From the NCBI GenBank assembly GCA_000004695.1, contig CM000150.2, positions 928,001 to 992,000 of the forward strand: a stretch of 64,000 nucleotides of DNA. The letters are read 5' to 3'. The position numbers were made by a program, and so were the translations under genes. This stretch comes from Dictyostelium discoideum. Lineage: Eukaryota. Of the stretch, positions 1-64,000 are shown in pieces. Position 1 is the first letter of the stretch, and each line of letters begins with the position of its first letter. The notes beneath the pieces were generated by a model. That model was not told the DNA's origin. It ran no database searches and saw nothing but the letters and a program-made list of their open reading frames with translations.

Positions 1-105
1 AAATAAAAAATATTTCAAAAGAAAAAAAAAACTTATCATCAAACGAACACTCAGATAATGAAAAAGATGTAAATAGAAATAAAATAATTCAAACTCAATT
101 ATTAG

Positions 106-155
<50 letters not shown>

Positions 156-171
156 AAAAATAATAATAATG

Positions 172-255
<84 letters not shown>

Positions 256-439
256 GTGACGATGGTGAAAATGATAACAGCAAAAATATTATAAATGATA
301 CCAATAAAAATATAAATGGCAATTCCAATGTTACGACATCAAATACAAATACCACAATAAAAGCGTTGTTTCCCTCAAAACCCACTAATTTATCAAAACC
401 TTCTTCATCTTCTTCATCTTCTTCATCTTCTTCATCTTC

Positions 440-479
<40 letters not shown>

Positions 480-546
480 ACATCATCCTCATCACCATCA
501 TCATCAACATCAACATCATCTTCATCACCATCATCATCAACATCAA

Positions 547-625
<79 letters not shown>

Positions 626-1405
626 TTCTTCTTTACCATCCAAATCAACATCATCACCATCTCTAATACCATCATTATTAGTAAGGATACCTACAAATAT
701 TCCTTCGTTATCTCGAATACCAGCAACTACAAACATTCCAAAAACCAATGTTCATACTGGTGGCATATCAAAGAAAAGAGAACTTGGTCTTGCAAAAGAT
801 TTTGAAAAGTTTATTTTAAATCAATATAATTTCTTTAGTGTTTTAAATCAATTAGGTGATTTAGAAGAATTAGGTTATAAACTGTCAAAAGAGTATTTGT
901 TATTATTGTTCATTATCATTATTATTATTATAACTCAAAAAAAAAAAGAGAAAATTATTACCACTATGCTATCCATCAATAATTTTCTCTTTTTTTTTAA
1001 AAAAAAAAAAAAATATATCCTAATTATATTTCTAATTACAAAATAAAAATAAAAAAAAATAGATACGTCAGGTTTATGTTGTTAAAGATGTTAGTTTCAA
1101 ATGAGGAAGGTAAAGATGAAGGAGGAATAAAATTAAAAGCTCCAGAAAAGATCCAGAAATTTTGGTTTCTTCATTACCATCAAAAAGAAAAGTATATAGA
1201 ATTTTGCCGCTTATTAATCATGAACAAACACAACTATCAGGTTTTTGAAGATTGTAAATTGAAAAGTATTATATTTTTTGAAACTCCAACAGATGACCAA
1301 AACAATAATAATATTGGTTACGAGAAAACCTACAAATTATATTTGGATATATTTGGTGGGTTTGGTTATAATGGTATTTGGGATCTTCCTATCGAATGTA
1401 AATAA
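1..1405 (+). CDS. 3' part of a gene for a low-complexity (poly-Asn, poly-Ser) protein. The 5' end lies outside the window. Probable exons are 3..892 and 1063..1405.
   Basis: The reading frame starting at position 3 is open from the window edge. It runs through (AAT)n poly-N (107-253) and (TCA/TCT)n poly-S (400-640). A GTATTT donor after codon GA at 892 and an AG acceptor at 1061-62 join in frame to ORF 1076..1405. That ORF encodes a non-repetitive globular-looking C-terminus (KIQKFWFLHYHQKEKYIEFCRLL...). The unspliced alternative ends in hydrophobic junk. Confidence 0.45.
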
Positions 1406-1709
1406 ATAAAAATAAAATAAAATAAAATTAAATATATGAACCAAAGTAAGAACAAACTTGTTCAAACTCATTTCAAATAAATAATAAAAAAAAAAAAAAT
1501 AATAAAAAGGTACACTATTAATAAATATTTAAAGAAATTGTTTGTTTTTTTTTTATTTAATATATGTATAAAGTTTAGCAACATTTTGGAAAAAATTTAT
1601 TTCTTTTTTTATTTATTTTTTATAATTATTAAATTATTAAATTATTAATTATATGTAGATAAAAAGAAAGAATGGATAGTTAACTATGATTATTATTATT
1701 ATTATTATA

Positions 1710-1796
<87 letters not shown>

Positions 1797-1879
1797 TTAT
1801 TGATTGTTGGTTGGTTGGTTGGTTGTAGTGGTATTTTATTATTATTATTATATTATTTATTTATTTATTTATTTTATTA

Positions 1880-4116
1880 TTATTTTTTAGCTAAATATTT
1901 ACTTAAAAGTAAACCAACACCTGCAACACCTGCAGCAATAACAAGATAAGTCAAAATATTACTATTGTTTGAACCATTTGAACCATTAGAATTATCATTG
2001 AAGGAGCTGTTTACAATTGTTTCCATCATCTCGTGATAAATGGAATTAGATCTTGAAATTGAAAAATCCTTTGGTGAATAATTTTTATGAGATTTAAAGA
2101 ATGAATCAATAATTTTTGATGTTGATACATTTGCATTTGTAGTTGTCGTATTGTTATTATTATTATTATTATTATTATTAATATTATTATTATTATTATT
2201 TAAATTATTATTATTATTGTTATTATTATTGTTATTATTGTTGTTGTTATTATTATTATTATTTTTAGTTCTTATGAATACGATTGGTATATTTAATTGT
2301 TGTTGTTTTAATTGGTTATATATATTTTCAATGAATTTAAATGATTGTTCACTATTACAATCATATAATAAACATACTAAATCACATTTACTCTTTAATT
2401 CTGCTGTTGGAATTTTTTCACCCACATATTCACTTAACTAAAAATTAATTATGAGAGAGAGAAAAGAGAGAGTGGGTGTTTAAATATTAATAATAATAAT
2501 AATAATTAAATTAAAAATAAAAAAATAAAACTTACAATTAAATATTTATTTTTTAAAAGATGACCACAAACTTTGAAATTATCATTACCATTTGTTGCAT
2601 TATAAAGTGTTGAGAAGGATTTTCCAATAAAAGTATTTAAAAATGTAGTTTTTCCAACTGCTTCAGCACCAAAGACATAACAATTTACAATATTTCTAGT
2701 GAATTGATTTGATTTGATATCCAATTCTCTTGAATTTAAAATGCTAATCATATCAATATTATTATTTTCAGTTTGTGATCCAAAATAAGCTAAATATTCC
2801 AATGTAACTTTATAATTTTCATATGTTTGTAAACTAAATATTGAAATTAACAAAAAAAAAAAAAAACATGAGGGGTTAATAAATAATAATAATAATAATA
2901 ATTTTAATGATAAAAATACATACTTCCATAATGATAAAAAACCAGATAAAGTTAAATTTGAATCTTTATCAGTATTGAAATGTTTTTCAAAACCAATTTC
3001 CCAAGGTATTTTTGGAGTTGTTGAAAAGAGAGAAACCAAATCGAAACTTGAGAGTACACCATCGGAATCGGAATCATACTTTTCAAAGAGTGATTTAAAG
3101 AATTCGTTACCCATTGAACTGAGGATAGTGTTATGATTTGGAGGTACTTGTAAGGTTGGATGAACATATGATTCCAAAAGTACAAGATCATCATCATAAT
3201 TGAATGATCTTAGTGAGGTCCAAGTATGTTGACAAGGACCTCTCAAAAGGAATAACAAGTTCATATAGAGGAAACCTTTCTCAGTGAAACCATTTGAGTT
3301 TACACCATCGGGTATTTTTGATAATACAAATTGTTGAATGTTTTGTATTTCTTCAGAGGTCATAGTTTCATGACCGCATTTAGTTTGAAAATAGTTTATC
3401 TCCTCCTCTGATAAGGAACCATCGTTATCGTGATCACAAAGTTTGAAAATTCTCTTTAATGCACGTTCACATCCTTCAGTCATTTTATTCTCTTCCCTAT
3501 TGTATAGAATACGCTCTGGAAAGAATACTGATGTTTGTGAAGCATATAATAACTCTGGTAAATTTTCCATCGTTTTTGCACTACACTCTAACCATTGAAT
3601 AGTATTTGAATATGTACTTCTAAAATATTGAATCGTCTCTTCAATTTGAACTTTATTATTCTCATGTTTATCATCAACTAAATCTAATTTATTACCAACA
3701 ATAATAATTGGTGATTTCTATATAAAAATAATAATTAAAAATCTTAGTTAATATTTATGTGTGTGTGTGTGTGTGTTTTTATTTTATATAAAGTTATATT
3801 CCAAAAAAAGTAATATATTACATTTGAACCTCTTAATTGATTAATTAATGGTATCCATTTCATACGAATACTCATAAATGTATCGAAACGATCAACAGAG
3901 TAAACTATTACAATTGCATCAGCTGTTCTAATTTCCATATTCATTTGATTCTTTAAATTCTTTCCATCATCAAATGTATCAATGATACGAGTTGAACAAA
4001 TTTCATTATTAAATTCTGCTGGTATTGTTACTTCTGGTAATGTTTTTTGTGTAATCTCACTAAAACTTTCTGAAATGAATGAATTTATAATTGTTGATTT
4101 CCCAACTTGTTCTAAT

Positions 4117-4154
<38 letters not shown>

Positions 4155-4237
4155 ATTAGTTTTTTTTAACTAAATATTATAATTTTAAATTTATATTTAC
4201 CATCACCAATTAAAATAACCTTTATGTTATTTTTCAT
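1880..4237 (-). CDS. gemA: Mitochondrial Rho GTPase (Miro), five exons. Minus-strand exons: 4237..4201, 4111..3822, 3717..2924, 2833..2536, 2437..1880.
   Basis: The N-terminus is MKNNIKVILIGD|EQVGKST, a P-loop split by an intron. It continues with KWIPLINQLRGSN and KSPIIIVGNKLDL. Two EF-hand regions follow (DHDNDGSLSEEEINYF and EKYDSDSDGVLS). The second GTPase domain is VFGAEAVGKTTFLNTF. The protein ends in a hydrophobic tail anchor (LTYLVIAAGVAGVGLLLSKYL). It is collinear with human MIRO1. Donors are GTAAAT/GTAATA/GTATGT/GTAAGT and acceptors are ...TAG. Confidence 0.85.
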
Positions 4238-4340
4238 TTTAGATTTTTATTTTCCTTCTTATTTTTTTTTTCTTTTTATAATTGTTTATATTTTTAATTG
4301 TTTATTTTATTTTATTTTTATTTTTTTTATAAAATGAATG

Positions 4341-4371
<31 letters not shown>

Positions 4372-4663
4372 AAGGTGGGAGCGCTTCCAAAAATTAAAAA
4401 TTAAAAAAAATAAAAAAAAAATTAAAATTTCCCGCTCTTTTTTTTTTTAAGTTCAAAATAATTAAATTGTTTTGGTTTTATTTAGATATTTTTATCTTTT
4501 TTTTTACTTTTACTTTTATTTCTATTTTTATTTTTATTTATATTTTTAAAAAATAGAGTGAAAAAAAAAAAAAAAAAAAAAAAAAAAAGAAAAAAAAATA
4601 CATATGCAAAATATATACATATATATATATATATATTTATTAATAAATTAAATTAAAAAATTT

Positions 4664-5581
4664 TTAATTAATTCCAGAGAAATAAAAAATATTTCCATTT
4701 GAATTGATATAATTTGTATTATGATTATTATCAGACATTATCATGAGTATTTTAGTTTTCTCTTTAATTTTGACCAAGTCAGTACAATTTGGGAATAGTA
4801 TAGAGGCACGATTTGAGAGAGCAAATGATTCCTCATATCGTTCCACATAGTTATAGAAACCCAATAGATCAATGATATAATCCAATTTTAACCATCTTTC
4901 ACAATCCAAAGCTTCTAAATACATGGATTCAGCATTTTGATACTCTTTTTTCAATGTAAACAATTGAGCTATCCTTAACTTTGCATTACAATAGTATGGT
5001 GACATTTGAGCGATTGAAAACAGTGACGATAATGAACCTTCAATATCACCCTCACCATTACTCTTTTCATAACGATTCAATAATCCCAAGAATAAATCAT
5101 AATTATTTTGATGATGATGATGATAAAAATACTTATTATTTGGGTTCCTTCTATTAAATTCTGAAATTTCACTCATTAATTGTTCATTACTACTTAATTG
5201 TATTTTTTGATCATTATTATTATTATTATTATTATTATTACTGTTACTATTACTATTACTATTACCACCACTATTTTTATATGGTGAATTTTGACTATAT
5301 TGATAATTATATTGTTGTTGTTGTTGTTGTTGTTGTTGGTATTGCTGTTGCTGTTGTTGTTGATGTTGTTGTTGTTGGTAGTGTTGCTGTTGTTGATAAT
5401 GCTGTTGTTGTTGATAATGATGATGATATCCATGTGGATAACCTTGATAACCATATTGACTATTATATTTCGATTGAACTTTTTGTTGACCAAAGTCTGA
5501 TACCAATATCATCATAAAAAAAAATATTATTACAAGGTTAAATAATAATTTCCACCAACTAAAGTATCTATTATTATTTAA

Positions 5582-5612
<31 letters not shown>

Positions 5613-5815
5613 CCGTTGCTTCCTCCATTACTATTATTGTTATTATTATTTATATTATCGATATCATTTTTTTCGTTACTATTGTCATTATTACTATAAT
5701 TGTTATTACTACCATTATTATTATTGCCATTGCTATTAATAATTGTATCACTATTATCACAAGTGCTAATACTTTTAAGTTTATTTTCATTGTTTATGTT
5801 ACCAAAACTATTAAA

Positions 5816-5899
<84 letters not shown>

Positions 5900-6071
5900 T
5901 ATATTGTTACACTGTCGGTTATTATAATTGTAATAGCTATTATTATTACTGCTACTATTAATATTACTATTATTATTATTATTATTATTATTACTATTAT
6001 TATCATCATCATTATTTACATTTTTACAATTAACATCACTATTTTCATTATTAATTATTTTCTTATTATTA

Positions 6072-6111
<40 letters not shown>

Positions 6112-6514
6112 ATTCAATATTTTCACTTTCACTAATATTAACTCTATTTATTTTATTATAATTTTCTTTTAAATTATATTCACCACAAATTAAATTAGTT
6201 TCTCTATGAATTGTTTCGATTCTTTTAAGAATATCAATACCAGTATTACTACTTCTATTATCATCTAAAGTTTTTATCTTTTTATATAATTGTCTATTAA
6301 ATACTGTATGCTCTTTTTTAATTAATTGTTGTTCTTCATAATTTTCTTTTTTTAGTTGTTCTGTTTGTAGTTCGCCATTTAAGGTTTTATCATTATTATT
6401 ATCATCATTACAATTATTATTTTTATTACTATTGATATCAATTAAAGGAACTATATTTTCATTAGAAATATTTTGTTCTTGCATTTCAATTTTATCTAAA
6501 TTTGTATTATTATA

Positions 6515-6550
<36 letters not shown>

Positions 6551-6661
6551 TATGATAGTTTGTTCCTCTTGATAAAATTGATTATTTTGATTTTCAGTAT
6601 TAATTTCTATATCGTCTCCATTTTGATTATTGGTATTATTAAGGTATTCATCGTTGTTCAT
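4664..6661 (-). CDS. Hypothetical Asn/Gln/His-rich protein with one predicted transmembrane segment and a TPR-like C-terminal region.
   Basis: A 665-aa ORF with poly-N, a QQQQHY repeat block, a hydrophobic stretch (WWKLLFNLVIIFFFMMILV), and a C-terminal region with TPR-like helices (YYCNAKLRIAQLFTLKKEYQNAESMYLEALD). No family could be assigned from memory. Additional upstream exons cannot be excluded. Confidence 0.5.
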
Positions 6662-6666
6662 TATAT

Positions 6667-6830
<164 letters not shown>

Positions 6831-8051
6831 TGTTTTTGTTTTTGTTTTTTTAAAAAAATTTATATTTTTACTATAATATATATATATTTTAATTTAAGAA
6901 ACAATATTATTATCTTTTTTTTAAAAAAAATTCGAATTTACCATCCGGACCGTTAATTTATTTAAAATGTAATCACTTTTGTGTTGAAAAAATTATATGG
7001 ACCTATAATATAGTGTGTATACTATAATTGGGGAAAAATGGACTTGATTTTTTTTTTATTTATTTATTTTTTATTTTTTTATTTTTTATTTTTTTCAAAT
7101 TTTTTTTTTTTTATTTTTTTATTTTTTTTTTTTATGGGTTTACTTATTTTGTTTAATTTTTTATTTTATTTTTATTTTTAATTTTAAAAAATATTAGCCA
7201 GAAAAGAGATATACATATATAAATAAATAAATAAATAAATATATAAATATAAATATATATATAAATATTTATTAATACACTTTTTTTTTTTTTTTTTTTT
7301 TTTTTTGATTTTTTAAATTTTTAATTTTTTAATTTTTTTGGTTTATTTATTTTTTTTTTTTTTAATTTTTTATTTTTATTTATATTTATATTTTTATTTT
7401 GTATCTAATAAGAGTGTGGTTTGAGGAAAGTGTGGTTTTTTTTAAAAAAAAAAAAAAAATAGTAATATTATTATTATAAACAACAGCAACAATAAAAAAA
7501 TAAAATCATTAATTAACCTAAAACGGTAATAATAACGATATAAAATTAATCAATTAGCATATACATACATATATTTATATTATATTGTTTTTGTAAGTAT
7601 TTAAAAGTATAAATTTCATCCACATTTTTTTTTTTTTAATAACGATTACAATAATAACAATAACTGATAGAATTCCACCAATTGTTAATGTTTTGATATT
7701 TAAATGATATTTAAATGATATTTAAATGGTGATGATGATGGTGATGATAACGATGATAAAATAATAATTTTAATAATATTAATATTAATATTAATAATTA
7801 AATTAAAAATTATTTGATATAATAAATTGTATAATTGTATAATTACCTAAAATTAAATAATGATTAAAAAAAAAAAAAAAAAGTTAGAAAGCATTTATAA
7901 TTTTTTTTTTTTAAAATAGTAAATTAAAAAAAAAATTGAAAAAAAATAAAAAAGGAGATAATCCAAAAAAAAAAAAAGTATTAAGTACAAATATAGAGAA
8001 AAAAAAAAAAAAAAAAAAAAAAAGAAAAGAAAAGTAACCAACCTTTAAAAT

Positions 8052-9107
8052 ATGTCAGTTTCAGAACCAAATATTAGTGGAAAAGTTATTTTAAAAACTA
8101 CATTGGGTGATATTGAGATTGAATTGTGGGGTAAGGAAACACCTTTGACAACTAGGAATTTTGTGCAGTTATGTTTGGAGGGGTATTACGACGGTTGCAT
8201 TTTCCATAGAGTGATTAAAGATTTTATTGCACAAACTGGTGATCCAACAAACACAGGAACCGGTGGCGAATCAGTCTATAAGGAGACCGAGATCCAAGAC
8301 AACGAAGGTGAGTTAATAAAAAGCACTGCATTTAAAGATGAATTCCACTCAAGATTAAGATTCAATAGACGTGGTATGGTTGGAATGGCATCTTCATCAC
8401 CGGATCAAAATAAATCGCAATTCTTTTTCACGTTGGCTAAAACTGAAAATCTCACTAAAAAACACACTGTCTTTGGTAGAGTGGCCGGTGATACCTTATT
8501 CAATCTTTTAAAAGTTAATGATTTAGAAGTTGATTCTGAAACAGACTTACCTCTATTCCCACCTAAAATCATTTCAACCAATGTTGTCTGGAATCCATTC
8601 CCTGATATAATTCCAAGAGTTAAAACTATTATTAAAAAAAAAGTTGAAAAAAAGAAACAAACTAAAAAGTAAATATTATTTATTATTATTATTATTTTTT
8701 ATATTTATTTCAAAAGAAATTTTATTACTATTTTTATTATTTTTATTATTTTTCTATTAATTAAAAAAAAAAAAAAAATTTAAAAAAAAAAATATGGAAA
8801 TTTATATGTTTTCCTTTATTTTATTTTTTTTATTTTATTTACTTTTTTTTTTTTTTATTTTTTTTTTTAATAGTAAAATTGGGAAAATAAGAATAATTTG
8901 GATACATATAAATAGTAATATAACCCAATTTTTTTTTAAAAAAAAAAGACAATTGTATACTAATAGGATATTTTTTTTTTTTTTTTTTTTTTTTACATTT
9001 TTTATTTATTTATTTTTATTTTTTTCTAGAAATTTAAATTTATTATCTTTTGGTGATGAAAAAAATGAAGGGGAATTTGATAATTCAAAAATTATCCTTA
9101 ATAATAT

Positions 9108-9167
<60 letters not shown>

Positions 9168-9588
9168 TAATATAAAATTAAATAATATATCAAAAGAAAT
9201 AAAAAATAGTGGTGGTGATAGTGGTGATAGTGGCGATAGTGGTGGTTATAATTCAGACGATGGTGGTGACAATAATAAAAAACAATTAAAAAACAACCCA
9301 GAAATTATGACAGAGGCTGTAATCGAAAAGAATAAAAAAGAAGATGTTGATGAATTAAAGAATCTAAAAAATGAAATAGATTCATCGACTCTATCTAAAT
9401 TAAATACTACAACATCTACAACATCTACAACTACCACAACCATAACTACAACACCACCAACAGAACAAGTAAAACAAAGTGTAGATAAAAAGAAAAAAAT
9501 TAAGGGATCCCTACAATTTAAAACTACAACAACACCAACAGTCCCCAAAAAATCAAGATCTATCTCGGAAACTGATGTATGTACATTT

Positions 9589-9687
<99 letters not shown>

Positions 9688-9715
9688 AATAAAAATAATA
9701 AAAATAATAATAATG

Positions 9716-9751
<36 letters not shown>

Positions 9752-10060
9752 TAATTATAAAAGATAATGAGTTATTAATTAATAATTTATTTTTTTGATT
9801 TAATTTTCTAATCATTTTTTATTTTTTTTTTTTTTTTTTTTATTTTTTTTTTTATTTTTTTTATTTTCCCTATCTTTTTTTCATTTTATTTTATTAAATT
9901 TTAGCTTTTAAATAAATTAAATTCTTTTAAAAATAGTTTAAATAGTAAACCAAGTAATATAAAAAGAAGTGTAGAAGAGAAAGAAGAGGATGAGGAGGAT
10001 AATGATTGGATGCGTCATTCTTTAAAATTTTCAAAAAAATCTAAATTAGAATACGAGTAA
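8052..10060 (+). CDS. cwc27: Spliceosome-associated cyclophilin-type PPIase-like protein CWC27 homologue. Exons are 8052..8668, 9030..9576 and 9905..10060.
   Basis: Exon 1 is GKVILKTTLGDIEIELWGKETP...FHRVIKDFIAQTGDPT..GGESVY...FKDEFHSRLRFNRRGMVGMA..QFFFTL...KHTVFGRV. It is collinear with human CWC27 across the PPIase domain. Exon 2 begins KNLNLLSFGDEKNEGE, matching human KNFSLLSFGEEAEEE. Exon 3 ends DNDWMRHSLKFSKKSKLEYE, matching human EGWMSHVLQFEDKS. Splice sites are GTAAAT..CTAG and GTATGT..TTTTAG. Confidence 0.85.
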
Positions 10061-11088
10061 TAAATATATCAAATTTGGGTTAATAATTAATTTACCAATT
10101 TATCCCCTTTTTTAGTTTTTTCGTTTGTTTTTTTTTTTTTTTTTAAATAATTTTTAAATTAATCTTTATTTATTTGATATTTTTGACAAATCTTCTACAC
10201 GAATTAAAAAAAATTAATACAAAATAAGATATGAGTGTAATTTAACCTAAATAAATAAAAATTATAATTATATTAAAAAAATTAATTGTTTAATATAAAT
10301 GAATTCATTTAATTAATAAAAAACAACTATTTTTGACCAAATTTGTAATAAAAAAATATAAAATTATAAATAGTTTGATTTATTAGAATTAATTTATGGA
10401 TTTTCAGACATTTAATAATATATTGTAATTTTGTAAGTTTTTTTTTTAAAACTTTATTTTTTTATTAACATTTTTTTTATTTTTTTTTTTTTATTTTTTT
10501 TTTTTTTTATTTTTTTTTTTTTTGTTTTTTTGGGTACTTTAATGATGGACATACCTTAAAAATGAAAAAAAATAGTTTTCAAAGTTTTTTTTAATATCGT
10601 TTATGGTTGGTGATGGGAAAATATCTTATAAATTTTCATTAAAACTGTTTTTTTTTTTTATTTTTTTTTTTTTTTTTTTTTTTAAAAATAGTCCACAGCC
10701 ATCTTTATTATAAAATCTGTTTTTATTCTAACCAAAATATCGAAAATGAATTTGCATAATTAACCATTTTTTAGATATTTTTTTTTTTTTTTAATCAAAA
10801 AAATTTTTTAACTTAATTTTCTTTGTTTTTTTTAATTTTTTTATTTTTAACTATTTTTTTATTATATTTTTTTTTTTTAACTACATAATCAAATGATTAT
10901 CAGAAATTAAAAAACCAGTCAAAAAAATATATATTTTTTAAAAAATAAAATCGATCCATCACATAATTAAAAATTTAAAATCGATCAAAAAATAAAAAAA
11001 AAAAAAATTAAAAATAAAAAATAAAAATTTCAAATCAAAAGAAAAAAAAAAGAAAAAAAAAAAACAAATAATAAAAAAAAAAAAGAAA

Positions 11089-12508
<1,420 letters not shown>

Positions 12509-12637
12509 TTTGGTTTTTTTTTTTTTTATTAAAATCTATTTTTTATATAAAATTTATTCCTTACTTGTTGTTCTTCAAAATAACAAAAAATCCAAAAATG
12601 GATGATAAATAATTAAATTCCAAAAAGAATTATTTCA

Positions 12638-12668
<31 letters not shown>

Positions 12669-12973
12669 TTTTATACCATTTTATGTATTTTTGAGTGTTT
12701 TATTTTTTTATAATAAATCCATATTAACAATAAACAAAATTAAATAATTGTTTTTTTAAAAAAAAAAAAGGAAATGAAAATTTTCATGAATAAATAAATT
12801 AAAAAAAAAATGAAAATATTTTTTTTTTTTAACTCCCATACCAAAAAAAAAAAAAAAGAAAGTATTTTTTTTTTTTTTTTTTTTTTTTTGAACAAAACAC
12901 CAAATAAATATATAAAAATTATTTAAATTTTTTTTTTAATTTTTTTTAAAGAAAAAAAAAAAACTTCAATTAA

Positions 12974-13724
12974 ATGGATGAACATATTATAAGATTATAT
13001 GATATTAATGGTAAAGAAGCAATTCAAATTAATGGTAGATGGTTAGATGTTTTAGGATATTCAGAATTAGCAACACAAGCAGATTCATTAGGTATACCAC
13101 AAGCATTAACACATTGTCCAAAGATACAGATCTATAATAAAGTTTTATCATTAGTTAAAGAAACAAGGGAAGAAAGTGAAGTACCAGTTGATTTAATACC
13201 ATGTGATTGTTTAATTTGTTTAAAAGGATTACCCAAATCATTTAAATCGGGTGATAGTGGCAGTACAATTCAAATTTGGCAAGAACGTTTAAAGATTATA
13301 ATGTTTGTAGTCTGTCACCAACAAGAAAAACATGGTAAAGAATTGGAGAAAGAATTACAAGACCGTGGTTTTAAAAAGAATTCAAGTATTAAAAAAATAT
13401 TGGGTTCAAAGAAATCCTATATACATATAAACGAGATCACCTATTTCCTTGATACTCATTCCTCCATATTAAAAGTAAATTTAGAAGAATCTTGGAAATC
13501 CGCTTTAGTTAATGGTAAAGATTTCATCTCTGGTTTCGATAAATTTAATATCAAAGGTTATTGGACACTTGCAAATTTAGAGGATCCTTTTTCACCAACT
13601 TATAATTTCGTCTCAAATTCATCTGCAATTTTACCAATTAAAAATAATAATAATAATATTAATAATATAAATAATAGTAATAGTAATAGTGATAATAATA
13701 ATGATAAAAGTAATAATGATAAAA

Positions 13725-13762
<38 letters not shown>

Positions 13763-13984
13763 TATAGTATGGTTGTTTATAATAATAGTAATGATAATAT
13801 TGATAATAATAATAATGATAATAATAATGATAACAATTTAAATTATAATGATCTTAATAATTCACCAACTAAAAAAACATGTGGGGGTATTACAAAGACA
13901 GGGAAACCATGTGCAAAAATTGGATTTTGTAGTTTTCACATGATAAGAAAGTTAGATGGTACTTTTGAAATTCCACCATCAATA

Positions 13985-14078
<94 letters not shown>

Positions 14079-14393
14079 TAAATATTAATTCTGAAAATAA
14101 TAAAAATAATAGCGATGAAGATACTGATACTGATAGTGGTAGTGATGAATATGAAAGTGTTGAAAATGAAAAAAATAGAAAAAGGAAAAGAATTAGTTGG
14201 AATGGTAGTAGTCCTAATAATAATAAAACTCAAAATTATATTTCACAAACAACATTTAAAGTTAGAGAACTCGAAAAAAGAATTTTAGATAATTTTAATT
14301 TTTATAGATTCATTCTTAAATTTGAACAATATGGGTAATTAATTATAATTTATAGATTATTTATTATTTATTATTATATAAATAATTTATTAA

Positions 14394-14438
<45 letters not shown>

Positions 14439-14790
14439 CAATATTAAAAACTTTAGATATCGTTTACCACGTGAATTTGTTAGATTCATTGCATTAAAAG
14501 TAATTTGTGATGAAACTGGTGAAAATCATGAATCAACAATTTTACAACCTCCGAAATTGATTGAAGAATTTTGGATTCAAATCATTTTAACAAGTTTGGA
14601 ATATAATAGATTATTAAAGATTATAAATGTTGAAAAGATAAGATATGATCCAGATCTTTTATTAGACGAACCTCCAATTCAGAGAAAACGATATGAAAAA
14701 ACCCTCCAATTGTATAAAAAGTATTTTAGATTTGATAAATTTGATTCAGAAATTTGGAAAGAAAACTATCTTTTAGAAAGTAATGATTAG
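12974..14790 (+). CDS. Hypothetical protein with an N-terminal globular domain, poly-Asn linkers and a Cys/His cluster. Exons are 12974..14334 and 14457..14790.
   Basis: A long ORF with a non-repetitive N-terminal 230 aa. It has a CGGITKTGKPCAKIGFCSFHM cysteine cluster and an acidic DEDTDTDSGSDEYE patch. A GTAATT donor at 14335 and a TTTAG acceptor at 14455-56 join in frame to the downstream ORF (YRLPREFVRF...IEEFWIQIILTSLEYNRLLKI...). No family was recognised. Confidence 0.55.
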
Positions 14791-15373
14791 TTATTTAATA
14801 ATTTATTAAAAAAAAAAAATAATAATAAAAAATTAAAAAAAAAAAAAAAAGAAACAATTATTTAAACCTTTTTTTTTTTTTTATTTCAAGTTGTAAAAAA
14901 AATAAAAACATTAAAATACATTTAATGAACTTAATCATTAGAATTAATGAATTCAATTGTTTTCATATTTTTTTTTTTTATTATTATCATTTACCCAGAA
15001 TGGGTATTGATTCATTAACAAAGTATCAATATTCAAATGTTCAAGTAATGGTCAAGGTTCAATTGTCTAATATATATTATTGATTTTTCATGCTATTAAA
15101 TTAATTGTTGCATGTTTTATTTCATTAAAATTAAAGTTGTAGATGAATTTAATGAATCAAAAAACAATTGCATAAAGTGTTTATATCATTACTTTTTGTT
15201 TATTCATTGTTATTCCATTAATAAATTAATTTTTGTTGATATATAAAATAAAAAAAACTTTATTTTTTTTTATTTTTTTTTTTAGTTTACATTAAATTTT
15301 CTTACAGTAAAATATTTTTTATTATTATTTTTTTTTTTTTTTTTAATACAATTTAAGAATGAAAATTATTAAT

Positions 15374-16711
15374 TTAGTTGGTGAGTTCTTTGATTTTGGC
15401 ATCCTTTTTAACGATTTCAGATTCTAAGTAAGCAACACGAATCTTTAATTTTTCGTATTCTTCACGGAGTTCTTTTTCATTCTTTGGACCTTCTTGAACT
15501 TGAACGACTGGTTTGAATTCAACAGCTGAAGCTTTTTTGACAAAACCACCAGCTAAACTAACAGTCTTTGGTTCAGCATTGGTACCTGAAACCCATTGTT
15601 CGGCAGTGAGTGATGGTTCACCAGCGTAGGTATCTGGGTAGATATCGTCTTGGAAGATATCAGATTTTCTTGGTACACGGAATGAGATTGGTTCAACGGT
15701 GAATGGAGTAACTTTGAGACCTCTAGCGATTTCACATTCAGAGGTGTTGAGACATCTCTTTGGTAAGAAGCAAAGACCTCTTTGTGGGGTGGCAGATTTG
15801 AATTCACTTAAGAAATGAATGTATGGTGATTCATCGACCAATTCGTAGTATCTGATGTTACCATCACCTTTACCAGCAAGGTATAAAATTGAATTGTCAG
15901 CATCATAGAATGGCATTAAGAGACCAGAGGCAGAATCGACGACTTGAGCAGAGAGTGGGGTGGTGAAAGCACGTGGATCATAAATGTGGAGTTCTCTTTC
16001 AGAGGTCTTTGAGAAACCAACGGTGATAACCTTATCTTTGGCAAAGATGGCTCTGCTGTTTTTGACACCTTGGTGACAAACGACTTCGTTGACGATAGAG
16101 TTTGTTCTTGGATCGAAAACACGAGCTTTCTTATCTTTACAGGTGGTAACGATTTGGCTACCATTGTGATTCCATTCGCATGAAGTGATCATATCAGAGT
16201 GACCTTCAACAGTGGTTAAATTCTTACCTTGTTCAACATCCCAAGTTTTAACTAAGAAATCACCAGATGAGGTAACGGCAACATTATCAGCAACTGGATT
16301 GAATGAGATGGTACCAACCTTTCTCTTGTGACCAGATAAAGTTTGGAGTGGGGTTGAGATTGAGTCGGTTAAACCACCTTCTGGGATACCCCAAATACAA
16401 ATGTTACAATCTTCAGAAACTGAACCAACGAGGTTTTCATTGAATGGGTGGAAAGCAATATCTAAAACTGCACTCTTATGACCATTGAATAATGGAACTG
16501 ATGTGGTTTTACCTGAAGCCTCATGTGGAATAACAGCGAATGAACCACCACCTGCAGCATCCCAAATAACACCAAAGTATCTAGTGTTGGCTGCAACGTA
16601 ATTACTATCCCATGCTGATTTGGTAACTTTTAAGTTTTGATAGCACTCTTCTTTTTTTGGTTGTGCTGCAAAAACATGACGATATTTACTACTACGGACT
16701 ACTTTAGACAT
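15374..16711 (-). CDS. corA: Coronin, a WD40 actin-binding protein of 445 aa, in a single exon.
   Basis: The sequence is MSKVVRSSKYRHVFAAQPKKEECYQNLKVTKSAWDSNYVAANTRYFGVIWDAAGGGSFAVIP..., with WD repeats and a C-terminal coiled coil (ELREEYEKLKIRVAYLESEIVKKDAKIKELTN). It matches the classic D. discoideum coronin in sequence and length. Confidence 0.95.
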   Translation of the reverse strand: MSKVVRSSKYRHVFAAQPKKEECYQNLKVTKSAWDSNYVAANTRYFGVIWDAAGGGSFAVIPHEASGKTTSVPLFNGHKSAVLDIAFHPFNENLVGSVSEDCNICIWGIPEGGLTDSISTPLQTLSGHKRKVGTISFNPVADNVAVTSSGDFLVKTWDVEQGKNLTTVEGHSDMITSCEWNHNGSQIVTTCKDKKARVFDPRTNSIVNEVVCHQGVKNSRAIFAKDKVITVGFSKTSERELHIYDPRAFTTPLSAQVVDSASGLLMPFYDADNSILYLAGKGDGNIRYYELVDESPYIHFLSEFKSATPQRGLCFLPKRCLNTSECEIARGLKVTPFTVEPISFRVPRKSDIFQDDIYPDTYAGEPSLTAEQWVSGTNAEPKTVSLAGGFVKKASAVEFKPVVQVQEGPKNEKELREEYEKLKIRVAYLESEIVKKDAKIKELTN

Positions 16712-17473
16712 CTAATTTAATTTTAATTTTTAAAATAATGATAATAATAATAAAAAAAAAAAAAAATTAGAATTTAATTTTAATTTTTAAAAATTTTCAA
16801 TTTTAAGTGGTTGATTAATTAAATTGATTTGATTTGATTAAAATTAATTCTTTATTATAATAATAATAATAAAAATAATATATGATTTTTAATTGTATAT
16901 ATTTAAAAAAAAAAAAAAAAAAATATGTATTATTTCATTGTGATTATTAATGATTTATCATATTTTTTTTATTTTTTTTATTTTTTTTATTTTTATATTG
17001 TTGATGTTCATCTTAAATTAATTGAAATTTTTGTAAACAAAAATAAAATAAAAAAAAACCATATAGTCCAAAATTTTAAGTTTTATTATTATTTTGAAAT
17101 ATTTTATTTTTTTATTTTTTATTTTATTTTATTTTCCTACTTTAATTTTTTGTGTGTGATTTTTACCTTTGAATTTTATAATATTATTATGACAATAATG
17201 ATAAAAAAAAAAAATTTGATTTTTATAATGAAAAAAATAAAAATAAAAATAAAAAAAAAAAAAAGAAAAAAAAAATCCAAAAAAAAAAAAAAGTGGGTAA
17301 CCCATCACAATTAACGATCATTTAAAAGAAAAGTTTGGGTGATAAATTTCTTTTTTCTAAAATTTTTTTTTTTTTATTTTTATTTTTTTTTTTTTTTATT
17401 ACCAATAATTTAATTATAAAGTTCTTAAAAAAAAAAAGAAAAATATATTTTTAGTAATAATTTTTTAAAATAA

Positions 17474-17512
<39 letters not shown>

Positions 17513-18091
17513 TTTATTGGTATGTTATAACTCTCTTTTGTTTATTTTTTATTTTAATTTTTTTTTATTTTTTTTTTTTTATTTTTTTTTTTGTTTGTAT
17601 GTTAATCCAAAGCAGATTCATCTCTTCATAATTTTTTTTTTTTTTTTCATATGAAATGGCTTTACTTTTTTTCATAAAATATTTTTTTTTTTTTTTAAAA
17701 AATTTTTGTTTTTTTTTTTATAAAATTAGATCATTTGGAAATTCAACGAAAATTTCTATAAACCTAAAAATAATCCAACAAAGATGGCTATATTTTTTAA
17801 ATTTTATGTTGGCGGTAATTAAAAATATTCTTTATTCATTACACAAACATAGGGAATATTCAGACCTTTTCAAAACATCTGTAATTTTATTCTCTTTTCC
17901 AATTTCTCAATCATTATATTTATTTCAATAGGATGTAAGTCATTTTTATTATTGAGTTTATCTTCACTTTTTTTTTTTTTAATATTTCTTATTTTTTAAT
18001 GGAAATTTTAAAAAATACACTTTTTTCTTTTTTTAATGGAAATTTTAGAATAACGGATAAAATTTTTTGAGTTAAACAAATTTTCATCAAA

Positions 18092-18173
18092 GACATCGTA
18101 GCGAAGTGGTCTAACGCGTTTGACTTGAAATCAAATCTCCTAGGAGGCGCAGGTTCGAACCCTGCCGATGTCG
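18092..18173 (+). tRNA. tRNA-Ser, anticodon UGA, 82 nt with a long variable arm.
   Basis: It folds by hand as follows. Acceptor GACATCG/CGATGTC. D-arm GCG-AAGTGGTCTAA-CGC. Anticodon stem TTTGA/TCAAA with loop CTTGAAA, anticodon TGA. Variable arm TCTCCTAGGAGGC. T-arm GCAGG-TTCGAAC-CCTGC. Discriminator G. Confidence 0.9.
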
Positions 18174-18244
18174 ATATTTTATTTGCACTGCTAAATTCCC
18201 GAACTTCGGATGTTTGAAACTTGGGTCCCAACCAAAATAGTTTT

Positions 18245-18260
18245 ATCCATATAAAGAGCA
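18245..18260. repeat. Left target-site duplication (atccatataaagagca) of the TRE3 insertion.
   Basis: A perfect 16/16 match with 19801..19816, flanking the retroelement. Confidence 0.75.
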
Positions 18261-19607
18261 CAGTACTGCTCAGCAACATCATCATCGTTAAACAAAGAGA
18301 AAACAGTAATGATAGCAATAGGAGATTACCATTCCAAGAGAGTACAGTCCCAGAAAGATATCTTGGCCTCAATTTCACCAAAACAGGTTTAAATTCAAAA
18401 TACAACACTTTAATCCAAGAAATGAAAAACAATCTAATCAAATGGAAATCACAAGCAATAACGATGAAGGCAAAGATGACAATTCTCAAAACATACGTTC
18501 TATCCAAATTAACATACCATCAATACATGGATAATCTAAATGAAGAACAAATTGAGGAAATCAATAACATGACCAGATGGTTCTTATTCTCCTCAGTTAA
18601 GAATACATATACAGAAGAGAGAAAATACAAAACTATGATGAAAATAGACAGAGCATATGCAGATTGGAAAGAAGGAGGCATAAAATTATGGGATTTAGAA
18701 CTAAGACATATAGCATTCAAAATCTGGTACATGAACAGGCTATTCCATAACAACTACAACAACAACAACAATACCTTACAAGAATGGTACATGGAGCAAT
18801 TAAGTAGAAAAAAGCCCACACTTCAACCCTCAACGATATGTGCAGACACTGGGGTGTATTCAGAGTCAAATTTTACAAAAACCATCCAAAGATAAATGAA
18901 CTTCCAGACTGTATAAGAAACGACAATGACGAACCACTAAAACTGAAAGAAATTTACGAACTCATGATCAAAGACAGACACCCAACACCAAGAAGAACAG
19001 AATGGCAGAAGTTATGGGCGGTGAGATACAACACAGCAATACCCAAAGTATTCATAAACATCAACAGCATTTCTCACCAAAAAGGTAGAAACACCCTCTT
19101 CAGATTCTTCTCAAGATCACTTCCAGGTATCAACCACGAAAGAGACACCAGATGCAAGATCTGTGGCCACCTATTAAGAGACCCTTATTCTCACCTCTTC
19201 ACTCTATGCCAAGATATCCTAGATATTGAAAAAACCATCATATCAACAGTTAACAAAATATCATTCATCAAAATCCACAGATGGTCAATGGATACCTTAG
19301 ACATATCAAAATACAACAGAACTGAGAGAATCTTCCCCAATCTCATAGGAATAATAGCACACCAATTATGGAAGATAATCTGTCACAAATTGTTCAACAC
19401 TGATGAAAGCAAACCAGAGCCAAAATTCGAACAAAAGGTCATAGAAACAGAATTACTAAATCTCATCGAAACTGAAAAATTCATCACACTAAAGAAAATC
19501 AAACACGACGAAGCAATACTAAAAAACACCAATCAAGATCTTCACAAATACAAATTCAACAAAGCCTGGCAAACCCCAGCAGCTCCGAACCCTCTTCCAA
19601 TTTAAGT

Positions 19608-19687
<80 letters not shown>

Positions 19688-19800
19688 GTTTAAAAAATTT
19701 AATACAATTGAATAATAAAAATAAAACCGTTTGACAAACACCGCCGAAAAGACACAAGGACATTCCTTGAAGGTCTGATCACAGGTAAAAAAAAAAAAAA
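18261..19800 (+). mobile_element. 5'-truncated tRNA-gene-targeting non-LTR retrotransposon of TRE3 type (formerly Tdd-3). It contains the RT C-terminal part and the Cys-rich ORF2 tail, an internal (A)71, a C-module and a terminal oligo(A).
   Basis: ORF 18221..18895 has an L1-like RT thumb region (YLGLNFTKTGLNSKYNTLIQEMKNNLIKWKSQAITMKAKMTILKTYVLSKLTYH). ORF 18838..19605, in another frame (a frameshift or degenerate copy), has the CKICGH...C zinc-knuckle-like tail. Poly(A) lies at 19607-19677, followed by a 120-bp module and (A)14. The insertion point is 87 bp 3' of the tRNA-Ser and is flanked by a 16-bp TSD. Confidence 0.75.
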
Positions 19801-19816
19801 ATCCATATAAAGAGCA
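19801..19816. repeat. Right target-site duplication (atccatataaagagca).
   Basis: Identical to 18245..18260 and immediately follows the oligo(A) end of the element. Confidence 0.75.
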
Positions 19817-20333
19817 TCAAACCGATATATTAAAAAAAAACAATTTAAAACTACAAACTTAGGGAAAATGCAAATAAAAAAAAAAAAAGAAATAATTAGG
19901 AGAATACAATAAAAATAAATAAAAAAAAAAAAAACCTTTGAAACAAAAAATAATCACAAAAATGAATCAAATTTTTCTTTTTTTTTTTTTATAAATTTTT
20001 TTTTTATATATTTTTTTTATTTCTATTTTTAAATATCACCATCATTTTTTTTTTTATTTTTATTTTTTGGAAATAGATTTTATATTATTTCTAAATAAAT
20101 TTAATGGAAAAATAAAATTTTTTTGATTTTTTGATTTTTTTTTTTTTGTTGTTGAACATTTGGGTTATCAAATGATGGAGTTATTGAATGTTGTGTGTGT
20201 TTGATACATTATTTTTTCTTTTTTTATTTTTTTTTTTTATTTTTTTTATTTTTTTTTTTTTGGTGCAATAAAAATTGATATTACACTTTAATATTATTAT
20301 TATTATTATTATTATTTATATGAGATATTTTTA

Positions 20334-20612
20334 TTAATCTTTTTTGGTAATGATTGATTTGGCATCGATATCGTAACCTGGGTTGTAACCAGCAATTGAG
20401 TTTTTACCAATAACTTCACCAACAAAGAAAAGACTTGTCATAAAGAGTGCAGTGGTTCCAATTCTTTTGGCATCAGCGACGGTGATGTCTTTTGGTGATT
20501 TGGCTTTGTTTAAGAAAAGGTTGAAATCTTGCTTAATGATTTGTGATGTATATCTTCCTTTTAAGTAGTTTAAGATTTCGCAACCAATACCAGTCCAATT
20601 TGGGTGTGTCAT
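20334..20612 (-). CDS. Mitochondrial F1Fo-ATP synthase subunit g (ATP5L/Atp20-like), 92 aa.
   Basis: The C-terminal FFVGEVIGKNSIAGYNPGY matches human ATP5L FYVGEIIGKRGIIGYDV and yeast Atp20 VGEIIGRRKIVGY. The size fits the family. Confidence 0.7.
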   Translation of the reverse strand: MTHPNWTGIGCEILNYLKGRYTSQIIKQDFNLFLNKAKSPKDITVADAKRIGTTALFMTSLFFVGEVIGKNSIAGYNPGYDIDAKSIITKKD

Positions 20613-20656
20613 TTTCTTTGATTATCTAATAATTTTTAATATGAGCGTATGTAATG

Positions 20657-20692
<36 letters not shown>

Positions 20693-21000
20693 AAATAAAA
20701 AAAAAAAAAGTGAGTTCGAAAAAAAAAAAAAAAAAAAAATTTAAAAAAAAAAAAAAAAAATAAATAAAAAAAAAAATAAATAAAATAAAAAAATTAAAAT
20801 TTCACACCACCAGCCGGGCGTTTATTTTTTTTTTTATGTATAAATAAAATTTTTTTTTTTTAATTTATTTCATTTTCTATTTTTTAATTACACACAGTGA
20901 CCGCCTCATGTAAACATATAAAAAAAAAAAAAAATAAAAATAAAAAAATACATACCATTTTTTTTTTTAATATAAAAAAACAAAAATCATAAAAATAGCG

Positions 21001-21753
21001 ATGGAAAAAGAAAGTGAAGAAGTTTTAAAAGATATTAATTCAAATGAAAAAGAAAAAAAAAATGACAACAACAATAATAAAGAAAATGAAGAAATAAATA
21101 ATGATATAATATTAATGATACCTGAAATTAATGAAATTGATGAAAAAGAATATGAAAAAGAATTTTCAAAACCAACAATACCCTCACAATCAGTTGAGGA
21201 ACAACAAAAACAACATTTAGAATCTGAAGAAGAAATTCGTAAAAGTAATGATAAAATAACAGTTATGAAATTAGTATGTTTTTAAAAATAATAATAATAT
21301 AATAATAATTATTGTTTTGTTTTTGAAAAATTGAAAATGATTTTATATTAATTATTTAATATAAATAATTTTTATATATAGGAAACAGAAAATGAAAAAA
21401 AAAAACAACAAGAACAACAAGAACAACAAGATAATAAAGAAGGATATGGTAATGACGATGTTACAGAGATGGTATTATCATCAGTTTTATATGTTTCACA
21501 AAAAGCAATAGCGGGTGCACAATTTGTTGGTAATATTTTTGCAGATATTTTTGGATTTGGTGAAGGAAAGTATCAATATCACATTGATGAATATAATATG
21601 ATACAAGAGGAAAAGAAAAGAAAATTAGCTGAAAAAGCATTAAAAGAATCAAATATGGAATCTCAAACAGAACCAAATATAAATAATGTTTCAATTTCAA
21701 CTGAATCACCAAAAACAACATCACAACAACAACAACAACAACAAGAATTATAA
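21001..21753 (+). CDS. Hypothetical acidic protein in two exons, 21001..21273 and 21382..21753.
   Basis: Exon 1 is Glu/Lys/Asn-rich. A GTATGT donor and a TATATAG acceptor lead to exon 2, which contains the conserved-looking block LSSVLYVSQKAIAGAQFVGNIFADIFGFGEGKYQY and a poly-Q end. No family was assigned. Confidence 0.5.
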
Positions 21754-22029
21754 ATTAAATTATAAATTAAATTATAAATCAAAAAGTGTTTAAAAAAAAT
21801 ATATATATATAAACTATTTAAAATTATAAATGATTTCCTTTTGTAAATAAATTTTTATTAATAAATAAATAAATAAATAAATAAACTAATAATGTACAAA
21901 ACAATTTTTTTAAAAAAAAAAAAAAAATTTTTTTTTATACATATGAATATTTTATTTGTTTTTTTAATTTTTTTTTTATTTGTTTTTTTTTTTATTTGTT
22001 TTTTTATTTTATTTTATTTTATTTTATTT

Positions 22030-24882
22030 TTAATGGAAAAAATATCTACTTTCTTTTACTTTATTAATATCTAATTCACCTTTTTTTGGTAATTTAGGGA
22101 ATTTAATATCTGGATATCTAACTTGGAACCATTCAAGTAAACGTTCTAAAATTGGTTGTTTATGAAGTTCAACAAATTCATTTCTTAAGATATCATTCAT
22201 TCTATCGACAGTTGAAGCATGAGTCCAATAGGAATCATGTACTGAGGAGTAGGTGATACCTTGATCATAACAAGTCATAGCAGTTAAAAACATATGAGTT
22301 GAATCTAAAGAGTGAATGAAATTTGGAGGGAAAGCAGAACGTTGACGATTTGAATCCACTTGAAGTAAATCATCATTATGAACTACGATGAAATCACATT
22401 CCAATGTTCTAATATTATATTTACCACCTTTTTTATATGGTTGTACAACTGGTAGACCCAATGGGGTGTTCCAAGTTACACAATGACCCGATTTTGCAAT
22501 GAGTGTGGCGCAATCGGACATCCACTTCATGATGGATCTTGCACCAACAAACATATTATTCAAAGAGGCAAAGGTGTTTTTTGTAATGTATGTAGAGGAT
22601 TTAAATATGAAATCTTCGTCTAAATCGAGATCACTAAATTTCTCAAGGATTGCATTTTCAATTTGTTCACGAGCACCAATATAGGTTACACCATATACAC
22701 TTGTCATAACGGTTTGTTTCACCAATTTTCTATCGACTTTACCTAAAAAGAATTGAGCAATCTCATCGCCATTCTTGGCGTCCTCCTCTACGATTTGCTC
22801 CACCAATTGTGCTACACTACTATAGACATCCTGTGGACAATCGGATGGGAGTAAATTAACCTTTTCAGCACCCCAAACATCACCACCCAAAGCAGCATAA
22901 TGTTGAAGACCATTGCAAGTACCATCTTGATGAATAGGTAAATTGGAGAGGAACTCGGCAGGTTTGCCACTACGAATGGCTTTGGTGAGCTCCATACAAG
23001 CTGCAAGAGTTTGCCATGGATTATCGGCCTTCAACCACCATTTATTACCATTCAATGGTGAATCAACACTATCGAAAATATTTTCCATGTTTCTCTCGGT
23101 GAATGCTAATCTTTCATTCAATGGAATCTTATCGACACCATAGAGATTTGCTACATGTATCTTTAACCATTCCAAACCTTTCTCGCCCAATGGCAATGAT
23201 TTTTCAAATTTCAATAGACTTCTACAAAAATCTGAACCTAAATGATTTAAATGTGGTGGAATTGGGTATGATCTACCACGGAAATCGATATTGTGTGGAA
23301 AGTAAAGTGTATGATCTAAAAACTTTCTGGCTACTTCCAATTTGTAATTTGTATCACAACGTAGTGAATGAAGATTGAAATTTAGCGATTTGATTCTTTG
23401 TTCTTTTTTGTAGAGTTCTTTACGAGCTTCATGATCAAACAACATATCATCTGATATCTCTGGATATTCGAAATCGGTTCTCTTGGGAATATCACCAATG
23501 TTACCACCATTGGCCCATGCTTCCAAGATTACATTGTAGAGATCTCTATTGATCACCCATGGTGTTTCACCGAGAATATTCAATGCTCTATAGATTAATG
23601 ACATATCAGAGTCTACGAGTGTTCTCAATTGCATTGCTGAGCCATTGGTTCTCATGATGGGTACTTTATAATGGAGGTATGGACCTTCGGTTGGTGTGAT
23701 CCATGGCAATGGTTTAATCACCATTGGGAATAGACGTGCACCACCTGTCTCTCTAATTTCATGACCTGCTTCAATCAATTTGAATATATTTTTGTGTGGT
23801 ATAACTTTTGTGGTTCTAACACCATTGGCATAATGAGATTGAATGGTGAAGGCTGGCGATTGTTTTGAGCCATCCTCACCCAACGACTCTTGAATCGTAC
23901 AATGTTTAAATACTTGACTCACAAGGAACTCACCAATGCTAAAGATGTCCTTTGATTCTGGTGGTAGAACGATCACATCGAGATTGTCTGTGGAAAGATT
24001 GTAAAACTTTTTAAGAGCAGAATTTGGTATGAGTTTTGAGATTTTCTTGTAGGTTTTTGGTTCTTTTTTCTTTACAATTAGCGATTTATACTCTGCATAC
24101 ACCGATACACCAATGGTCTCTATAATGATATTGGTCGCAAAGTCGTATCTATCTTTTAATACACTTTTGCCTACAATGATATTCAATGATTTTAGTATGC
24201 ATTTCTGAACAGACACTGTCTTCAATATAGTGACCCATGCTGCATCTTGATCCTTGGTTGCAAGATCCTTTTGTACCTTTTCTGTCAACCCTTCATTCCA
24301 TTGCATCAAAACATCACGAATCGATTTAAAACTGGTCACAAATGATTTACCCTTGCTATCAAGCATTAAATCACGATAACGAGTGACTGCGTCGTCAATG
24401 GCTTCAAATTCCAAGAGGGTTTGTATCTTTCTTAAATTCTTTTCATCATCACTAATCTCCTTAACATCACTCTTCCAATCGGTGTCATTTTCAATTCCAT
24501 CTTCACCATCTAATAAATAACTTTGTGCAACAACTCTTGCTTTATTCAATTTTGCTAAATCCTCTACAAATGATTTCTCCAAGTCGATTAATTTCTGTTT
24601 GGTTTCATTCAATCTCTGTTCACTATCTAAATATTCTAATGGTGATGATAAATCTTCTTTATCTGGAAATAATTCTTTTAATTTATCTAATCTATTTGAA
24701 TTCTCTTGTCCATCTTCTATAATTTTTCTTAAATTTGAATATTCATTTATTTTTATATTATTTATATTACTATTTATATTATTATTATTATTATTATTAT
24801 TACTACTACTATATTTATAATTATTAAAACTTTGTAATTTAACTTTTGAAATTGATCTTAAATTTTGACCTAACCTAATCAT
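22030..24882 (-). CDS. rpmA: Nuclear-encoded mitochondrial DNA-directed RNA polymerase, a single-subunit T7-phage-type enzyme of 950 aa.
   Basis: The N-terminus is presequence-like (MIRLGQNLRSISKVKL). T7-RNAP motifs are present: PIHQDGTCNGLQHYAALGGD, HDSYWTHA and a C-terminal ...FH. Confidence 0.9.
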   Translation of the reverse strand: MIRLGQNLRSISKVKLQSFNNYKYSSSNNNNNNNNINSNINNIKINEYSNLRKIIEDGQENSNRLDKLKELFPDKEDLSSPLEYLDSEQRLNETKQKLIDLEKSFVEDLAKLNKARVVAQSYLLDGEDGIENDTDWKSDVKEISDDEKNLRKIQTLLEFEAIDDAVTRYRDLMLDSKGKSFVTSFKSIRDVLMQWNEGLTEKVQKDLATKDQDAAWVTILKTVSVQKCILKSLNIIVGKSVLKDRYDFATNIIIETIGVSVYAEYKSLIVKKKEPKTYKKISKLIPNSALKKFYNLSTDNLDVIVLPPESKDIFSIGEFLVSQVFKHCTIQESLGEDGSKQSPAFTIQSHYANGVRTTKVIPHKNIFKLIEAGHEIRETGGARLFPMVIKPLPWITPTEGPYLHYKVPIMRTNGSAMQLRTLVDSDMSLIYRALNILGETPWVINRDLYNVILEAWANGGNIGDIPKRTDFEYPEISDDMLFDHEARKELYKKEQRIKSLNFNLHSLRCDTNYKLEVARKFLDHTLYFPHNIDFRGRSYPIPPHLNHLGSDFCRSLLKFEKSLPLGEKGLEWLKIHVANLYGVDKIPLNERLAFTERNMENIFDSVDSPLNGNKWWLKADNPWQTLAACMELTKAIRSGKPAEFLSNLPIHQDGTCNGLQHYAALGGDVWGAEKVNLLPSDCPQDVYSSVAQLVEQIVEEDAKNGDEIAQFFLGKVDRKLVKQTVMTSVYGVTYIGAREQIENAILEKFSDLDLDEDFIFKSSTYITKNTFASLNNMFVGARSIMKWMSDCATLIAKSGHCVTWNTPLGLPVVQPYKKGGKYNIRTLECDFIVVHNDDLLQVDSNRQRSAFPPNFIHSLDSTHMFLTAMTCYDQGITYSSVHDSYWTHASTVDRMNDILRNEFVELHKQPILERLLEWFQVRYPDIKFPKLPKKGELDINKVKESRYFFH

Positions 24883-25022
24883 TTTATTTTAATTTTTATA
24901 TTTTTTTATATTTTTAATATTTTTATATTTTTAAAATTATTATTTTATTTTATTTTTATATATAATATAAGTATAAATATAAATATAAATATATATTAAT
25001 TTTGACAAATTAAGTATTTATT

Positions 25023-25053
<31 letters not shown>

Positions 25054-25243
25054 AAGTTATATTATTTTTCGATAATTATTTATTTAAAATTCCATTCGAA
25101 AAAAACAAGAAATAGAAATAGAATAAAAAAAAAAAAAAAAAGATTATGTTTTAAAACAAAAAAGCAATTTTATTTTTTAAAAAACGACCAATTCGTTTTC
25201 ATTCGTTTTTTTAAAAAAAAAAAAAAAAAAAAAAATAAAAATC

Positions 25244-25274
<31 letters not shown>

Positions 25275-25314
25275 ATAAAGCGGTTTTGGACATGTTATGA
25301 AATTAAAGGTTGAA

Positions 25315-25497
<183 letters not shown>

Positions 25498-26328
25498 AAA
25501 AAAAATAGTAATAATAAAAATAGTAATATAACAAAAATAGTAATAATAAAAATAGTAATAATAATAATGATTATTTTATTAAAAACAGAGATATTTCTAA
25601 ATATATCAAAATAAAATAAAATTGTTTTTTTTTAAATTAACAATGAAATTTTGAAATTTTAAAAATCTCGTATTTGGATTATTTATAAATTTGAAAAAAA
25701 AAAAAAAAATAAATAACCATAATTGTTTCAAGTTATTAATTTAATTAAATCATTGAAATTATTTCTTATTAATATTTTTAATTTTTATTTTTAGAATTAA
25801 AATTAATAAAAAAAAAAAAAAAAAAAATAAAAAAAAAAAAAAAAAAAAGATGATGGTGTGTGTTATTTTTAGAAAATACTTGCCTTTTTTTATTTTTATT
25901 TTTTCAAATCCATTATTATTATTATTATTATTATTATTTTTTTTTTTTTTTTAAATTTATAATAATATTTTTATTTTTAAAATTTCAATTTAAAAAAAAT
26001 TTTTTATTTTTTTATTTTTTTTTTTAATTCAATTATTTATTTTTAACCCATCTCTCCTGTTATTTTTTTCCTATCACTTTTTATTTTTGTTAGTTAAAAA
26101 AAAAAAAAAAAAAAAAAAAAATAAAAATATATATGCTAGACAAATCTCAATTCACCTAATATCACAAAAAAAAAAAAAAAAAAAAAATAATAATAATAAA
26201 AAAAAAAAAAAGTTTTGAGTGGTGTTAGTGTGGTGTATTTTGAGAAGGTTGGTGTTTGAAAAAAAAAAAAAAAAAAAAAAAATATTAATACAAATAATTA
26301 TTTCTATTAATATTTTAATTTTAATTTT

Positions 26329-26374
<46 letters not shown>

Positions 26375-26389
26375 TAAAAAATAATATAT

Positions 26390-26556
26390 ATGGATACAAT
26401 TGGCCTTGATGAAACAACCACTATAGAAATAAATAATAATAGTAATAATAAACATAGTTCATATAGTAGTAGTAGTAGTAATAATAATAGCAATAATTTA
26501 ATTATTTCTAAAATACCAAATAAAATAATTGATTCAAATAATAATAAAAATAACAA

Positions 26557-26587
<31 letters not shown>

Positions 26588-28622
26588 AAAAATAATTATT
26601 ATAATATAAATAAAAGTTCCAAAATGGATATGGATTATTTATTAGATTGTGTTCAAAAAACCCATGGATTAATAAAAGATTTAACAGATTCAATGTTAAT
26701 ATCCAATGACCAAGAAGAAAGAAAACAATTCCAAAAACAATTAAATGAAAGTAATAATTATTTAAATGAATTATTATCAAAATTATCATATATAAAAAAT
26801 AATAATAATATTAATAATAATAATAATAATGGTAATATAAATTCAAATAATGGTACAAGTTTTGGTGAAATTAAATCAATTCCATTAATGAGCAATGAAA
26901 CTGGTTTCACAAATAATAAAATTACAAATAATTTTAATTATTCAGAAAATAAAAATAATAATAATAATAATAATAATGGCCAAGAACAACATGAATTATT
27001 TTCAACTTCAAATAAAATTGAAAATAATAATAATAATAATAATAATAAAATTAATAATGAAAATAATAATGAAAAAAATAAAAATAATAATAATGGCCAA
27101 CATATAATTCCAAAAATTTATATTTCAGATCACGAAATGGCACCAAATAGTGAATTTCAAAATATTGATTCAATTTCTCCATCATCTCAATTAATTTGTG
27201 GTGAATCAAGATTAACACCAGTTTCTGAAAGAAATGAGTTAACATCTCCTGCATCCTCGCTACCCTCATTACCATCTCTACCTTCAAGTATGCCAAAAGA
27301 AAATAAAGAAAATAAAGAACCCATTAATCAACAAGAAGAGGAGGAAGAAGAAGAAGAAGAGGATGAGCAAAAAAAAGAAGAAGAGAATAACCTTGTAAAA
27401 ATGACAACTGTCCAAGTTGAAAATACTCAAGAGAAAATACCCCTAGCCAAATCAGCAACAATATCAACAACAAATAAAACCATAGAAATAGAAGAGCAAG
27501 AAAAGGGAATGGATAGTGAAAAATTAAAAAAGACAATTAAATCATCATCATCATCATCATCAAATTTATTCAATGATTTTCCTAAACCTTTTATACCATT
27601 TGTTCAATCAAATTATAATACAGAAGAAAGGAATGAAGTTTTACAAATTGTAAAATTAATTCACTATGAATATGGTGTTCAAATTAAAGATAAAACTGGT
27701 CAATTAGATAATTATATGTATAATATTAATTTTAATCCACCACCTCAATACATGTGTAATAGCAATGATATCAATAGTAATAATATCAATAGTAATATCA
27801 ACAACAATAATAACAATATGAGTAATAATTTAAAAAAGAAATTATTAATTATATCAAATGAAAAACGTAATAAAATGGGACCACAAATTCAAAGATCTCC
27901 TGAAGAAACTTATTTATCAAATCATTTCGATGAAGAAGAATTATCAAATTATTTCTCTCACAGTTTTATGTCTCCAAAAATTGTAAAATCACCATCTTCT
28001 TCAAATTTAAATAAAATTAATCAAAATAATCAAAATAATAATAATAACAATATTATTAATAATAATAATAATAATAATAATCAAAACAATACAACCACCA
28101 ATAATAAAAATAAAAGTAATAATGAAAAGAATAATGATAATAATACTGTATTTAATAATAATACAACCACCACCAACAACAATAATAATAATAATAATAA
28201 TAATTCAAGTGAAAAAAATAAAGTTATTGTATTTGAAAAGAAAGAACCTGGTCAATTTATATTTAAAAAGGAAAAAGTAGCAAAATTATCAACATCTTTA
28301 TCTTACTCAAATTTATCATCATCATCATCAAATGGAGGAACAGCAGAAGATGAAGAATATGATAGATATTATGATTCATTTCATTGTGTTGAATTGGTTG
28401 ATGAAGATTTATTAGTTTATGATAATGAAGATATTTATTTTAATGATGAAGTTGATCAAAATAAATCTCCACTCATTTCACCATCACTTTCAAAATCAAA
28501 TACAACAACAACCACAACCACCACCACCACCACCACTACAGCTACATATGCAAATGTCAATGCTAATGCAATTGCAACAATTGGTAGTAGTAGAAAAATT
28601 AATAATACATTATCACCAAATA

Positions 28623-28718
<96 letters not shown>

Positions 28719-29099
28719 GTAATAATACATCACCAACATTAACTACACAAGAGAATAATGGTATTTCAAATGGTAGTGGTAATGGAGGTAGAAAAATTCA
28801 TTATAGATCATTATCACATGGTATCATTAAAACACCATTTACAAATAATAAATTAAAAACACTTCAAATTTTCGTACCAACTGAACCTTACACTTGTAGA
28901 TTAGAAATTACAATTGAAGAAAATGTCACCGTGGAAAGATTACTCATTGAAGTCATTGATCTATGTATTAAAGAGAGAAGAAAAATTCAATATCATAAAA
29001 GACAAAAATTACAAATTCAACAATTACAATTATTACAACAACCAATAATAACAACAACAACAACGGTCGCAGTACAATCTAATAATAATAATAATAGTA

Positions 29100-29141
<42 letters not shown>

Positions 29142-29531
29142 TGACATCACCAATTAATCAATCACAATCATTAACATCTTCTACAACAAGTTCAAATATA
29201 TCTTCATCGTCATCATCAAATGCATTTTCACCACCAACAGTTTCAGTATCAAATCAATTGATATCAAATAATAAGAATGGAAATGATTTTGAATCATTAA
29301 CATTCCCATTTTTAATTTATACAAATCATAGAGATTTCATTCTAAAGAAATCTGATGAAAATGGTGAAATCGATCAAACTCTTCAACCAATCATTAGAAC
29401 TACTGAAATTAAAAAATTAAAAACTGATTGTTTTTCTTTAGTTATTAATCCAAAAGCAATTAGAGATACAACACATCATCCTCAAATTTTTAGAGTTCAT
29501 ATTATACATTCAAGTAATAATATTAATAGTA

Positions 29532-29596
<65 letters not shown>

Positions 29597-30768
29597 TATA
29601 ATAATAATAATAATAATAATTGTAATAATGGAATTGTAAAATCAATTAGTTTTAGTAATATTGGTGAAGTTGATCAATCATCATCATCAATAGCGCCATC
29701 ATCATCAACAACAGCAGCGACAGCAGCAACATCTTCAACAACAAAGGATTCAGTTGCAGTTGTTTATAAATCTTCATCAACATTGGCATCAATAAAAGCA
29801 TCAATTTGTAAAAAAGAGAATTTGGAATTAAATCTTTGTGTTTTTATGACAATGTCAAATGAAGTTATTCAAAATGAAAAAATCACTTTAGTTGAATTAA
29901 ATTTACCAAGTGTTAAATTAGTTTATGATCAAATAAGTGAGTATTTATATATAAATATATATATATATAATTATTTATTTTAATTTATTAATTTATTAAT
30001 TTTTTGTTATTTTTAGAACCAATACAAAAATCAATAACACCATTTCAATCAGAAGGTGTTGTTGGTAATGCACCAAGACCAATTACAAAATTATTAGGCC
30101 CAATATTCTTTTTCACCCCTGATAATATTTGTGAGATTAAACAATATGTCGTTTCAAAGATTGGTAAATTAGGTGTTAAAAAAGATAGATATATGGAAAT
30201 TAGTAAAGATAAAATTATGTATTCTCAATTTGATTATTTACCATCATCTTCAGTTTCTCAAAATGGTTTCCATAATAATAATAATAATAATAATAAAGAA
30301 TATTATGGTGGTGGTGTTGGTGGTGGTGGCGGATTTACAAATTATAATAATTTTAGTAATGCTAATTTAAATAATAATAATAATAATAGTAATTTTGGTA
30401 ATGGTAATGGTAATGGTGGTATAAATGGTAATAATGGTAACAATAGTGGTAGTAATAATAAAGAAAATGGTGGTACAGGTGCAGGTATTGGTGGTGGAGG
30501 TGGACTTCAACTACCAAATAATAACAACAATAATAATACCACTCCATTAAAAAATAATAAATTCTTTAGATCCTTTAGTTCTGCTGTAATAAAAACACCT
30601 TATCAATTAATTAATGATATTTCTGGTGTTGGTATAATCATTAATAAACCAAATTCATTCTATTTAAAATGTAATAACAAGAATTCTGAATACTCATCCA
30701 CCGATGCTGATGAAATAGTTGCTAAAATTCAATTTATTATTAGATTAAAAAAAGAAAATTTAATTTAA
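26390..30768 (+). CDS. Large low-complexity signalling-type protein of about 1450 aa. It has an N-terminal coiled coil, two ubiquitin-fold (Ras-association/CRIM-like) modules and a C-terminal PH-like domain. Exons are 26390..29936 and 30017..30768.
   Basis: Poly-N/Q/T linkers separate the conserved blocks. The first is LQIFVPTEPYTCRLEITIEENVTVERLLIEVIDLC, read as beta-grasp-like. The second is a beta-grasp-like block at 29.3-29.9 kb. After a GTGAGT..TTTTAG intron comes the PH-like block LGPIFFFTPDNICEIKQYVVSKIGKLGVKKDRYMEISKDKIMYS...VAKIQFIIRLKKENLI. The domain calls are by eye only. Confidence 0.55.
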
Positions 30769-31376
30769 GAACTTGGGGGGAAAAAAAAAAAAAAAATAAA
30801 AAAAAAAAAAAAAATAAAAAAAGAATAAATAAGTAAATAAATAAAACAAAACTTTTAGAAACATGTGTTGAAATAAAATAAAGTAAAATAAAATGAAGTA
30901 AAATAAAGTAAAATAAAATAAAATAAAATAAAATAAAATAAAATAAAATAAAATAACCAACTAAAAAATACAGATTTTTTCAAAACTGTTTTTTTATTTT
31001 TAATTTTTTATTTTTTTTTTTAATTTTTTTTTTTTTTTTAATTTTTTTTCAAAAAAAAAAGATTGTGGGATAAATTGACAACTTATTTTTGGGATTTTTT
31101 TTTTTAAGGAATCATTTTTTTAAAGTATTTTGGATTATGGGTTTTAAATAGAATTGATTTTCAAAACCCATAATCCAAAATACTTTAAAAAAATTCCAAA
31201 AATCGATATTTTTTTGTAATTACGTGTTTATTTTTATTTTTATTTTTTATTTTTTTAAAACAAAAAAAAAAAAAAAAAAAAAAAATTTCCCTATAAATAA
31301 AAAAAAAAAAAAAAATTTAAAATTATAATTTAAAAATAAACAAATAAAAAAAATAAATAAATAAAAACAAATCAAA

Positions 31377-32403
31377 ATGTCAAAATCAATTATTTCAGTA
31401 TTCGGCGCTACAGGACAACAAGTAAAGTATAATTTATTATTTATTTACTTTTAATTTTTTTTTTTTTTTTTTTTCATTTCAATAAATTAATTAATATTCA
31501 TTTTTTATTATTATTTTATTTTAAAAGGGTGGTTCAGTTGTTGGTGAATTATTGAAAGTTGGTAATTTTAAAGTTCGTGCATTAACAAGAAATCCAGATA
31601 GTGAAGTTGCCAAAAAATTAAAAGAAAAAGGTGTTGAAGTTGTTAAATGTGATGATAGTGATTCCAAAGAGGCAATTCAAGAAGCCTTAAAAAATAGTTA
31701 TGGTATATTTAGTGTAACATTTCCATTTGGTAAAAATGAGAGTGAAGATGAAATTGGTAAAAAGGTAGCCGATGCAGCATTGGGTGCCGGTGTAAAACAC
31801 TTTGTTTTCAGTGGCCTTGCTCCATGTAATGAAATTTCTAATGGTCGTTATGATGTACCTCATTTTGATAATAAACACAAAGTTGAGATGTATGCTAGAC
31901 AATTGTCAAAAGAAAATCCATCATTTGTAAGCTCATTTGTTTATGCACCATTCTATTACCAAAATTTTAAAACTTACTTCCAACCAAAGAAATCCAATGA
32001 AAATGGTAATGAAAACTATTCAATTTCCCTCCCATCCGACCCAACTGGTAAACCATTAGATATGGGTGATATTGAGAACATTGGTTCAATTGTATCTGAA
32101 ATCTTTTCAAATCAAAGCAAATACTCTGGTGTTGTAGTACCATTTTCAGGTGACGCTTTAACTGGTCCTGAAATTGCAAATACTTTCTCAAAAGTAACTG
32201 GTAAAACTGTAACATTCAATTTCATTCCACCATCTGTTTACCGTACCTTTGGTTTCCCAGGAGCCGACGAAATGGCTTCAATGTTTGAATACTACAACGA
32301 ATTTGGTGCATTCAATGATTTAGATAAATCAATTGCTTCAAAAATTACAAAACTTACATCTTTAGAAGAATATTTAAAAAAATCTCAATTTAAATTAGAA
32401 TAG
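31377..32403 (+). CDS. NmrA-like NAD(P)-binding Rossmann-fold protein (NmrA / isoflavone-reductase-like family). Exons are 31377..31421 and 31528..32403.
   Basis: MSKSIISVFGATGQQ|GGSVVGELLKVGNFKVRALTRNPDS contains a GxxGxxG motif split by a GTAAAG..AAAAG intron. The remainder is NmrA-like (HFVFSGL, dimer/cap region). Confidence 0.75.
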
Positions 32404-32959
32404 ATGTCTTTTATAAAAAAAAAAAAAAAAAAAAAAAACTTACTAAATAAAAGATTTAATCTTTATTTCATTTCCAAATATTAATTTTTAAACTAATAAA
32501 AAAAAAAATGTTCAATACATTTTAAAAATCTAACACAATTTTTATTATAAATAATCATTAATATCGATATAAAATAATAAATTAATTGATAGCTTAATTT
32601 GAATGTAGCGACATATATATCTTTCAAAGTTATTGTGTAATCTTGGTGGTAGTTATTATTGCTGAGGGGGTTAACATTAAAGTGTGAATTTTTTTTTTTT
32701 TTTTTTGTGATTGAATTTTGAGGTTATTAGTGGTGGGAGTGGTTAAATATAACACATAAAAAAAAATAATAATAAAAAAAAAATAAAAAAAAAAAAAAAT
32801 TTTAACATACCATTATCTAATTGTAATTCATTTATTTGGTGGGGGTATAAAGTCGTTCTTTTTATATTGTTGTAAAATATTCTATTTATAAAAATTTTTT
32901 GTTTTATTTTAATTTTTTTTTTTTTTTTTATTTATTTTAAATTCTATTTGTAATTTTAA

Positions 32960-32991
<32 letters not shown>

Positions 32992-33151
32992 CTTATTTTC
33001 TTTTTTATTTATTTTAAATTCATAAAAAAAAAAAAAATTATTTATGTTTAAAAATTGATAATTTTAAATTAACATTATTTATTTATCAATAAAACTGTAT
33101 TTTTAAAACTCTAAAAAAAAAAAAAATAATAAATAAATAAAAAAAATAAAA

Positions 33152-33401
33152 ATGATAAAAATAATTTATTTAATTGTATTATTAGTTTTATTATTTAAAA
33201 ATAACCATATTATAATAAAAGCAGATGATTGTCCTTTTCCTCAAATTCCTATAAAAACTCTTTCTGGTACTTGGTATGACGATCCTGATCATGCATCATG
33301 TGGTTTCGAAAAATTAACAGGACCATTAGGACCTGGTAATCGTTTGGTTGTTGCATTAGGTTCCAAATTGTTCGACAAAGGTATTTTTTAAGATTTTAAG
33401 A

Positions 33402-33451
<50 letters not shown>

Positions 33452-34309
33452 AATAATTAATTAATTTTTAATAATTATTTAGGGGCAAATTGTGGTCAAT
33501 GTTATGATGTAACCTCACCATTTAATAATAAAACTATTACAGTAATGGCGTATGTATATATATTATTTTATTGTTATTAAAAATTTTATTTTTAAAATAT
33601 TCAATTTATTAATAATTTTATTATTATTAATTATAGAACTGATAGTTGTCACGATGCAGGAGTAATTATTTTTTTTTTTTTTGAAAAAATATTTGTATAG
33701 AAAATATAAATTAATTTTTTTATTTTTTATTTTTTTTTTAATATTTCAAAGTATTGTCAAGCAGATAATCACTTTGATTTTTATAAAGAAGCATTTGATT
33801 TATTAGGTTCTCCATCAGGTGTAATTAGTGGTAATAGTGGACTATCATATATTAAAGTTCCATGTCCAACCTATGGTAATGTTAAAATTATGATGAAAGA
33901 TGGAAGTAATGAATTTTGGACATCATTTTTAATATTTAATTCTAGAATTTTAATAAAACAAGTCTCAATAAAATTATCAAATAGTCAGCAATTTATTGAC
34001 TTAAATAGACAACCACAAGGAAATTATTGGCCATCTACAAATATGGTATCTGGTGAATTTGAAGTTAGAATTGAATCAATTGGCGGTGAATTCATTTATG
34101 TTAAAATTCCATCAATTGAGAGTAGAAAAATTTATGATACTGGAAACCAATTTTCAGCTGATGGTTGTGTTGGTAATAAATATGATCCATATGCTCCATT
34201 TCAAATTACCTCTAATTCAAATAATATATTACCACCATCATTATATATTATTTTTTTAATTTCAATATTATTTTTAATTATTAATAATATTTTTTCAAAT
34301 AAATATTAA
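33152..34309 (+). CDS. Expansin-like protein, paralogue 1 (DPBB domain plus CBM63-like domain). It has a signal peptide and a C-terminal hydrophobic tail. Exons are 33152..33380, 33483..33549, 33637..33661 and 33752..34309.
   Basis: Signal peptide MIKIIYLIVLLVLLF. Expansin domain-1 motifs are ASCGFEKLTGPLGPG, ALGSKLFDKG|GANCGQCY (a glycine codon split by the intron) and HFDFYKEAFDLL (the HFD motif). Domain 2 has GEFEVRIESIGGEFIYVKI. The C-terminus is LYIIFLISILFLIINNIF. Splice sites are GTATTT, GTATGT and GTAATT with AG acceptors. Confidence 0.8.
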
Positions 34310-34449
34310 AAATAAAAAATGAATTAAAAATAATCGTAAAAATAAATGTAGGTTTTTTTTTTTTTTTTTTTTTTTCTTTTCTTTGCAAAATCTGATCCCT
34401 AAAAAATTTGTTTTTATTTTTCAATAAGCACATTGTTTTTTTATTTCTG

Positions 34450-34484
<35 letters not shown>

Positions 34485-34632
34485 TTGAAAGTAAAAGATT
34501 AAATATCTTGCCAACTAATTTTTTTTATTGTAAAAATAACAACAAAAATGAAACCTTTTCTTTGTGACCACAAAACGAGTTTCAAAATAATTATCTATTT
34601 AAAAAAAAAAACAACTACCCATCGATTATTTG

Positions 34633-34664
<32 letters not shown>

Positions 34665-34845
34665 AAAAATTCTTTTTAATCAAAAACAAAAAATTAGATA
34701 TTTTTTTTTTTCCTACACTTTTATTTTACTTTTTTTTTTTTATTTATTTTATTTTATTTTATTTTATTTTATTTTTATTTTTATTTATTTATATTATTTA
34801 TTTATTTTTTTTATTTTTTTATTTATTTATTATTTTCATTAAAAT

Positions 34846-35926
34846 ATGAAAACTTTTGTATTATTTGTAATATTATTATGTTTAACATTTTTATCAATTT
34901 CTAAAAGTGAAACATGTCCATTTTCACAATCATTAGTTAGTGGTGCATCAGCAACTTACTACACTGATCCAAATGCAGGTAATTGTGGTTATGAAAATCT
35001 CATGGGACCTCTTGGACCTGGTAATTTATTTATTGCTGCCCTTGGCCCAAATCTCTACAATAATGGTATTTTTCTATTTTATTAAAATTTTGAAAAAAAA
35101 GTTAAAGAATAACCACTTAATTACTAACAAAAATTGTTTAAATTATTATTTTTATTATTATATTTTATTTTTAAAAAAGGAAAAAATTGTGGTCAATGTT
35201 TTAACATCTCATCACCTTATACCAATAGATCAGTAGTAATTATGGCGTATTCTATCATTTATTTTATTTTATTTTTTAATTATTAATTAAAAAAGTTTGA
35301 AATAATATTAATATAAAAAAAAAAAAAAAACAATTTTTTTAAAATTAATTAGTACAGATTCATGTCCAGATTCAGGTTATTGTCAAAGATCATCACATTT
35401 TGATCTTTCAACCCAAGCATTTGATGTTTTAGGTGCACAATCGATTGGTGTATTAGAAGGATTAACTTATTATAAGGTACCATGTGGTGTTAATGGTAAT
35501 GTTAAAATTATGATGAAAGATGGTAGTAATGATTATTGGACAGCTTTTTTAATTTATAATTCAAAAGTAACAATTAAAGATGTCTCTGTAAAGATAACTG
35601 GTAAATCTACATATACAAGTTTAACTCAAAGTTCTTACAATTATTGGATTTCTCCAAATATGGTCCCAGGATCATTTGATGTTAGAATTGAATCTGTTGG
35701 TGGTGAATTCATCTATATAACCATTCCAAAGGTTGAAAGTAGAAAACAATATGAAACATCAAGTCAATTCAGTGTTGATGGTTGTGTTGGAACACCCTCT
35801 GGTCCATCTGGTGGTTTAGGTAGTCCATCAACTGGTGCTAGTATTGGTACTCCATCTGATGCTTCATCATTAACATTATATGCATTATTTTCTTTAACAA
35901 TTTTATTTTTAGTAATGTTAAATTAA
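34846..35926 (+). CDS. Expansin-like protein, paralogue 2, in tandem with paralogue 1. Exons are 34846..35065, 35180..35246 and 35353..35926. The C-terminus is a Ser/Gly/Pro-rich linker plus a hydrophobic tail, GPI-anchor-like.
   Basis: It is collinear with paralogue 1: GNCGYENLMGPLGPG, ALGPNLYNNG|GKNCGQCF, TDSCPDSGYCQRSSHFDLSTQAFDVL, GSFDVRIESVGGEFIYITI. It lacks the intron that splits DAG|YCQ in paralogue 1. The tail is GTPSGPSGGLGSPSTGASIGTPSDASSLTLYALFSLTILFLVMLN. Confidence 0.8.
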
Positions 35927-35938
35927 AATTAATAAAGT

Positions 35939-35990
<52 letters not shown>

Positions 35991-36383
35991 TTTTTTGAAT
36001 AATATTTATAACTTGTATATGAAATTATCTATATCGACCATATATCTATTGGTCTTAGATAATATCTTTTCAAATAAAGTATAAAAATAAATAAAAAAAT
36101 ATTAATTTTCATTTTTTTAATAAAATAATTATTTACAATTTATTTTTTTAAATATTTTTTTAAAAAGACTGATATAGATAATTTCAAACACTAAAATTAA
36201 CCTGGTAAATTTTATATTCGGATACAATGGAAAATATCTAAATTTATTTTTTTTTATTTTTTTTTATTTTATTTTTTTTTTTTATTTTTTTAAATTTTCC
36301 CATTGCCAGTTTTTTTATTTTTATTTTATTTTATTTTTTTATTTTTATTTACATTGCTCAAAATACCACCAATTTTCAAAAAA

Positions 36384-37467
36384 ATGAAATTTTTAATTAC
36401 AATTTTATTATTATGTATTATAAATTTTGTAATTGGTGAAAATAATTTATTATCATCATCATCTTCAATAATTCCAAGTGAATGTGGAAATCCAAATTAT
36501 CAAAAATTAGAAAGTTATATTAATGGATTAGTTGGGTCTTATGGATACTGTAACGGTACAGAATGGGGTGTAACAGATTTCAAATCATTTTCAATTTTAA
36601 GTGAAAATTCTCAAAATTCTCAACAAACAGCATCAACAATTAAACTTTGGGTATTATTATCAGTTTTTAAAGATATTGAAGCAGGTTTATACACATTAGA
36701 AAAACAAATTGAATGTTCAACTGGTCTTATCACTGTTGAACAATGTATTGCTTTAATGATTGGTGTATCTGATAATTGTGCAACCTATTCATTAACTGCA
36801 TTAACTAAAATTGAATCTGTAAATTCTGTAAGATATTCATTTTTTTTAAATTTTAAAAAATAAAAAAAAAAATAATAAAATATTAATTATTTATTTATTT
36901 ATTGAAATATAGTTATTTTCAGAATTAGGAATGAATGATAGTCAATTTATTGAATGGTGTTTTTCAACATGTGTTGGATATAGTGATCCATGTCCAAACG
37001 TTTCAGGTGGTTCAGGTAATAATGTGTTAAGTTCACATGATGTTATCCATGGATTAACACTTTTACATCAAGGTTCAATTTTAAATCAAACAATGACAGA
37101 GATGACCTATAAATATTTATTGACTGCACATGGTTGGCAACCAATGATTGGATATTATGTTCCAGCACCAGTTGCCCATAAATCTGGTTGGTTACCAGCT
37201 GATGAAGGTTTTGACCCATTCACTGAAAATGATGAAGCCATTGTTTTCTCTGAATGTGGTGATTATGGTGCTTCAATTATGATCACTAGAGATTGGTCAA
37301 ATCCACAAGAAGATACAATCGCTTTAGAATTGGGTGCTTTAATTGGAAAATATATTTATTGTACAATGGTACCATTTGGTAATACAAATGATGGTGCTTC
37401 ATGTTCTTATATTTTATCACAACCAATTCCAACACCATCTTGTACTTCTTCTTCCTCTTCTTCTTAA
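36384..37467 (+). CDS. Secreted class A serine beta-lactamase-like protein (penicillin-binding-protein fold). Exons are 36384..36827 and 36913..37467.
   Basis: Signal peptide MKFLITILLLCIINFVIG. The catalytic motifs are collinear with TEM-1. ASTIKLWVLLSVFKDIEAG matches [22 protein letters not shown] (S70-x-x-K73). LITVEQCIALMIGVSDNCATYSL matches [22 protein letters not shown] (S130-D-N). ESVNS|LFSELGMNDSQFIEW spans the intron and holds the omega-loop Glu candidate. AHKSGWLP matches ADKSGAG (K234-S/T-G). The intron uses GTAAGA..ATATAG. Codon usage is AT-rich, as in the host. Confidence 0.8.
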
Positions 37468-37527
37468 AATTAAAATTCAAAAATAATTATAATTTTCATA
37501 TTTCCATGTTTTCCGAATCGATTGTCG

Positions 37528-37560
<33 letters not shown>

Positions 37561-37648
37561 GAAAATAAAATAAATCCCAAAAATAAAAAAATAATAAAAA
37601 AAAAAAAATAAAAAAATGTTCGTTTTTTTTCACTCGAGTTTCGTTTCG

Positions 37649-37703
<55 letters not shown>

Positions 37704-37757
37704 CAAGATATTGTAGAAAAAGCAATAATTTGATTTTTATTTATATATTTATTAAAA

Positions 37758-39822
37758 ATGCCAGCAATTAAATCAAATAAATCAACAGCTTCTGCTTTAG
37801 AAACTACATCAAAAACCACTACTAAAGTTGTTTCAACTGGTTTACCATTAGTAAATAAAGAAAAAGCAATTGAAGCAATCAATGCTCTCAATAAATATTT
37901 CGAACAAAAACAATTAACAGAACCATTAAATATTTTAGAAGAAAATAAAAAAATCTATATAACTTTTGAAACTGATAAATACTATCATAATAGTTTATTT
38001 AAACCACATCATATGTAAGTTTTTTTTTATTTTTTATTTTTTTTATTTTTTTATTTTTATTTTTTTTTTTTTTAATTACTAATATTAAATATCTTTTTTT
38101 TTTATATATATATAGAGTTGCACCACATAAAATTGGTGAATTATCAGAAAAAAGAACATTAGTTATTATTGAAGGTGGTAAAGTAGATGCAATTAATTTA
38201 AAGACTAAATTAGTAGATTTAGGATATACTGGTGCAGTTGATGTTCTTTCAATGAAAGAATTCAAAAATGAATATGTCACAAAAGAACAAATTATTAAAG
38301 TTAGAAAAACATATGATGAATTTGTTGTAGATAATTTTTATAAACAAAAAATTCAACATAAATTTGGTAAAGAATTTCAAAATTCACCACAGTATGTATA
38401 ATATTTTTAGAAAAATGATCAATTATTATTATTACTATTATTATTATCAATTCTAATAATATATTATTATTATTATTTTTTTTTTTTTTAAAAAATAGAT
38501 CACCAAAACTTTCAATAATTGATCAAAAGAATCCAGTTGAATTAATTGAAACATTAAATAAACTTGATAGAATGGTATTGGTTAGAAGATTTACTGAATT
38601 ATTTTTCACACTTCCAGTTGGTACATCAGATTTACCAGTTGAGCAACTCATTGAAAATGTTGCATTCATTGTAGGTGAAGTTTCTAATAAATTACCTGAA
38701 AAAATTAATTCAATTCAATCACTTTCAATTGCTGGTTCAGATATTAGTTTACCATTTTATGTAAATGTTAAAGTACCATCAAATCTTTTATTCAATTCTA
38801 AAGAAAATAAAGTTGAATTAAATCCATTAGCAATACAACAAGAAAATAATAATAATAATAATAATACATCAGAAGAATCAACAACAAATACTACTACTAA
38901 TACCAAATCAAATAAAAAGAGAACAGAACCAGAATCAGAAGAAAAAGAACAAGAACAACCAATTAAAGAAAAACCAAATAAAAAATCAAAAACAACACCA
39001 GTTAAAGAAGTTAAATCAACACCAGCTGCTGTTGTTGCTAAACCAACTACACCAGTTAAAGAAGTTAAAGAAACACCAATTAAATCAAAAACACCAGTTA
39101 AAGAATCAACCCCAGCTGTCGTTGCTGCTGCTGTTGCCGCTAAACCAACTACACCAGCTAAACAAGTAAAGGAAACACCAATTAAATCAAAGACTCCAGT
39201 TAAAGAATCAACACCACAAGAAACCACCACTCCATCTAAACCAACTAAAACTCCAACCAAAGCAACAACCACCACCGCCGCCCCAAAAGAAGTAGAATCA
39301 ACTCCAGTTAAAGAAGTCAAACAAACTCCAGCCAAACAAGTTAAAGAAACTCCAGTTAAACAAGTTAAAGAGACACCAGTTAAACAAGTTAAAGAAACTC
39401 CAGTTAAACAAGTTAAAGAAACTCCAGTCAAAGAAGTCAAAGAAACCCCAGTTAAACAAGTTAAAGAAACTCCAGTCAAACAGGTTAAAGAAACAGTAAA
39501 AGAAGTTGCCGCTCCAGTTAAAGAAGTTAAAGAAACCCCAGTAAAAGAAGTTGCTGCTCCAGTTGCTAAGAAAGTTACTAAAAAAGCAGCCGCTGCTCCA
39601 GTTGAAGTTGCTCCAGTTGAAGCTGCACCAGTTAAAAAAGTTGTTAAAAAGGCTACTGTTGCTGCTGCTCCAGTTGAAGCTGCTCCAGTTAAAAAAGTTG
39701 TTAAAAAAGCTGCTGCTGCTCCAGTTGAAGAAGCTGCCCCAGTTAAAAAAGTTGTTAAAAAGACTGCCACCACCGCCACTGCTACTGCTTCAAAATTAAA
39801 AAAACCAATTGAAAAGAAATAA
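37758..39822 (+). CDS. Ribosomal L1-domain-containing nucleolar protein (RSL1D1 / yeast Cic1-like) with a Lys/Pro/Val-rich repeat tail. Exons are 37758..38014, 38116..38391 and 38499..39822.
   Basis: It is collinear with human RSL1D1. SMKEFKNEYVTKEQIIKVRKTYDEFVVDNFYKQKIQHKFGKEF matches [85 protein letters not shown] matches [43 protein letters not shown]. The tail has about 10 tandem KEVKETPVKQV units. Introns are GTAAGT..TATAG and GTATGT..AAATAG. Confidence 0.75.
39290..39530. repeat. 27-bp coding tandem minisatellite (actccagttaaacaagttaaagaaac, about 9 units) that encodes the TPVKQVKE(T) repeats.
   Basis: Direct tandem copies at the DNA level with only synonymous or conservative variation. 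Confidence 0.85.
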
Positions 39823-40116
39823 GTTAATAAATATAAATAAATAAATAAAAAAAAATAATAAAAAAAAAAATATAAATAAAAAAAACATTTAAAAATTAAA
39901 ATATTTGTGATCAGTTTCGATTCATTTTCTGATAAACAATTTAAAAAAAGATTTTTCTTTATATATCAATTATTAAATTAATTCGATCTCAAATGAGTAA
40001 TGTTTGATACTTTTAATAAATATTTATTTTAAATTTAATCAGATTATAATATTTTTATTGTTTTTTTTTTTTACACTTTTTTTTCATTTTCCGCCCACCT
40101 AAAATAATTTATTTAT

Positions 40117-40357
40117 TTATTTTTCTAAAAAATTGTCAACATAAATTTTTCTTAAATTAATTGAAAGATCATGAATTGGTAAACCGGTGACATTATAAAA
40201 ATCACCATTAATTGATTTTATAAAAGATGCTGCTGGGGTTTGTTGGATGCCATAAGAGCCCGCTTTATCCCTAGGGTAAAAAAATAAACAAAAAAATAAT
40301 AAATAATAAAAAAATAAAAAAATGTAAAAATAAGAATTAAATAATTATTTCATTAAT

Positions 40358-40397
<40 letters not shown>

Positions 40398-40896
40398 ACA
40401 ATGGTTTGAAATTGTCAACATAATAATTAATTAATTCAGGTGATAATTGATCAAACTCAACATTTGTTAAAGTGTAAAAACTAGAGGATCCTTTAGAATT
40501 TGTATTTTCATTAAAAAATTCAATATGGACAGCTGTGCAAACGGTATGAATTTTACCACTTAATAAAGTTAGCATGGATTTAGCTTCTTCTAATGATTTT
40601 GGTTTTTCGAATATTTTATTATCATATACTACAATACTATCTGACCCAATGATAATATTTGGTTGTTGATTTTGTTCTTTTAATTGTATTCCAGCATGAA
40701 TTGCTTTTAATTTTGCATTCTCTAAACAATAATCATAAACTGATTGAAATTGACTTTTATCTAAATCTTCCTTAAATTTTGATTCAACAATTTCAAATTT
40801 TACACCCAATTTACCAAGGTATTCAATTCTTCTTGGTGATGTTGATGCTAAAATTATCTTTAATTTATTAAGTTTGACCAAAATGTCTAAAATCAT
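40117..40896 (-). CDS. Maf-like nucleotide pyrophosphatase (Maf/Ham1 superfamily, septum-formation protein Maf homologue). Minus-strand exons are 40896..40400 and 40270..40117.
   Basis: Motifs are [57 protein letters not shown] and [21 protein letters not shown]|[36 protein letters not shown]. The intron runs from a GTAAGG donor to a CCTAG acceptor and sits exactly at the conserved EPL-DKAG junction. Confidence 0.85.
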
Positions 40897-41316
40897 TTTT
40901 TTTATTTTTTATTTTTTTCTTTTACACTTTGAAAAAAAAAAAAAAAAAAAATAAAAAGGCTTTTTCAAAAAAAAAAGTTTTTTTCGTGGGATTTCAATTA
41001 ATTTTTTTTTTTTTTAATGTAAAAAATCTTTTTTATTTTTTTTATTTTTATTTTTTTTTTTCCCATATATTTTATCAAAACTCAAACCAAACAAAAATAA
41101 ATTTTAAAATAAAAATAATAATAATAAAAAAATAGTGTGTGAATTATAAAAATAAAACTATTGAAAAAAAACTATTGTTTAAAAAATAGATTAAAAAAAA
41201 AAAAAGAAAAGAAAAGAAAAAAAAATAAAAAATAAAAAATCATTTGATCAATTTGATTTTTTTTTCTTTTTTTTTTTTTTTTATTTTTTTTTTTTTTTTC
41301 TTTTTCGACCAACATT

Positions 41317-41359
<43 letters not shown>

Positions 41360-41999
41360 CTAGTGTATTATTATAATAAAAGATATTTATTTATTTATTT
41401 TTAAACATAACAGTGTATTTATAAATAATTTGTATTCTAGTCTAAATAATATTAATCAATAACAGTATCCCAACACACTAAAATTTCATCGTTAATATTA
41501 ATTTATAATCAACCAACGTCCTCTAATTTTAGAGAATAAATTCGATACTATTTGTACTTTTATATTAAAAAAAAAATAACAATAATAAAAATTAATAAAA
41601 ACAAATAATAGATAAGAATAATAAAAATAATAAAAATAATAAAAATAATAATAAAAAAAACAATAAATACCCCAAAAATAAATTATTATTGTTTATTATA
41701 ATTTAATCGGACACATTTTCATTACATCTCACAAAAAAAATTAAAAATCCACAGTTTTGTGATTAACCCCCTCCCACTCTCACCCTTGCTATATTATCAT
41801 TTCCCACACTCTGTTATCATAAAAAAATTGAGTGGGTGCAGTTAAAAACAACAACAAAAAAAAATAAAATAAAAAAAAAAATAAAATAAAAAATAAAAAA
41901 TAATAATAATAATAGAAAAAATAGAAAAAAGAACTCACTAAGAACTCACTCCATCTTGTTTTTTTTTATTTTTTTTCTTTTTATTTTTTAAATTTATTT

Positions 42000-42036
<37 letters not shown>

Positions 42037-42138
42037 AAAAAAAAAAAAATAAAAACTAAACGGTACCGTTTAAATAATAATAATAATAATAATTTTTATA
42101 TAATTAAAAATAAAACAAATCAAATCAAAACAAATCAA

Positions 42139-42181
<43 letters not shown>

Positions 42182-42208
42182 ATAATAATAATTATAATAA
42201 ATTAAAAT

Positions 42209-43231
42209 ATGGCAAATCAAAACCCAAGACCAATTTTAAAGGGCACAAAATCAAATTTTACATTGGTACATAATATAGGAAATGTATCGGATGAAAAAGT
42301 TAAAGAATATTTAAAAACAGAAATATTAGTCAAAGAATGGATTGAAGAAGTATTACAAATTAAAATTAAAGAGAGTTTATCTGATGCTTTGAAAAATGGT
42401 ATTGTTTTATGTTATTTAGCAAACGCCATTCAAGATAATATTGTACCAACTATCACAGAAAAATCCAGATTAGTAAATATTTCCATTATAAACTTTTTTT
42501 TTTTTTTTTTTTTATTTTTTTATTTTTTTTTTTTAAAAAAAGAAATAATAATAATAACACATATTAATATAAGTTTATTTCTATTTTTATATGTATATAT
42601 ACATATATATATTTTTTTTAAAATTTTATTTTAAAATTTTATTTATTGTATTTTAATTTTTTATTTATTTATTTTTTTTTTTTTAAAAAAAAGGGATTAG
42701 AATTTAAAAAAAATATTGATTTCTTTTTATTAGCATTAAAAGATTTAGGATTTCCAAAACAAAAATTATTTAAATTAAATGATTTATATGAAGGAGAGAG
42801 TATAGTCAGAGTTGTTGAATGTTTATCACAATTATCAAAATTTGCATGCCAACATAAAGGATATCAAATTCCAATGAAATTAACACCAACATCAACACAA
42901 CCAATTAAATTACCAGTGGGTGAACATTTAAATCATTTGAAATTACAATTATCACAAATTAAAGAGTATACCATGGATAAATCAAATTCAAATCAGCCTC
43001 GAATGGGTACAGCAGTCTTGAAGGCTAAAATGGCATTATTAGCTGGTAACTCTATTGATTTTGCTAAATGTGAAAGAGGTTTCATTAAATTTCAAAGTTT
43101 ATGGAGAGGTTTTAGAGTTAGACAATTTGTTAAACATATGAGTAAGTTTTATTTTATATTCTATATTTTATATTTTATATTTTATATTTTATATTTTATA
43201 GTAGTGGTAGTAGTAATGGTAATTAACTAAA

Positions 43232-43297
<66 letters not shown>

Positions 43298-44432
43298 AAT
43301 AGAACGTGAAGTTGCATATAGAGAAAAAGTTATACAAGAAATTTTAAAAACTGAAGAAGATTATGTTAAAAATTTAAATATTTGTATTAAAGGATATATG
43401 GAACCATTGGTTAGTAGAGATGTAATTACAAAGGATCAACAAAAGTTAATATTTTCAGATATTCAAATCATTTATAATTTTGGTAATAAATTTTTGGATC
43501 AATTGAGAAATCGTTGTGGTAATAATTGGAGAGTTTATCAAAAGATTAGTGATTTATTTTTACAGATTTCAGCATTTTTAAAGGTTTATACAAGTTATGT
43601 TCAAAACTATAATACTGCATTGGAGACATTGGAAGAGTTGAAGAAAAAAGATAAACAATTCATTCAGGTTTTAAATGAACAAAAAGAGTCTCAACAAATT
43701 AATGGAAAAGATATAACTTCATTTTTAATTCAACCAGTTCAACGTGTACCACGTTATTATTTACTTTTGACCGATTTGGTGAAACATACTTGGGAAGATC
43801 ATCCAGATTTGAAACCATTGGTTGGTGCCGCTGAAAAGATTAAAGATGTGGCTGCCTTTTTAAATGAACGTAAAAGGGAGGGTGAAAACTTTCAAAAGTT
43901 TACAGAGATTCAATCAATACTCGTTGGTAAAGTACCACAATTATTCACTCCATCACGTCGTTACATAAAACAAATCTCATTCAATCCTACTAAAAAACAT
44001 GAAATTATGGTTTATCTATTTAATGATTTAATTGTTTATGGTAAAGTTATGAAAGGTATTTTTAGTGGTGGTGGCGGTGGTAGTGGTGGTGGTGGCAATA
44101 ATAATAGTAACACTGGTGGTGCTGCAGGTGGTAGTCAATATAGTAATTATAATAATAACAATAATAACAATACCACTATCAATGAAAATAGAAAAGTTAA
44201 ATATCAAGGTATGATAGAGTTGGTAACTTGTGTTGTGGTTGATGATAGTCATCCATCACCATCAAGTCATTTGGATATTCGTTCAAACGATAAGGATAAC
44301 CTCTTATTGTTAACAATTATCTCAAAGAATGAAACTGAAAAAAATAATTTAAAAATTGAAATTAATAAATTAATTAGTAATATTCATGAAAATCAAAGAT
44401 CAAAAGAACAAAAAATAATAGAAAATTCTTCA

Positions 44433-44471
<39 letters not shown>

Positions 44472-45782
44472 GCAGTAGAAAATATACCAGAGCCAACGAT
44501 CGAACAACAATTATCTGAAAGAAAGAAAATTATGAAAAGAGTTGAGTCAAATAGTATTAATTCAACTGCCACCACAACTGCTACTACTACCACCACTACA
44601 ACAAATACAAGTATAAATACAAATACAACATCAACCACACCAATTAACTCACCATCACGTAATAATAGTAGTAATAACATAAACATCGTACCACCAACAT
44701 CTCCAGAGCAACAACAATCAATACCAGTTAGTTCATTTATAAGCTCATTATTTAATAAAAAGAAATCATCATCATCATATAATGCTACTTTATCACCAAA
44801 TAAAGTGGAAAATAATACACCTATATCAGATTCAGAAAGTAGCGGCAATACATCACCTCAATCACCAAGTTCATCACCAACAACAACAACAACAACATAT
44901 GTTGATGAATCTGAAAAATCAAGTCCAAAAACTTCAAGAAAAAAGAAAGCACAATCAATTTCTATGTCACCAACTAATACACCAACAACACCACCACCAC
45001 AATCTGAAGATACCAATAATAGTAATGATAGTAGTAGTAATAATAATAATGCGGAAATACAAGAACCACCAAAAGAAAAAGGTAGACCAAGATCAAAATC
45101 AACCTCACGTTTATCAAGAATAACAGGTGTTTTAACATTAAGAAAAAGAAAAACTCAATTAGTTGATGAATCTCAAATTCCAACTAGTGATGACGAAGGT
45201 CAAACATCTCCAACATCTCCTTCCAAATCTTCGATTGATTTATCACAATCACAACATAATCCAACCCCACATTCTTCATCATCGTCATCATCACAACAAG
45301 ATGATTCTTCTTTGGCATCATCAATTTCACCATTATCAATTTCTACACCAAATCCAATTCCAGTTACAGCCTTAGCCTCTACCACTACTACTACCGCTAC
45401 TACTAATAATAGCACCACCTCAAATACTGCATCACCAAATTCATCAGCAACAACTCATCGTTTATCCTCATCATCAACTAATCTTTCAACAAACAATAAC
45501 GAGTGCGAACCTTCAAATAATAAGGCTGGTTCATCAACTTCAGATTTACAATCACCAACATCATCATCATCATCACCATCATCATCAACAGCAACAACAA
45601 ACAATCTATCATATGAAAAAATAATAGCTCAAAAAAGTTTAGGTGAACTTGACCCTTTAAATCTTGAAACTTATTTATCAAATGCTGATTTTAAAAAACT
45701 TTTTGGAGTTGAACGTTCAGAATTTTTAAAATTCCCAAAATGGAAACAAAACCAAAAAAAGAAAGATCTTAAGCTATTGTAA
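42209..45782 (+). CDS. Rho-family guanine-nucleotide exchange factor with an N-terminal calponin-homology domain, an IQ motif, a DH (RhoGEF) domain, a PH-like region and a Ser/Thr-rich tail. Exons are 42209..42472, 42694..43141 and 43303..45782.
   Basis: The CH domain spans intron 1 (EWIEEVLQIKIK...NGIVLCYLANAIQ | NIDFFLLALKDLGFPKQKLFKLNDLYEGESIVRVVECLSQL). The IQ motif is FIKFQSLWRGFRVRQFVKHM. The DH domain starts after intron 2 (REVAYREKVIQEILKTEEDYVKNLNICIKGYMEPL ... QPVQRVPRYYLLLTDLVKHT). Intron 2 contains (ATT)n. Confidence 0.8.
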
Positions 45783-45834
45783 AAATAAAAATAAAAATAA
45801 AAAAAAAAAAATAATAATAATAAAATTAAGGAAA

Positions 45835-45838
<4 letters not shown>

Positions 45839-45870
<32 letters not shown>
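45839..45870. repeat. (AT)16 dinucleotide repeat in the 3' flank of the RhoGEF gene.
   Basis: Pure alternating AT. Confidence 0.9.
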
Positions 45871-45877
<7 letters not shown>

Positions 45878-46098
45878 CATGATATTATTTGCGCAGTTAT
45901 TTAATATAAAACAAATAAAAAAAAAAAAAATTTATTAAAAAAAAATAATTTGTGTTCTAAAAATATCTTTTTTTTTTTACATTTAACATTGTTAATAATA
46001 AAAATTTTTTAATGTTTTTTTTAATTTTTTTAATTTTTTTTTTTACATTTTTTTTTTTTTTTTTTTAATCATAAAAAAACAAAATTAATAAATTAAGG

Positions 46099-48408
46099 AT
46101 GGAAGAAAATTTAATATCATGGATTTTAAAAGAAGGTGAAGATATTTTTATTAGAGAAAGAATAATAAAATCAATAAAAAAGATATCAGATAGTGGTATA
46201 CATATTACAATTGAATCACTTTTAAAATTTTTAAATAAAAAATCAAAAACCATTTTTTTAAATGAAAAAGAAATTGATTTTAAAGAATCATTAAAATTAG
46301 AAATTGAAAATAATGAATTATTAAGTCAGTTACAATCATTGTTTGAAATGTATGAAAATATAAATACAAATATAATTTGTTGTAATTTTGTTTATAATCG
46401 CACACATTTAATATTTAAAAAACATATTAAACAAGTAAACAATGGTTTCAATTCAAAAAATCGTACCACTGAAAATAGTCAAATGAAAACAGAAATGTTG
46501 GATTCAAAATCCAATATATTAGATTCTTGTTTTCATATTATTGATAACAATAAAAATTTGTTAATTAAAAAAGATACATTATTAAAAAATAATAACAATA
46601 ATAGTGGTAATTTATTTTTAAAAATTTGGAGAAATATAATTATTAGAAATGAAATTTTAAAATATATGAAATTATTTAAAATTCATCAATTTAAAATGAT
46701 ATTTTCATCAATTTCCAAATTGGATGCATACCCTTTTAAAGAATATCTATATAATGTACAATTGGAAATTGGTGGTGGTGAAAGAAATAATGAAGTTTTC
46801 AATTACCAACATGAAACAATGGAAATAAATGATTATTTAGAAAATAATTTACCAGATTCAATATCAGTATTGAATATTATTGATTTAAATAAAGAATTTA
46901 GTAATGGTTATTGTAGATATATCAGACCTTCGTCAATACCTTGTTCTGTAAAAGTATTGAACTTTATAAAACAATCTGACTACTTAAAATCAACAAAATT
47001 TTGTAACTTGATCCAATTTAAAAATAATAAAATCATTGATAATAGTAGTAATAATAATAATAATAATAATAATGTATTTTTAGAGAATGAAAAGAGTGCA
47101 TATGTAATAAGTAATAGTGAACAATTGATACCTTATGGAGTTGATTATGTGAATTATGAATTTAATTTAGAGGAAAGATCATTTAGCTTTATAACATTTA
47201 ATAATTTACCAAACACTGTAAAAACATTAGAAATTAAAAGAAAGTTACCATCGAAATTGTCTTTGGATTTTTATGAAGACTCAATATGTTTATTACCAAA
47301 TACAATTAAGGAATTATCATTTGATTTGGTATCAATTTTAAGACCAAATTTTTTACCAGAATCAATCACTGAATTATATTTAGGTAATGCACATAATGTT
47401 TATACAAATGATGAATGTTTGATTGAAAAAGGTATATTACCACCACAATTGAGAAAACTTAATCTTGGTGGATATTCAAATGAAATTAGAGAGGGTATAT
47501 TACCACCAACACTCACAAGTTTAACATTATGTACTACCTATAAAAAACCAATTAAACCAGGTTGTTTACCACAATCTTTACAATATCTTTCTTTTCAAGG
47601 TGATGTTGTTACTGCTACTAATCAAAAGAGTAGTAAGGATGACGAATTTTCAAATAGCGAATCATCATTTTCAATTTCATCATTATTTTCAATAGTTAAT
47701 AATTTAATATTTAATTATAATTTAAAACTACAATACGAGTTCCTTATTGAAGGTTCAATTCCAATTGGGCTAAAAACATTAAAACTTTCAAGGAATCAAC
47801 CTTATCAAGATATTCTTGTCAAAGGTATACTAACACCATCTCATAGCTCTTTAACAAGTATTTCAATATTTGATTTTAAACCACTCCAACTTCATGGTGA
47901 AAGTGTATCAAGTATGAATCAAAAGAATAAAGAAAAACTTCAAAAATTAAAAACACAATTTTTTATACCATCATCTGTAAAAAAGTTTGTTGGCTCAATT
48001 GATGATTATTGCCATCCAGAAATAATACGATTTTTACCATTTACAAAGGTTAAATTCTTTAGCTTCAATCCACAATTCCAAGAGTTTTCAAAAAGTGTTA
48101 AATCTCTTTATTTTAAATATATTTTAAATTTTAACCCAACAGCATGGCCATCAAACGCAGTTACATCTCTTACTTTAGACGGTCATAATATAGATGGTTT
48201 AGGTTTCTTTCCACAGTTTTTAACATTTTTAGATTTAACAAATGATATCTTTTTCTCAATGAGTAATGTACCACTTGATACCTTTTTTCCCTGTTTGAAA
48301 ACCTTAATATTAAGTAACTTGTTTCATGATGAAATTGATATTGAATCTTCATTTCCAAATCTAATAACCCTTGTTGTTGGAAATGCAACACCCAAATTAG
48401 TTTTACCC

Positions 48409-48445
<37 letters not shown>

Positions 48446-48591
48446 CTAATTTGAAAGAAATTATTGTATTCAACACAAATATCCAATTTATAAATGATAA
48501 TATATTAAAACTTCAACCTTTTATAAAAATTTTTAATCATTCTATAAAAAAAAAGAATTTAAAGAATTTATTTTTATCAAAAATTAAATAA
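46099..48591 (+). CDS. FNIP-repeat-containing protein with an N-terminal F-box-like FLKIWRN motif. Member 1 of a tandem triplet, single exon, 830 aa.
   Basis: Has the N-terminal domain W(I)LKE..D...K.IS(D)SG.HITIESL shared with the two downstream paralogues. Has an LFLKIWRNIIIRNEILKYMKLF F-box-like segment. Has degenerate approx. 22-aa LRR-like FNIP units (...LPPQLRKLNLGGYSNEIREGILPPTLTSLTL...), a poly-T stretch and a C-terminal ...FNTNIQF block. Confidence 0.7.
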
Positions 48592-49520
48592 ATTAATATA
48601 AAAGTAATTATAATTTTCCAAATTTTTTTTTTTTTATTTTTTATTATGGTAAAGTTTTAAAACTCTATTATTTTTTTATTCTCAAAACAACTCACAAAGT
48701 ATCATTAAAAAAAAAAAAAAAAAGATTTTCTAAAAAAAAAAAAAAGATTATAAGATCTTTTAAAATATTTTTATCCTATTTAAAAAATTTCTAAAACAAT
48801 TATGGGTTCAATATTTGGTTTTTTAAAAGGATTTTTTTTTTTAATAAAAAAAAAAAGATTCTAAAAAATTCATATCCTTTGTACTTTTTAAGGAATTTGA
48901 TTATCAAACTGTTTTTTTATTTTTTTTTTTTATAAATTTTTAAGTAATCAATTGATTGGTCAACAAAATTTTTTTATGATAATCATTTTTTAAAAAAAAA
49001 ATCTTTTTTTTTATTTTAATTTTTTTTTAATTTTTTTTTTTTTTTTTTTGACTTTTGATGTCTGGCGATTAAAACTATGGTTTTTTTTAGGTCAGATTTT
49101 TGTCTTTTTTTTTTTTTTTTACGAATTTTTTTTTTCCCCACCAAAAAGATCTTTTTTTAATCTTTTTTTTTATTTTTTTTTTTTATTTTTTTTCCTCTTT
49201 TTTTTTTTTTTTTTATAATTTTTTTTTTTCTTTTTTTAATTTTTTCTTTTTTAATTTTTTTCTTTTCTTTAACATCACCATTGTCCCAGCCTCAATACCT
49301 AAGATTATAATTTATAATTTATATTTTATTTTCATTAAAATTTTCATATTAAAAAAAAAAACAAAAAAAAAAAAAAAAAAAAAAAAAACCAACTCAAATC
49401 AAATCAAATCGAAGAAAAAAATAAAAAAAATAAAAAATAAAATAAAATTAAATAAAATAAAATTAAATAAAATAAAAAAAAAAAAAAAAAAAAAAATAAA
49501 ATAAAACAAATCAAATCAAA

Positions 49521-49680
49521 TAAAATAAAACCAACAAATAAAATAAAATAAAATAAAATAAAATAAAATAAAATAAAATAAAATAAAATAAAATAAAATA
49601 AAAACAAAAACAAAAACAAAGACAAAAACAAAAACAAAAACAAAAACAAAACAAAAACAAAACAAAAACAAAAATAAAAA
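49521..49680. repeat. Compound simple repeat (AAAAT)n followed by (CAAAAA)n in the intergenic spacer.
   Basis: Direct reading of the sequence. ORFs 49404..49827 on the minus strand are artefacts of this repeat. Confidence 0.85.
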
Positions 49681-49721
49681 TAAAAATAAAATTAAATAAA
49701 TAAAATAAAAATAAAATAAAA

Positions 49722-50270
49722 ATGGAAAGAGGTTTGGTTGAATGGTTATTACAAGAAAGGGATAGTGTAGTTTTGGATAATTTAAAAATTTTATCAAATC
49801 ATGGTTTACATATTTCAATTGATTCATTAAGATATAGTAAGTTTTTTTATTTTTTTATTTATTTTATTTTATTTTATTTTTCTATAAAAATATATTAATA
49901 TTATTTTCAAAAAGTTTTATATGGAGATATTGATAAAGAAAAATTATACTATGGGTTATGTGAAGGCCTAATAACACATTTACGTAATTCGTCACTAAAG
50001 GAGCTACTTAAAACTATACGTGATGAAAAATCTGATATAGTATATAATTTTAAACATCCAGCATTAAGTAAAAATGTGGATCCAATTGTAAAAGGTGGTA
50101 CAGCATTACTTCAAGATTTCCCACTTTTAAAAACATTAGATATTATTAGAAATAATAGAATGTTATTAATAAAAAATAGATCTTTAGATTATCAACTAAA
50201 ATATATCCAATCAATTTATAATTATAAATATGGAAATAGAAAAAAATTTAATTTTAATAATAATAATAAT

Positions 50271-50354
<84 letters not shown>

Positions 50355-52295
50355 AATAATAGTATTATTGTTAATATTGATAATAATAATGATAATAATA
50401 ATGAAAAAAATATAAATTTAAATGAAAATGAAAAAGTTGATAATAGTTTATTATTTTTTAAAATTTGGAGAAATATTATTATAAAAAAATGTATAATTTT
50501 AGAACTTGGTAGGATTAATAATCATTATAAAAAGAAATTTACATTTAATTCAATTGAAAAATTTGATGAATATATATTTAAACAGTATGTAACACATTTG
50601 GAATTTATTTTTTCATCCGATGAAAATGAGGATTTAATTGCTGAAGAATTAAATGATTATTTAGAGTATAAATTACCACCAAGTGTTACAATATTAGAGA
50701 TAAATGGTGGATTTAATAAATATATTAGACCATCATCATTACCATCGACAATTTTGAAATTAAATTTTAATAGAGAAAATTTCGAACCTGGTGTTAAAAA
50801 AATAGGTTTAAATGTTCCAGTTGGTTTTGCAAATTTAAATACACTTTTTGATGATTTGAATCCTGTGAAAAAATTAATTTTTCCTGATAATTACAATTCA
50901 AAAATTTATCTAGATTCTATACCAGAGGGGGTGGAAATTGTTGATTACAGATCAATCTTTTTAGCAAGAAGCCCAATTGATATTAAAATGTTTCCAAAAT
51001 CTTTAAAATCGTTATATATTTTTAGACAAATTGATTCCACAGTATTTCCAGAAGAAAAGTCAATTTTACCACCAGTGGAAAAACTTTACATTAGAAACCT
51101 TTCTCTTACGACTGTTGGAATTTTACCAGAAAGTATAACTCACCTTGAAATTGAATGGCCATATTCAACATTCAATATGAATAAAGTTAAGAAATGTTTC
51201 TTTCCACAACAATTGAAAAAATTAAACCTAAGTGGTTATTATAATGAAATTGGTAAAGGTGTTTTACCACCAAATCTCACCCATCTAACAATTTCAGTTA
51301 ACCACATCAAAACCATTGAACCAGGTTGTTTACCAGATTCTTTAAAATATCTATCATTCCAAGGTTACCAAAAAATAAAAGGAAAAGAAATCTCTAAACC
51401 ATTCAAAAGAAGTCAACCAGTTCTAGTTAAAGGTTCACTTCCAACTGGATTAACTACATTAAAATTATCAAAGTATCAACTTCATTTGGATATTTTAGTT
51501 AAAGGTGTAATTACAAAACATCATAAATCCTTAACTAAAATTTCAATTTGTCCAAATTATATATTTGATTATAAAACTGATTATAAAAAACCAATTGAAA
51601 ATTTAGGTGATAGAATTTCACATTTTTTGAGAAAAAAATCAATTCTACTACCATCAGTTAAAAAGTTTACATGTAAAACAGTTTTAAATTATCCTGAAAT
51701 GATTTTAATTTTACCATGTACTCATATTAAGATTTTACCGTCTATTGGCGGTACTGGTTATCAAAATTCTTTAATATCAGATACATTTATAAAATCTTCA
51801 CATTCTAAATGTGTCTATATATCACTACCAGATTCATTCAATGCAAATTTAACTAGTAAATCTTTTCCAGAAACTTTGACTACTTTAAAATTTGAAGGTA
51901 GATATAATACACCATTCCTTCCAAAAGTTTTACCAAATTCTTTAAAAAATTTAATATTTGATTGTGAAAAATCAAATTATAATTATGATCTTTCAAATTG
52001 TTTACCAATTGGTTTGAAATGTTTAGCTTTAAGTCCAAATTATAGTGAACCTTTAAATTTTCAAACACATTTACCAGAATTGGAATTATTGGTAATTGGA
52101 AATTCAAATCCTTCAAATATTATATTAAATGAAAATCAAATGATATCAAAATTAAAACTTATAGTTGTATTTAATTCAAACAATCAATTTTTAAATAATA
52201 ACAACCATTCTGAAATCTTTTATAATCCAATCTTAAAAATTGTTAAACCAACACAACTAAAATCAATTTTAAATGAATTTTCCGATAATAAATAA
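49722..52295 (+). CDS. FNIP-repeat / F-box-like protein, member 2 of the triplet. Exons are 49722..49836 and 49915..52295.
   Basis: Exon 1 is MERGLVEWLLQERDSVVLDNLKILSNHGLHISIDSLRY, followed by a GTAAGT..AAAAAG intron at the same position as in member 3. Then come FFKIWRNIIIKKCIILELGR and FNIP-like units (LPPNLTHLTISVNHIKTIEPGCLPDSLKYLSFQGY). Confidence 0.7.
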
Positions 52296-52558
52296 TTTTA
52301 TTTTTATATATTAGTTTTTTCCATTTTTTTTCTTTTTTTTTTTTTACTTTTATTTTTATTTTTTTGAAATTGTGTTGTATCTTTTATTTTATTGATTGGG
52401 GGTATGATTGTTTTTTTTTTTTTATTTTTTTTTTATTTTTTTTATTTTTTTTATTTTTTTTTTATTTTTTTTATTTTTTTTATTTTTTTTTTATTTTTGT
52501 TTTTTTTTTGAAATTAAAGTGGTTTCATATTTAATTTTTTAATTTTTGTTATTGGTTG

Positions 52559-52602
<44 letters not shown>

Positions 52603-52834
52603 AACAAGCAAACAATAAAAATAATAATATTACTTGGATAAGTAATAAAAATTAAAACAATCTATATCAATTTAAATTTCTAAAAATATCTAAAAAAAAA
52701 AAATAAATAGTCATCAAAAATTAAAATTAAAAAAAATAAAATTTAAATAATAATTTAAAAATAAAATTTTAATGTTAATTTAAAAATAAAATTTAAAAAA
52801 TAATTATTAATAACAATAAAAATATAAAATAAAA

Positions 52835-53020
52835 ATGGAGAAAATATTATTTTCTTGGATTATAAGTAAAAATGATATTGAAACAACAAATTCACTTAAA
52901 ATTATTAGTGATAATGGTCTTTTTATTACAATTGAATCTTTAGAAAAATTTTTTCAACCATTTTTGTCACCTTTAAATCGTAAGTTTATTAATCTTTTTA
53001 ATTTTAAAAAAAAAAAAAAA

Positions 53021-53067
<47 letters not shown>

Positions 53068-55272
53068 AATATATTAATTTAATTAAAAACTAAAATTTTA
53101 GTTTTTGAAAATGATACTCAAAAAGAAAAAAAATTAAAATATGGTTTAAAAACAATTGAAATAATGAATTTATATGAAATGTTAAAAAATTTAATTACAA
53201 CTAATAGAGGAAAAAAACCAAATAAAAATTATTTTGTTTATAGTTTTAGAGATCCAATGTTTAATGAATTATTAAATGATTATAATACACCATCATCAAA
53301 TGTTACAAGTTTACCAATATTTATAATATGTTTAGATATTCTTAGAAATAATAAAAATCAATTAATTAAACCAAAATTAGAAAATTCAAAAACAATAATT
53401 ATAGCGCCACCAACACAAATTATTTCAAAAAATGATAATAATTATAATAATAATAATGAAATTGATAATTCAATTCCATTTTTTAAAATTTGGAGAAATT
53501 CAGTTTTAAGGGGTGAAATTATTTCAGAAATTAAAATTTTAAATAATCATCTTGGTAAATTTACATTTTATTCAATTAATGAAATGGAAAAATATAAATA
53601 TAAAAATTATTTAAATCATGTTGTATTGGATTTTAAAAAAGTAATGGATAAAAACCTATTTAGATATGAAGGTGATATGTTTAATAATTATTTTGAAAAT
53701 TGTTTACCACCTTGTATTAAAAGTTTAGAAATAAATGGTGGTTTCAATTTCTTTATTAAACCATGTTCGTTCCCAACATCATTAACATATCTTCAATTTG
53801 AAACTGATAGAAATAATAATAAAATTGGGGAAAAGAATGTAATATTAAATTATCCAGTAAATAATCAATATTTTAAAAATTTTAAAAATTTAAAAATTGT
53901 AAAATTTGGTGAAGATTTTCATTCATCAATTAATGAAAATTCAATACCAGAAGGTATTAAAAATGTTGAATTTAAAAATGATTTTTCAGATTTCCTACTA
54001 CTAAATTCAAATATTTTCCCAAAAACATTAAAATCTCTAACTATTGGTAGTAGTAATATAAACAAAAGTAATACTAATAATTATGATACACATGGAAAAG
54101 AATCGTCATTGTATTTACCAAAAACAATTACTTCATTGAATTATTATGGAAATTCAATTTTACCAAATTTATTTTTAAATGAGAGTTTAACAAGGTTGAA
54201 TATAAAATGGCCAAAAAATCATTTAATTAAAAAAGAAAATTTCCCACAAAGGTTAAAATATTTAACACTTGAAGTTGGTAAAGATAAAGATATTAAAAAA
54301 AATTCATTTCCTACATCAATTATAAAGTTAAAATTATGTAATTATAATAAAATAATTGAACCAGATGTTTTACCAAAGAATTTAGAATACCTTTCATTTA
54401 AAGACACAATTTCAAATAATCGTATACTATTGAAAAAGTATCAACCAACTTTAATAAAAGGATCTTTACCAATAACTTTAAAAACTTTAAAACTTGGTGA
54501 ACATCATTTATATATGGATGTTTTAATCAAAGGTGTTTTAACACCATCACACACAAACTTAACAATATTATCAGTTGTTATTAGAAATCCAATAGATTAT
54601 AAACTATCTTCGCTATCAAATATTTTAAAGGTTGAAAATGATATAATGGAAAGATCAATAAAATGGAGAAAAAATAAATTCATTCCAGAATCTTTAAAAT
54701 TAATAATTTGTAAAACCAATTTACAATATCCATTATTGTTTAATCTATTTCATAGTAGTGAACCTAATAATAATAATAACAATAATATTGCGGGAATTCC
54801 AACAATTGTTAAATTGGATGAAGATTGTAGAGATGATATAACACCAATTTCAATGGTAAAATCATTAACATCTTTAAAGTTAAATGATTCATTTGATAAA
54901 ATAATCTACATTACTCAATTACCAAATTCATTATTGCATTTAAATTTTGGTTGCACAAATTCAATTTTCACTAAAAACATCATTACAAATTCAATACCAA
55001 TAGGTTTAAAAACATTAATATTACCCCCATTTTTTGATGGTTTATTAAATATAGATGAACATTTCCCAAATTTAGAAATATTAGTAATTGGACTTTCAAA
55101 CCCATCAAATGTACTCTATGATCCTTTAAAATCTTTAAAATTAAAATTTGTTTTTGTTTTCAATGAAAATAATAATTTTTTATTTAATCATAAATATAAT
55201 AATATTAAAACAATACTTGAACCAATATTAAAAATAATACCATTAAAACAATTTAAAAAAATTAATAAATAA
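52835..55272 (+). CDS. FNIP-repeat / F-box-like protein, member 3 of the triplet. Exons are 52835..52979 and 53102..55272.
   Basis: Exon 1 is MEKILFSWIISKNDIETTNSLKIISDNGLFITIESLEKFFQPFLSPLNR, followed by a GTAAGT..TTTTAG intron in phase 1. Then come FFKIWRNSVLRGEIISEIKILN and FNIP-like units. Confidence 0.7.
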
Positions 55273-55480
55273 TATTTACAAAAAAAAAAAAAAAAAATAA
55301 AAAAAAAAAAAATATATTACAAAATTTAATAAATAAAAATATTTAAAAGTTTATTTCTTTTTCTGAATAAATGAATTATAGAGGAAAAAAAAAAAAAAAA
55401 AAAAAAAATATTTCTTAAAATACACCAAAAAATAATAAAATTTTTTTTTTTTTTTTTTACAGATTTAATTTATTAATTTA

Positions 55481-56122
55481 TTAATTTATTAATTTATTTA
55501 TAAAAATTAAAAATAAAAGTGATAGAATTGCCAATGTATTAATTGAAATTGAAGATGTTGATGAATCAAATTTTGAACTAATTGGACATACTACTCTAAT
55601 TTCATTATTATTAAATTTATTTAATTTTTTATCTTTACAATTTATTATTAATTCATTTTTTTTTGATTCTTTATAATTCTTTTCTTCATGAAAATTTTTA
55701 AATATTTTATTCTTATTTCTGTTAACTTTTTCATAACATTTTGAATTTTCAAATAAATTAATTATATATTGATTACTACCATTATTTTTATTTTTATTAT
55801 TATTATTATTATTATAATTATTATTAGGTATTATGGGTGTTGTTGAATTTGATGATATGAATATTGATTTATATGGACATTTTTTAAAGGGTGATTTGAT
55901 TTTGGTACATTTTCCATATGGTACTAATATTGATATACAATCTTTTATAGTTACATCAAATCCATCCTCATCTTCATAATAATTTATTGCATCATGATTT
56001 TCTTTTTTATTATTATTATTTTTTTGAATTTCTTTAAATGGTGAATCTTTTTTAATTGCTAAATTTACATTTATTAAAAAAAATATTATAATAAAATTTA
56101 ATAATAAAATTTTGGTTTTCAT
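55481..56122 (-). CDS. Hypothetical small secreted or GPI-anchored Cys-containing protein of 213 aa.
   Basis: It has an N-terminal signal peptide (MKTKILLLNFIIIFFLINVNLA), about 10 Cys residues, a poly-N linker and a C-terminal hydrophobic segment (LAILSLLFLIFINKLIN). No family was assigned. Confidence 0.45.
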   Translation of the reverse strand: MKTKILLLNFIIIFFLINVNLAIKKDSPFKEIQKNNNNKKENHDAINYYEDEDGFDVTIKDCISILVPYGKCTKIKSPFKKCPYKSIFISSNSTTPIIPNNNYNNNNNNKNKNNGSNQYIINLFENSKCYEKVNRNKNKIFKNFHEEKNYKESKKNELIINCKDKKLNKFNNNEIRVVCPISSKFDSSTSSISINTLAILSLLFLIFINKLIN

Positions 56123-56392
56123 TATTAAATTTGATATTGATTAAAAAAAAAATAAAAAAATAAAAAAAATATAATTAAGAAAAAAAAAAAAAAAAAAAAA
56201 AAAAGTGGGGTGATTAAATTTTTTTTTTTATATTTTTTTTTAAATTTTTGGTTTTTTTTTTTTTCTTTTTTAAAACAAAATTTTATTTTTTATTTTATGA
56301 TAATTGTTTCAAAAATAATAATGTTTTTTGTTTTTTTTTGGTGGTTCACAAATAATTGATTTTTTAACCACGAGCGAAATTTTCAAATTATT

Positions 56393-56424
<32 letters not shown>

Positions 56425-56536
56425 TCAATAATATTTGAAATAAAAAAAAAAAAAATATCTAAATGCTTGTCAAAAGTCAAAAATTCTTTAATAGTAACAC
56501 TTTAGATATTGAAAAAAAAAAAAAAAAAAAAAAGAA

Positions 56537-57044
56537 ATGTTTGTAAATTTTAAAAAGATTCAATCATATATTGCATATGATTTATATGATAATAATAAGA
56601 TTAGAGAATTTGTGGATAGTTTAAAACAAGAAGAATTGGATAACTATATAATTTATCAATTTGAAGTTGATGATGCAACATTACTTCAATTAGAAAAAGA
56701 AGAATTAGAATTGACTCAATTAGTTCAAGAGCAATATATTGATAAAAAAGATTTCTCATTTTTAAATAATCATCATTTATGGATAAAATATCAAGATCAA
56801 GATTTCATAGTTAATGAAATTAAAAATCCAGAAAACAATAATAACAATAACAATAATAATTTTTATTTAAATTGTTTTACAATTAAAGGAACTGAAAATG
56901 AAATTAAAAAAGAATTAAATTTAAATGATAATGATAATGAAATAAATACATATGCAACATTTTCAATAACCAGATATCATTTTAAAATGCCTCAAAAAAT
57001 TGATTTATATATTGATTGTGTTATAAATTATGATAATAATCAAA

Positions 57045-57093
<49 letters not shown>

Positions 57094-57406
57094 TAAATTC
57101 TCATTATATGGTCATGTTAAATGTCAAGCAAAAGATTATAGTGAACTTTTATTATTTTATATTTTATATAATCAACCAAAACCACTCAAACCAAATATTA
57201 TAAATTATCTTTTATCTTTAAAAAATAATGATAATAATAATAACGATAAAACAAATCCAATCAATAAACTTCAATCACCAATTTCAAATGAAACTATTTT
57301 ACAAACTCCAAAAGTATTTGATGAAGATCCACTATTTAAATTTATTCAAAAAGGTGAAAATTCTCAAAACTCTTCTTCAAATTCCTCATTTTGTTCAATA
57401 AATTAA
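56537..57406 (+). CDS. Hypothetical protein of 289 aa.
   Basis: The ORF has non-repetitive blocks (FEVDDATLLQLEKEELELTQLVQEQYIDKKDFSFL, FSLYGHVKCQAKDYSELLLFYILYNQPKPLKPNIINYLLSLK) separated by poly-N. No family was assigned. Confidence 0.45.
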
Positions 57407-57547
57407 AATTATTAAATTATAATTTTGGAAAAAAAATAAAATAAAATAAATAATTAATTAAAAATTAAAAAAAAAAAAAAAACTTAACAATTGCAACTAA
57501 TAAATAATTAAAAATTAATTTTTTTTTTTATTAATTAATTTTTATTT

Positions 57548-57596
<49 letters not shown>

Positions 57597-57706
57597 CATG
57601 TTAATAATAATAATAAAAATAATAAAAAGAAAAGAAAGAAAGAAAAGAAAAAAAAAAAAAAAAAAAATGGATACTCTTCTTTTTTTATAGGTGGTAAAAA
57701 TATAAC

Positions 57707-58657
<951 letters not shown>

Positions 58658-58679
58658 CTTCGGTTGCCAGAATTAGATT

Positions 58680-58742
<63 letters not shown>

Positions 58743-58993
58743 AGGTGAAAAAAAAAAAAAAAATGAAAAAAAAAAATTTATAAATCTCATACCATAATTT
58801 GGCAACAATATACCGCCTCTTAATCACACAAAAAAAAAAAAATAAAAAAAAAATAAAAAAAAAAAAAGAAAAGAAAAGAAAAGTTTAAAAAAGAGGGAAA
58901 ACATAAAGAATAAAAAAAATACTATTGATTATTTTATTTTTTAATATTATTATTATTATTATTATTACCTATGTATCATCAAAATATTTTATT

Positions 58994-61265
<2,272 letters not shown>

Positions 61266-61771
61266 TAATAATAATAATAATTAATAATTAATAATTAATA
61301 ATAAAAATTAATAATATTAATAATAATAAATAATAAATCAAATGAGTAAACAATATCTATATAATAATATTAAACATGTACATAATACAATAAAAACGAG
61401 ACTCCAGTTTGGAAAAATGAATTATTTTAATCAAATAATTTAATAATAAAAATAATAATACAATATAAAAACTTATATAATAAAAAAAAAACTAAAATGC
61501 AAGATATTTATTTATATTTATTTAAAAAATAAAACTGGGAAAAAAAAAAAAAAAAAAAAAAAAAGAAAATTCAAAAAAACAGAACAATGATTACATTCAT
61601 TTTTTTTATATTTTATATCATTTTGTGTATTTTTGAAAATGTGTTCTATTTTTATAAACTAAATTCATATTAAAAATAAATAAAATAAAATTATTGTTAA
61701 AAAATTAAAAATAAAAAAATAAAAAAATAATAAATTGAATGTTAAAAAATGAAAAATAATGAAAATGAAAT

Positions 61772-61808
<37 letters not shown>

Positions 61809-61847
61809 CAGTTTATCAACAAATAAAAAAAAGAAAATATATATTAA

Positions 61848-62708
61848 GTGATGAACAAAAATGAAGGAATAAAAAAAACAATTAAAGATGATGAGGAAGA
61901 TAATGATGATGATATAGAATTTGTTGGTTTACATCGTATTGGAGATGATAATAATAATACAAGTACCAATGATATGACAAAAAGTTATGATGCATCAGAT
62001 GGAGGTGTATTTTTAGATGACTTATCACACTCAGATATTCAATTCAATGATCAACAAAGACACGATTCAGATTCAGAATTACAAGTTCAAAATTTATTAA
62101 ATGAAAGAGAACAACACCACCAACAACAAGACAATGATTTTGGCGATAGGATGCTTGATGATGATATTGATGAAAACAATGATAGACAAGAAATAATTGA
62201 TTCAAATAATATTTATCATTCAAATTTAAAAGCATATAATCATAGTGAAAATATTAAATTACCAACATTTAGTGGCAGTAGTAATAATAGTAATAATAGT
62301 AATAATAATAATAATAATAAAAACAATGATGTAGATTATGATATTGATGGTGATCCTATTCCAAGCATTGAAGGAATTAATAAAATTAATAAATTAGGAA
62401 TTGCAGATGATCTTAATAATTATGGTTTAGATGATTATGTTGAAAATATGGATGTTCCTCCTCCTTCCTCTTCTTTTAAAAATAAAACTACAACTACAGC
62501 AACCACTACAACTACAACTTCTATTTCGAGTCAAAATGATAATTATCAAATAATAGATAGTAAATATGATCCTAAAACTACAAATTTATTTAATACTCCT
62601 ATTGCATTAAATAAAATTATGATTTTCATTAAAGGCGTTGTAATGTATAGATGTAGATTTATACAATCAACTTTATCAAAACCAATGTATGTATATAAAT
62701 ATCATTAA
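61848..62708 (+). CDS. Hypothetical acidic protein of 286 aa.
   Basis: Asp/Glu/Asn-rich ORF with a poly-T(thr) stretch. No motifs were recognised. Confidence 0.4.
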   Translation: MMNKNEGIKKTIKDDEEDNDDDIEFVGLHRIGDDNNNTSTNDMTKSYDASDGGVFLDDLSHSDIQFNDQQRHDSDSELQVQNLLNEREQHHQQQDNDFGDRMLDDDIDENNDRQEIIDSNNIYHSNLKAYNHSENIKLPTFSGSSNNSNNSNNNNNNKNNDVDYDIDGDPIPSIEGINKINKLGIADDLNNYGLDDYVENMDVPPPSSSFKNKTTTTATTTTTTSISSQNDNYQIIDSKYDPKTTNLFNTPIALNKIMIFIKGVVMYRCRFIQSTLSKPMYVYKYH

Positions 62709-63452
62709 TAAATAATAATAGGTCAAATATATACACCCTTACTCTTTATTTATTAACCAAAAAAAAAAAAAAAAAAAAAAAAAAGTGATTTAAAAAATGA
62801 ATCTCAACAAAAAAGGGTTCAAGAGTTAGCATTCGTTTTATTGGAGCAAAAAGGAAATATTCAATTTATAAAACATGATAGATTCATCCTTTCATTAAGT
62901 ATGTATTTTACTTTTTTTTTTTATTTTTTTTTTATAAAAACTTTTACCGTAAAACAACAAATACTAACATATCTCAATTATTATTATTATTATTATTATT
63001 ATCATCAGGAATTCATTCAAAAAATTCATACAATGATAAATTTATAATTTCAAATCAAAGAGATGAACCTATGAAATTTTGTAGAAATAAATTCACCTTT
63101 ATAATACAACGTTTGTGAAGAAGAAAAAAAATAAAATAAAAAAAAAGAAAGAAAGAACTAAATATACTTTCCTTTAATTTGTACATAATATATATTTTTT
63201 TTTAACAAAATTTACATGTTGCCTTTATTTATTTATTATTATTACTATTATATTGTTTTGTTGTGTTGTTGTTATTTTTATTATTGTTATTGGGTGGTGT
63301 TGAAATTCTTCCAAGTTTTTTTTTTTCTTTTCTTTTTTTTTTTTAAGTAATGCTGATTTATTATAATGACAATATTTGGTAATGGTGGTGGTGATGACGA
63401 TGATGATGATGGTGGTGGTGCGGTTTTATATATTTATGAATGGATAATTTAT

Positions 63453-64000
63453 CTATAAAATACTCTTGGAACTAGTCATACCAAGTCTATGCTCCATAGA
63501 TGTATGTAATTGTGGTAATGGTGCTTCTGATGTGGCTGGATCTGTAAGTTTAAAAATATTTATTTTTTTATTTGTTAATTTATTTATTTAGTATTTAATA
63601 TTAAATAATAAAAATATATATATAAATAAAATTAAAAATAAATAAATAGGCAAAAACTTACCACAAAGATAATCACCAAAATCGAAATCTTCATCTAAAC
63701 CTAAAATTGTTTCTAAACCAACCATTGAACTTTGTAAAGTTGGTAATCTTTTAAATTGTGAATAAATTTGTTTTTCAATTTCATTATTCATAACCATATG
63801 TGTACCAAAAACATTTTTCATTGCAAAATTTTTTAATTTTATTTCTGTTTTACCTTGCTAAATTAAATAAATTAAATTAATAAATAAAATAAATAAAAAA
63901 ATAAAAAAAAAAAGTGTCCAGTATATATTGTAACAACTTACATCTAATTGAATACTTTCAACTGGATGTGATAATCCTTTAACATTACTTGATTCATTTC
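63453..64000 (-). CDS. Proteasome maturation factor POMP/Ump1 homologue, with the 5' end outside the window. Minus-strand exons are >64000..63942, 63857..63662 and 63541..63453.
   Basis: ...[14 protein letters not shown] | [66 protein letters not shown] | [29 protein letters not shown]. It is collinear with human POMP (...RLPFLSSSNLSLDVLRGNDETIGFEDILNDPSQSEVMGEPHLMVEYKLGL). GTAAGT donors and TTAG/ACAG acceptors are on the minus strand. Confidence 0.7.

What the first reader, a model, noticed from the sequence alone, without database searches (positions are those of the whole stretch)
18092..19816. tRNA-Ser(UGA) gene with a position-specific, 5'-truncated TRE3-type retrotransposon 87 bp downstream and a perfect 16-bp TSD
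The element ends in oligo(A) and is flanked by identical 16-mers (atccatataaagagca) at 18245-60 and 19801-16. Its insertion point is 87 bp 3' of the tRNA. It carries the C-terminal RT and Cys-rich ORF2 tail of a non-LTR element. Its two ORF pieces are in different frames, which indicates a frameshift or decay. It has an unusual internal (A)71 upstream of a 120-bp terminal module. This is a textbook example of Dictyostelium tRNA-targeted integration. The TSD defines the empty-site sequence exactly.
Basis: partly seen in the sequence, partly recalled or inferred. Interest (0 to 1): 0.5.

Follow-up and report, generated by a model that had tools for sequence, protein, structure and literature searches.

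The report
Truncated TRE3 retrotransposon behind tRNA-Ser gene
This is an ordinary, already well-described kind of event: a dead, 5'-truncated copy of a Dictyostelium TRE3 "jumping gene" that landed at its usual spot about 90 bp behind a tRNA gene, and strains without the insertion show the intact target site.

Summary
The window is Dictyostelium discoideum AX4 chromosome 1 (next to coronin A). A tRNA-Ser(UGA) gene lies at 18092-18173. A 1540-bp, 5'-truncated non-LTR retrotransposon (18261-19800) sits 87 bp downstream in the same orientation. It ends in oligo(A) and is flanked by a perfect 15-16-bp target-site duplication. Two other D. discoideum strains carry the same locus with a single copy of the target and no element, so the empty site is observed directly. 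Other copies (98-99% identical in D. discoideum and one D. citrinum locus, 92% in another) lie 60-90 bp downstream of tRNA-Phe, tRNA-Gln and tRNA-Ser, or in tandem behind a sister TRE3 element at tRNA-Val. This is TRE3 behaviour.

Corrections:
- The internal A-run is 68 nt, not 71.
- ORF2 is broken twice (a 13-nt and a 1-nt deletion), so three frames are used, not two.
- Only the last ~40 residues of the RT domain survive.
- The internal poly(A) plus ~110-nt terminal module is the standard 3' end of this subfamily and of a sister subfamily, so it is not unusual.

The subfamily letter (A-D) could not be assigned because no reference sequences were reachable. Verdict: already known, low interest.

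Side note: a D. citrinum copy is more similar to the D. discoideum copies than host genes are.

The parts
18092..18173 (+). tRNA-Ser(UGA) gene, 82 nt, with a long variable arm. This is the Pol III target gene.
   Evidence: ARAGORN. Rfam RF00005, 64.8 bits. Conserved at the orthologous locus in five other Dictyostelium assemblies.
18099..18109 (+). A box of the internal Pol III promoter (TAGCGAAGTGG).
   Evidence: Read directly from the sequence. Match to the TRGCNNAGTGG consensus is from general knowledge.
18152..18162 (+). Internal B box GGTTCGAACCC (TFIIIC site). It ends 98 bp upstream of the insertion point.
   Evidence: Sequence. The published TRE3 preference is for positions downstream of internal or external B boxes (PMC5911963).
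18177..18180 (+). T4 run, the likely Pol III terminator of the tRNA gene. The element lies beyond it.
   Evidence: Sequence. Function is inferred.
18211..18221 (+). Degenerate external B box (tgtttgaaact). Other strains have GTTCGAAAC or GGTTCGAAAC at the same place. The insertion point is 39 bp after it.
   Evidence: Alignment with L009 and L010. Comparable exB boxes lie upstream of the L001 and L013 copies.
18245..18260 (+). 5' copy of the target-site duplication ATCCATATAAAGAGCA.
   Evidence: Single copy in the empty sites of L009 and L010.
18261..19800 (+). 5'-truncated, decayed TRE3-type non-LTR retrotransposon, 1540 bp. It has the same orientation as the tRNA gene.
   Evidence: Homologues only in Dictyostelium/Tieghemostelium non-LTR elements. 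98.0% nt identity to L013 over its full length. Absent from L009, L010 and L014.
18261..18326 (+). ORF2 remnant, piece 1 (frame of 18261): QYCSATSSSLNKEKTVMIAIGD, the tail of the RT domain. It starts 24 residues after the FADD box of intact relatives. The piece ends at a 13-nt deletion (AAACCACACGATC is missing after 18326).
   Evidence: The deletion is also present in L002.
18327..18814 (+). ORF2 remnant, piece 2 (second frame): LPFQESTVPERYLGLNF ... SRKK. It ends at a 1-nt deletion in the A-run 18808-18813 (A7 to A6).
   Evidence: (P0010 reads SRKKAHTSTLNDMCRHWG). The deletion is also present in L002.
18815..19605 (+). ORF2 remnant, piece 3 (third frame) up to the TAA stop at 19603-19605. 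It contains the CCHC zinc-knuckle CKICGHLLRDPYSHLFTLC at 19153-19209.
   Evidence: 98% identical to the C-terminus of P0013.
19611..19678 (+). Internal A-run of 68 nt, part of the family's 3' UTR. Its length is unstable: 35 nt at the same locus in assembly L002, and 24-40 nt in other copies.
19679..19786 (+). 108-nt terminal 3' module ending in CACAGGT, with a small hairpin AAGGA-CAT-TCCTT. It is conserved in all copies of the subfamily.
   Evidence: Fold z = -2.0. No Rfam family.
19787..19800 (+). Terminal oligo(A), 14-15 nt, the site where target-primed reverse transcription started.
   Evidence: The mechanism is inferred from non-LTR biology.
19801..19816 (+). 3' copy of the target-site duplication ATCCATATAAAGAGCA.

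Best explanation
A TRE3-family (tRNA-gene-targeted, 3'-side) non-LTR retrotransposon RNA was inserted by target-primed reverse transcription 87 bp downstream of the D. discoideum tRNA-Ser(UGA) gene on chromosome 1.

Proposed sequence of events:
1. The integration complex was directed to the region downstream of the B box(es) of the Pol III gene. The internal B box ends 98 bp upstream of the insertion point and a degenerate external B box ends 39 bp upstream. This targeting step is inferred from the literature.
2. The element's endonuclease nicked the two strands 15-16 bp apart. This is inferred from the TSD.
3. Reverse transcription started on the terminal oligo(A) and stopped early, inside the RT-coding region. 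The result is a 1.5-kb 3' fragment. The 5' truncation is shown here.
4. The copy was dead on arrival: it has no ORF1, no endonuclease and no RT catalytic core.
5. The copy also carries a 13-nt and a 1-nt deletion. Its internal A-run has changed length by slippage.

The insertion is young and polymorphic. It is present in AX4 and one near-identical assembly and absent from two diverged D. discoideum strains and a D. cf. discoideum assembly. It probably has no function beyond being a neutral passenger in a safe site.
For: - tRNA gene.
- Perfect 16-mer TSD abutting oligo(A), unique in the window.
- Empty site with a single target copy in L009 and L010; no element in L014.
- Homology to dictyostelid non-LTR ORF2 proteins, with RVT_1 and Exo_endo_phos domains in longer relatives.
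- Truncation point 24 residues past FADD.
- Exact lesions from alignment to a 98%-identical copy. They are confirmed in a second assembly.
- Five further insertions of this subfamily or its sister were found through protein homology, without reference to tRNAs. Four lie 49-90 bp downstream of a tRNA gene (L001 tRNA-Phe +90, L008a tRNA-Val +49, L013 tRNA-Gln +67, L011 tRNA-Ser +60). The fifth (L008b) lies in tandem behind L008a. All are in the same orientation as the tRNA gene and have 14-18-bp TSDs.
- Published TRE3 behaviour is 40-150 bp downstream, same orientation, B-box dependent, with tandems formed: PMC5911963, PMC5006619 and PMC5391098.
Against: - No direct comparison with the named TRE3-A/B/C/D reference sequences was possible. 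Membership therefore rests on behaviour, structure and homology to unnamed Dictyostelium copies.
- The external B box in AX4 is degenerate (8 of 10 defined consensus positions).
- The first base of the element (C at 18261) does not match the 98%-identical copy. It is either a substitution or an untemplated base, so the exact 5' junction is uncertain by 1 nt.
- The TFIIIC-dependent targeting mechanism has been examined experimentally in some detail only for TRE5-A, not for TRE3 (PMC5006619).
Confidence: 0.95

Rival explanations
1. The 16-mer repeat is the edge of a segmental duplication or a chance repeat in AT-rich DNA, not a TSD. On this view the element did not insert here as a unit.
For: The genome is about 78% A+T and full of low-complexity repeats, so short repeats are common.
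Against: - The 16-mer is not low-complexity and occurs only at these two places in 64 kb. The expected number of such pairs within 3 kb is about 0.003.
- Identity ends exactly at both edges.
- Strains L009 and L010 have one copy of the 16-mer with contiguous flanks and no element.
Confidence: 0.01
2. The element is composite. A TRE3 copy ended at the internal (A)68, and a separate short SINE-like or 3'-transduced sequence (108 nt plus A15) later inserted into, or was carried behind, its poly(A) tail at this locus.
For: - An internal long poly(A) followed by a short poly(A)-terminated unit is what nested or tandem retroposition looks like.
- The module has no coding capacity.
Against: - The same module follows the same stop codon, GTAGTAG spacer and A-run in all six copies at five different loci in two species. 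In each case the TSD brackets the whole composite.
- A sister subfamily with 58% aa identity has the same architecture with a different module sequence.
- The bipartite end is therefore part of the mobile unit. An ancient transduction origin is not excluded, but it did not happen at this locus.
Confidence: 0.03
3. The element belongs to another tRNA-associated dictyostelid retroelement family (TRE5, Skipper-2, DGLT-A or NLTR) rather than TRE3.
For: - All these families cluster at tRNA genes, and Skipper-2 also targets the downstream side (PMC5006619).
- No named reference sequence was compared.
Against: - There are no LTRs, the element has an oligo(A) end and it is 5'-truncated. These features exclude the LTR elements Skipper-2 and DGLT-A.
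- TRE5 sits about 50 bp upstream in the opposite orientation. A TRE5-like element upstream of the tRNA-Phe in L001 is only 27% identical in ORF2.
[quoted passage not shown] This element has the CCHC motif.
Confidence: 0.02

Closest known systems
[quoted passage not shown]
   Same: - Host species.
- Poly(A)-type element with a zinc-finger tail on ORF2. Relatives of this copy have the APE and RT domains.
[quoted passage not shown]
- Frequent 5' truncation, TSDs and tandem formation.
(for the literature; for the data.)
   Different: Nothing found contradicts membership. Which of the four named subfamilies it is could not be determined. A sister subfamily (58% aa identity) was seen in tandem with it at a tRNA-Val gene. 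Together with the old report of Tdd-3/RED associations (my recollection of Marschalek et al. 1990, not re-read here), this hints at the A/B pair. That is inference only.
TRE5-A (DRE) of D. discoideum
   Same: Related non-LTR element with the same ORF2 domain order. It targets Pol III genes and has a dedicated 3' module (the C-module) required for retrotransposition (PMC5633606). The 108-nt 3' module here may play an analogous role (inference).
   Different: TRE5-A inserts about 50 bp upstream of tRNA genes in the opposite orientation. A TRE5-like ORF2 in L001 is only about 27% identical. The literature reached here does not describe an internal long A-run for TRE5-A.
Skipper-2 (Ty3/gypsy LTR retrotransposon of dictyostelids)
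   Same: It targets an overlapping window downstream of tRNA genes (PMC5006619).
   Different: It is an LTR element with an integrase. The element here has no LTRs, ends in oligo(A) and carries a non-LTR type ORF2.
Mammalian L1 (generic TPRT-type LINE)
   Same: APE-type endonuclease clade, poly(A) end, TSDs of about 15 bp, 5' truncation by incomplete reverse transcription, and a CCHC motif at the ORF2 C-terminus.
   Different: L1 is not targeted to Pol III genes. L1 has no conserved internal poly(A)-plus-module 3' end.

Membership tests
TRE3 (tRNA-gene-targeted retroelement, 3' side) | Non-LTR (poly(A)) retrotransposon: 3' oligo(A), no terminal repeats, variable 5' truncation, TSD | tested here: met
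   Oligo(A) at 19787-19800. 15-16-bp TSD. The copy starts inside the RT-coding region. Other copies are truncated at different points.
TRE3 (tRNA-gene-targeted retroelement, 3' side) | Integration 40-150 bp (about 100 bp) downstream of a tRNA gene | tested here: met
   87 bp here. Other first-position copies are at +90, +67, +60 and +49 (the last is the sister subfamily). One further copy (L008b) lies in tandem behind another TRE3.
TRE3 (tRNA-gene-targeted retroelement, 3' side) | Same transcriptional orientation as the tRNA gene | tested here: met
   All copies examined have the orientation of their tRNA gene.
TRE3 (tRNA-gene-targeted retroelement, 3' side) | B box (internal and/or external) upstream of the insertion | tested here: met
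   Internal GGTTCGAACCC at 18152-18162. The external B box at 18211-18221 is degenerate in AX4 and intact in L009 and L010. Clear exB boxes precede the L001 and L013 copies.
TRE3 (tRNA-gene-targeted retroelement, 3' side) | ORF2 with APE endonuclease, RT and zinc-finger domains in that order | tested here: met
   This copy keeps only the RT tail and the CCHC motif. Longer relatives of the same subfamily have Exo_endo_phos (P0013) and RVT_1 (P0016). The order is seen only across different partial copies, not in one intact element.
TRE3 (tRNA-gene-targeted retroelement, 3' side) | Sequence identity to, or phylogenetic placement with, the named TRE3-A/B/C/D consensus sequences | not testable with these tools
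   No Dictyostelium repeat library is available. The defining papers are not held. The supplement alignments are not in text form. The protein databases carry the copies only as 'hypothetical protein'.
TRE5 | Integration about 50 bp upstream of tRNA genes in the opposite orientation | tested here: not met
   The element is downstream and in the same orientation.
Skipper-2 / DGLT-A (LTR retrotransposons at tRNA genes) | Long terminal repeats; gag-pol with integrase | tested here: not met
   No terminal direct repeats other than the 16-bp TSD. The element ends in oligo(A) and has a non-LTR ORF2.

The most novel reading that the evidence does not exclude
The TRE3 lineage to which this copy belongs may have moved recently between D. 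discoideum and D. citrinum, by horizontal transfer or introgression.

- A D. citrinum copy (L013, at a tRNA-Gln gene) is 98.0-98.9% identical to the D. discoideum copies. The D. discoideum copies are equally close to each other.
- The single-copy host gene coronin is only about 94% identical between the species, with 13-14% difference at third codon positions.
- A second D. citrinum copy (L011) is about 92% identical.

A weaker, separate possibility is that the conserved bipartite 3' end (internal A-run plus about 110-nt module) is a functional recognition unit for the TRE3 reverse transcriptase, analogous to the TRE5-A C-module. I could not find this described in the literature I was able to reach.
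Probability: 0.25. Interest if true: 0.4.

Novelty: already known. Interest (0 to 1): 0.1.

Why it matters
It matters little by itself. TRE3 insertions downstream of tRNA genes are a long-described feature of the D. discoideum genome, where 61% of tRNA genes carry a TRE (PMC5006619).

This locus does have some practical uses:
- It is a clean, fully documented example. It shows filled and empty alleles, an exact TSD, the exact truncation point and the exact decay lesions.
- It is a presence/absence marker that separates the AX4/NC4-type lineage from other D. discoideum isolates.
- It illustrates that the long internal A-run is unstable, or hard to assemble: 68 versus 35 nt at the same locus.

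Tried and rejected
- Pfam on the two ORF pieces alone gave nothing significant. The RT remnant is too short, so domain evidence had to come from longer relatives.
- Subfamily naming failed by every route:
  - The Glöckner 2001 and Marschalek 1990 papers are not held.
  - The supplement of PMC5006619 has no text alignments.
  - The supplements of PMC12405889 do not list the gene.
  - Further literature searches returned no sequences or primers.
- The AX4 homologue P0010 (DDB_G0268722) is not on record in the contig index.
- BLASTN of the element against the rest of the window found no other copy. tBLASTN of related TE proteins found no other TRE-like sequence in the window. The other A-skewed, GC-richer stretches of the window coincide with long ORFs that look like ordinary genes.
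- Rfam on the 3' module found only a sub-threshold chance hit. The module's predicted fold is only marginally better than shuffles (z = -2.0), so no structural claim is made.
- Looking for a nick-site consensus across the six target sites found none (read).

Full report
**Origin of the window.** The ORF at 15374-16711 (-) is an exact match to coronin A of Dictyostelium discoideum AX4 (XP_647343 / P27133). The ORF at 22030-24882 (-) is an exact match to the AX4 DNA-dependent RNA polymerase XP_647347. Both are recorded on a 4,923,596-bp contig. The window is about 78% A+T. The finding therefore lies on AX4 chromosome 1, between coronin A and that polymerase gene.

**Check of the observation.**
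- ARAGORN finds one tRNA in the whole window, tRNA-Ser(tga) at 18092-18173 on the + strand. Rfam agrees at 64.8 bits and finds nothing else.
- The gene has an A box (18099-18109) and a B box GGTTCGAACCC (18152-18162). A T4 run follows at 18177-18180.
- The 16-mer ATCCATATAAAGAGCA occurs exactly twice in the window, at 18245-18260 and 19801-19816. The expected number of such pairs within 3 kb is about 0.003.
- Identity does not extend beyond the 16-mer on either side.
- The element between the repeats (18261-19800, 1540 bp) starts 87 bp after the tRNA end. It ends in 14-15 A.
The terminal module is 108 nt (19679-19786).

**What the element encodes.**
- The ORF pieces have homologues only in Dictyostelium species and Tieghemostelium lacteum. 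One of these is named "Non-LTR retroelement reverse transcriptase-like protein" by its source.
- Longer relatives carry Pfam RVT_1 (P0016, P0012) and Exo_endo_phos (P0013, 98% identical to the window copy over the C-terminal 163 residues).
- The window copy begins at the residue equivalent to position 249 of P0016, which is 24 residues after the FADD box. Only about 42 residues of the RVT_1 envelope remain.
- The C-terminal CCHC motif CKICGHLLRDPYSHLFTLC is at 19153-19209. The TAA stop is at 19603-19605.

**The lesions.** Alignment with a 98.0%-identical copy (L013) shows exactly two coding lesions:
- a 13-nt deletion after 18326;
- a 1-nt deletion in the A-run 18808-18813.

The ORF2 remnant is therefore spread over three frames (18261-18326, 18327-18814, 18815-19605) rather than two. 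The AX4 paralogue P0010 and the D. firmibasis protein P0003 read through the second site. The D. citrinum proteins P0015 and P0016 read through the first. Both lesions and both junctions are present in an independent assembly of the same locus (L002, GCA_054883475.1), so they are not sequencing errors.

**The empty site.** I used the coronin cluster members to fetch the orthologous locus from other assemblies. The results were:
- L002 (coronin CDS identical to AX4): carries the element at 99.5-99.8% identity across the locus.
- L009 and L010 (D. discoideum strains, coronin CDS 98.6% identical to AX4): have the tRNA-Ser gene and a single copy of ...AATCCATATAAAGAGCATCAC..., with no element.
- L014 (D. 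cf. discoideum): has no element either, though the target region has diverged.

This directly confirms the TSD and shows that the insertion is polymorphic. It also excludes a segmental duplication. In these strains the sequence at window 18211-18221 reads GTTCGAAAC (L010) or GGTTCGAAAC (L009). It is an external B box that is degenerate in AX4 (tgtttgaaact).

**Is the family tRNA-targeted?** Loci were retrieved through protein homology, without reference to tRNA genes.

| Copy | Species / assembly | tRNA gene | Distance | TSD |
|---|---|---|---|---|
| L001 | D. discoideum | tRNA-Phe | +90 bp | 17-18 bp |
| L008a (sister subfamily, 58% aa identity) | D. discoideum | tRNA-Val | +49 bp | 14 bp |
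| L008b (this subfamily) | D. discoideum | in tandem behind L008a | - | 17 bp |
| L013 | D. citrinum | tRNA-Gln | +67 bp, after a perfect exB box | 15 bp |
| L011 | D. citrinum | orthologous tRNA-Ser | +60 bp | different 16-bp TSD (independent insertion) |

All copies have the orientation of their tRNA gene. This matches the published description of TRE3: 40-150 bp downstream, same orientation, B-box related, with tandems formed (PMC5911963, PMC5006619, PMC5391098). As a rough estimate of my own, a random site has a chance of about 1e-3 of lying in such a window. That figure assumes about 418 tRNA genes and my recollection of a 34-Mb genome.

**The 3' end.** All six copies of the subfamily share one architecture:
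- TAA stop;
- GTAGTAG(T) spacer;
- A-run of 24-68 nt;
- a module of 108-114 nt ending in CACAGGT;
- oligo(A) of 8-18 nt.

In every case the TSD brackets the whole unit. The sister subfamily has an analogous end: stop, about 33 A, about 115 nt ending in AGGT, then oligo(A). The "unusual" internal poly(A) is therefore the normal 3' UTR of these elements. What is specific to this locus is only its length: 68 nt in AX4 against 35 nt in L002. That difference is either slippage or an assembly artefact. The module contains a small conserved hairpin, but its fold is only marginally better than shuffled sequence (z = -2.0). It matches no Rfam family.

**Mechanism.**
- Shown here: position, orientation, TSD, oligo(A), the 5' truncation point, the empty allele and the decay lesions.
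- Inferred from established non-LTR biology and from the TRE literature: targeting through the Pol III transcription complex bound at the B boxes; staggered nicks 15-16 bp apart by the APE-type endonuclease; priming on the terminal oligo(A); and abortive reverse transcription that produced the truncation.

The first base (C at 18261) does not match the L013 copy. It may be a substitution or an untemplated base.

**Comparison with known families.** All testable defining features of TRE3 are met. The only feature that could not be tested is identity to the named TRE3-A/B/C/D references, which I could not reach. TRE5, Skipper-2, DGLT-A and NLTR are excluded by position, orientation, structure or domain content.

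**Verdict.** The finding is correct and is a textbook case, already known in kind. Interest is low.

**Side observation.** The only mildly unexpected result is that the D. citrinum copy L013 is as close to the D. discoideum copies (98.5-98.9%) as those copies are to each other. Host coding DNA differs by about 6%, and another D. citrinum copy differs by about 8%. This is compatible with recent transfer or introgression of the lineage, but it was not pursued.

Noticed in passing
window 18261-19800 compared with L013 8994-10506 (D. citrinum GCA_054859145.1) and L011 7580-8055 (D. citrinum GCA_054859325.1): The D. citrinum copy L013 is 98.0% identical to the window element over 1501 aligned nt. 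In the shared 3' region it is 98.5-98.9% identical to three D. discoideum copies, which are equally close to each other. The coronin CDS is only 94.1-94.3% identical between the species (third codon positions differ by 13-14%), and the other D. citrinum copy is about 92% identical. This is a possible recent horizontal transfer or introgression of this TRE3 lineage.
   Followed up: partly
window 19611-19678 compared with L002 7076-7110: The internal A-run of the same insertion is 68 nt in the window (AX4) but 35 nt in the otherwise 99.5-99.8%-identical assembly GCA_054883475.1. This is either homopolymer slippage or an assembly artefact.
   Followed up: partly
window about 19817-19835, compared with L010 about 8349-8480 and L009: Immediately 3' of the TSD, AX4 lacks roughly 125 bp that are present in the empty-site strains L009 and L010. 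AX4 also lacks 12-13 nt between the tRNA gene and the external B box (about 18209). L009 carries an extra insertion of roughly 150 bp between the exB box and the target site. The tRNA-downstream spacer is indel-rich.
   Followed up: no
L015 1-2648 (D. cf. discoideum GCA_054859205.1): In this strain, homology to the window stops at window position 18034, which is 58 bp upstream of the tRNA-Ser gene. No tRNA is found within the 4 kb fetched. A gag-protease-RT-RNaseH-integrase gene (an LTR retrotransposon) lies beyond the break. The upstream side of the same tRNA gene may have been hit by a different retroelement there.
   Followed up: no
L008 9847-12620 (D. discoideum GCA_054883475.1): A TRE3-TRE3 tandem lies downstream of a tRNA-Val(AAC) gene. 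A sister-subfamily element (58% aa identity, TSD GTTTTGAGGTTGAT) is followed 6 bp later by a copy of the window's subfamily (TSD ATTGATGTTGATGATGT). The NCBI gene model P0012 fuses the two into one chimeric protein.
   Followed up: yes
L001 about 3700-9800 (D. discoideum GCA_054883475.1): A non-LTR element in the opposite orientation lies upstream of the tRNA-Phe gene that carries the TRE3 copy downstream. Its ORF2 is only 27% identical to the window element. This is the expected TRE5-type arrangement, so this one tRNA gene is occupied on both sides.
   Followed up: partly
L009/L010 compared with window 15374-16711: Two assemblies labelled D. discoideum (GCA_054859385.1 and GCA_054859355.1) differ from AX4 by 1.4% in the coronin CDS (3.4-3.6% at third codon positions). 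My impression, not checked here, is that this is high for strains of one species.
   Followed up: no

What the first reader, a model, noticed from the sequence alone, without database searches (positions are those of the whole stretch)
33152..37467. Cluster of three secreted proteins with cell-wall-active folds: two expansin-like genes plus a beta-lactamase-like gene
Three consecutive same-strand genes all encode signal-peptide proteins. Two are DPBB+CBM63 expansin-like proteins, and the DPBB fold is shared with MltA-type lytic transglycosylases and bacterial EXLX1, which binds peptidoglycan. The third is the PBP-fold beta-lactamase-like enzyme. As inference, this could be a small module directed at bacterial peptidoglycan, for prey digestion or for defence against intracellular bacteria. 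The alternative is a developmental cellulose-wall remodelling role, which is the known role of Dictyostelium expansin-like genes. The co-localisation itself is seen in the sequence. The functional link is speculative.
Basis: inference. Interest (0 to 1): 0.6.

Follow-up and report, generated by a model that had tools for sequence, protein, structure and literature searches.

The report
Two expansin genes beside lysosomal PBP-like enzyme
Three neighbouring, already annotated Dictyostelium discoideum genes (expl6, expl1 and a penicillin-binding-protein-like enzyme) really do sit together, but they look like leftovers of an old conserved gene neighbourhood, not a dedicated anti-bacterial module; only the third gene has real, still indirect, support as a digester of bacterial cell wall.

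Summary
Window 33152-37467 carries three same-strand, intron-containing genes identical to annotated D. discoideum AX4 chromosome 1 genes: expl6 (DDB_G0267844), expl1 (DDB_G0267846) and DDB_G0267848, a "beta-lactamase-type transpeptidase fold" protein.

The two ExpL proteins are genuine two-domain expansins. Each has a signal peptide and a C-terminal hydrophobic tail, so they are probably membrane-tethered, not free.

The third protein has the class A beta-lactamase fold (AlphaFold pLDDT 92.7) with invariant SxxK, SDN and KxG motifs. It has no conserved Glu166. Its closest solved structures are PBP-A and LRA-5, which are DD-peptidase-like proteins and not true beta-lactamases. Published proteomics places it among acid lysosomal enzymes in bacteriolytic fractions of vegetative cells.

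An expL gene lies next to this gene in D. purpureum, T. lacteum and H. album, but not in C. fasciculata or A. subglobosum. Unrelated neighbours (mitochondrial RNA polymerase, a ribosomal-L1-domain gene, Maf) are kept about as often.

Expression is mixed. expl1 and the PBP-like gene are expressed in growth and early development. expl6 is late.

Verdict: not a demonstrated module. The PBP-like gene is a plausible, untested lysosomal peptidoglycan DD-peptidase.

The parts
33152..34309 (+). expl6 (DDB_G0267844), expansin-like protein 6, 292 aa. Exons: 33152-33380, 33483-33549, 33637-33661, 33752-34309.
   Evidence: The spliced model translates exactly to Q55G32/XP_647351. Matches: DPBB_1 at E=5e-7 and a weak Expansin_C hit; expansin_EXLX1 at 92 bits, below the 100-bit cut-off. 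It has a signal-like N-terminus and a C-terminal hydrophobic tail at residues 266-289. It is 51% identical to ExpL1.
34846..35926 (+). [quoted passage not shown] Exons: 34846-35065, 35180-35246, 35353-35926.
   Evidence: The spliced model translates exactly to Q55G31. Matches: DPBB_1 at E=2e-11; expansin_EXLX1 at 122.6 bits, above the cut-off. The best solved relatives are microbial expansins (7wvr at E=3e-22, YoaJ/EXLX1 at 6e-13). The EXLX1 residues T12, D71, D82 and the aromatic positions W125/W126/Y157 are matched by T, D, D and Y/W/Y. The C-terminus looks like a GPI signal.
36384..37467 (+). DDB_G0267848 (Q55G30), a PBP-A/LRA-5-like class-A-fold serine hydrolase, 332 aa. Exons: 36384-36827, 36913-37467.
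   Evidence: The spliced model translates exactly to XP_647353. Pfam Beta-lactamase2 matches at E=4e-35. NCBIfam bla_class_A gives only 23.9 bits against a cut-off of 200. The AlphaFold model has pLDDT 92.7. Foldseek top hits are 4ewf, LRA-5 and PBP-A. The protein has a signal peptide, 4 N-glycosylation sequons, a pI near 4.3 and 13 Cys.
36633..36644 (+). Codons for the S84-T-I-K87 active-site motif (nucleophilic Ser and general-base Lys).
   Evidence: S84 and K87 are invariant in 8 family members and nearly invariant across 47 members plus bacterial relatives.
36768..36776 (+). Codons for the S129-D-N131 motif.
   Evidence: Invariant in the family. It aligns with the TEM-1 SDN motif.
37180..37188 (+). 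Codons for the K238-S-G240 motif on the beta-3 strand. Most orthologues have K-Q-G.
   Evidence: K238 and G240 are invariant across all 47 aligned sequences. The motif is followed by a family-specific loop, WLPADEGF-PFTENDEA, with invariant residues.

Best explanation
The locus holds three separately transcribed neighbouring genes that sit inside an ancient dictyostelid syntenic block. It is not a dedicated functional module.

expl6 and expl1 are old paralogues of the expansin family (a DPBB domain plus a CBM63-like domain). They are exported and probably held at the membrane by a C-terminal GPI or transmembrane tail. They most likely bind and loosen cellulose-type polysaccharide. expl6 acts late in development and expl1 in growth and early development.

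DDB_G0267848 is a soluble, acidic, disulfide-rich glycoprotein with the class A beta-lactamase/PBP-A fold. It keeps the acylation machinery (Ser84/Lys87, Ser129-Asp-Asn, Lys238-x-Gly) but has no Glu166-type deacylation base. It is therefore most likely not a beta-lactamase. It is more likely a DD-peptidase-type acyl-serine hydrolase delivered to lysosomes and phagolysosomes of feeding amoebae, where it would trim D-Ala-D-Ala ends or cut cross-links of ingested peptidoglycan.

Shown here: gene identities, folds, motifs, synteny, protein-level stage profile, and presence in lysosomal-type fractions. Inferred: the substrate (peptidoglycan stem peptides), the lysosomal site of action, and the GPI anchoring of the ExpL proteins.
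For: - Identity with annotated genes.
- Domains.
- Expansin signature residues.
- C-terminal hydrophobic tails on the ExpL proteins only.
- PBP-fold family: invariant SxxK, SDN and KxG motifs and 10 invariant Cys, with no conserved acidic residue at either candidate Glu166 position (C164 or C175, depending on the alignment).
- AlphaFold pLDDT 92.7. Nearest solved structures are 4ewf, LRA-5 and PBP-A.
- LRA-5 lacks useful beta-lactamase activity because it lacks Glu166 (PMC12777564).
- PBP-A is a DD-carboxy/endopeptidase that damages E. coli peptidoglycan, more so at acid pH (PMC11189452).
- Some of the nearest bacterial relatives are fused to peptidoglycan peptidase domains, NlpC/P60 and Peptidase_M14.
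- Q55G30 is one of about 147 proteins from axenic vegetative cells that bind anion-exchange resin at acid pH. It elutes at 200-300 mM NaCl with cathepsins, Tpp1, phospholipases B, the Bad family and BpiC, in bacteriolytic fractions (PMC11520349).
- Its protein level is high in vegetative and aggregation stages (PMC12821622).
- It is single-copy and conserved in all dictyostelid groups sampled.
- Synteny control: the neighbours kept near the gene are expL in 3 of 5 species, the ribosomal-L1-domain gene in 3 of 5, mitochondrial RNA polymerase in 2 of 5 and orf1197 in 2 of 5.
- expl6 is late while expl1 peaks at 0 h (PMC4408306 Table S2).
Against: - No enzyme assay exists. The substrate is inferred from distant relatives (about 17-20% identity to PBP-A and LRA-5).
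- Co-fractionation with bacteriolytic activity is shared by more than 100 other proteins.
- The gene is down-regulated about 2.4-fold on exposure to K. pneumoniae.
- expl1 and the PBP-like gene do resemble each other in expression: growth/early stage, protein peak at aggregation, and both down on Klebsiella. expL-PBP adjacency also survives in three taxon groups. Some functional coupling of that pair therefore cannot be excluded.
- Absence of ExpL proteins from the lysosomal list may only reflect their membrane anchoring.
- expl1 expression in cellulose-free vegetative cells is not explained by a cellulose role.
Confidence: 0.55

Rival explanations
1. First reader's module. ExpL1 and ExpL6 bind and loosen bacterial peptidoglycan in the way EXLX1 binds it, and present it to the neighbouring PBP-fold peptidase. 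The three genes would then be kept together as an anti-bacterial or prey-digestion unit.
For: - EXLX1 binds peptidoglycan avidly, and its loss reduces autolysis (PMC5072189).
- expL-PBP adjacency is found in groups 2, 3 and 4, and in the merged gene model P0050.
- expl1 is expressed in vegetative cells, which make no cellulose.
- ExpL1 and the PBP-like protein both peak at aggregation, and both fall on Klebsiella exposure.
Against: - Adjacency is no more conserved than for unrelated housekeeping neighbours.
- It is lost in C. fasciculata and A. subglobosum and interrupted in D. purpureum.
- expl6 is late-developmental.
- The ExpL proteins are absent from the lysosomal/bacteriolytic protein list.
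- EXLX1 does not hydrolyse peptidoglycan.
- Dictyostelium ExpL3 binds cellulose (Avicel), and ExpL3 and ExpL7 affect morphogenesis (PMC4408306).
- The cellulose-binding aromatic triad is conserved in ExpL1.
Confidence: 0.1
2. All three genes serve the amoeba's own developmental extracellular matrix. The ExpL proteins would loosen cellulose in slime sheath, stalk or spore coat, and the PBP-fold enzyme would process a matrix or wall component or a signalling peptide during development.
For: - Expansin-like genes are known developmental and morphogenesis genes.
- The PBP-like protein rises again at culmination, at +2.5 log2 relative to the other stages.
- expl6 is late and expl1 is prestalk-enriched.
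Against: - The PBP-like protein is highest in vegetative and aggregation stages and lowest in mound and fruiting body.
- It is abundant in extracts of axenic growing cells, together with lysosomal hydrolases.
- No known member of this fold acts on cellulose or on eukaryotic matrix.
- The family also occurs in the protosteloid amoeba Clastostelium, outside Dictyostelia.
Confidence: 0.1
3. DDB_G0267848 is a lysosomal acyl-serine hydrolase for a non-peptidoglycan substrate, such as another amide or ester, a D-amino-acid peptide or a bacterial lipid or metabolite. Its position next to the expL genes is accidental.
For: - The catalytic triad motifs are intact.
- It keeps lysosomal company.
- It is very distant from any characterised enzyme: there is a gap from the family proper (E below 1e-97) to bacterial relatives at E around 1e-25.
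- It has family-specific features: an insertion after KxG, a Cys-rich omega loop, and a deletion between SxxK and SDN.
Against: - The closest characterised structural neighbours act on D-Ala-D-Ala or beta-lactams.
- Bacterial relatives are fused to murein peptidase domains.
- A bacterivore has an obvious supply of peptidoglycan.
Confidence: 0.2
4. DDB_G0267848 is a true beta-lactamase that destroys beta-lactam antibiotics in the soil environment or in ingested material.
For: - Pfam Beta-lactamase2 match and the class A fold.
- D. discoideum itself has an Asp (D173) in the omega-loop region.
Against: - No conserved Glu166 equivalent. D173 is replaced by S, N or T in orthologues.
- The NCBIfam class A model gives 23.9 bits against a cut-off of 200.
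- The nearest structures, LRA-5 and PBP-A, lack meaningful beta-lactamase activity for exactly this reason.
- An amoeba has no beta-lactam target to protect.
Confidence: 0.05

Closest known systems
PBP-A (Tll2115) of Thermosynechococcus elongatus and the metagenomic 'beta-lactamase precursor' LRA-5; also 4ewf from Sphaerobacter
   Same: They share the class A beta-lactamase fold, the SxxK, SDN and K(T/S)G motifs, and the absence of the Glu166 general base. They are the top Foldseek and sequence hits. PBP-A is a DD-carboxy/endopeptidase that is more promiscuous at acid pH.
   Different: - The window gene is eukaryotic and intron-containing, and its product is secretory or lysosomal.
- Identity is only about 17-20%.
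- It has 10 invariant cysteines and a Cys-rich omega loop.
- It has a deletion of about 16 residues between SxxK and SDN, and an insertion after KxG (WLPADEGFxPFTENDEA).
- Most orthologues have KQG instead of KTG or KSG.
- Its activity is untested.
Bacterial and microbial expansins (EXLX1/YoaJ of B. subtilis, 7wvr EXLX1, Clavibacter and Pectobacterium expansins) and the Dictyostelium ExpL3/ExpL7 paralogues
   Same: They share the two-domain DPBB plus CBM63 architecture, the conserved T12/D71/D82 equivalents and the aromatic binding strip. ExpL3 binds Avicel, and ExpL3 and ExpL7 influence morphogenesis.
   Different: - ExpL1 and ExpL6 carry Cys-rich D1 domains and C-terminal hydrophobic (GPI-like) tails.
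- ExpL1 is expressed in vegetative, cellulose-free cells.
- ExpL6 scores below the NCBIfam cut-off and has Gly at the Y157 position.
- Peptidoglycan binding has not been tested for any ExpL protein.
Other Dictyostelium candidates for peptidoglycan digestion: LACTB-family PBP-like proteins, and the Aly lysozymes and Bad bacteriolytic proteins
   Same: Penicillin-binding-fold or lytic proteins have been proposed to help a bacterivore digest murein (PMC2266909). Bad proteins co-fractionate with Q55G30.
   Different: LACTB-type proteins belong to the class C / R61-like branch (Pfam Beta-lactamase PF00144), not to the class A/PBP-A branch. Q55G30 is not discussed in the main text of the papers I checked.

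Membership tests
Expansin (two-domain EXLX type) | N-terminal DPBB (D1) domain with the conserved Thr/Asp/Asp groove residues (EXLX1 T12, D71, D82; the 'HFD' motif) | tested here: met
   DPBB_1 hits are above the Pfam cut-off for both proteins. T, D and HFD align with EXLX1 T12, D71 and D82 in ExpL1, and the same residues are present in ExpL6.
Expansin (two-domain EXLX type) | C-terminal CBM63-like D2 domain with a linear aromatic strip (EXLX1 W125, W126, Y157) | tested here: met
   ExpL1 has Y, W and Y at the three positions. ExpL6 has F and W, then Gly at the third position with an adjacent Y-W. The Expansin_C Pfam hits are below the gathering score (16-19 bits against 24.6), so this is met clearly for ExpL1 and only partly for ExpL6.
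Expansin (two-domain EXLX type) | Curated family score (NCBIfam NF041144 expansin_EXLX1, cut-off 100 bits) | tested here: inconclusive
   ExpL1 scores 122.6 bits and passes. ExpL6 scores 92.1 bits and falls just below. The model is built for prokaryotic proteins.
Expansin (two-domain EXLX type) | Non-hydrolytic wall loosening and polysaccharide binding | not testable with these tools
   This needs creep/extension and binding assays. Only the paralogue ExpL3 has been shown to bind Avicel (PMC4408306).
Class A beta-lactamase (true beta-lactam hydrolase) | Ser70-x-x-Lys73, Ser130-Asp-Asn132 and Lys234-Thr/Ser-Gly236 motifs | tested here: met
   S84-T-I-K87, S129-D-N131 and K238-S-G240 are invariant in the family.
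Class A beta-lactamase (true beta-lactam hydrolase) | Glu166 general base on the omega loop, needed for deacylation | tested here: not met
   The aligned position is an invariant Cys: C164 in the MAFFT alignment with TEM-1, or C175 via PBP-A L158. The only nearby acidic residue, D173, is S, N or T in orthologues.
Class A beta-lactamase (true beta-lactam hydrolase) | Curated family score (NCBIfam NF033103 bla_class_A, cut-off 200 bits) | tested here: not met
   23.9 bits.
PBP-A / Beta-lactamase2 (PF13354) serine hydrolases | Pfam gathering score and the class A fold | tested here: met
   121.4 bits against a cut-off of 22. The AlphaFold model has pLDDT 92.7. Foldseek gives probability 1.00 to 4ewf, LRA-5 and PBP-A, with target-normalised TM-scores of 0.70-0.84.
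PBP-A / Beta-lactamase2 (PF13354) serine hydrolases | DD-carboxypeptidase/endopeptidase activity and penicillin binding | not testable with these tools
   Shown only for PBP-A itself (PMC11189452).
Functional gene cluster / module | Linkage conserved beyond the background synteny of the region | tested here: not met
   expL is adjacent to the PBP-like gene in 3 of 5 other genomes. Unrelated neighbours are kept at similar rates: ribosomal-L1-domain gene 3 of 5, mitochondrial RNA polymerase 2 of 5, orf1197 2 of 5.
Functional gene cluster / module | Shared expression programme of all members | tested here: not met
   expl1 mRNA peaks at 0 h. expl6 peaks at 8 h (flagged uncertain) and 20 h, with high late levels. 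The PBP-like protein is high in vegetative and aggregation stages, and ExpL1 protein peaks at aggregation. Only the expl1/PBP-like pair is similar. No mRNA time course for DDB_G0267848 could be reached.
Functional gene cluster / module | Same cellular compartment | tested here: inconclusive
   Q55G30 is in the soluble acid-hydrolase fractions, and no ExpL protein is listed there. Membrane-anchored ExpL proteins might simply be missed by that preparation.

The most novel reading that the evidence does not exclude
Dictyostelids and some other bacterivorous amoebae carry an ancient, eukaryote-adapted PBP-A-type DD-peptidase that works in acid phagolysosomes to dismantle prey peptidoglycan peptides. 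The growth-phase, membrane-tethered expansin ExpL1 encoded next door binds the glycan strands of ingested sacculi and acts with it. This would give expansins a peptidoglycan-directed role in a eukaryote and would explain why expl1 is expressed in cells that make no cellulose.
Probability: 0.1. Interest if true: 0.7.

Novelty: new member of a known kind. Interest (0 to 1): 0.3.

Why it matters
How amoebae, and by extension phagocytes, take apart bacterial cell walls after lysozyme action is poorly defined. A lysosomal class-A-fold DD-peptidase would add a new enzyme class to the eukaryotic digestion toolkit. It would also be a rare eukaryotic relative of the PBP-A/LRA-5 'pre-beta-lactamase' branch, which is relevant to beta-lactamase evolution. 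The expansin part matters less. expl1 and expl6 are named genes, and their neighbourhood with the PBP-like gene is explained by ordinary conserved synteny. The one loose end is why expl1 is expressed in vegetative, cellulose-free cells.

Tried and rejected
- **Gene fusion as proof of a functional link.** A 695-aa EukProt protein (P0050) combines an expansin with this PBP-like domain. The junction runs straight from the expansin's C-terminal hydrophobic tail into residue ~45 of the PBP-like protein. The PBP-like signal peptide and the invariant Cys34 are missing. I treat it as a merged gene model of two adjacent genes, so it is evidence for adjacency only.
- **Recent bacterial transfer of the PBP-like gene.** Rejected. 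The gene has an intron. Single-copy orthologues exist in all dictyostelid groups sampled. An exhaustive profile search found only 5 cluster representatives below 1e-30, then a gap to bacterial proteins at about 1e-25.
- **Induction by bacteria as a test.** Both expl1 and the PBP-like gene are down after K. pneumoniae exposure. expl1 is also down after 2 h on E. coli. The lysozyme alyA behaves the same way, and the authors state that such regulation does not predict function. The test is uninformative.
- **Odd locus-tag gaps in other strains**, for example ACTFIR_005421 versus 005433. I checked the contig, and the gene order is identical to AX4.
- **First AlphaFold run.** With 8 sequences the model was poor (pLDDT 68). 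It was replaced by a 47-sequence run.
- **AFDB Foldseek** was unavailable.
- **Other features in the region.** No tRNA or Rfam RNA was found in 30-41 kb. The inverted-repeat scan was swamped by poly-A/T tracts.
- **Expansin tree.** The neighbour-joining tree is too sparsely sampled outside group 4 to prove orthology of the adjacent expL genes. It only shows they are not close to the other group-4 paralogues.
- **Literature search by gene ID.** No paper in the library mentions DDB_G0267844, DDB_G0267846 or DDB_G0267848 in its main text.

Full report
**What is there**

The window is extremely AT-rich, with short AT-rich introns. By enumerating GT/AG boundaries I obtained one clean spliced model per gene:
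- Gene 1: exons 33152-33380, 33483-33549, 33637-33661 and 33752-34309 (292 aa).
- Gene 2: exons 34846-35065, 35180-35246 and 35353-35926 (286 aa).
- Gene 3: exons 36384-36827 and 36913-37467 (332 aa).

[quoted passage not shown] All lie on a 4.92-Mb contig, which from my own knowledge is chromosome 1. The dictyBase IDs are DDB_G0267844, DDB_G0267846 and DDB_G0267848.

**The two expansin-like proteins**

- Both hit Pfam DPBB_1 above threshold, and Expansin_C weakly.
- ExpL1 passes the NCBIfam EXLX1 model at 122.6 bits. ExpL6 falls just short at 92.1 bits against a cut-off of 100.
- The best solved relatives of ExpL1 are microbial expansins: 7wvr at E=3e-22, and B. subtilis YoaJ/EXLX1 at 6e-13.
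- In the YoaJ alignment the functionally important residues T12, D71 and D82 are conserved. The cellulose-binding aromatic positions W125, W126 and Y157 are matched by Y, W and Y.
- ExpL6 keeps the D1 residues but has Gly at the third aromatic position.
- Both proteins have an N-terminal signal-like segment and a hydrophobic stretch at the extreme C-terminus. The adjacent orthologues in T. lacteum and H. album have the same tail. That points to GPI or membrane anchoring, which is an inference.
- The two proteins are only 51% identical. ExpL1 is closer to paralogues elsewhere in the genome, so the duplication is old.

**The third protein**

- Pfam Beta-lactamase2 matches at E=4e-35. The curated class A beta-lactamase model gives only 23.9 bits against a cut-off of 200.
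- An alignment of eight family members shows invariant S84-x-x-K87, S129-D-N131, K238-x-G240 and ten invariant cysteines.
- With a 47-sequence alignment AlphaFold gives pLDDT 92.7.
- The Foldseek top hits are the Sphaerobacter protein 4ewf, LRA-5 and PBP-A, followed by ordinary class A enzymes.
The nearby D173 of D. discoideum is S, N or T in orthologues.
- Wild-type LRA-5 has biologically insignificant beta-lactamase activity because it lacks Glu166 (PMC12777564).
- PBP-A is a DD-carboxypeptidase/endopeptidase whose promiscuous attack on E. coli peptidoglycan is much stronger at acid pH (PMC11189452).

So "beta-lactamase-like" is better stated as [quoted passage not shown]. The protein is soluble (it has no C-terminal anchor) and acidic (pI about 4.3), with 4 N-glycosylation sequons.

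**Distribution and origin of the PBP-like family**

- It is single-copy in D. discoideum. Orthologues exist in D. purpureum, T. lacteum, C. fasciculata, H. album and A. subglobosum, at 75-56% identity.
- More distant members occur in the protosteloid amoeba Clastostelium recurvatum and in a Gefionella okellyi transcriptome.
- An exhaustive profile search of 1.8 billion representatives found only five cluster representatives below 1e-30. There is then a gap to bacterial Beta-lactamase2 proteins at about 1e-25.
- Some of those bacterial relatives are fused to NlpC/P60 or Peptidase_M14, which are murein peptidase domains.
- This is an old, eukaryote-adapted family and not a recent transfer.

**Is the linkage conserved, and does that mean anything?**

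| Species | Arrangement near the PBP-like gene |
|---|---|
| D. purpureum | expL, expL, an inserted EF-G-like gene on the other strand, PBP-like, ribosomal-L1-domain gene, Maf |
| T. lacteum | mitochondrial RNA polymerase ... expL, PBP-like, ribosomal-L1-domain gene |
| H. album | PBP-like followed by a convergent expL (PPL_01768) |
| C. fasciculata | ribosomal-L1-domain gene and mitochondrial RNA polymerase flank the gene; no expL within 10 kb |
| A. subglobosum | the neighbour is the orf1197 homologue; no expL within 10 kb |

Close relatives (D. firmibasis, D. dimigraforme, D. citrinum and other D. discoideum strains) keep the trio.

The AX4 window itself reads: mitochondrial RNA polymerase, orf1197, NmrA, expl6, expl1, PBP-like, ribosomal-L1-domain gene, Maf, RhoGEF.

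However, the control matters. Unrelated housekeeping neighbours are retained about as often as expL. The adjacency is adequately explained by slow decay of an ancestral block.

A 695-aa EukProt model that joins an expansin to this PBP-like domain looked like a Rosetta-stone fusion. Its junction goes from the expansin's hydrophobic tail directly into residue ~45 of the PBP-like protein, skipping the signal peptide and the invariant Cys34. It is most likely two adjacent genes merged by the gene predictor.

**Expression and localisation from the literature**

- RNA-seq summarised by Kawata et al.: expl1 peaks at 0 h, then declines, and is prestalk-enriched. expl6 peaks at 8 h (flagged uncertain) and 20 h, with high late levels (PMC4408306 Table S2).
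- Life-cycle proteome, log2 relative to the other stages. DDB_G0267848: vegetative +3.6, aggregation +4.5, mound -6.2, culmination +2.5, fruiting body -4.3. ExpL1: aggregation +4.2, otherwise near zero or lower. ExpL6 was not found (PMC12821622).
- Exposure to K. pneumoniae lowers DDB_G0267848 (logFC -1.28) and expl1 (-2.47). It also lowers the lysozyme alyA (-1.41). The authors conclude that such changes do not predict a role in killing (PMC7078664).
- expl1 also drops after 2 h on E. coli (PMC2443395).
- Most telling is Table S2 of the mSphere 2024 study of bacteriolytic extracts (PMC11520349). Q55G30/DDB_G0267848 is among the roughly 147 proteins from axenic vegetative cells that bind an anion-exchange resin at acid pH. 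Its spectral counts are 12, 10 and 7 at 200, 250 and 300 mM NaCl, and it recurs after size exclusion. It sits alongside cathepsins, Tpp1, phospholipases B, BpiC and Bad proteins. [quoted passage not shown]
- No ExpL protein is in that list.

**Interpretation**

The best-supported reading is three independent genes. The PBP-like protein is a vegetative-stage, lysosomal-type acyl-serine hydrolase. By fold, motifs, lack of Glu166, nearest characterised relatives and cellular company, it is most plausibly a DD-peptidase acting on ingested peptidoglycan. I put this at about 45-50% for the substrate. The rest of the probability goes mostly to "other lysosomal substrate".

The ExpL proteins are membrane-tethered expansins whose family is documented to bind cellulose and to affect morphogenesis.

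The three-gene peptidoglycan module is not supported. Linkage is not special, expl6 has a different programme, and the predicted destinations differ.

A weaker version remains possible, at about 10%, in which ExpL1 cooperates with the PBP-like enzyme. It would explain the otherwise odd vegetative expression of expl1. EXLX1 does bind peptidoglycan avidly without hydrolysing it.

**Novelty and score**

The genes and their order are already in public annotation, and expl1 and expl6 are named. What is not in the papers I could search is any treatment of DDB_G0267848: there were no main-text hits for its ID. It is a new, eukaryotic member of the PBP-A/LRA-5 kind. I rate interest at 0.3. The clustering is ordinary, and the third gene is a reasonable candidate worth a bench test.

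Noticed in passing
window 36021-36035 (+) and 36171-36185 (-): A perfect 15-bp inverted repeat, GAAATTATCTATATC (16 bp with the preceding T). The arms are 135 bp apart in the expl1-to-PBP-like intergenic region, about 200 bp upstream of the PBP-like ATG. Only 0.03 matches are expected by chance in the window. It could be a regulatory palindrome or the ends of a small element.
   Followed up: partly
P0050 (EukProt gene2732-3391_t, no locus): A 695-aa gene model joins a complete expansin (signal peptide, DPBB, Expansin_C, Ser/Thr linker, hydrophobic tail) to the PBP-like domain. It probably represents two adjacent genes merged by the predictor. It still shows same-strand adjacency in a further species, probably a dictyostelid.
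   Followed up: partly
P0051 (Gefionella okellyi transcriptome): A 319-aa member of the PBP-like family, with its own signal peptide, appears in a malawimonad transcriptome (profile E=3e-108). This is either contamination or a sign that the family reaches beyond Amoebozoa.
   Followed up: no
P0052 and P0056 (bacterial metagenome proteins): Some of the nearest bacterial relatives of the PBP-like family are fused to NlpC/P60 or to Peptidase_M14 domains, both of which are typical murein peptide hydrolases.
   Followed up: no
L001 7115-9652 (-), D. purpureum: An EF-G-like GTPase gene sits on the opposite strand between the expL pair and the PBP-like gene in D. purpureum. It is absent from that position in D. 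discoideum.
   Followed up: no
window 37758-39822 (+): The downstream gene corresponds to the ribosomal-L1-domain genes that flank the PBP-like gene in other species. Its long exon encodes a Lys/Glu/Pro/Thr/Val-rich tail with many near-identical VKETPVKQ-type repeats. The opposite strand carries a long spurious ORF.
   Followed up: no
window 34846-35926 (expl1): expl1 mRNA peaks in vegetative cells, which make no cellulose, unlike the other expL genes (PMC4408306 Table S2). No explanation so far accounts for this.
   Followed up: partly
window 18092-18173 (+): A tRNA-Ser (anticodon TGA) is the only tRNA found in the window.
   Followed up: no

What the first reader, a model, noticed from the sequence alone, without database searches (positions are those of the whole stretch)
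36384..37467. Intact class A beta-lactamase-like secreted enzyme encoded in an amoeba nuclear gene with an intron
The protein keeps every class A serine beta-lactamase / PBP active-site element in the canonical order and spacing. These are S-T-I-K (SxxK), S-D-N, an omega-loop Glu candidate (IEW) and K-S-G, and alignment with TEM-1 is good across the whole domain. It starts with a eukaryotic signal peptide. It contains a spliceosomal intron (GTAAGA...ATATAG) inside the catalytic domain and uses host-like AT-rich codons. It is therefore an integrated, ameliorated gene and not bacterial contamination. Class A beta-lactamases are essentially bacterial, which makes this a strong candidate for ancient horizontal gene transfer into a bacterivorous amoeba. 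Possible roles are antibiotic detoxification in soil, peptidoglycan fragment processing during feeding, or a moonlighting hydrolase.
Basis: partly seen in the sequence, partly recalled or inferred. Interest (0 to 1): 0.75.

Follow-up and report, generated by a model that had tools for sequence, protein, structure and literature searches.

The report
Amoeba secreted penicillin-binding-type enzyme gene
This is a real, already annotated Dictyostelium discoideum gene for a secreted enzyme with the class A beta-lactamase fold, but it lacks the glutamate that makes true beta-lactamases work, so it is more likely an old bacterial-derived cell-wall peptidase used by a bacteria-eating amoeba than an antibiotic-destroying enzyme.

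Summary
The gene model is right. Exon 1 (36384-36827), an 85-nt intron and exon 2 (36913-37467) give a 332-aa protein. It is identical to D. discoideum AX4 XP_647353.1 / UniProt Q55G30, named "beta-lactamase-type transpeptidase fold containing protein".

E162 aligns with Ambler 164 and is His in half the orthologues. Ambler 166 is an invariant Cys, and N170 is absent. NCBI's class A model scores 23.9 bits against a cutoff of 200. The nearest structures (LRA-5, PBP-A) are Glu166-less proteins with negligible beta-lactamase activity.

The best reading is a secreted, disulfide-rich PBP-A-like DD-peptidase acting on prey peptidoglycan. This substrate assignment is inferred, not shown.

Bacterial origin is plausible but old. 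The eukaryotic clade is monophyletic (100% bootstrap) and only 28-29% identical to its nearest bacterial relatives. It shares an intron site across four dictyostelid genera, and EukProt transcriptome assemblies assigned to Clastostelium and Gefionella also carry it.

I found no paper on it, and it is not in the published Dictyostelium HGT list read here (Sucgang 2011, Table 2). Interest is moderate.

The parts
36384..36827 (+). Exon 1 (aa 1-148): signal-peptide-like N-terminus, SxxK, SDN
   Evidence: ORF and splice reconstruction. The spliced product is identical to XP_647353.1.
36384..36437 (+). Putative signal peptide (aa 1-18, MKFLITILLLCIINFVIG|E)
   Evidence: Read directly from the sequence: a basic N-terminal region, a 15-residue hydrophobic core, and a small residue at position -1. 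All full-length orthologues start the same way. No SignalP-type tool was available, so the cleavage site is inferred.
36633..36644 (+). S84-T-I-K87 = Ambler S70-x-x-K73 (nucleophile and lysine)
   Evidence: These residues fall in the TEM-1 S70 and K73 columns. Ser and Lys are present in all 11 family members that cover this region.
36768..36779 (+). S129-D-N131-C132 = Ambler S130-D-N132, followed by an invariant Cys
   Evidence: Invariant in alignment A1. The residues align to the TEM-1 SDN motif.
36828..36912 (+). Spliceosomal intron: 85 nt, phase 0, GTAAGA...TATAG, 6% GC
   Evidence: An intron sits at the same site and phase in D. purpureum (64 nt), C. fasciculata (60 nt) and H. album (72 nt).
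36913..37467 (+). Exon 2 (aa 149-332 plus stop): omega-loop region, K-S-G, C-terminal Cys-rich extension and poly-Ser tail
36952..36960 (+). E162-W163-C164 = Ambler 164-165-166. Cys replaces the catalytic Glu166.
   Evidence: MAFFT of 177 domains and hhalign agree through C164 on E166; BLASTP agrees up to W163 on W165. C164 is present in 12 of 12 family members. Position 162 is Glu in 6 and His in 6.
37180..37188 (+). K238-S-G240 = Ambler K234-S/T235-G236
   Evidence: Lys and Gly are invariant. The middle residue is Gln in 11 of 12 lineages and Ser only in the D. discoideum complex.
37189..37227 (+). Conserved insertion in the beta3-beta4 loop (W241-LPADEGFDPFT-E253)
   Evidence: It is absent from TEM, CTX-M, KPC and PBP-A. 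Among the aligned sequences displayed (22 of the 177), a comparable insertion occurs only in the nearest bacterial subgroup (P0024, P0025, P0026, P0028, P0030). It is nearly invariant in the eukaryotic family.

Best explanation
The gene encodes a secreted (or endolysosomal), disulfide-stabilised serine acyl-enzyme hydrolase. It has the class A beta-lactamase/PBP-A fold and works like a low-molecular-weight penicillin-binding DD-peptidase, not like a beta-lactamase.

Proposed mechanism:
- Ser84, activated by Lys87, attacks the D-Ala-D-Ala end or a 4-3 cross-link of a bacterial peptidoglycan stem peptide.
- Ser129 and Asn131 (SDN) and Lys238/Gly240 (the beta3 strand) position the substrate and shuttle protons.
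- The acyl-enzyme is then resolved by water without an omega-loop glutamate.
- With beta-lactams it would therefore form a long-lived acyl-enzyme (penicillin binding) and turn over slowly.

In a bacterivorous amoeba this would help take apart prey cell walls alongside lysozymes.

Proposed history: an ancestor acquired the gene from bacteria before the dictyostelid radiation. It then gained a signal peptide, an intron, 12 conserved cysteines (probably six disulfides) and AT-rich codons.

Shown here: gene structure, fold, motif conservation, absence of Glu166 and Asn170, and phylogenetic isolation. Inferred: secretion, the disulfides, the peptidoglycan substrate and the physiological role.
For: - **Catalytic residues.** The SxxK Ser and Lys are present in all 11 members that cover them, the SDN Ser and Asn and the KxG Lys and Gly in all 12, and the surrounding loops are almost invariant. 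This argues for a working active site under selection.
- **No deacylation machinery.** Ambler 166 is an invariant Cys and N170 is absent.
- **Experimental precedents.** LRA-5 has Val166 and biologically insignificant activity; the Y69Q/V166E double mutant gains up to 11,000-fold (PMC12777564). PBP-A lacks the omega-loop Glu and is a DD-carboxy/endopeptidase. Its promiscuous activity rises at acidic pH (PMC11189452).
- **Domain fusions in bacterial relatives.** The domain is fused to NlpC/P60 (P0024), Peptidase_M14 (P0028), Amidase_3 (P0180) and LysM (P0186). The first two are among the closest relatives; all four partners are cell-wall-acting or cell-wall-binding modules.
- **Secretory features.** There are 12 conserved Cys in the mature protein and a hydrophobic N-terminus.
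- **Domestication.** The intron site is conserved in four dictyostelid genera. Synteny is conserved. GC3 is 0.108.
Against: - No activity, localisation or expression data were available, so the substrate assignment rests on analogy and on domain fusions in distant (28-29% identical) relatives.
- Residue 235 is Gln in most orthologues and varies (I/M/T/V/P) in the bacterial sister group. Substrate carboxylate recognition may therefore differ from both PBPs and beta-lactamases.
- Position 162 is always Glu or His. Both could act as a general base if the enlarged, Cys-rich omega loop is arranged differently from TEM. I could not inspect model coordinates to exclude this.
- The family is adjacent to expansin-like genes in three dictyostelid genomes. 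That might instead point to a role in the amoeba's own extracellular matrix.
- PBP-A itself is not the sister group: it grouped with the family in 1 of 100 bootstraps.
Confidence: 0.5

Rival explanations
1. It is a genuine beta-lactamase that detoxifies soil beta-lactams. It would need a non-canonical general base, for example Glu/His162 or the Cys164 thiol.
For: It has the class A fold. S70, K73, S130, N132, K234 and G236 equivalents are all present. Position 162 is always Glu or His, both of which are potential bases. D. discoideum itself has K-S-G.
Against: Glu166 and Asn170 are absent. NCBIfam bla_class_A scores 23.9 bits against a cutoff of 200. Glu166-less homologues with solved structures are essentially inactive until Glu is introduced (PMC12777564; PMC11189452). 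Position 162 corresponds to Ambler 164; in TEM-type enzymes that residue anchors the neck of the omega loop and points away from the active site (textbook knowledge, not tested here). A eukaryote has no peptidoglycan target to protect.
Confidence: 0.12
2. It is a hydrolase for an endogenous or non-peptidoglycan substrate. Candidates are a component of the amoeba's extracellular matrix or cell wall, or a secreted signal molecule (a peptide, ester or lactam).
Against: Homologues also occur in Clastostelium, which is not a dictyostelid, and in a Gefionella (malawimonad) transcriptome. A dictyostelid-specific developmental substrate does not explain that. Bacterial relatives are fused to peptidoglycan modules. 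Gene adjacency alone is weak evidence.
Confidence: 0.2
3. It is a non-catalytic peptidoglycan or beta-lactam binding protein, acting as a sensor or lectin.
For: Some class A-fold proteins are regulators rather than enzymes, for example BlaB of Streptomyces cacaoi, which is in the hit lists. Loss of Glu166 favours long-lived adducts.
Against: The SxxK Ser and Lys (11 of 11 members covering them) and the SDN and KxG residues (12 of 12) are retained across deeply diverged lineages. The protein is a single soluble domain with no transmembrane or signalling module.
Confidence: 0.08
4. The gene was not horizontally acquired by Amoebozoa. It is an ancient eukaryotic, possibly endosymbiont-derived, gene lost from most lineages.
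For: A Gefionella (Malawimonada) homologue branches at the base of the eukaryotic clade. No close bacterial donor exists: bit scores drop from 372 to 106.
Against: An exhaustive search of 1.84 billion representatives found only five family representatives at E<1e-30, all from EukProt eukaryotic data sets, dictyostelid genomes or one unassigned metagenome fragment. That distribution is very patchy. The Gefionella sequence comes from a transcriptome of a culture, so contamination or eukaryote-to-eukaryote transfer cannot be excluded.
Confidence: 0.15

Closest known systems
PBP-A (Tll2115) of Thermosynechococcus elongatus, a class A-fold DD-carboxy/endopeptidase (PDB 2j7v)
   Different: Identity is only 20-22%, and PBP-A is not the sister group (1 of 100 bootstraps). 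PBP-A is a bacterial periplasmic protein expressed without its N-terminal domain for study (PMC11189452). The amoeba protein has a eukaryotic signal peptide, 12 conserved Cys, a longer omega loop, a roughly 10-residue beta3-beta4 insertion, K-Q/S-G rather than K-T-G, and a Cys-rich C-terminal extension.
LRA-5, a class A beta-lactamase 'precursor' from an Alaskan soil metagenome (PDB 8eo5)
   Different: Identity is about 20%. LRA-5 is bacterial, has K-T-G, and lacks both the Cys scaffold and the beta3-beta4 insertion.
Canonical Ambler class A beta-lactamases (TEM-1, SHV-1, CTX-M, KPC, GES)
   Same: They share the overall fold (Foldseek TM about 0.75-0.78 normalised on the target), the serine nucleophile motif, SDN, and the Lys and Gly of KTG.
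   Different: The amoeba protein has no Glu166 and no Asn170. It scores 23.9 bits on NF033103 against a cutoff of 200. BLASTP against TEM-1 gives E 0.32. The class A references form their own 100%-supported clade away from it.
Uncharacterised bacterial PF13354 'serine hydrolases', such as MDO8503749.1 and a Thermomicrobiaceae MAG; 4ewf from Sphaerobacter thermophilus is the best sequence match in the PDB
   Same: These are the nearest sequence relatives (28-29% identity; profile bits 90-106). Five of them share the beta3-beta4 insertion. They group with the eukaryotic clade in 76 of 100 bootstraps. The ASTIK, SDN and VAHKxG(W/F/Y) signatures are the same.
   Different: They are bacterial and the two genes measured are about 70% GC. 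P0030 sits in a typical bacterial context next to mfd. They lack the conserved cysteines, and the closest two are fused to NlpC/P60 or M14.
Dictyostelium 'penicillin-sensitive carboxypeptidase' DDB_G0271902 (Peptidase_S13), a published HGT candidate
   Same: It is another penicillin-binding-type enzyme of bacterial origin in the same genome, and is listed as a candidate transfer from bacteria (PMC3188802 Table 2).
   Different: It belongs to a different family (S13/PBP4 type, not PF13354). The gene studied here is not in that published list.

Membership tests
Pfam PF13354 Beta-lactamase2 (class A-fold serine hydrolases) | HMM score above the gathering threshold | tested here: met
   121.4 bits against a cutoff of 22, E 4.4e-35, aa 63-271 covering profile positions 4-213 of 214.
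Pfam PF13354 Beta-lactamase2 (class A-fold serine hydrolases) | Class A beta-lactamase/PBP-A three-dimensional fold | tested here: met
Ambler class A beta-lactamase (NCBIfam NF033103 bla_class_A) | S70-x-x-K73 | tested here: met
   S84-T-I-K87 falls in the TEM-1 S70/K73 columns.
Ambler class A beta-lactamase (NCBIfam NF033103 bla_class_A) | S130-D-N132 | tested here: met
   S129-D-N131 is invariant.
Ambler class A beta-lactamase (NCBIfam NF033103 bla_class_A) | K234-(T/S)-G236 | tested here: inconclusive
   This protein has K238-S-G240, but 11 of 12 family lineages have K-Q-G and the bacterial sister group has I/M/T/V/P at the middle position.
Ambler class A beta-lactamase (NCBIfam NF033103 bla_class_A) | Omega-loop general base Glu166 (with Asn170) | tested here: not met
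Ambler 166 is Cys164 in 12 of 12 members.
Ambler class A beta-lactamase (NCBIfam NF033103 bla_class_A) | Score above the curated equivalog cutoff | tested here: not met
   23.9 bits against a cutoff of 200.
Ambler class A beta-lactamase (NCBIfam NF033103 bla_class_A) | Efficient beta-lactam hydrolysis | not testable with these tools
   This needs nitrocefin or penicillin kinetics on recombinant protein.
PBP-A-type class A-fold DD-peptidases | Class A fold with a non-acidic residue at position 166 and intact SxxK/SDN/KxG | tested here: met
PBP-A-type class A-fold DD-peptidases | Phylogenetic membership in the cyanobacterial PBP-A clade | tested here: not met
   PBP-A appeared in the sister clade in 1 of 100 NJ bootstraps. 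Identity is 20-22%.
PBP-A-type class A-fold DD-peptidases | DD-carboxypeptidase/endopeptidase activity and penicillin acylation | not testable with these tools
   This needs bocillin-FL labelling and muropeptide assays.
LACTB / class C-type serine beta-lactamase-like proteins (PF00144; vertically inherited eukaryotic clade) | PF00144 domain match | tested here: not met
   PF13354 was the only Pfam hit at E<=1. The Dictyostelium LACTB homologues are different proteins (Q55CN2 and others; PMC2266909).
Horizontally acquired bacterial gene in Dictyostelia | Eukaryotic clade grouped with bacterial sequences, patchy eukaryotic distribution, and proof of integration | tested here: met
   Eukaryotic monophyly is 100/100. 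The clade groups with 17 bacterial or metagenomic sequences in 76/100 bootstraps and shares an indel with five of them. Only five eukaryote-side cluster representatives appear among 1.84 billion. Intron and synteny are conserved. Caveats: this is an NJ tree only, the stem branch is long, and no close donor was found.

The most novel reading that the evidence does not exclude
The invariant Cys at Ambler 166, the Glu/His alternation at Ambler 164, K-Q-G and the conserved acidic beta3-beta4 insertion together may define a eukaryote-specific catalytic arrangement on the class A scaffold. The enzyme would then turn over a non-peptidoglycan substrate.

One possibility is a true lactamase for a lactam-containing signal. 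From memory only, and not found in the searchable literature: the ornithine delta-lactam of the dictyostelid acrasin glorin, whose degrading enzyme has no assigned gene. Another is an unconventional beta-lactamase. Either would be a new mechanism, not a PBP-like peptidase.
Probability: 0.06. Interest if true: 0.75.

Novelty: new member of a known kind. Interest (0 to 1): 0.35.

Why it matters
If the best explanation holds, a eukaryotic predator of bacteria has domesticated a bacterial penicillin-binding-type peptidase as part of its tool kit for digesting prey walls. It would sit beside the Peptidase_S13 gene already proposed for Dictyostelium.

It also offers a natural example of the class A scaffold without Glu166, maintained for hundreds of millions of years in a non-bacterial host. 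That bears on the debate about whether Glu166-less proteins such as LRA-5 and PBP-A are precursors or derivatives of beta-lactamases. It is a tractable knockout and biochemistry target in a model organism.

It does not show that amoebae carry antibiotic-resistance-type beta-lactamases.

Tried and rejected
- **True class A beta-lactamase: rejected.** NCBIfam scores 23.9 against 200. The omega-loop alignment puts Cys at 166. A regex for R.E..[LM]N found none among 201 fetched proteins.
- **LACTB/class C-like vertical clade: rejected.** There is no PF00144 hit.
- **Contamination or artefact: rejected.** The product matches RefSeq exactly, and intron and synteny are conserved.
- **Giant-virus or phage intermediary: no support.** The viral-contig scan found nothing.
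- **First AF2 model.** The 11-sequence alignment gave a weak model (pLDDT 69, disordered at 221-261). It was replaced by a 28-sequence run.
- **Word-indexed homologue searches** barely reached bacteria. The exhaustive profile search was needed.
- **afdb50 fold library** was unavailable.
- **A 176-taxon bootstrap** timed out. It was redone with 70 taxa.
- **Literature searches** for Q55G30, XP_647353, EAL73377, guessed DDB_G identifiers, the product name with Dictyostelium, PF13354 with eukaryotes, and 'glorinase' found nothing relevant.
- **Weak PDB matches to LHCI polyproteins** (PAHLTGEFPADRGFDP against APVAHKSGWLPADEGFDPF) were judged to be chance motif similarity.
- **Omega loop of 4ewf.** I could not read it from the alignments returned, so I do not claim that 4ewf lacks Glu166.
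- **Model coordinates** cannot be accessed, so disulfide pairing and the orientation of E162 and C164 were not determined.

Full report
**Observation**

The window is Dictyostelium-like DNA with 21.7% GC. At 36384 an ATG opens a reading frame that runs to 36827. A GTAAGA...ATATAG intron follows (36828-36912; 85 nt, 6% GC, phase 0). The frame resumes at 36913 and ends with TAA at 37465-37467.

The spliced 332-aa product is identical over its whole length to D. discoideum AX4 XP_647353.1 / EAL73377.1 / UniProt Q55G30. That entry is named "beta-lactamase-type transpeptidase fold containing protein" and lies on a 4,923,596-bp contig.

GC3 of the coding sequence is 0.108, within the range of neighbouring genes (0.10-0.18).

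**What it is**

- Pfam gives a single strong hit, PF13354 Beta-lactamase2: E 4.4e-35, 121 bits against a cutoff of 22.
- NCBI's equivalog model for class A beta-lactamases reaches only 23.9 bits against a cutoff of 200.
- Sequence matches to solved structures are weak. The best are the Sphaerobacter thermophilus protein 4ewf and the cyanobacterial PBP-A, Tll2115.
- An AlphaFold model from an 11-sequence alignment was mediocre (pLDDT 69). A 28-sequence alignment gave pLDDT 90.5 and pTM 0.87.
- With the better model, Foldseek ranks 4ewf, LRA-5 and PBP-A first.

The fold assignment to the class A/PBP-A group is secure.

**Active site**

S84-T-I-K87, S129-D-N131 and K238-S-G240 sit in the TEM-1 columns for S70/K73, S130/N132 and K234/G236. 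The Ser, Lys, Asn and Gly are conserved in every eukaryotic family member that covers them.

I compared three alignments: a MAFFT L-INS-i alignment of 177 domain sequences, a profile-sequence hhalign against TEM-1, and a plain BLASTP. In all three, F160-I-E162-W163 matches TEM L162-D-R164-W165. In the first two, the next residue, Cys164, falls on Glu166; the BLASTP alignment ends at W163.

PBP-A Leu158 is the position mutated to Glu in the L158E structures (PDB 2j9o/2jbf); it lands in the same column in the MAFFT alignment, which supports the alignment.

- Cys164 is present in 12 of 12 family members.
- Position 162 is Glu in six and His in six.
- The Asn170 column is not conserved.
- Ambler 235 is Gln in 11 of 12 lineages. 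Ser occurs only in the D. discoideum species complex.
- None of the 201 proteins fetched by that point, including the 150 best profile hits, contains an R-x-E-x-x-[LM]-N signature.

The PBP-A fragment was reconstructed from the alignments.

Pairwise similarity to TEM-1 is not significant: BLASTP E 0.32 at about 20% identity.

**Consequence for mechanism**

In class A beta-lactamases Glu166 activates the deacylating water. Two close structural neighbours show what happens without it.

- LRA-5 has Val166 and biologically insignificant activity. It gains up to 11,000-fold in kcat/Km on Y69Q/V166E (PMC12777564).
- PBP-A lacks the omega-loop glutamate. It is a DD-carboxypeptidase/DD-endopeptidase whose promiscuous activity rises at acidic pH (PMC11189452).

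I therefore predict a penicillin-binding, peptidase-type enzyme, not a beta-lactamase.

**Relatives and origin**

The word-indexed searches found only eukaryotic family members. These were all four dictyostelid groups, EukProt sequences assigned to Clastostelium recurvatum (Amoebozoa, Protosporangiida) and Gefionella okellyi (Malawimonada), two EukProt entries with no species given (P0009 and P0023), and one JGI metagenome fragment.

The exhaustive profile search of 1.84 billion representatives shows a large gap. Five representatives score E<1e-30, all from that same family. The next hit scores 106 bits.

The nearest prokaryotic sequences are 28-29% identical. They include:

- a MAG protein annotated "serine hydrolase [bacterium]";
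- a Thermomicrobiaceae MAG;
- P0030, which sits beside mfd on a 110-kb contig with a 70.6% GC gene.

The closest two, P0024 and P0028, are fused to the peptidoglycan hydrolase modules NlpC/P60 and Peptidase_M14; more distant relatives carry Amidase_3 (P0180) and LysM (P0186).

An NJ tree of 70 taxa and 244 columns with 100 bootstraps gave these support values:

| Grouping | Support |
|---|---|
| Eukaryotic family monophyletic | 100 |
| Dictyostelids | 92 |
| Eukaryotic family plus 17 bacterial/metagenomic sequences | 76 |
| Class A references | 100 |

An insertion of roughly ten residues between beta3 and beta4 is shared, among the aligned sequences I displayed (22 of the 177), only with five members of that bacterial subgroup. 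This is independent support for the relationship.

A bacterial origin is thus the economical reading. The transfer is old, and no close donor is known. The Gefionella sequence leaves open an older origin, a eukaryote-to-eukaryote transfer, or culture contamination.

**Integration and domestication**

- The intron lies at the same phase-0 site (...VN[S/A/E/Q] | [L/V]F..LGM) in D. purpureum, C. fasciculata and H. album.
- In D. purpureum the gene has the same neighbours as in the window: expansin-like (DPBB_1) genes upstream, a Ribosomal_L1-domain gene and Maf downstream.
- H. album keeps a homologous expansin-like neighbour.
- One EukProt model, P0023, fuses the expansin-like and lactamase-like parts.
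- The mature protein has 12 cysteines conserved across the family and absent from the bacterial relatives. It also has four N-x-S/T sites and a hydrophobic N-terminus.

These features fit a secreted or endolysosomal glycoprotein with six disulfides. That localisation and the disulfides are inferred.

**Comparison with what is known**

The published Dictyostelium HGT list, as tabulated by Sucgang 2011, contains a Peptidase_S13 "penicillin-sensitive carboxypeptidase", DDB_G0271902. It does not contain this PF13354 gene. The Dictyostelium LACTB homologues are different proteins. I found no paper on this protein.

It works like PBP-A and LRA-5. It is a member of PF13354. It fails the tests for membership of class A beta-lactamases proper.

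**Verdict**

The feature is real. It is an annotated but unstudied gene.

The most likely function is a peptidoglycan DD-peptidase used in bacterivory, at confidence about 0.5. Interest is moderate, because acquisition of cell-wall-active bacterial enzymes by bacterivorous amoebae is an established theme.

Noticed in passing
window 33152-34309 and 34846-35926 (+): Two tandem expansin-like genes lie immediately upstream. Each has a signal peptide, a DPBB-like exon and an expansin C-terminal-like exon. They are homologous to the DPBB_1 neighbours of the lactamase-like gene in D. purpureum and H. album. A 695-aa EukProt model (P0023) fuses an expansin-like region to the lactamase-like domain. This could be a conserved gene pair or a mis-merged gene model.
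   Followed up: partly
window 37758-39822 (+): The downstream gene is homologous to the D. purpureum Ribosomal_L1-domain protein. It carries a long C-terminal array of PVK(E/Q)VKET-type repeats. The ORF on the opposite strand, 38757-39779, looks like a repeat-driven artefact.
   Followed up: no
window 40129-40896 (-), 31552-32403 (+), 42209-45782 (+): These are ordinary neighbours: a Maf-like protein, an NmrA-like protein, and a CH-domain / RhoGEF / villin-headpiece gene region.
   Followed up: no
window 35946-35988 and 37536-37705: The intergenic regions flanking the gene contain very long homopolymer A and T runs, about 40 nt or more. This is typical of Dictyostelium intergenic DNA.
   Followed up: no
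protein aa 231-251 (window about 37159-37221): The segment APVAHKSGWLPADEGFDPF gives weak PDB matches to repeated PAHLTGE(F/Y)PADRGFDP motifs in LHCI polyproteins (9vfj; E 3e-4 to 0.2). I judged this to be chance similarity.
   Followed up: no
P0133 (representative-library hit, 4384 aa): This is a giant protein with four Beta-lactamase2-like stretches. It falls in the 17-member bacterial/metagenomic group that clusters with the eukaryotic family. Its origin is unknown.
   Followed up: no
C-terminus, window 37447-37464: The poly-Ser tail varies in length among D. discoideum-complex strains and species, whose products range from 331 to 341 aa. This looks like trinucleotide-repeat variation.
   Followed up: no
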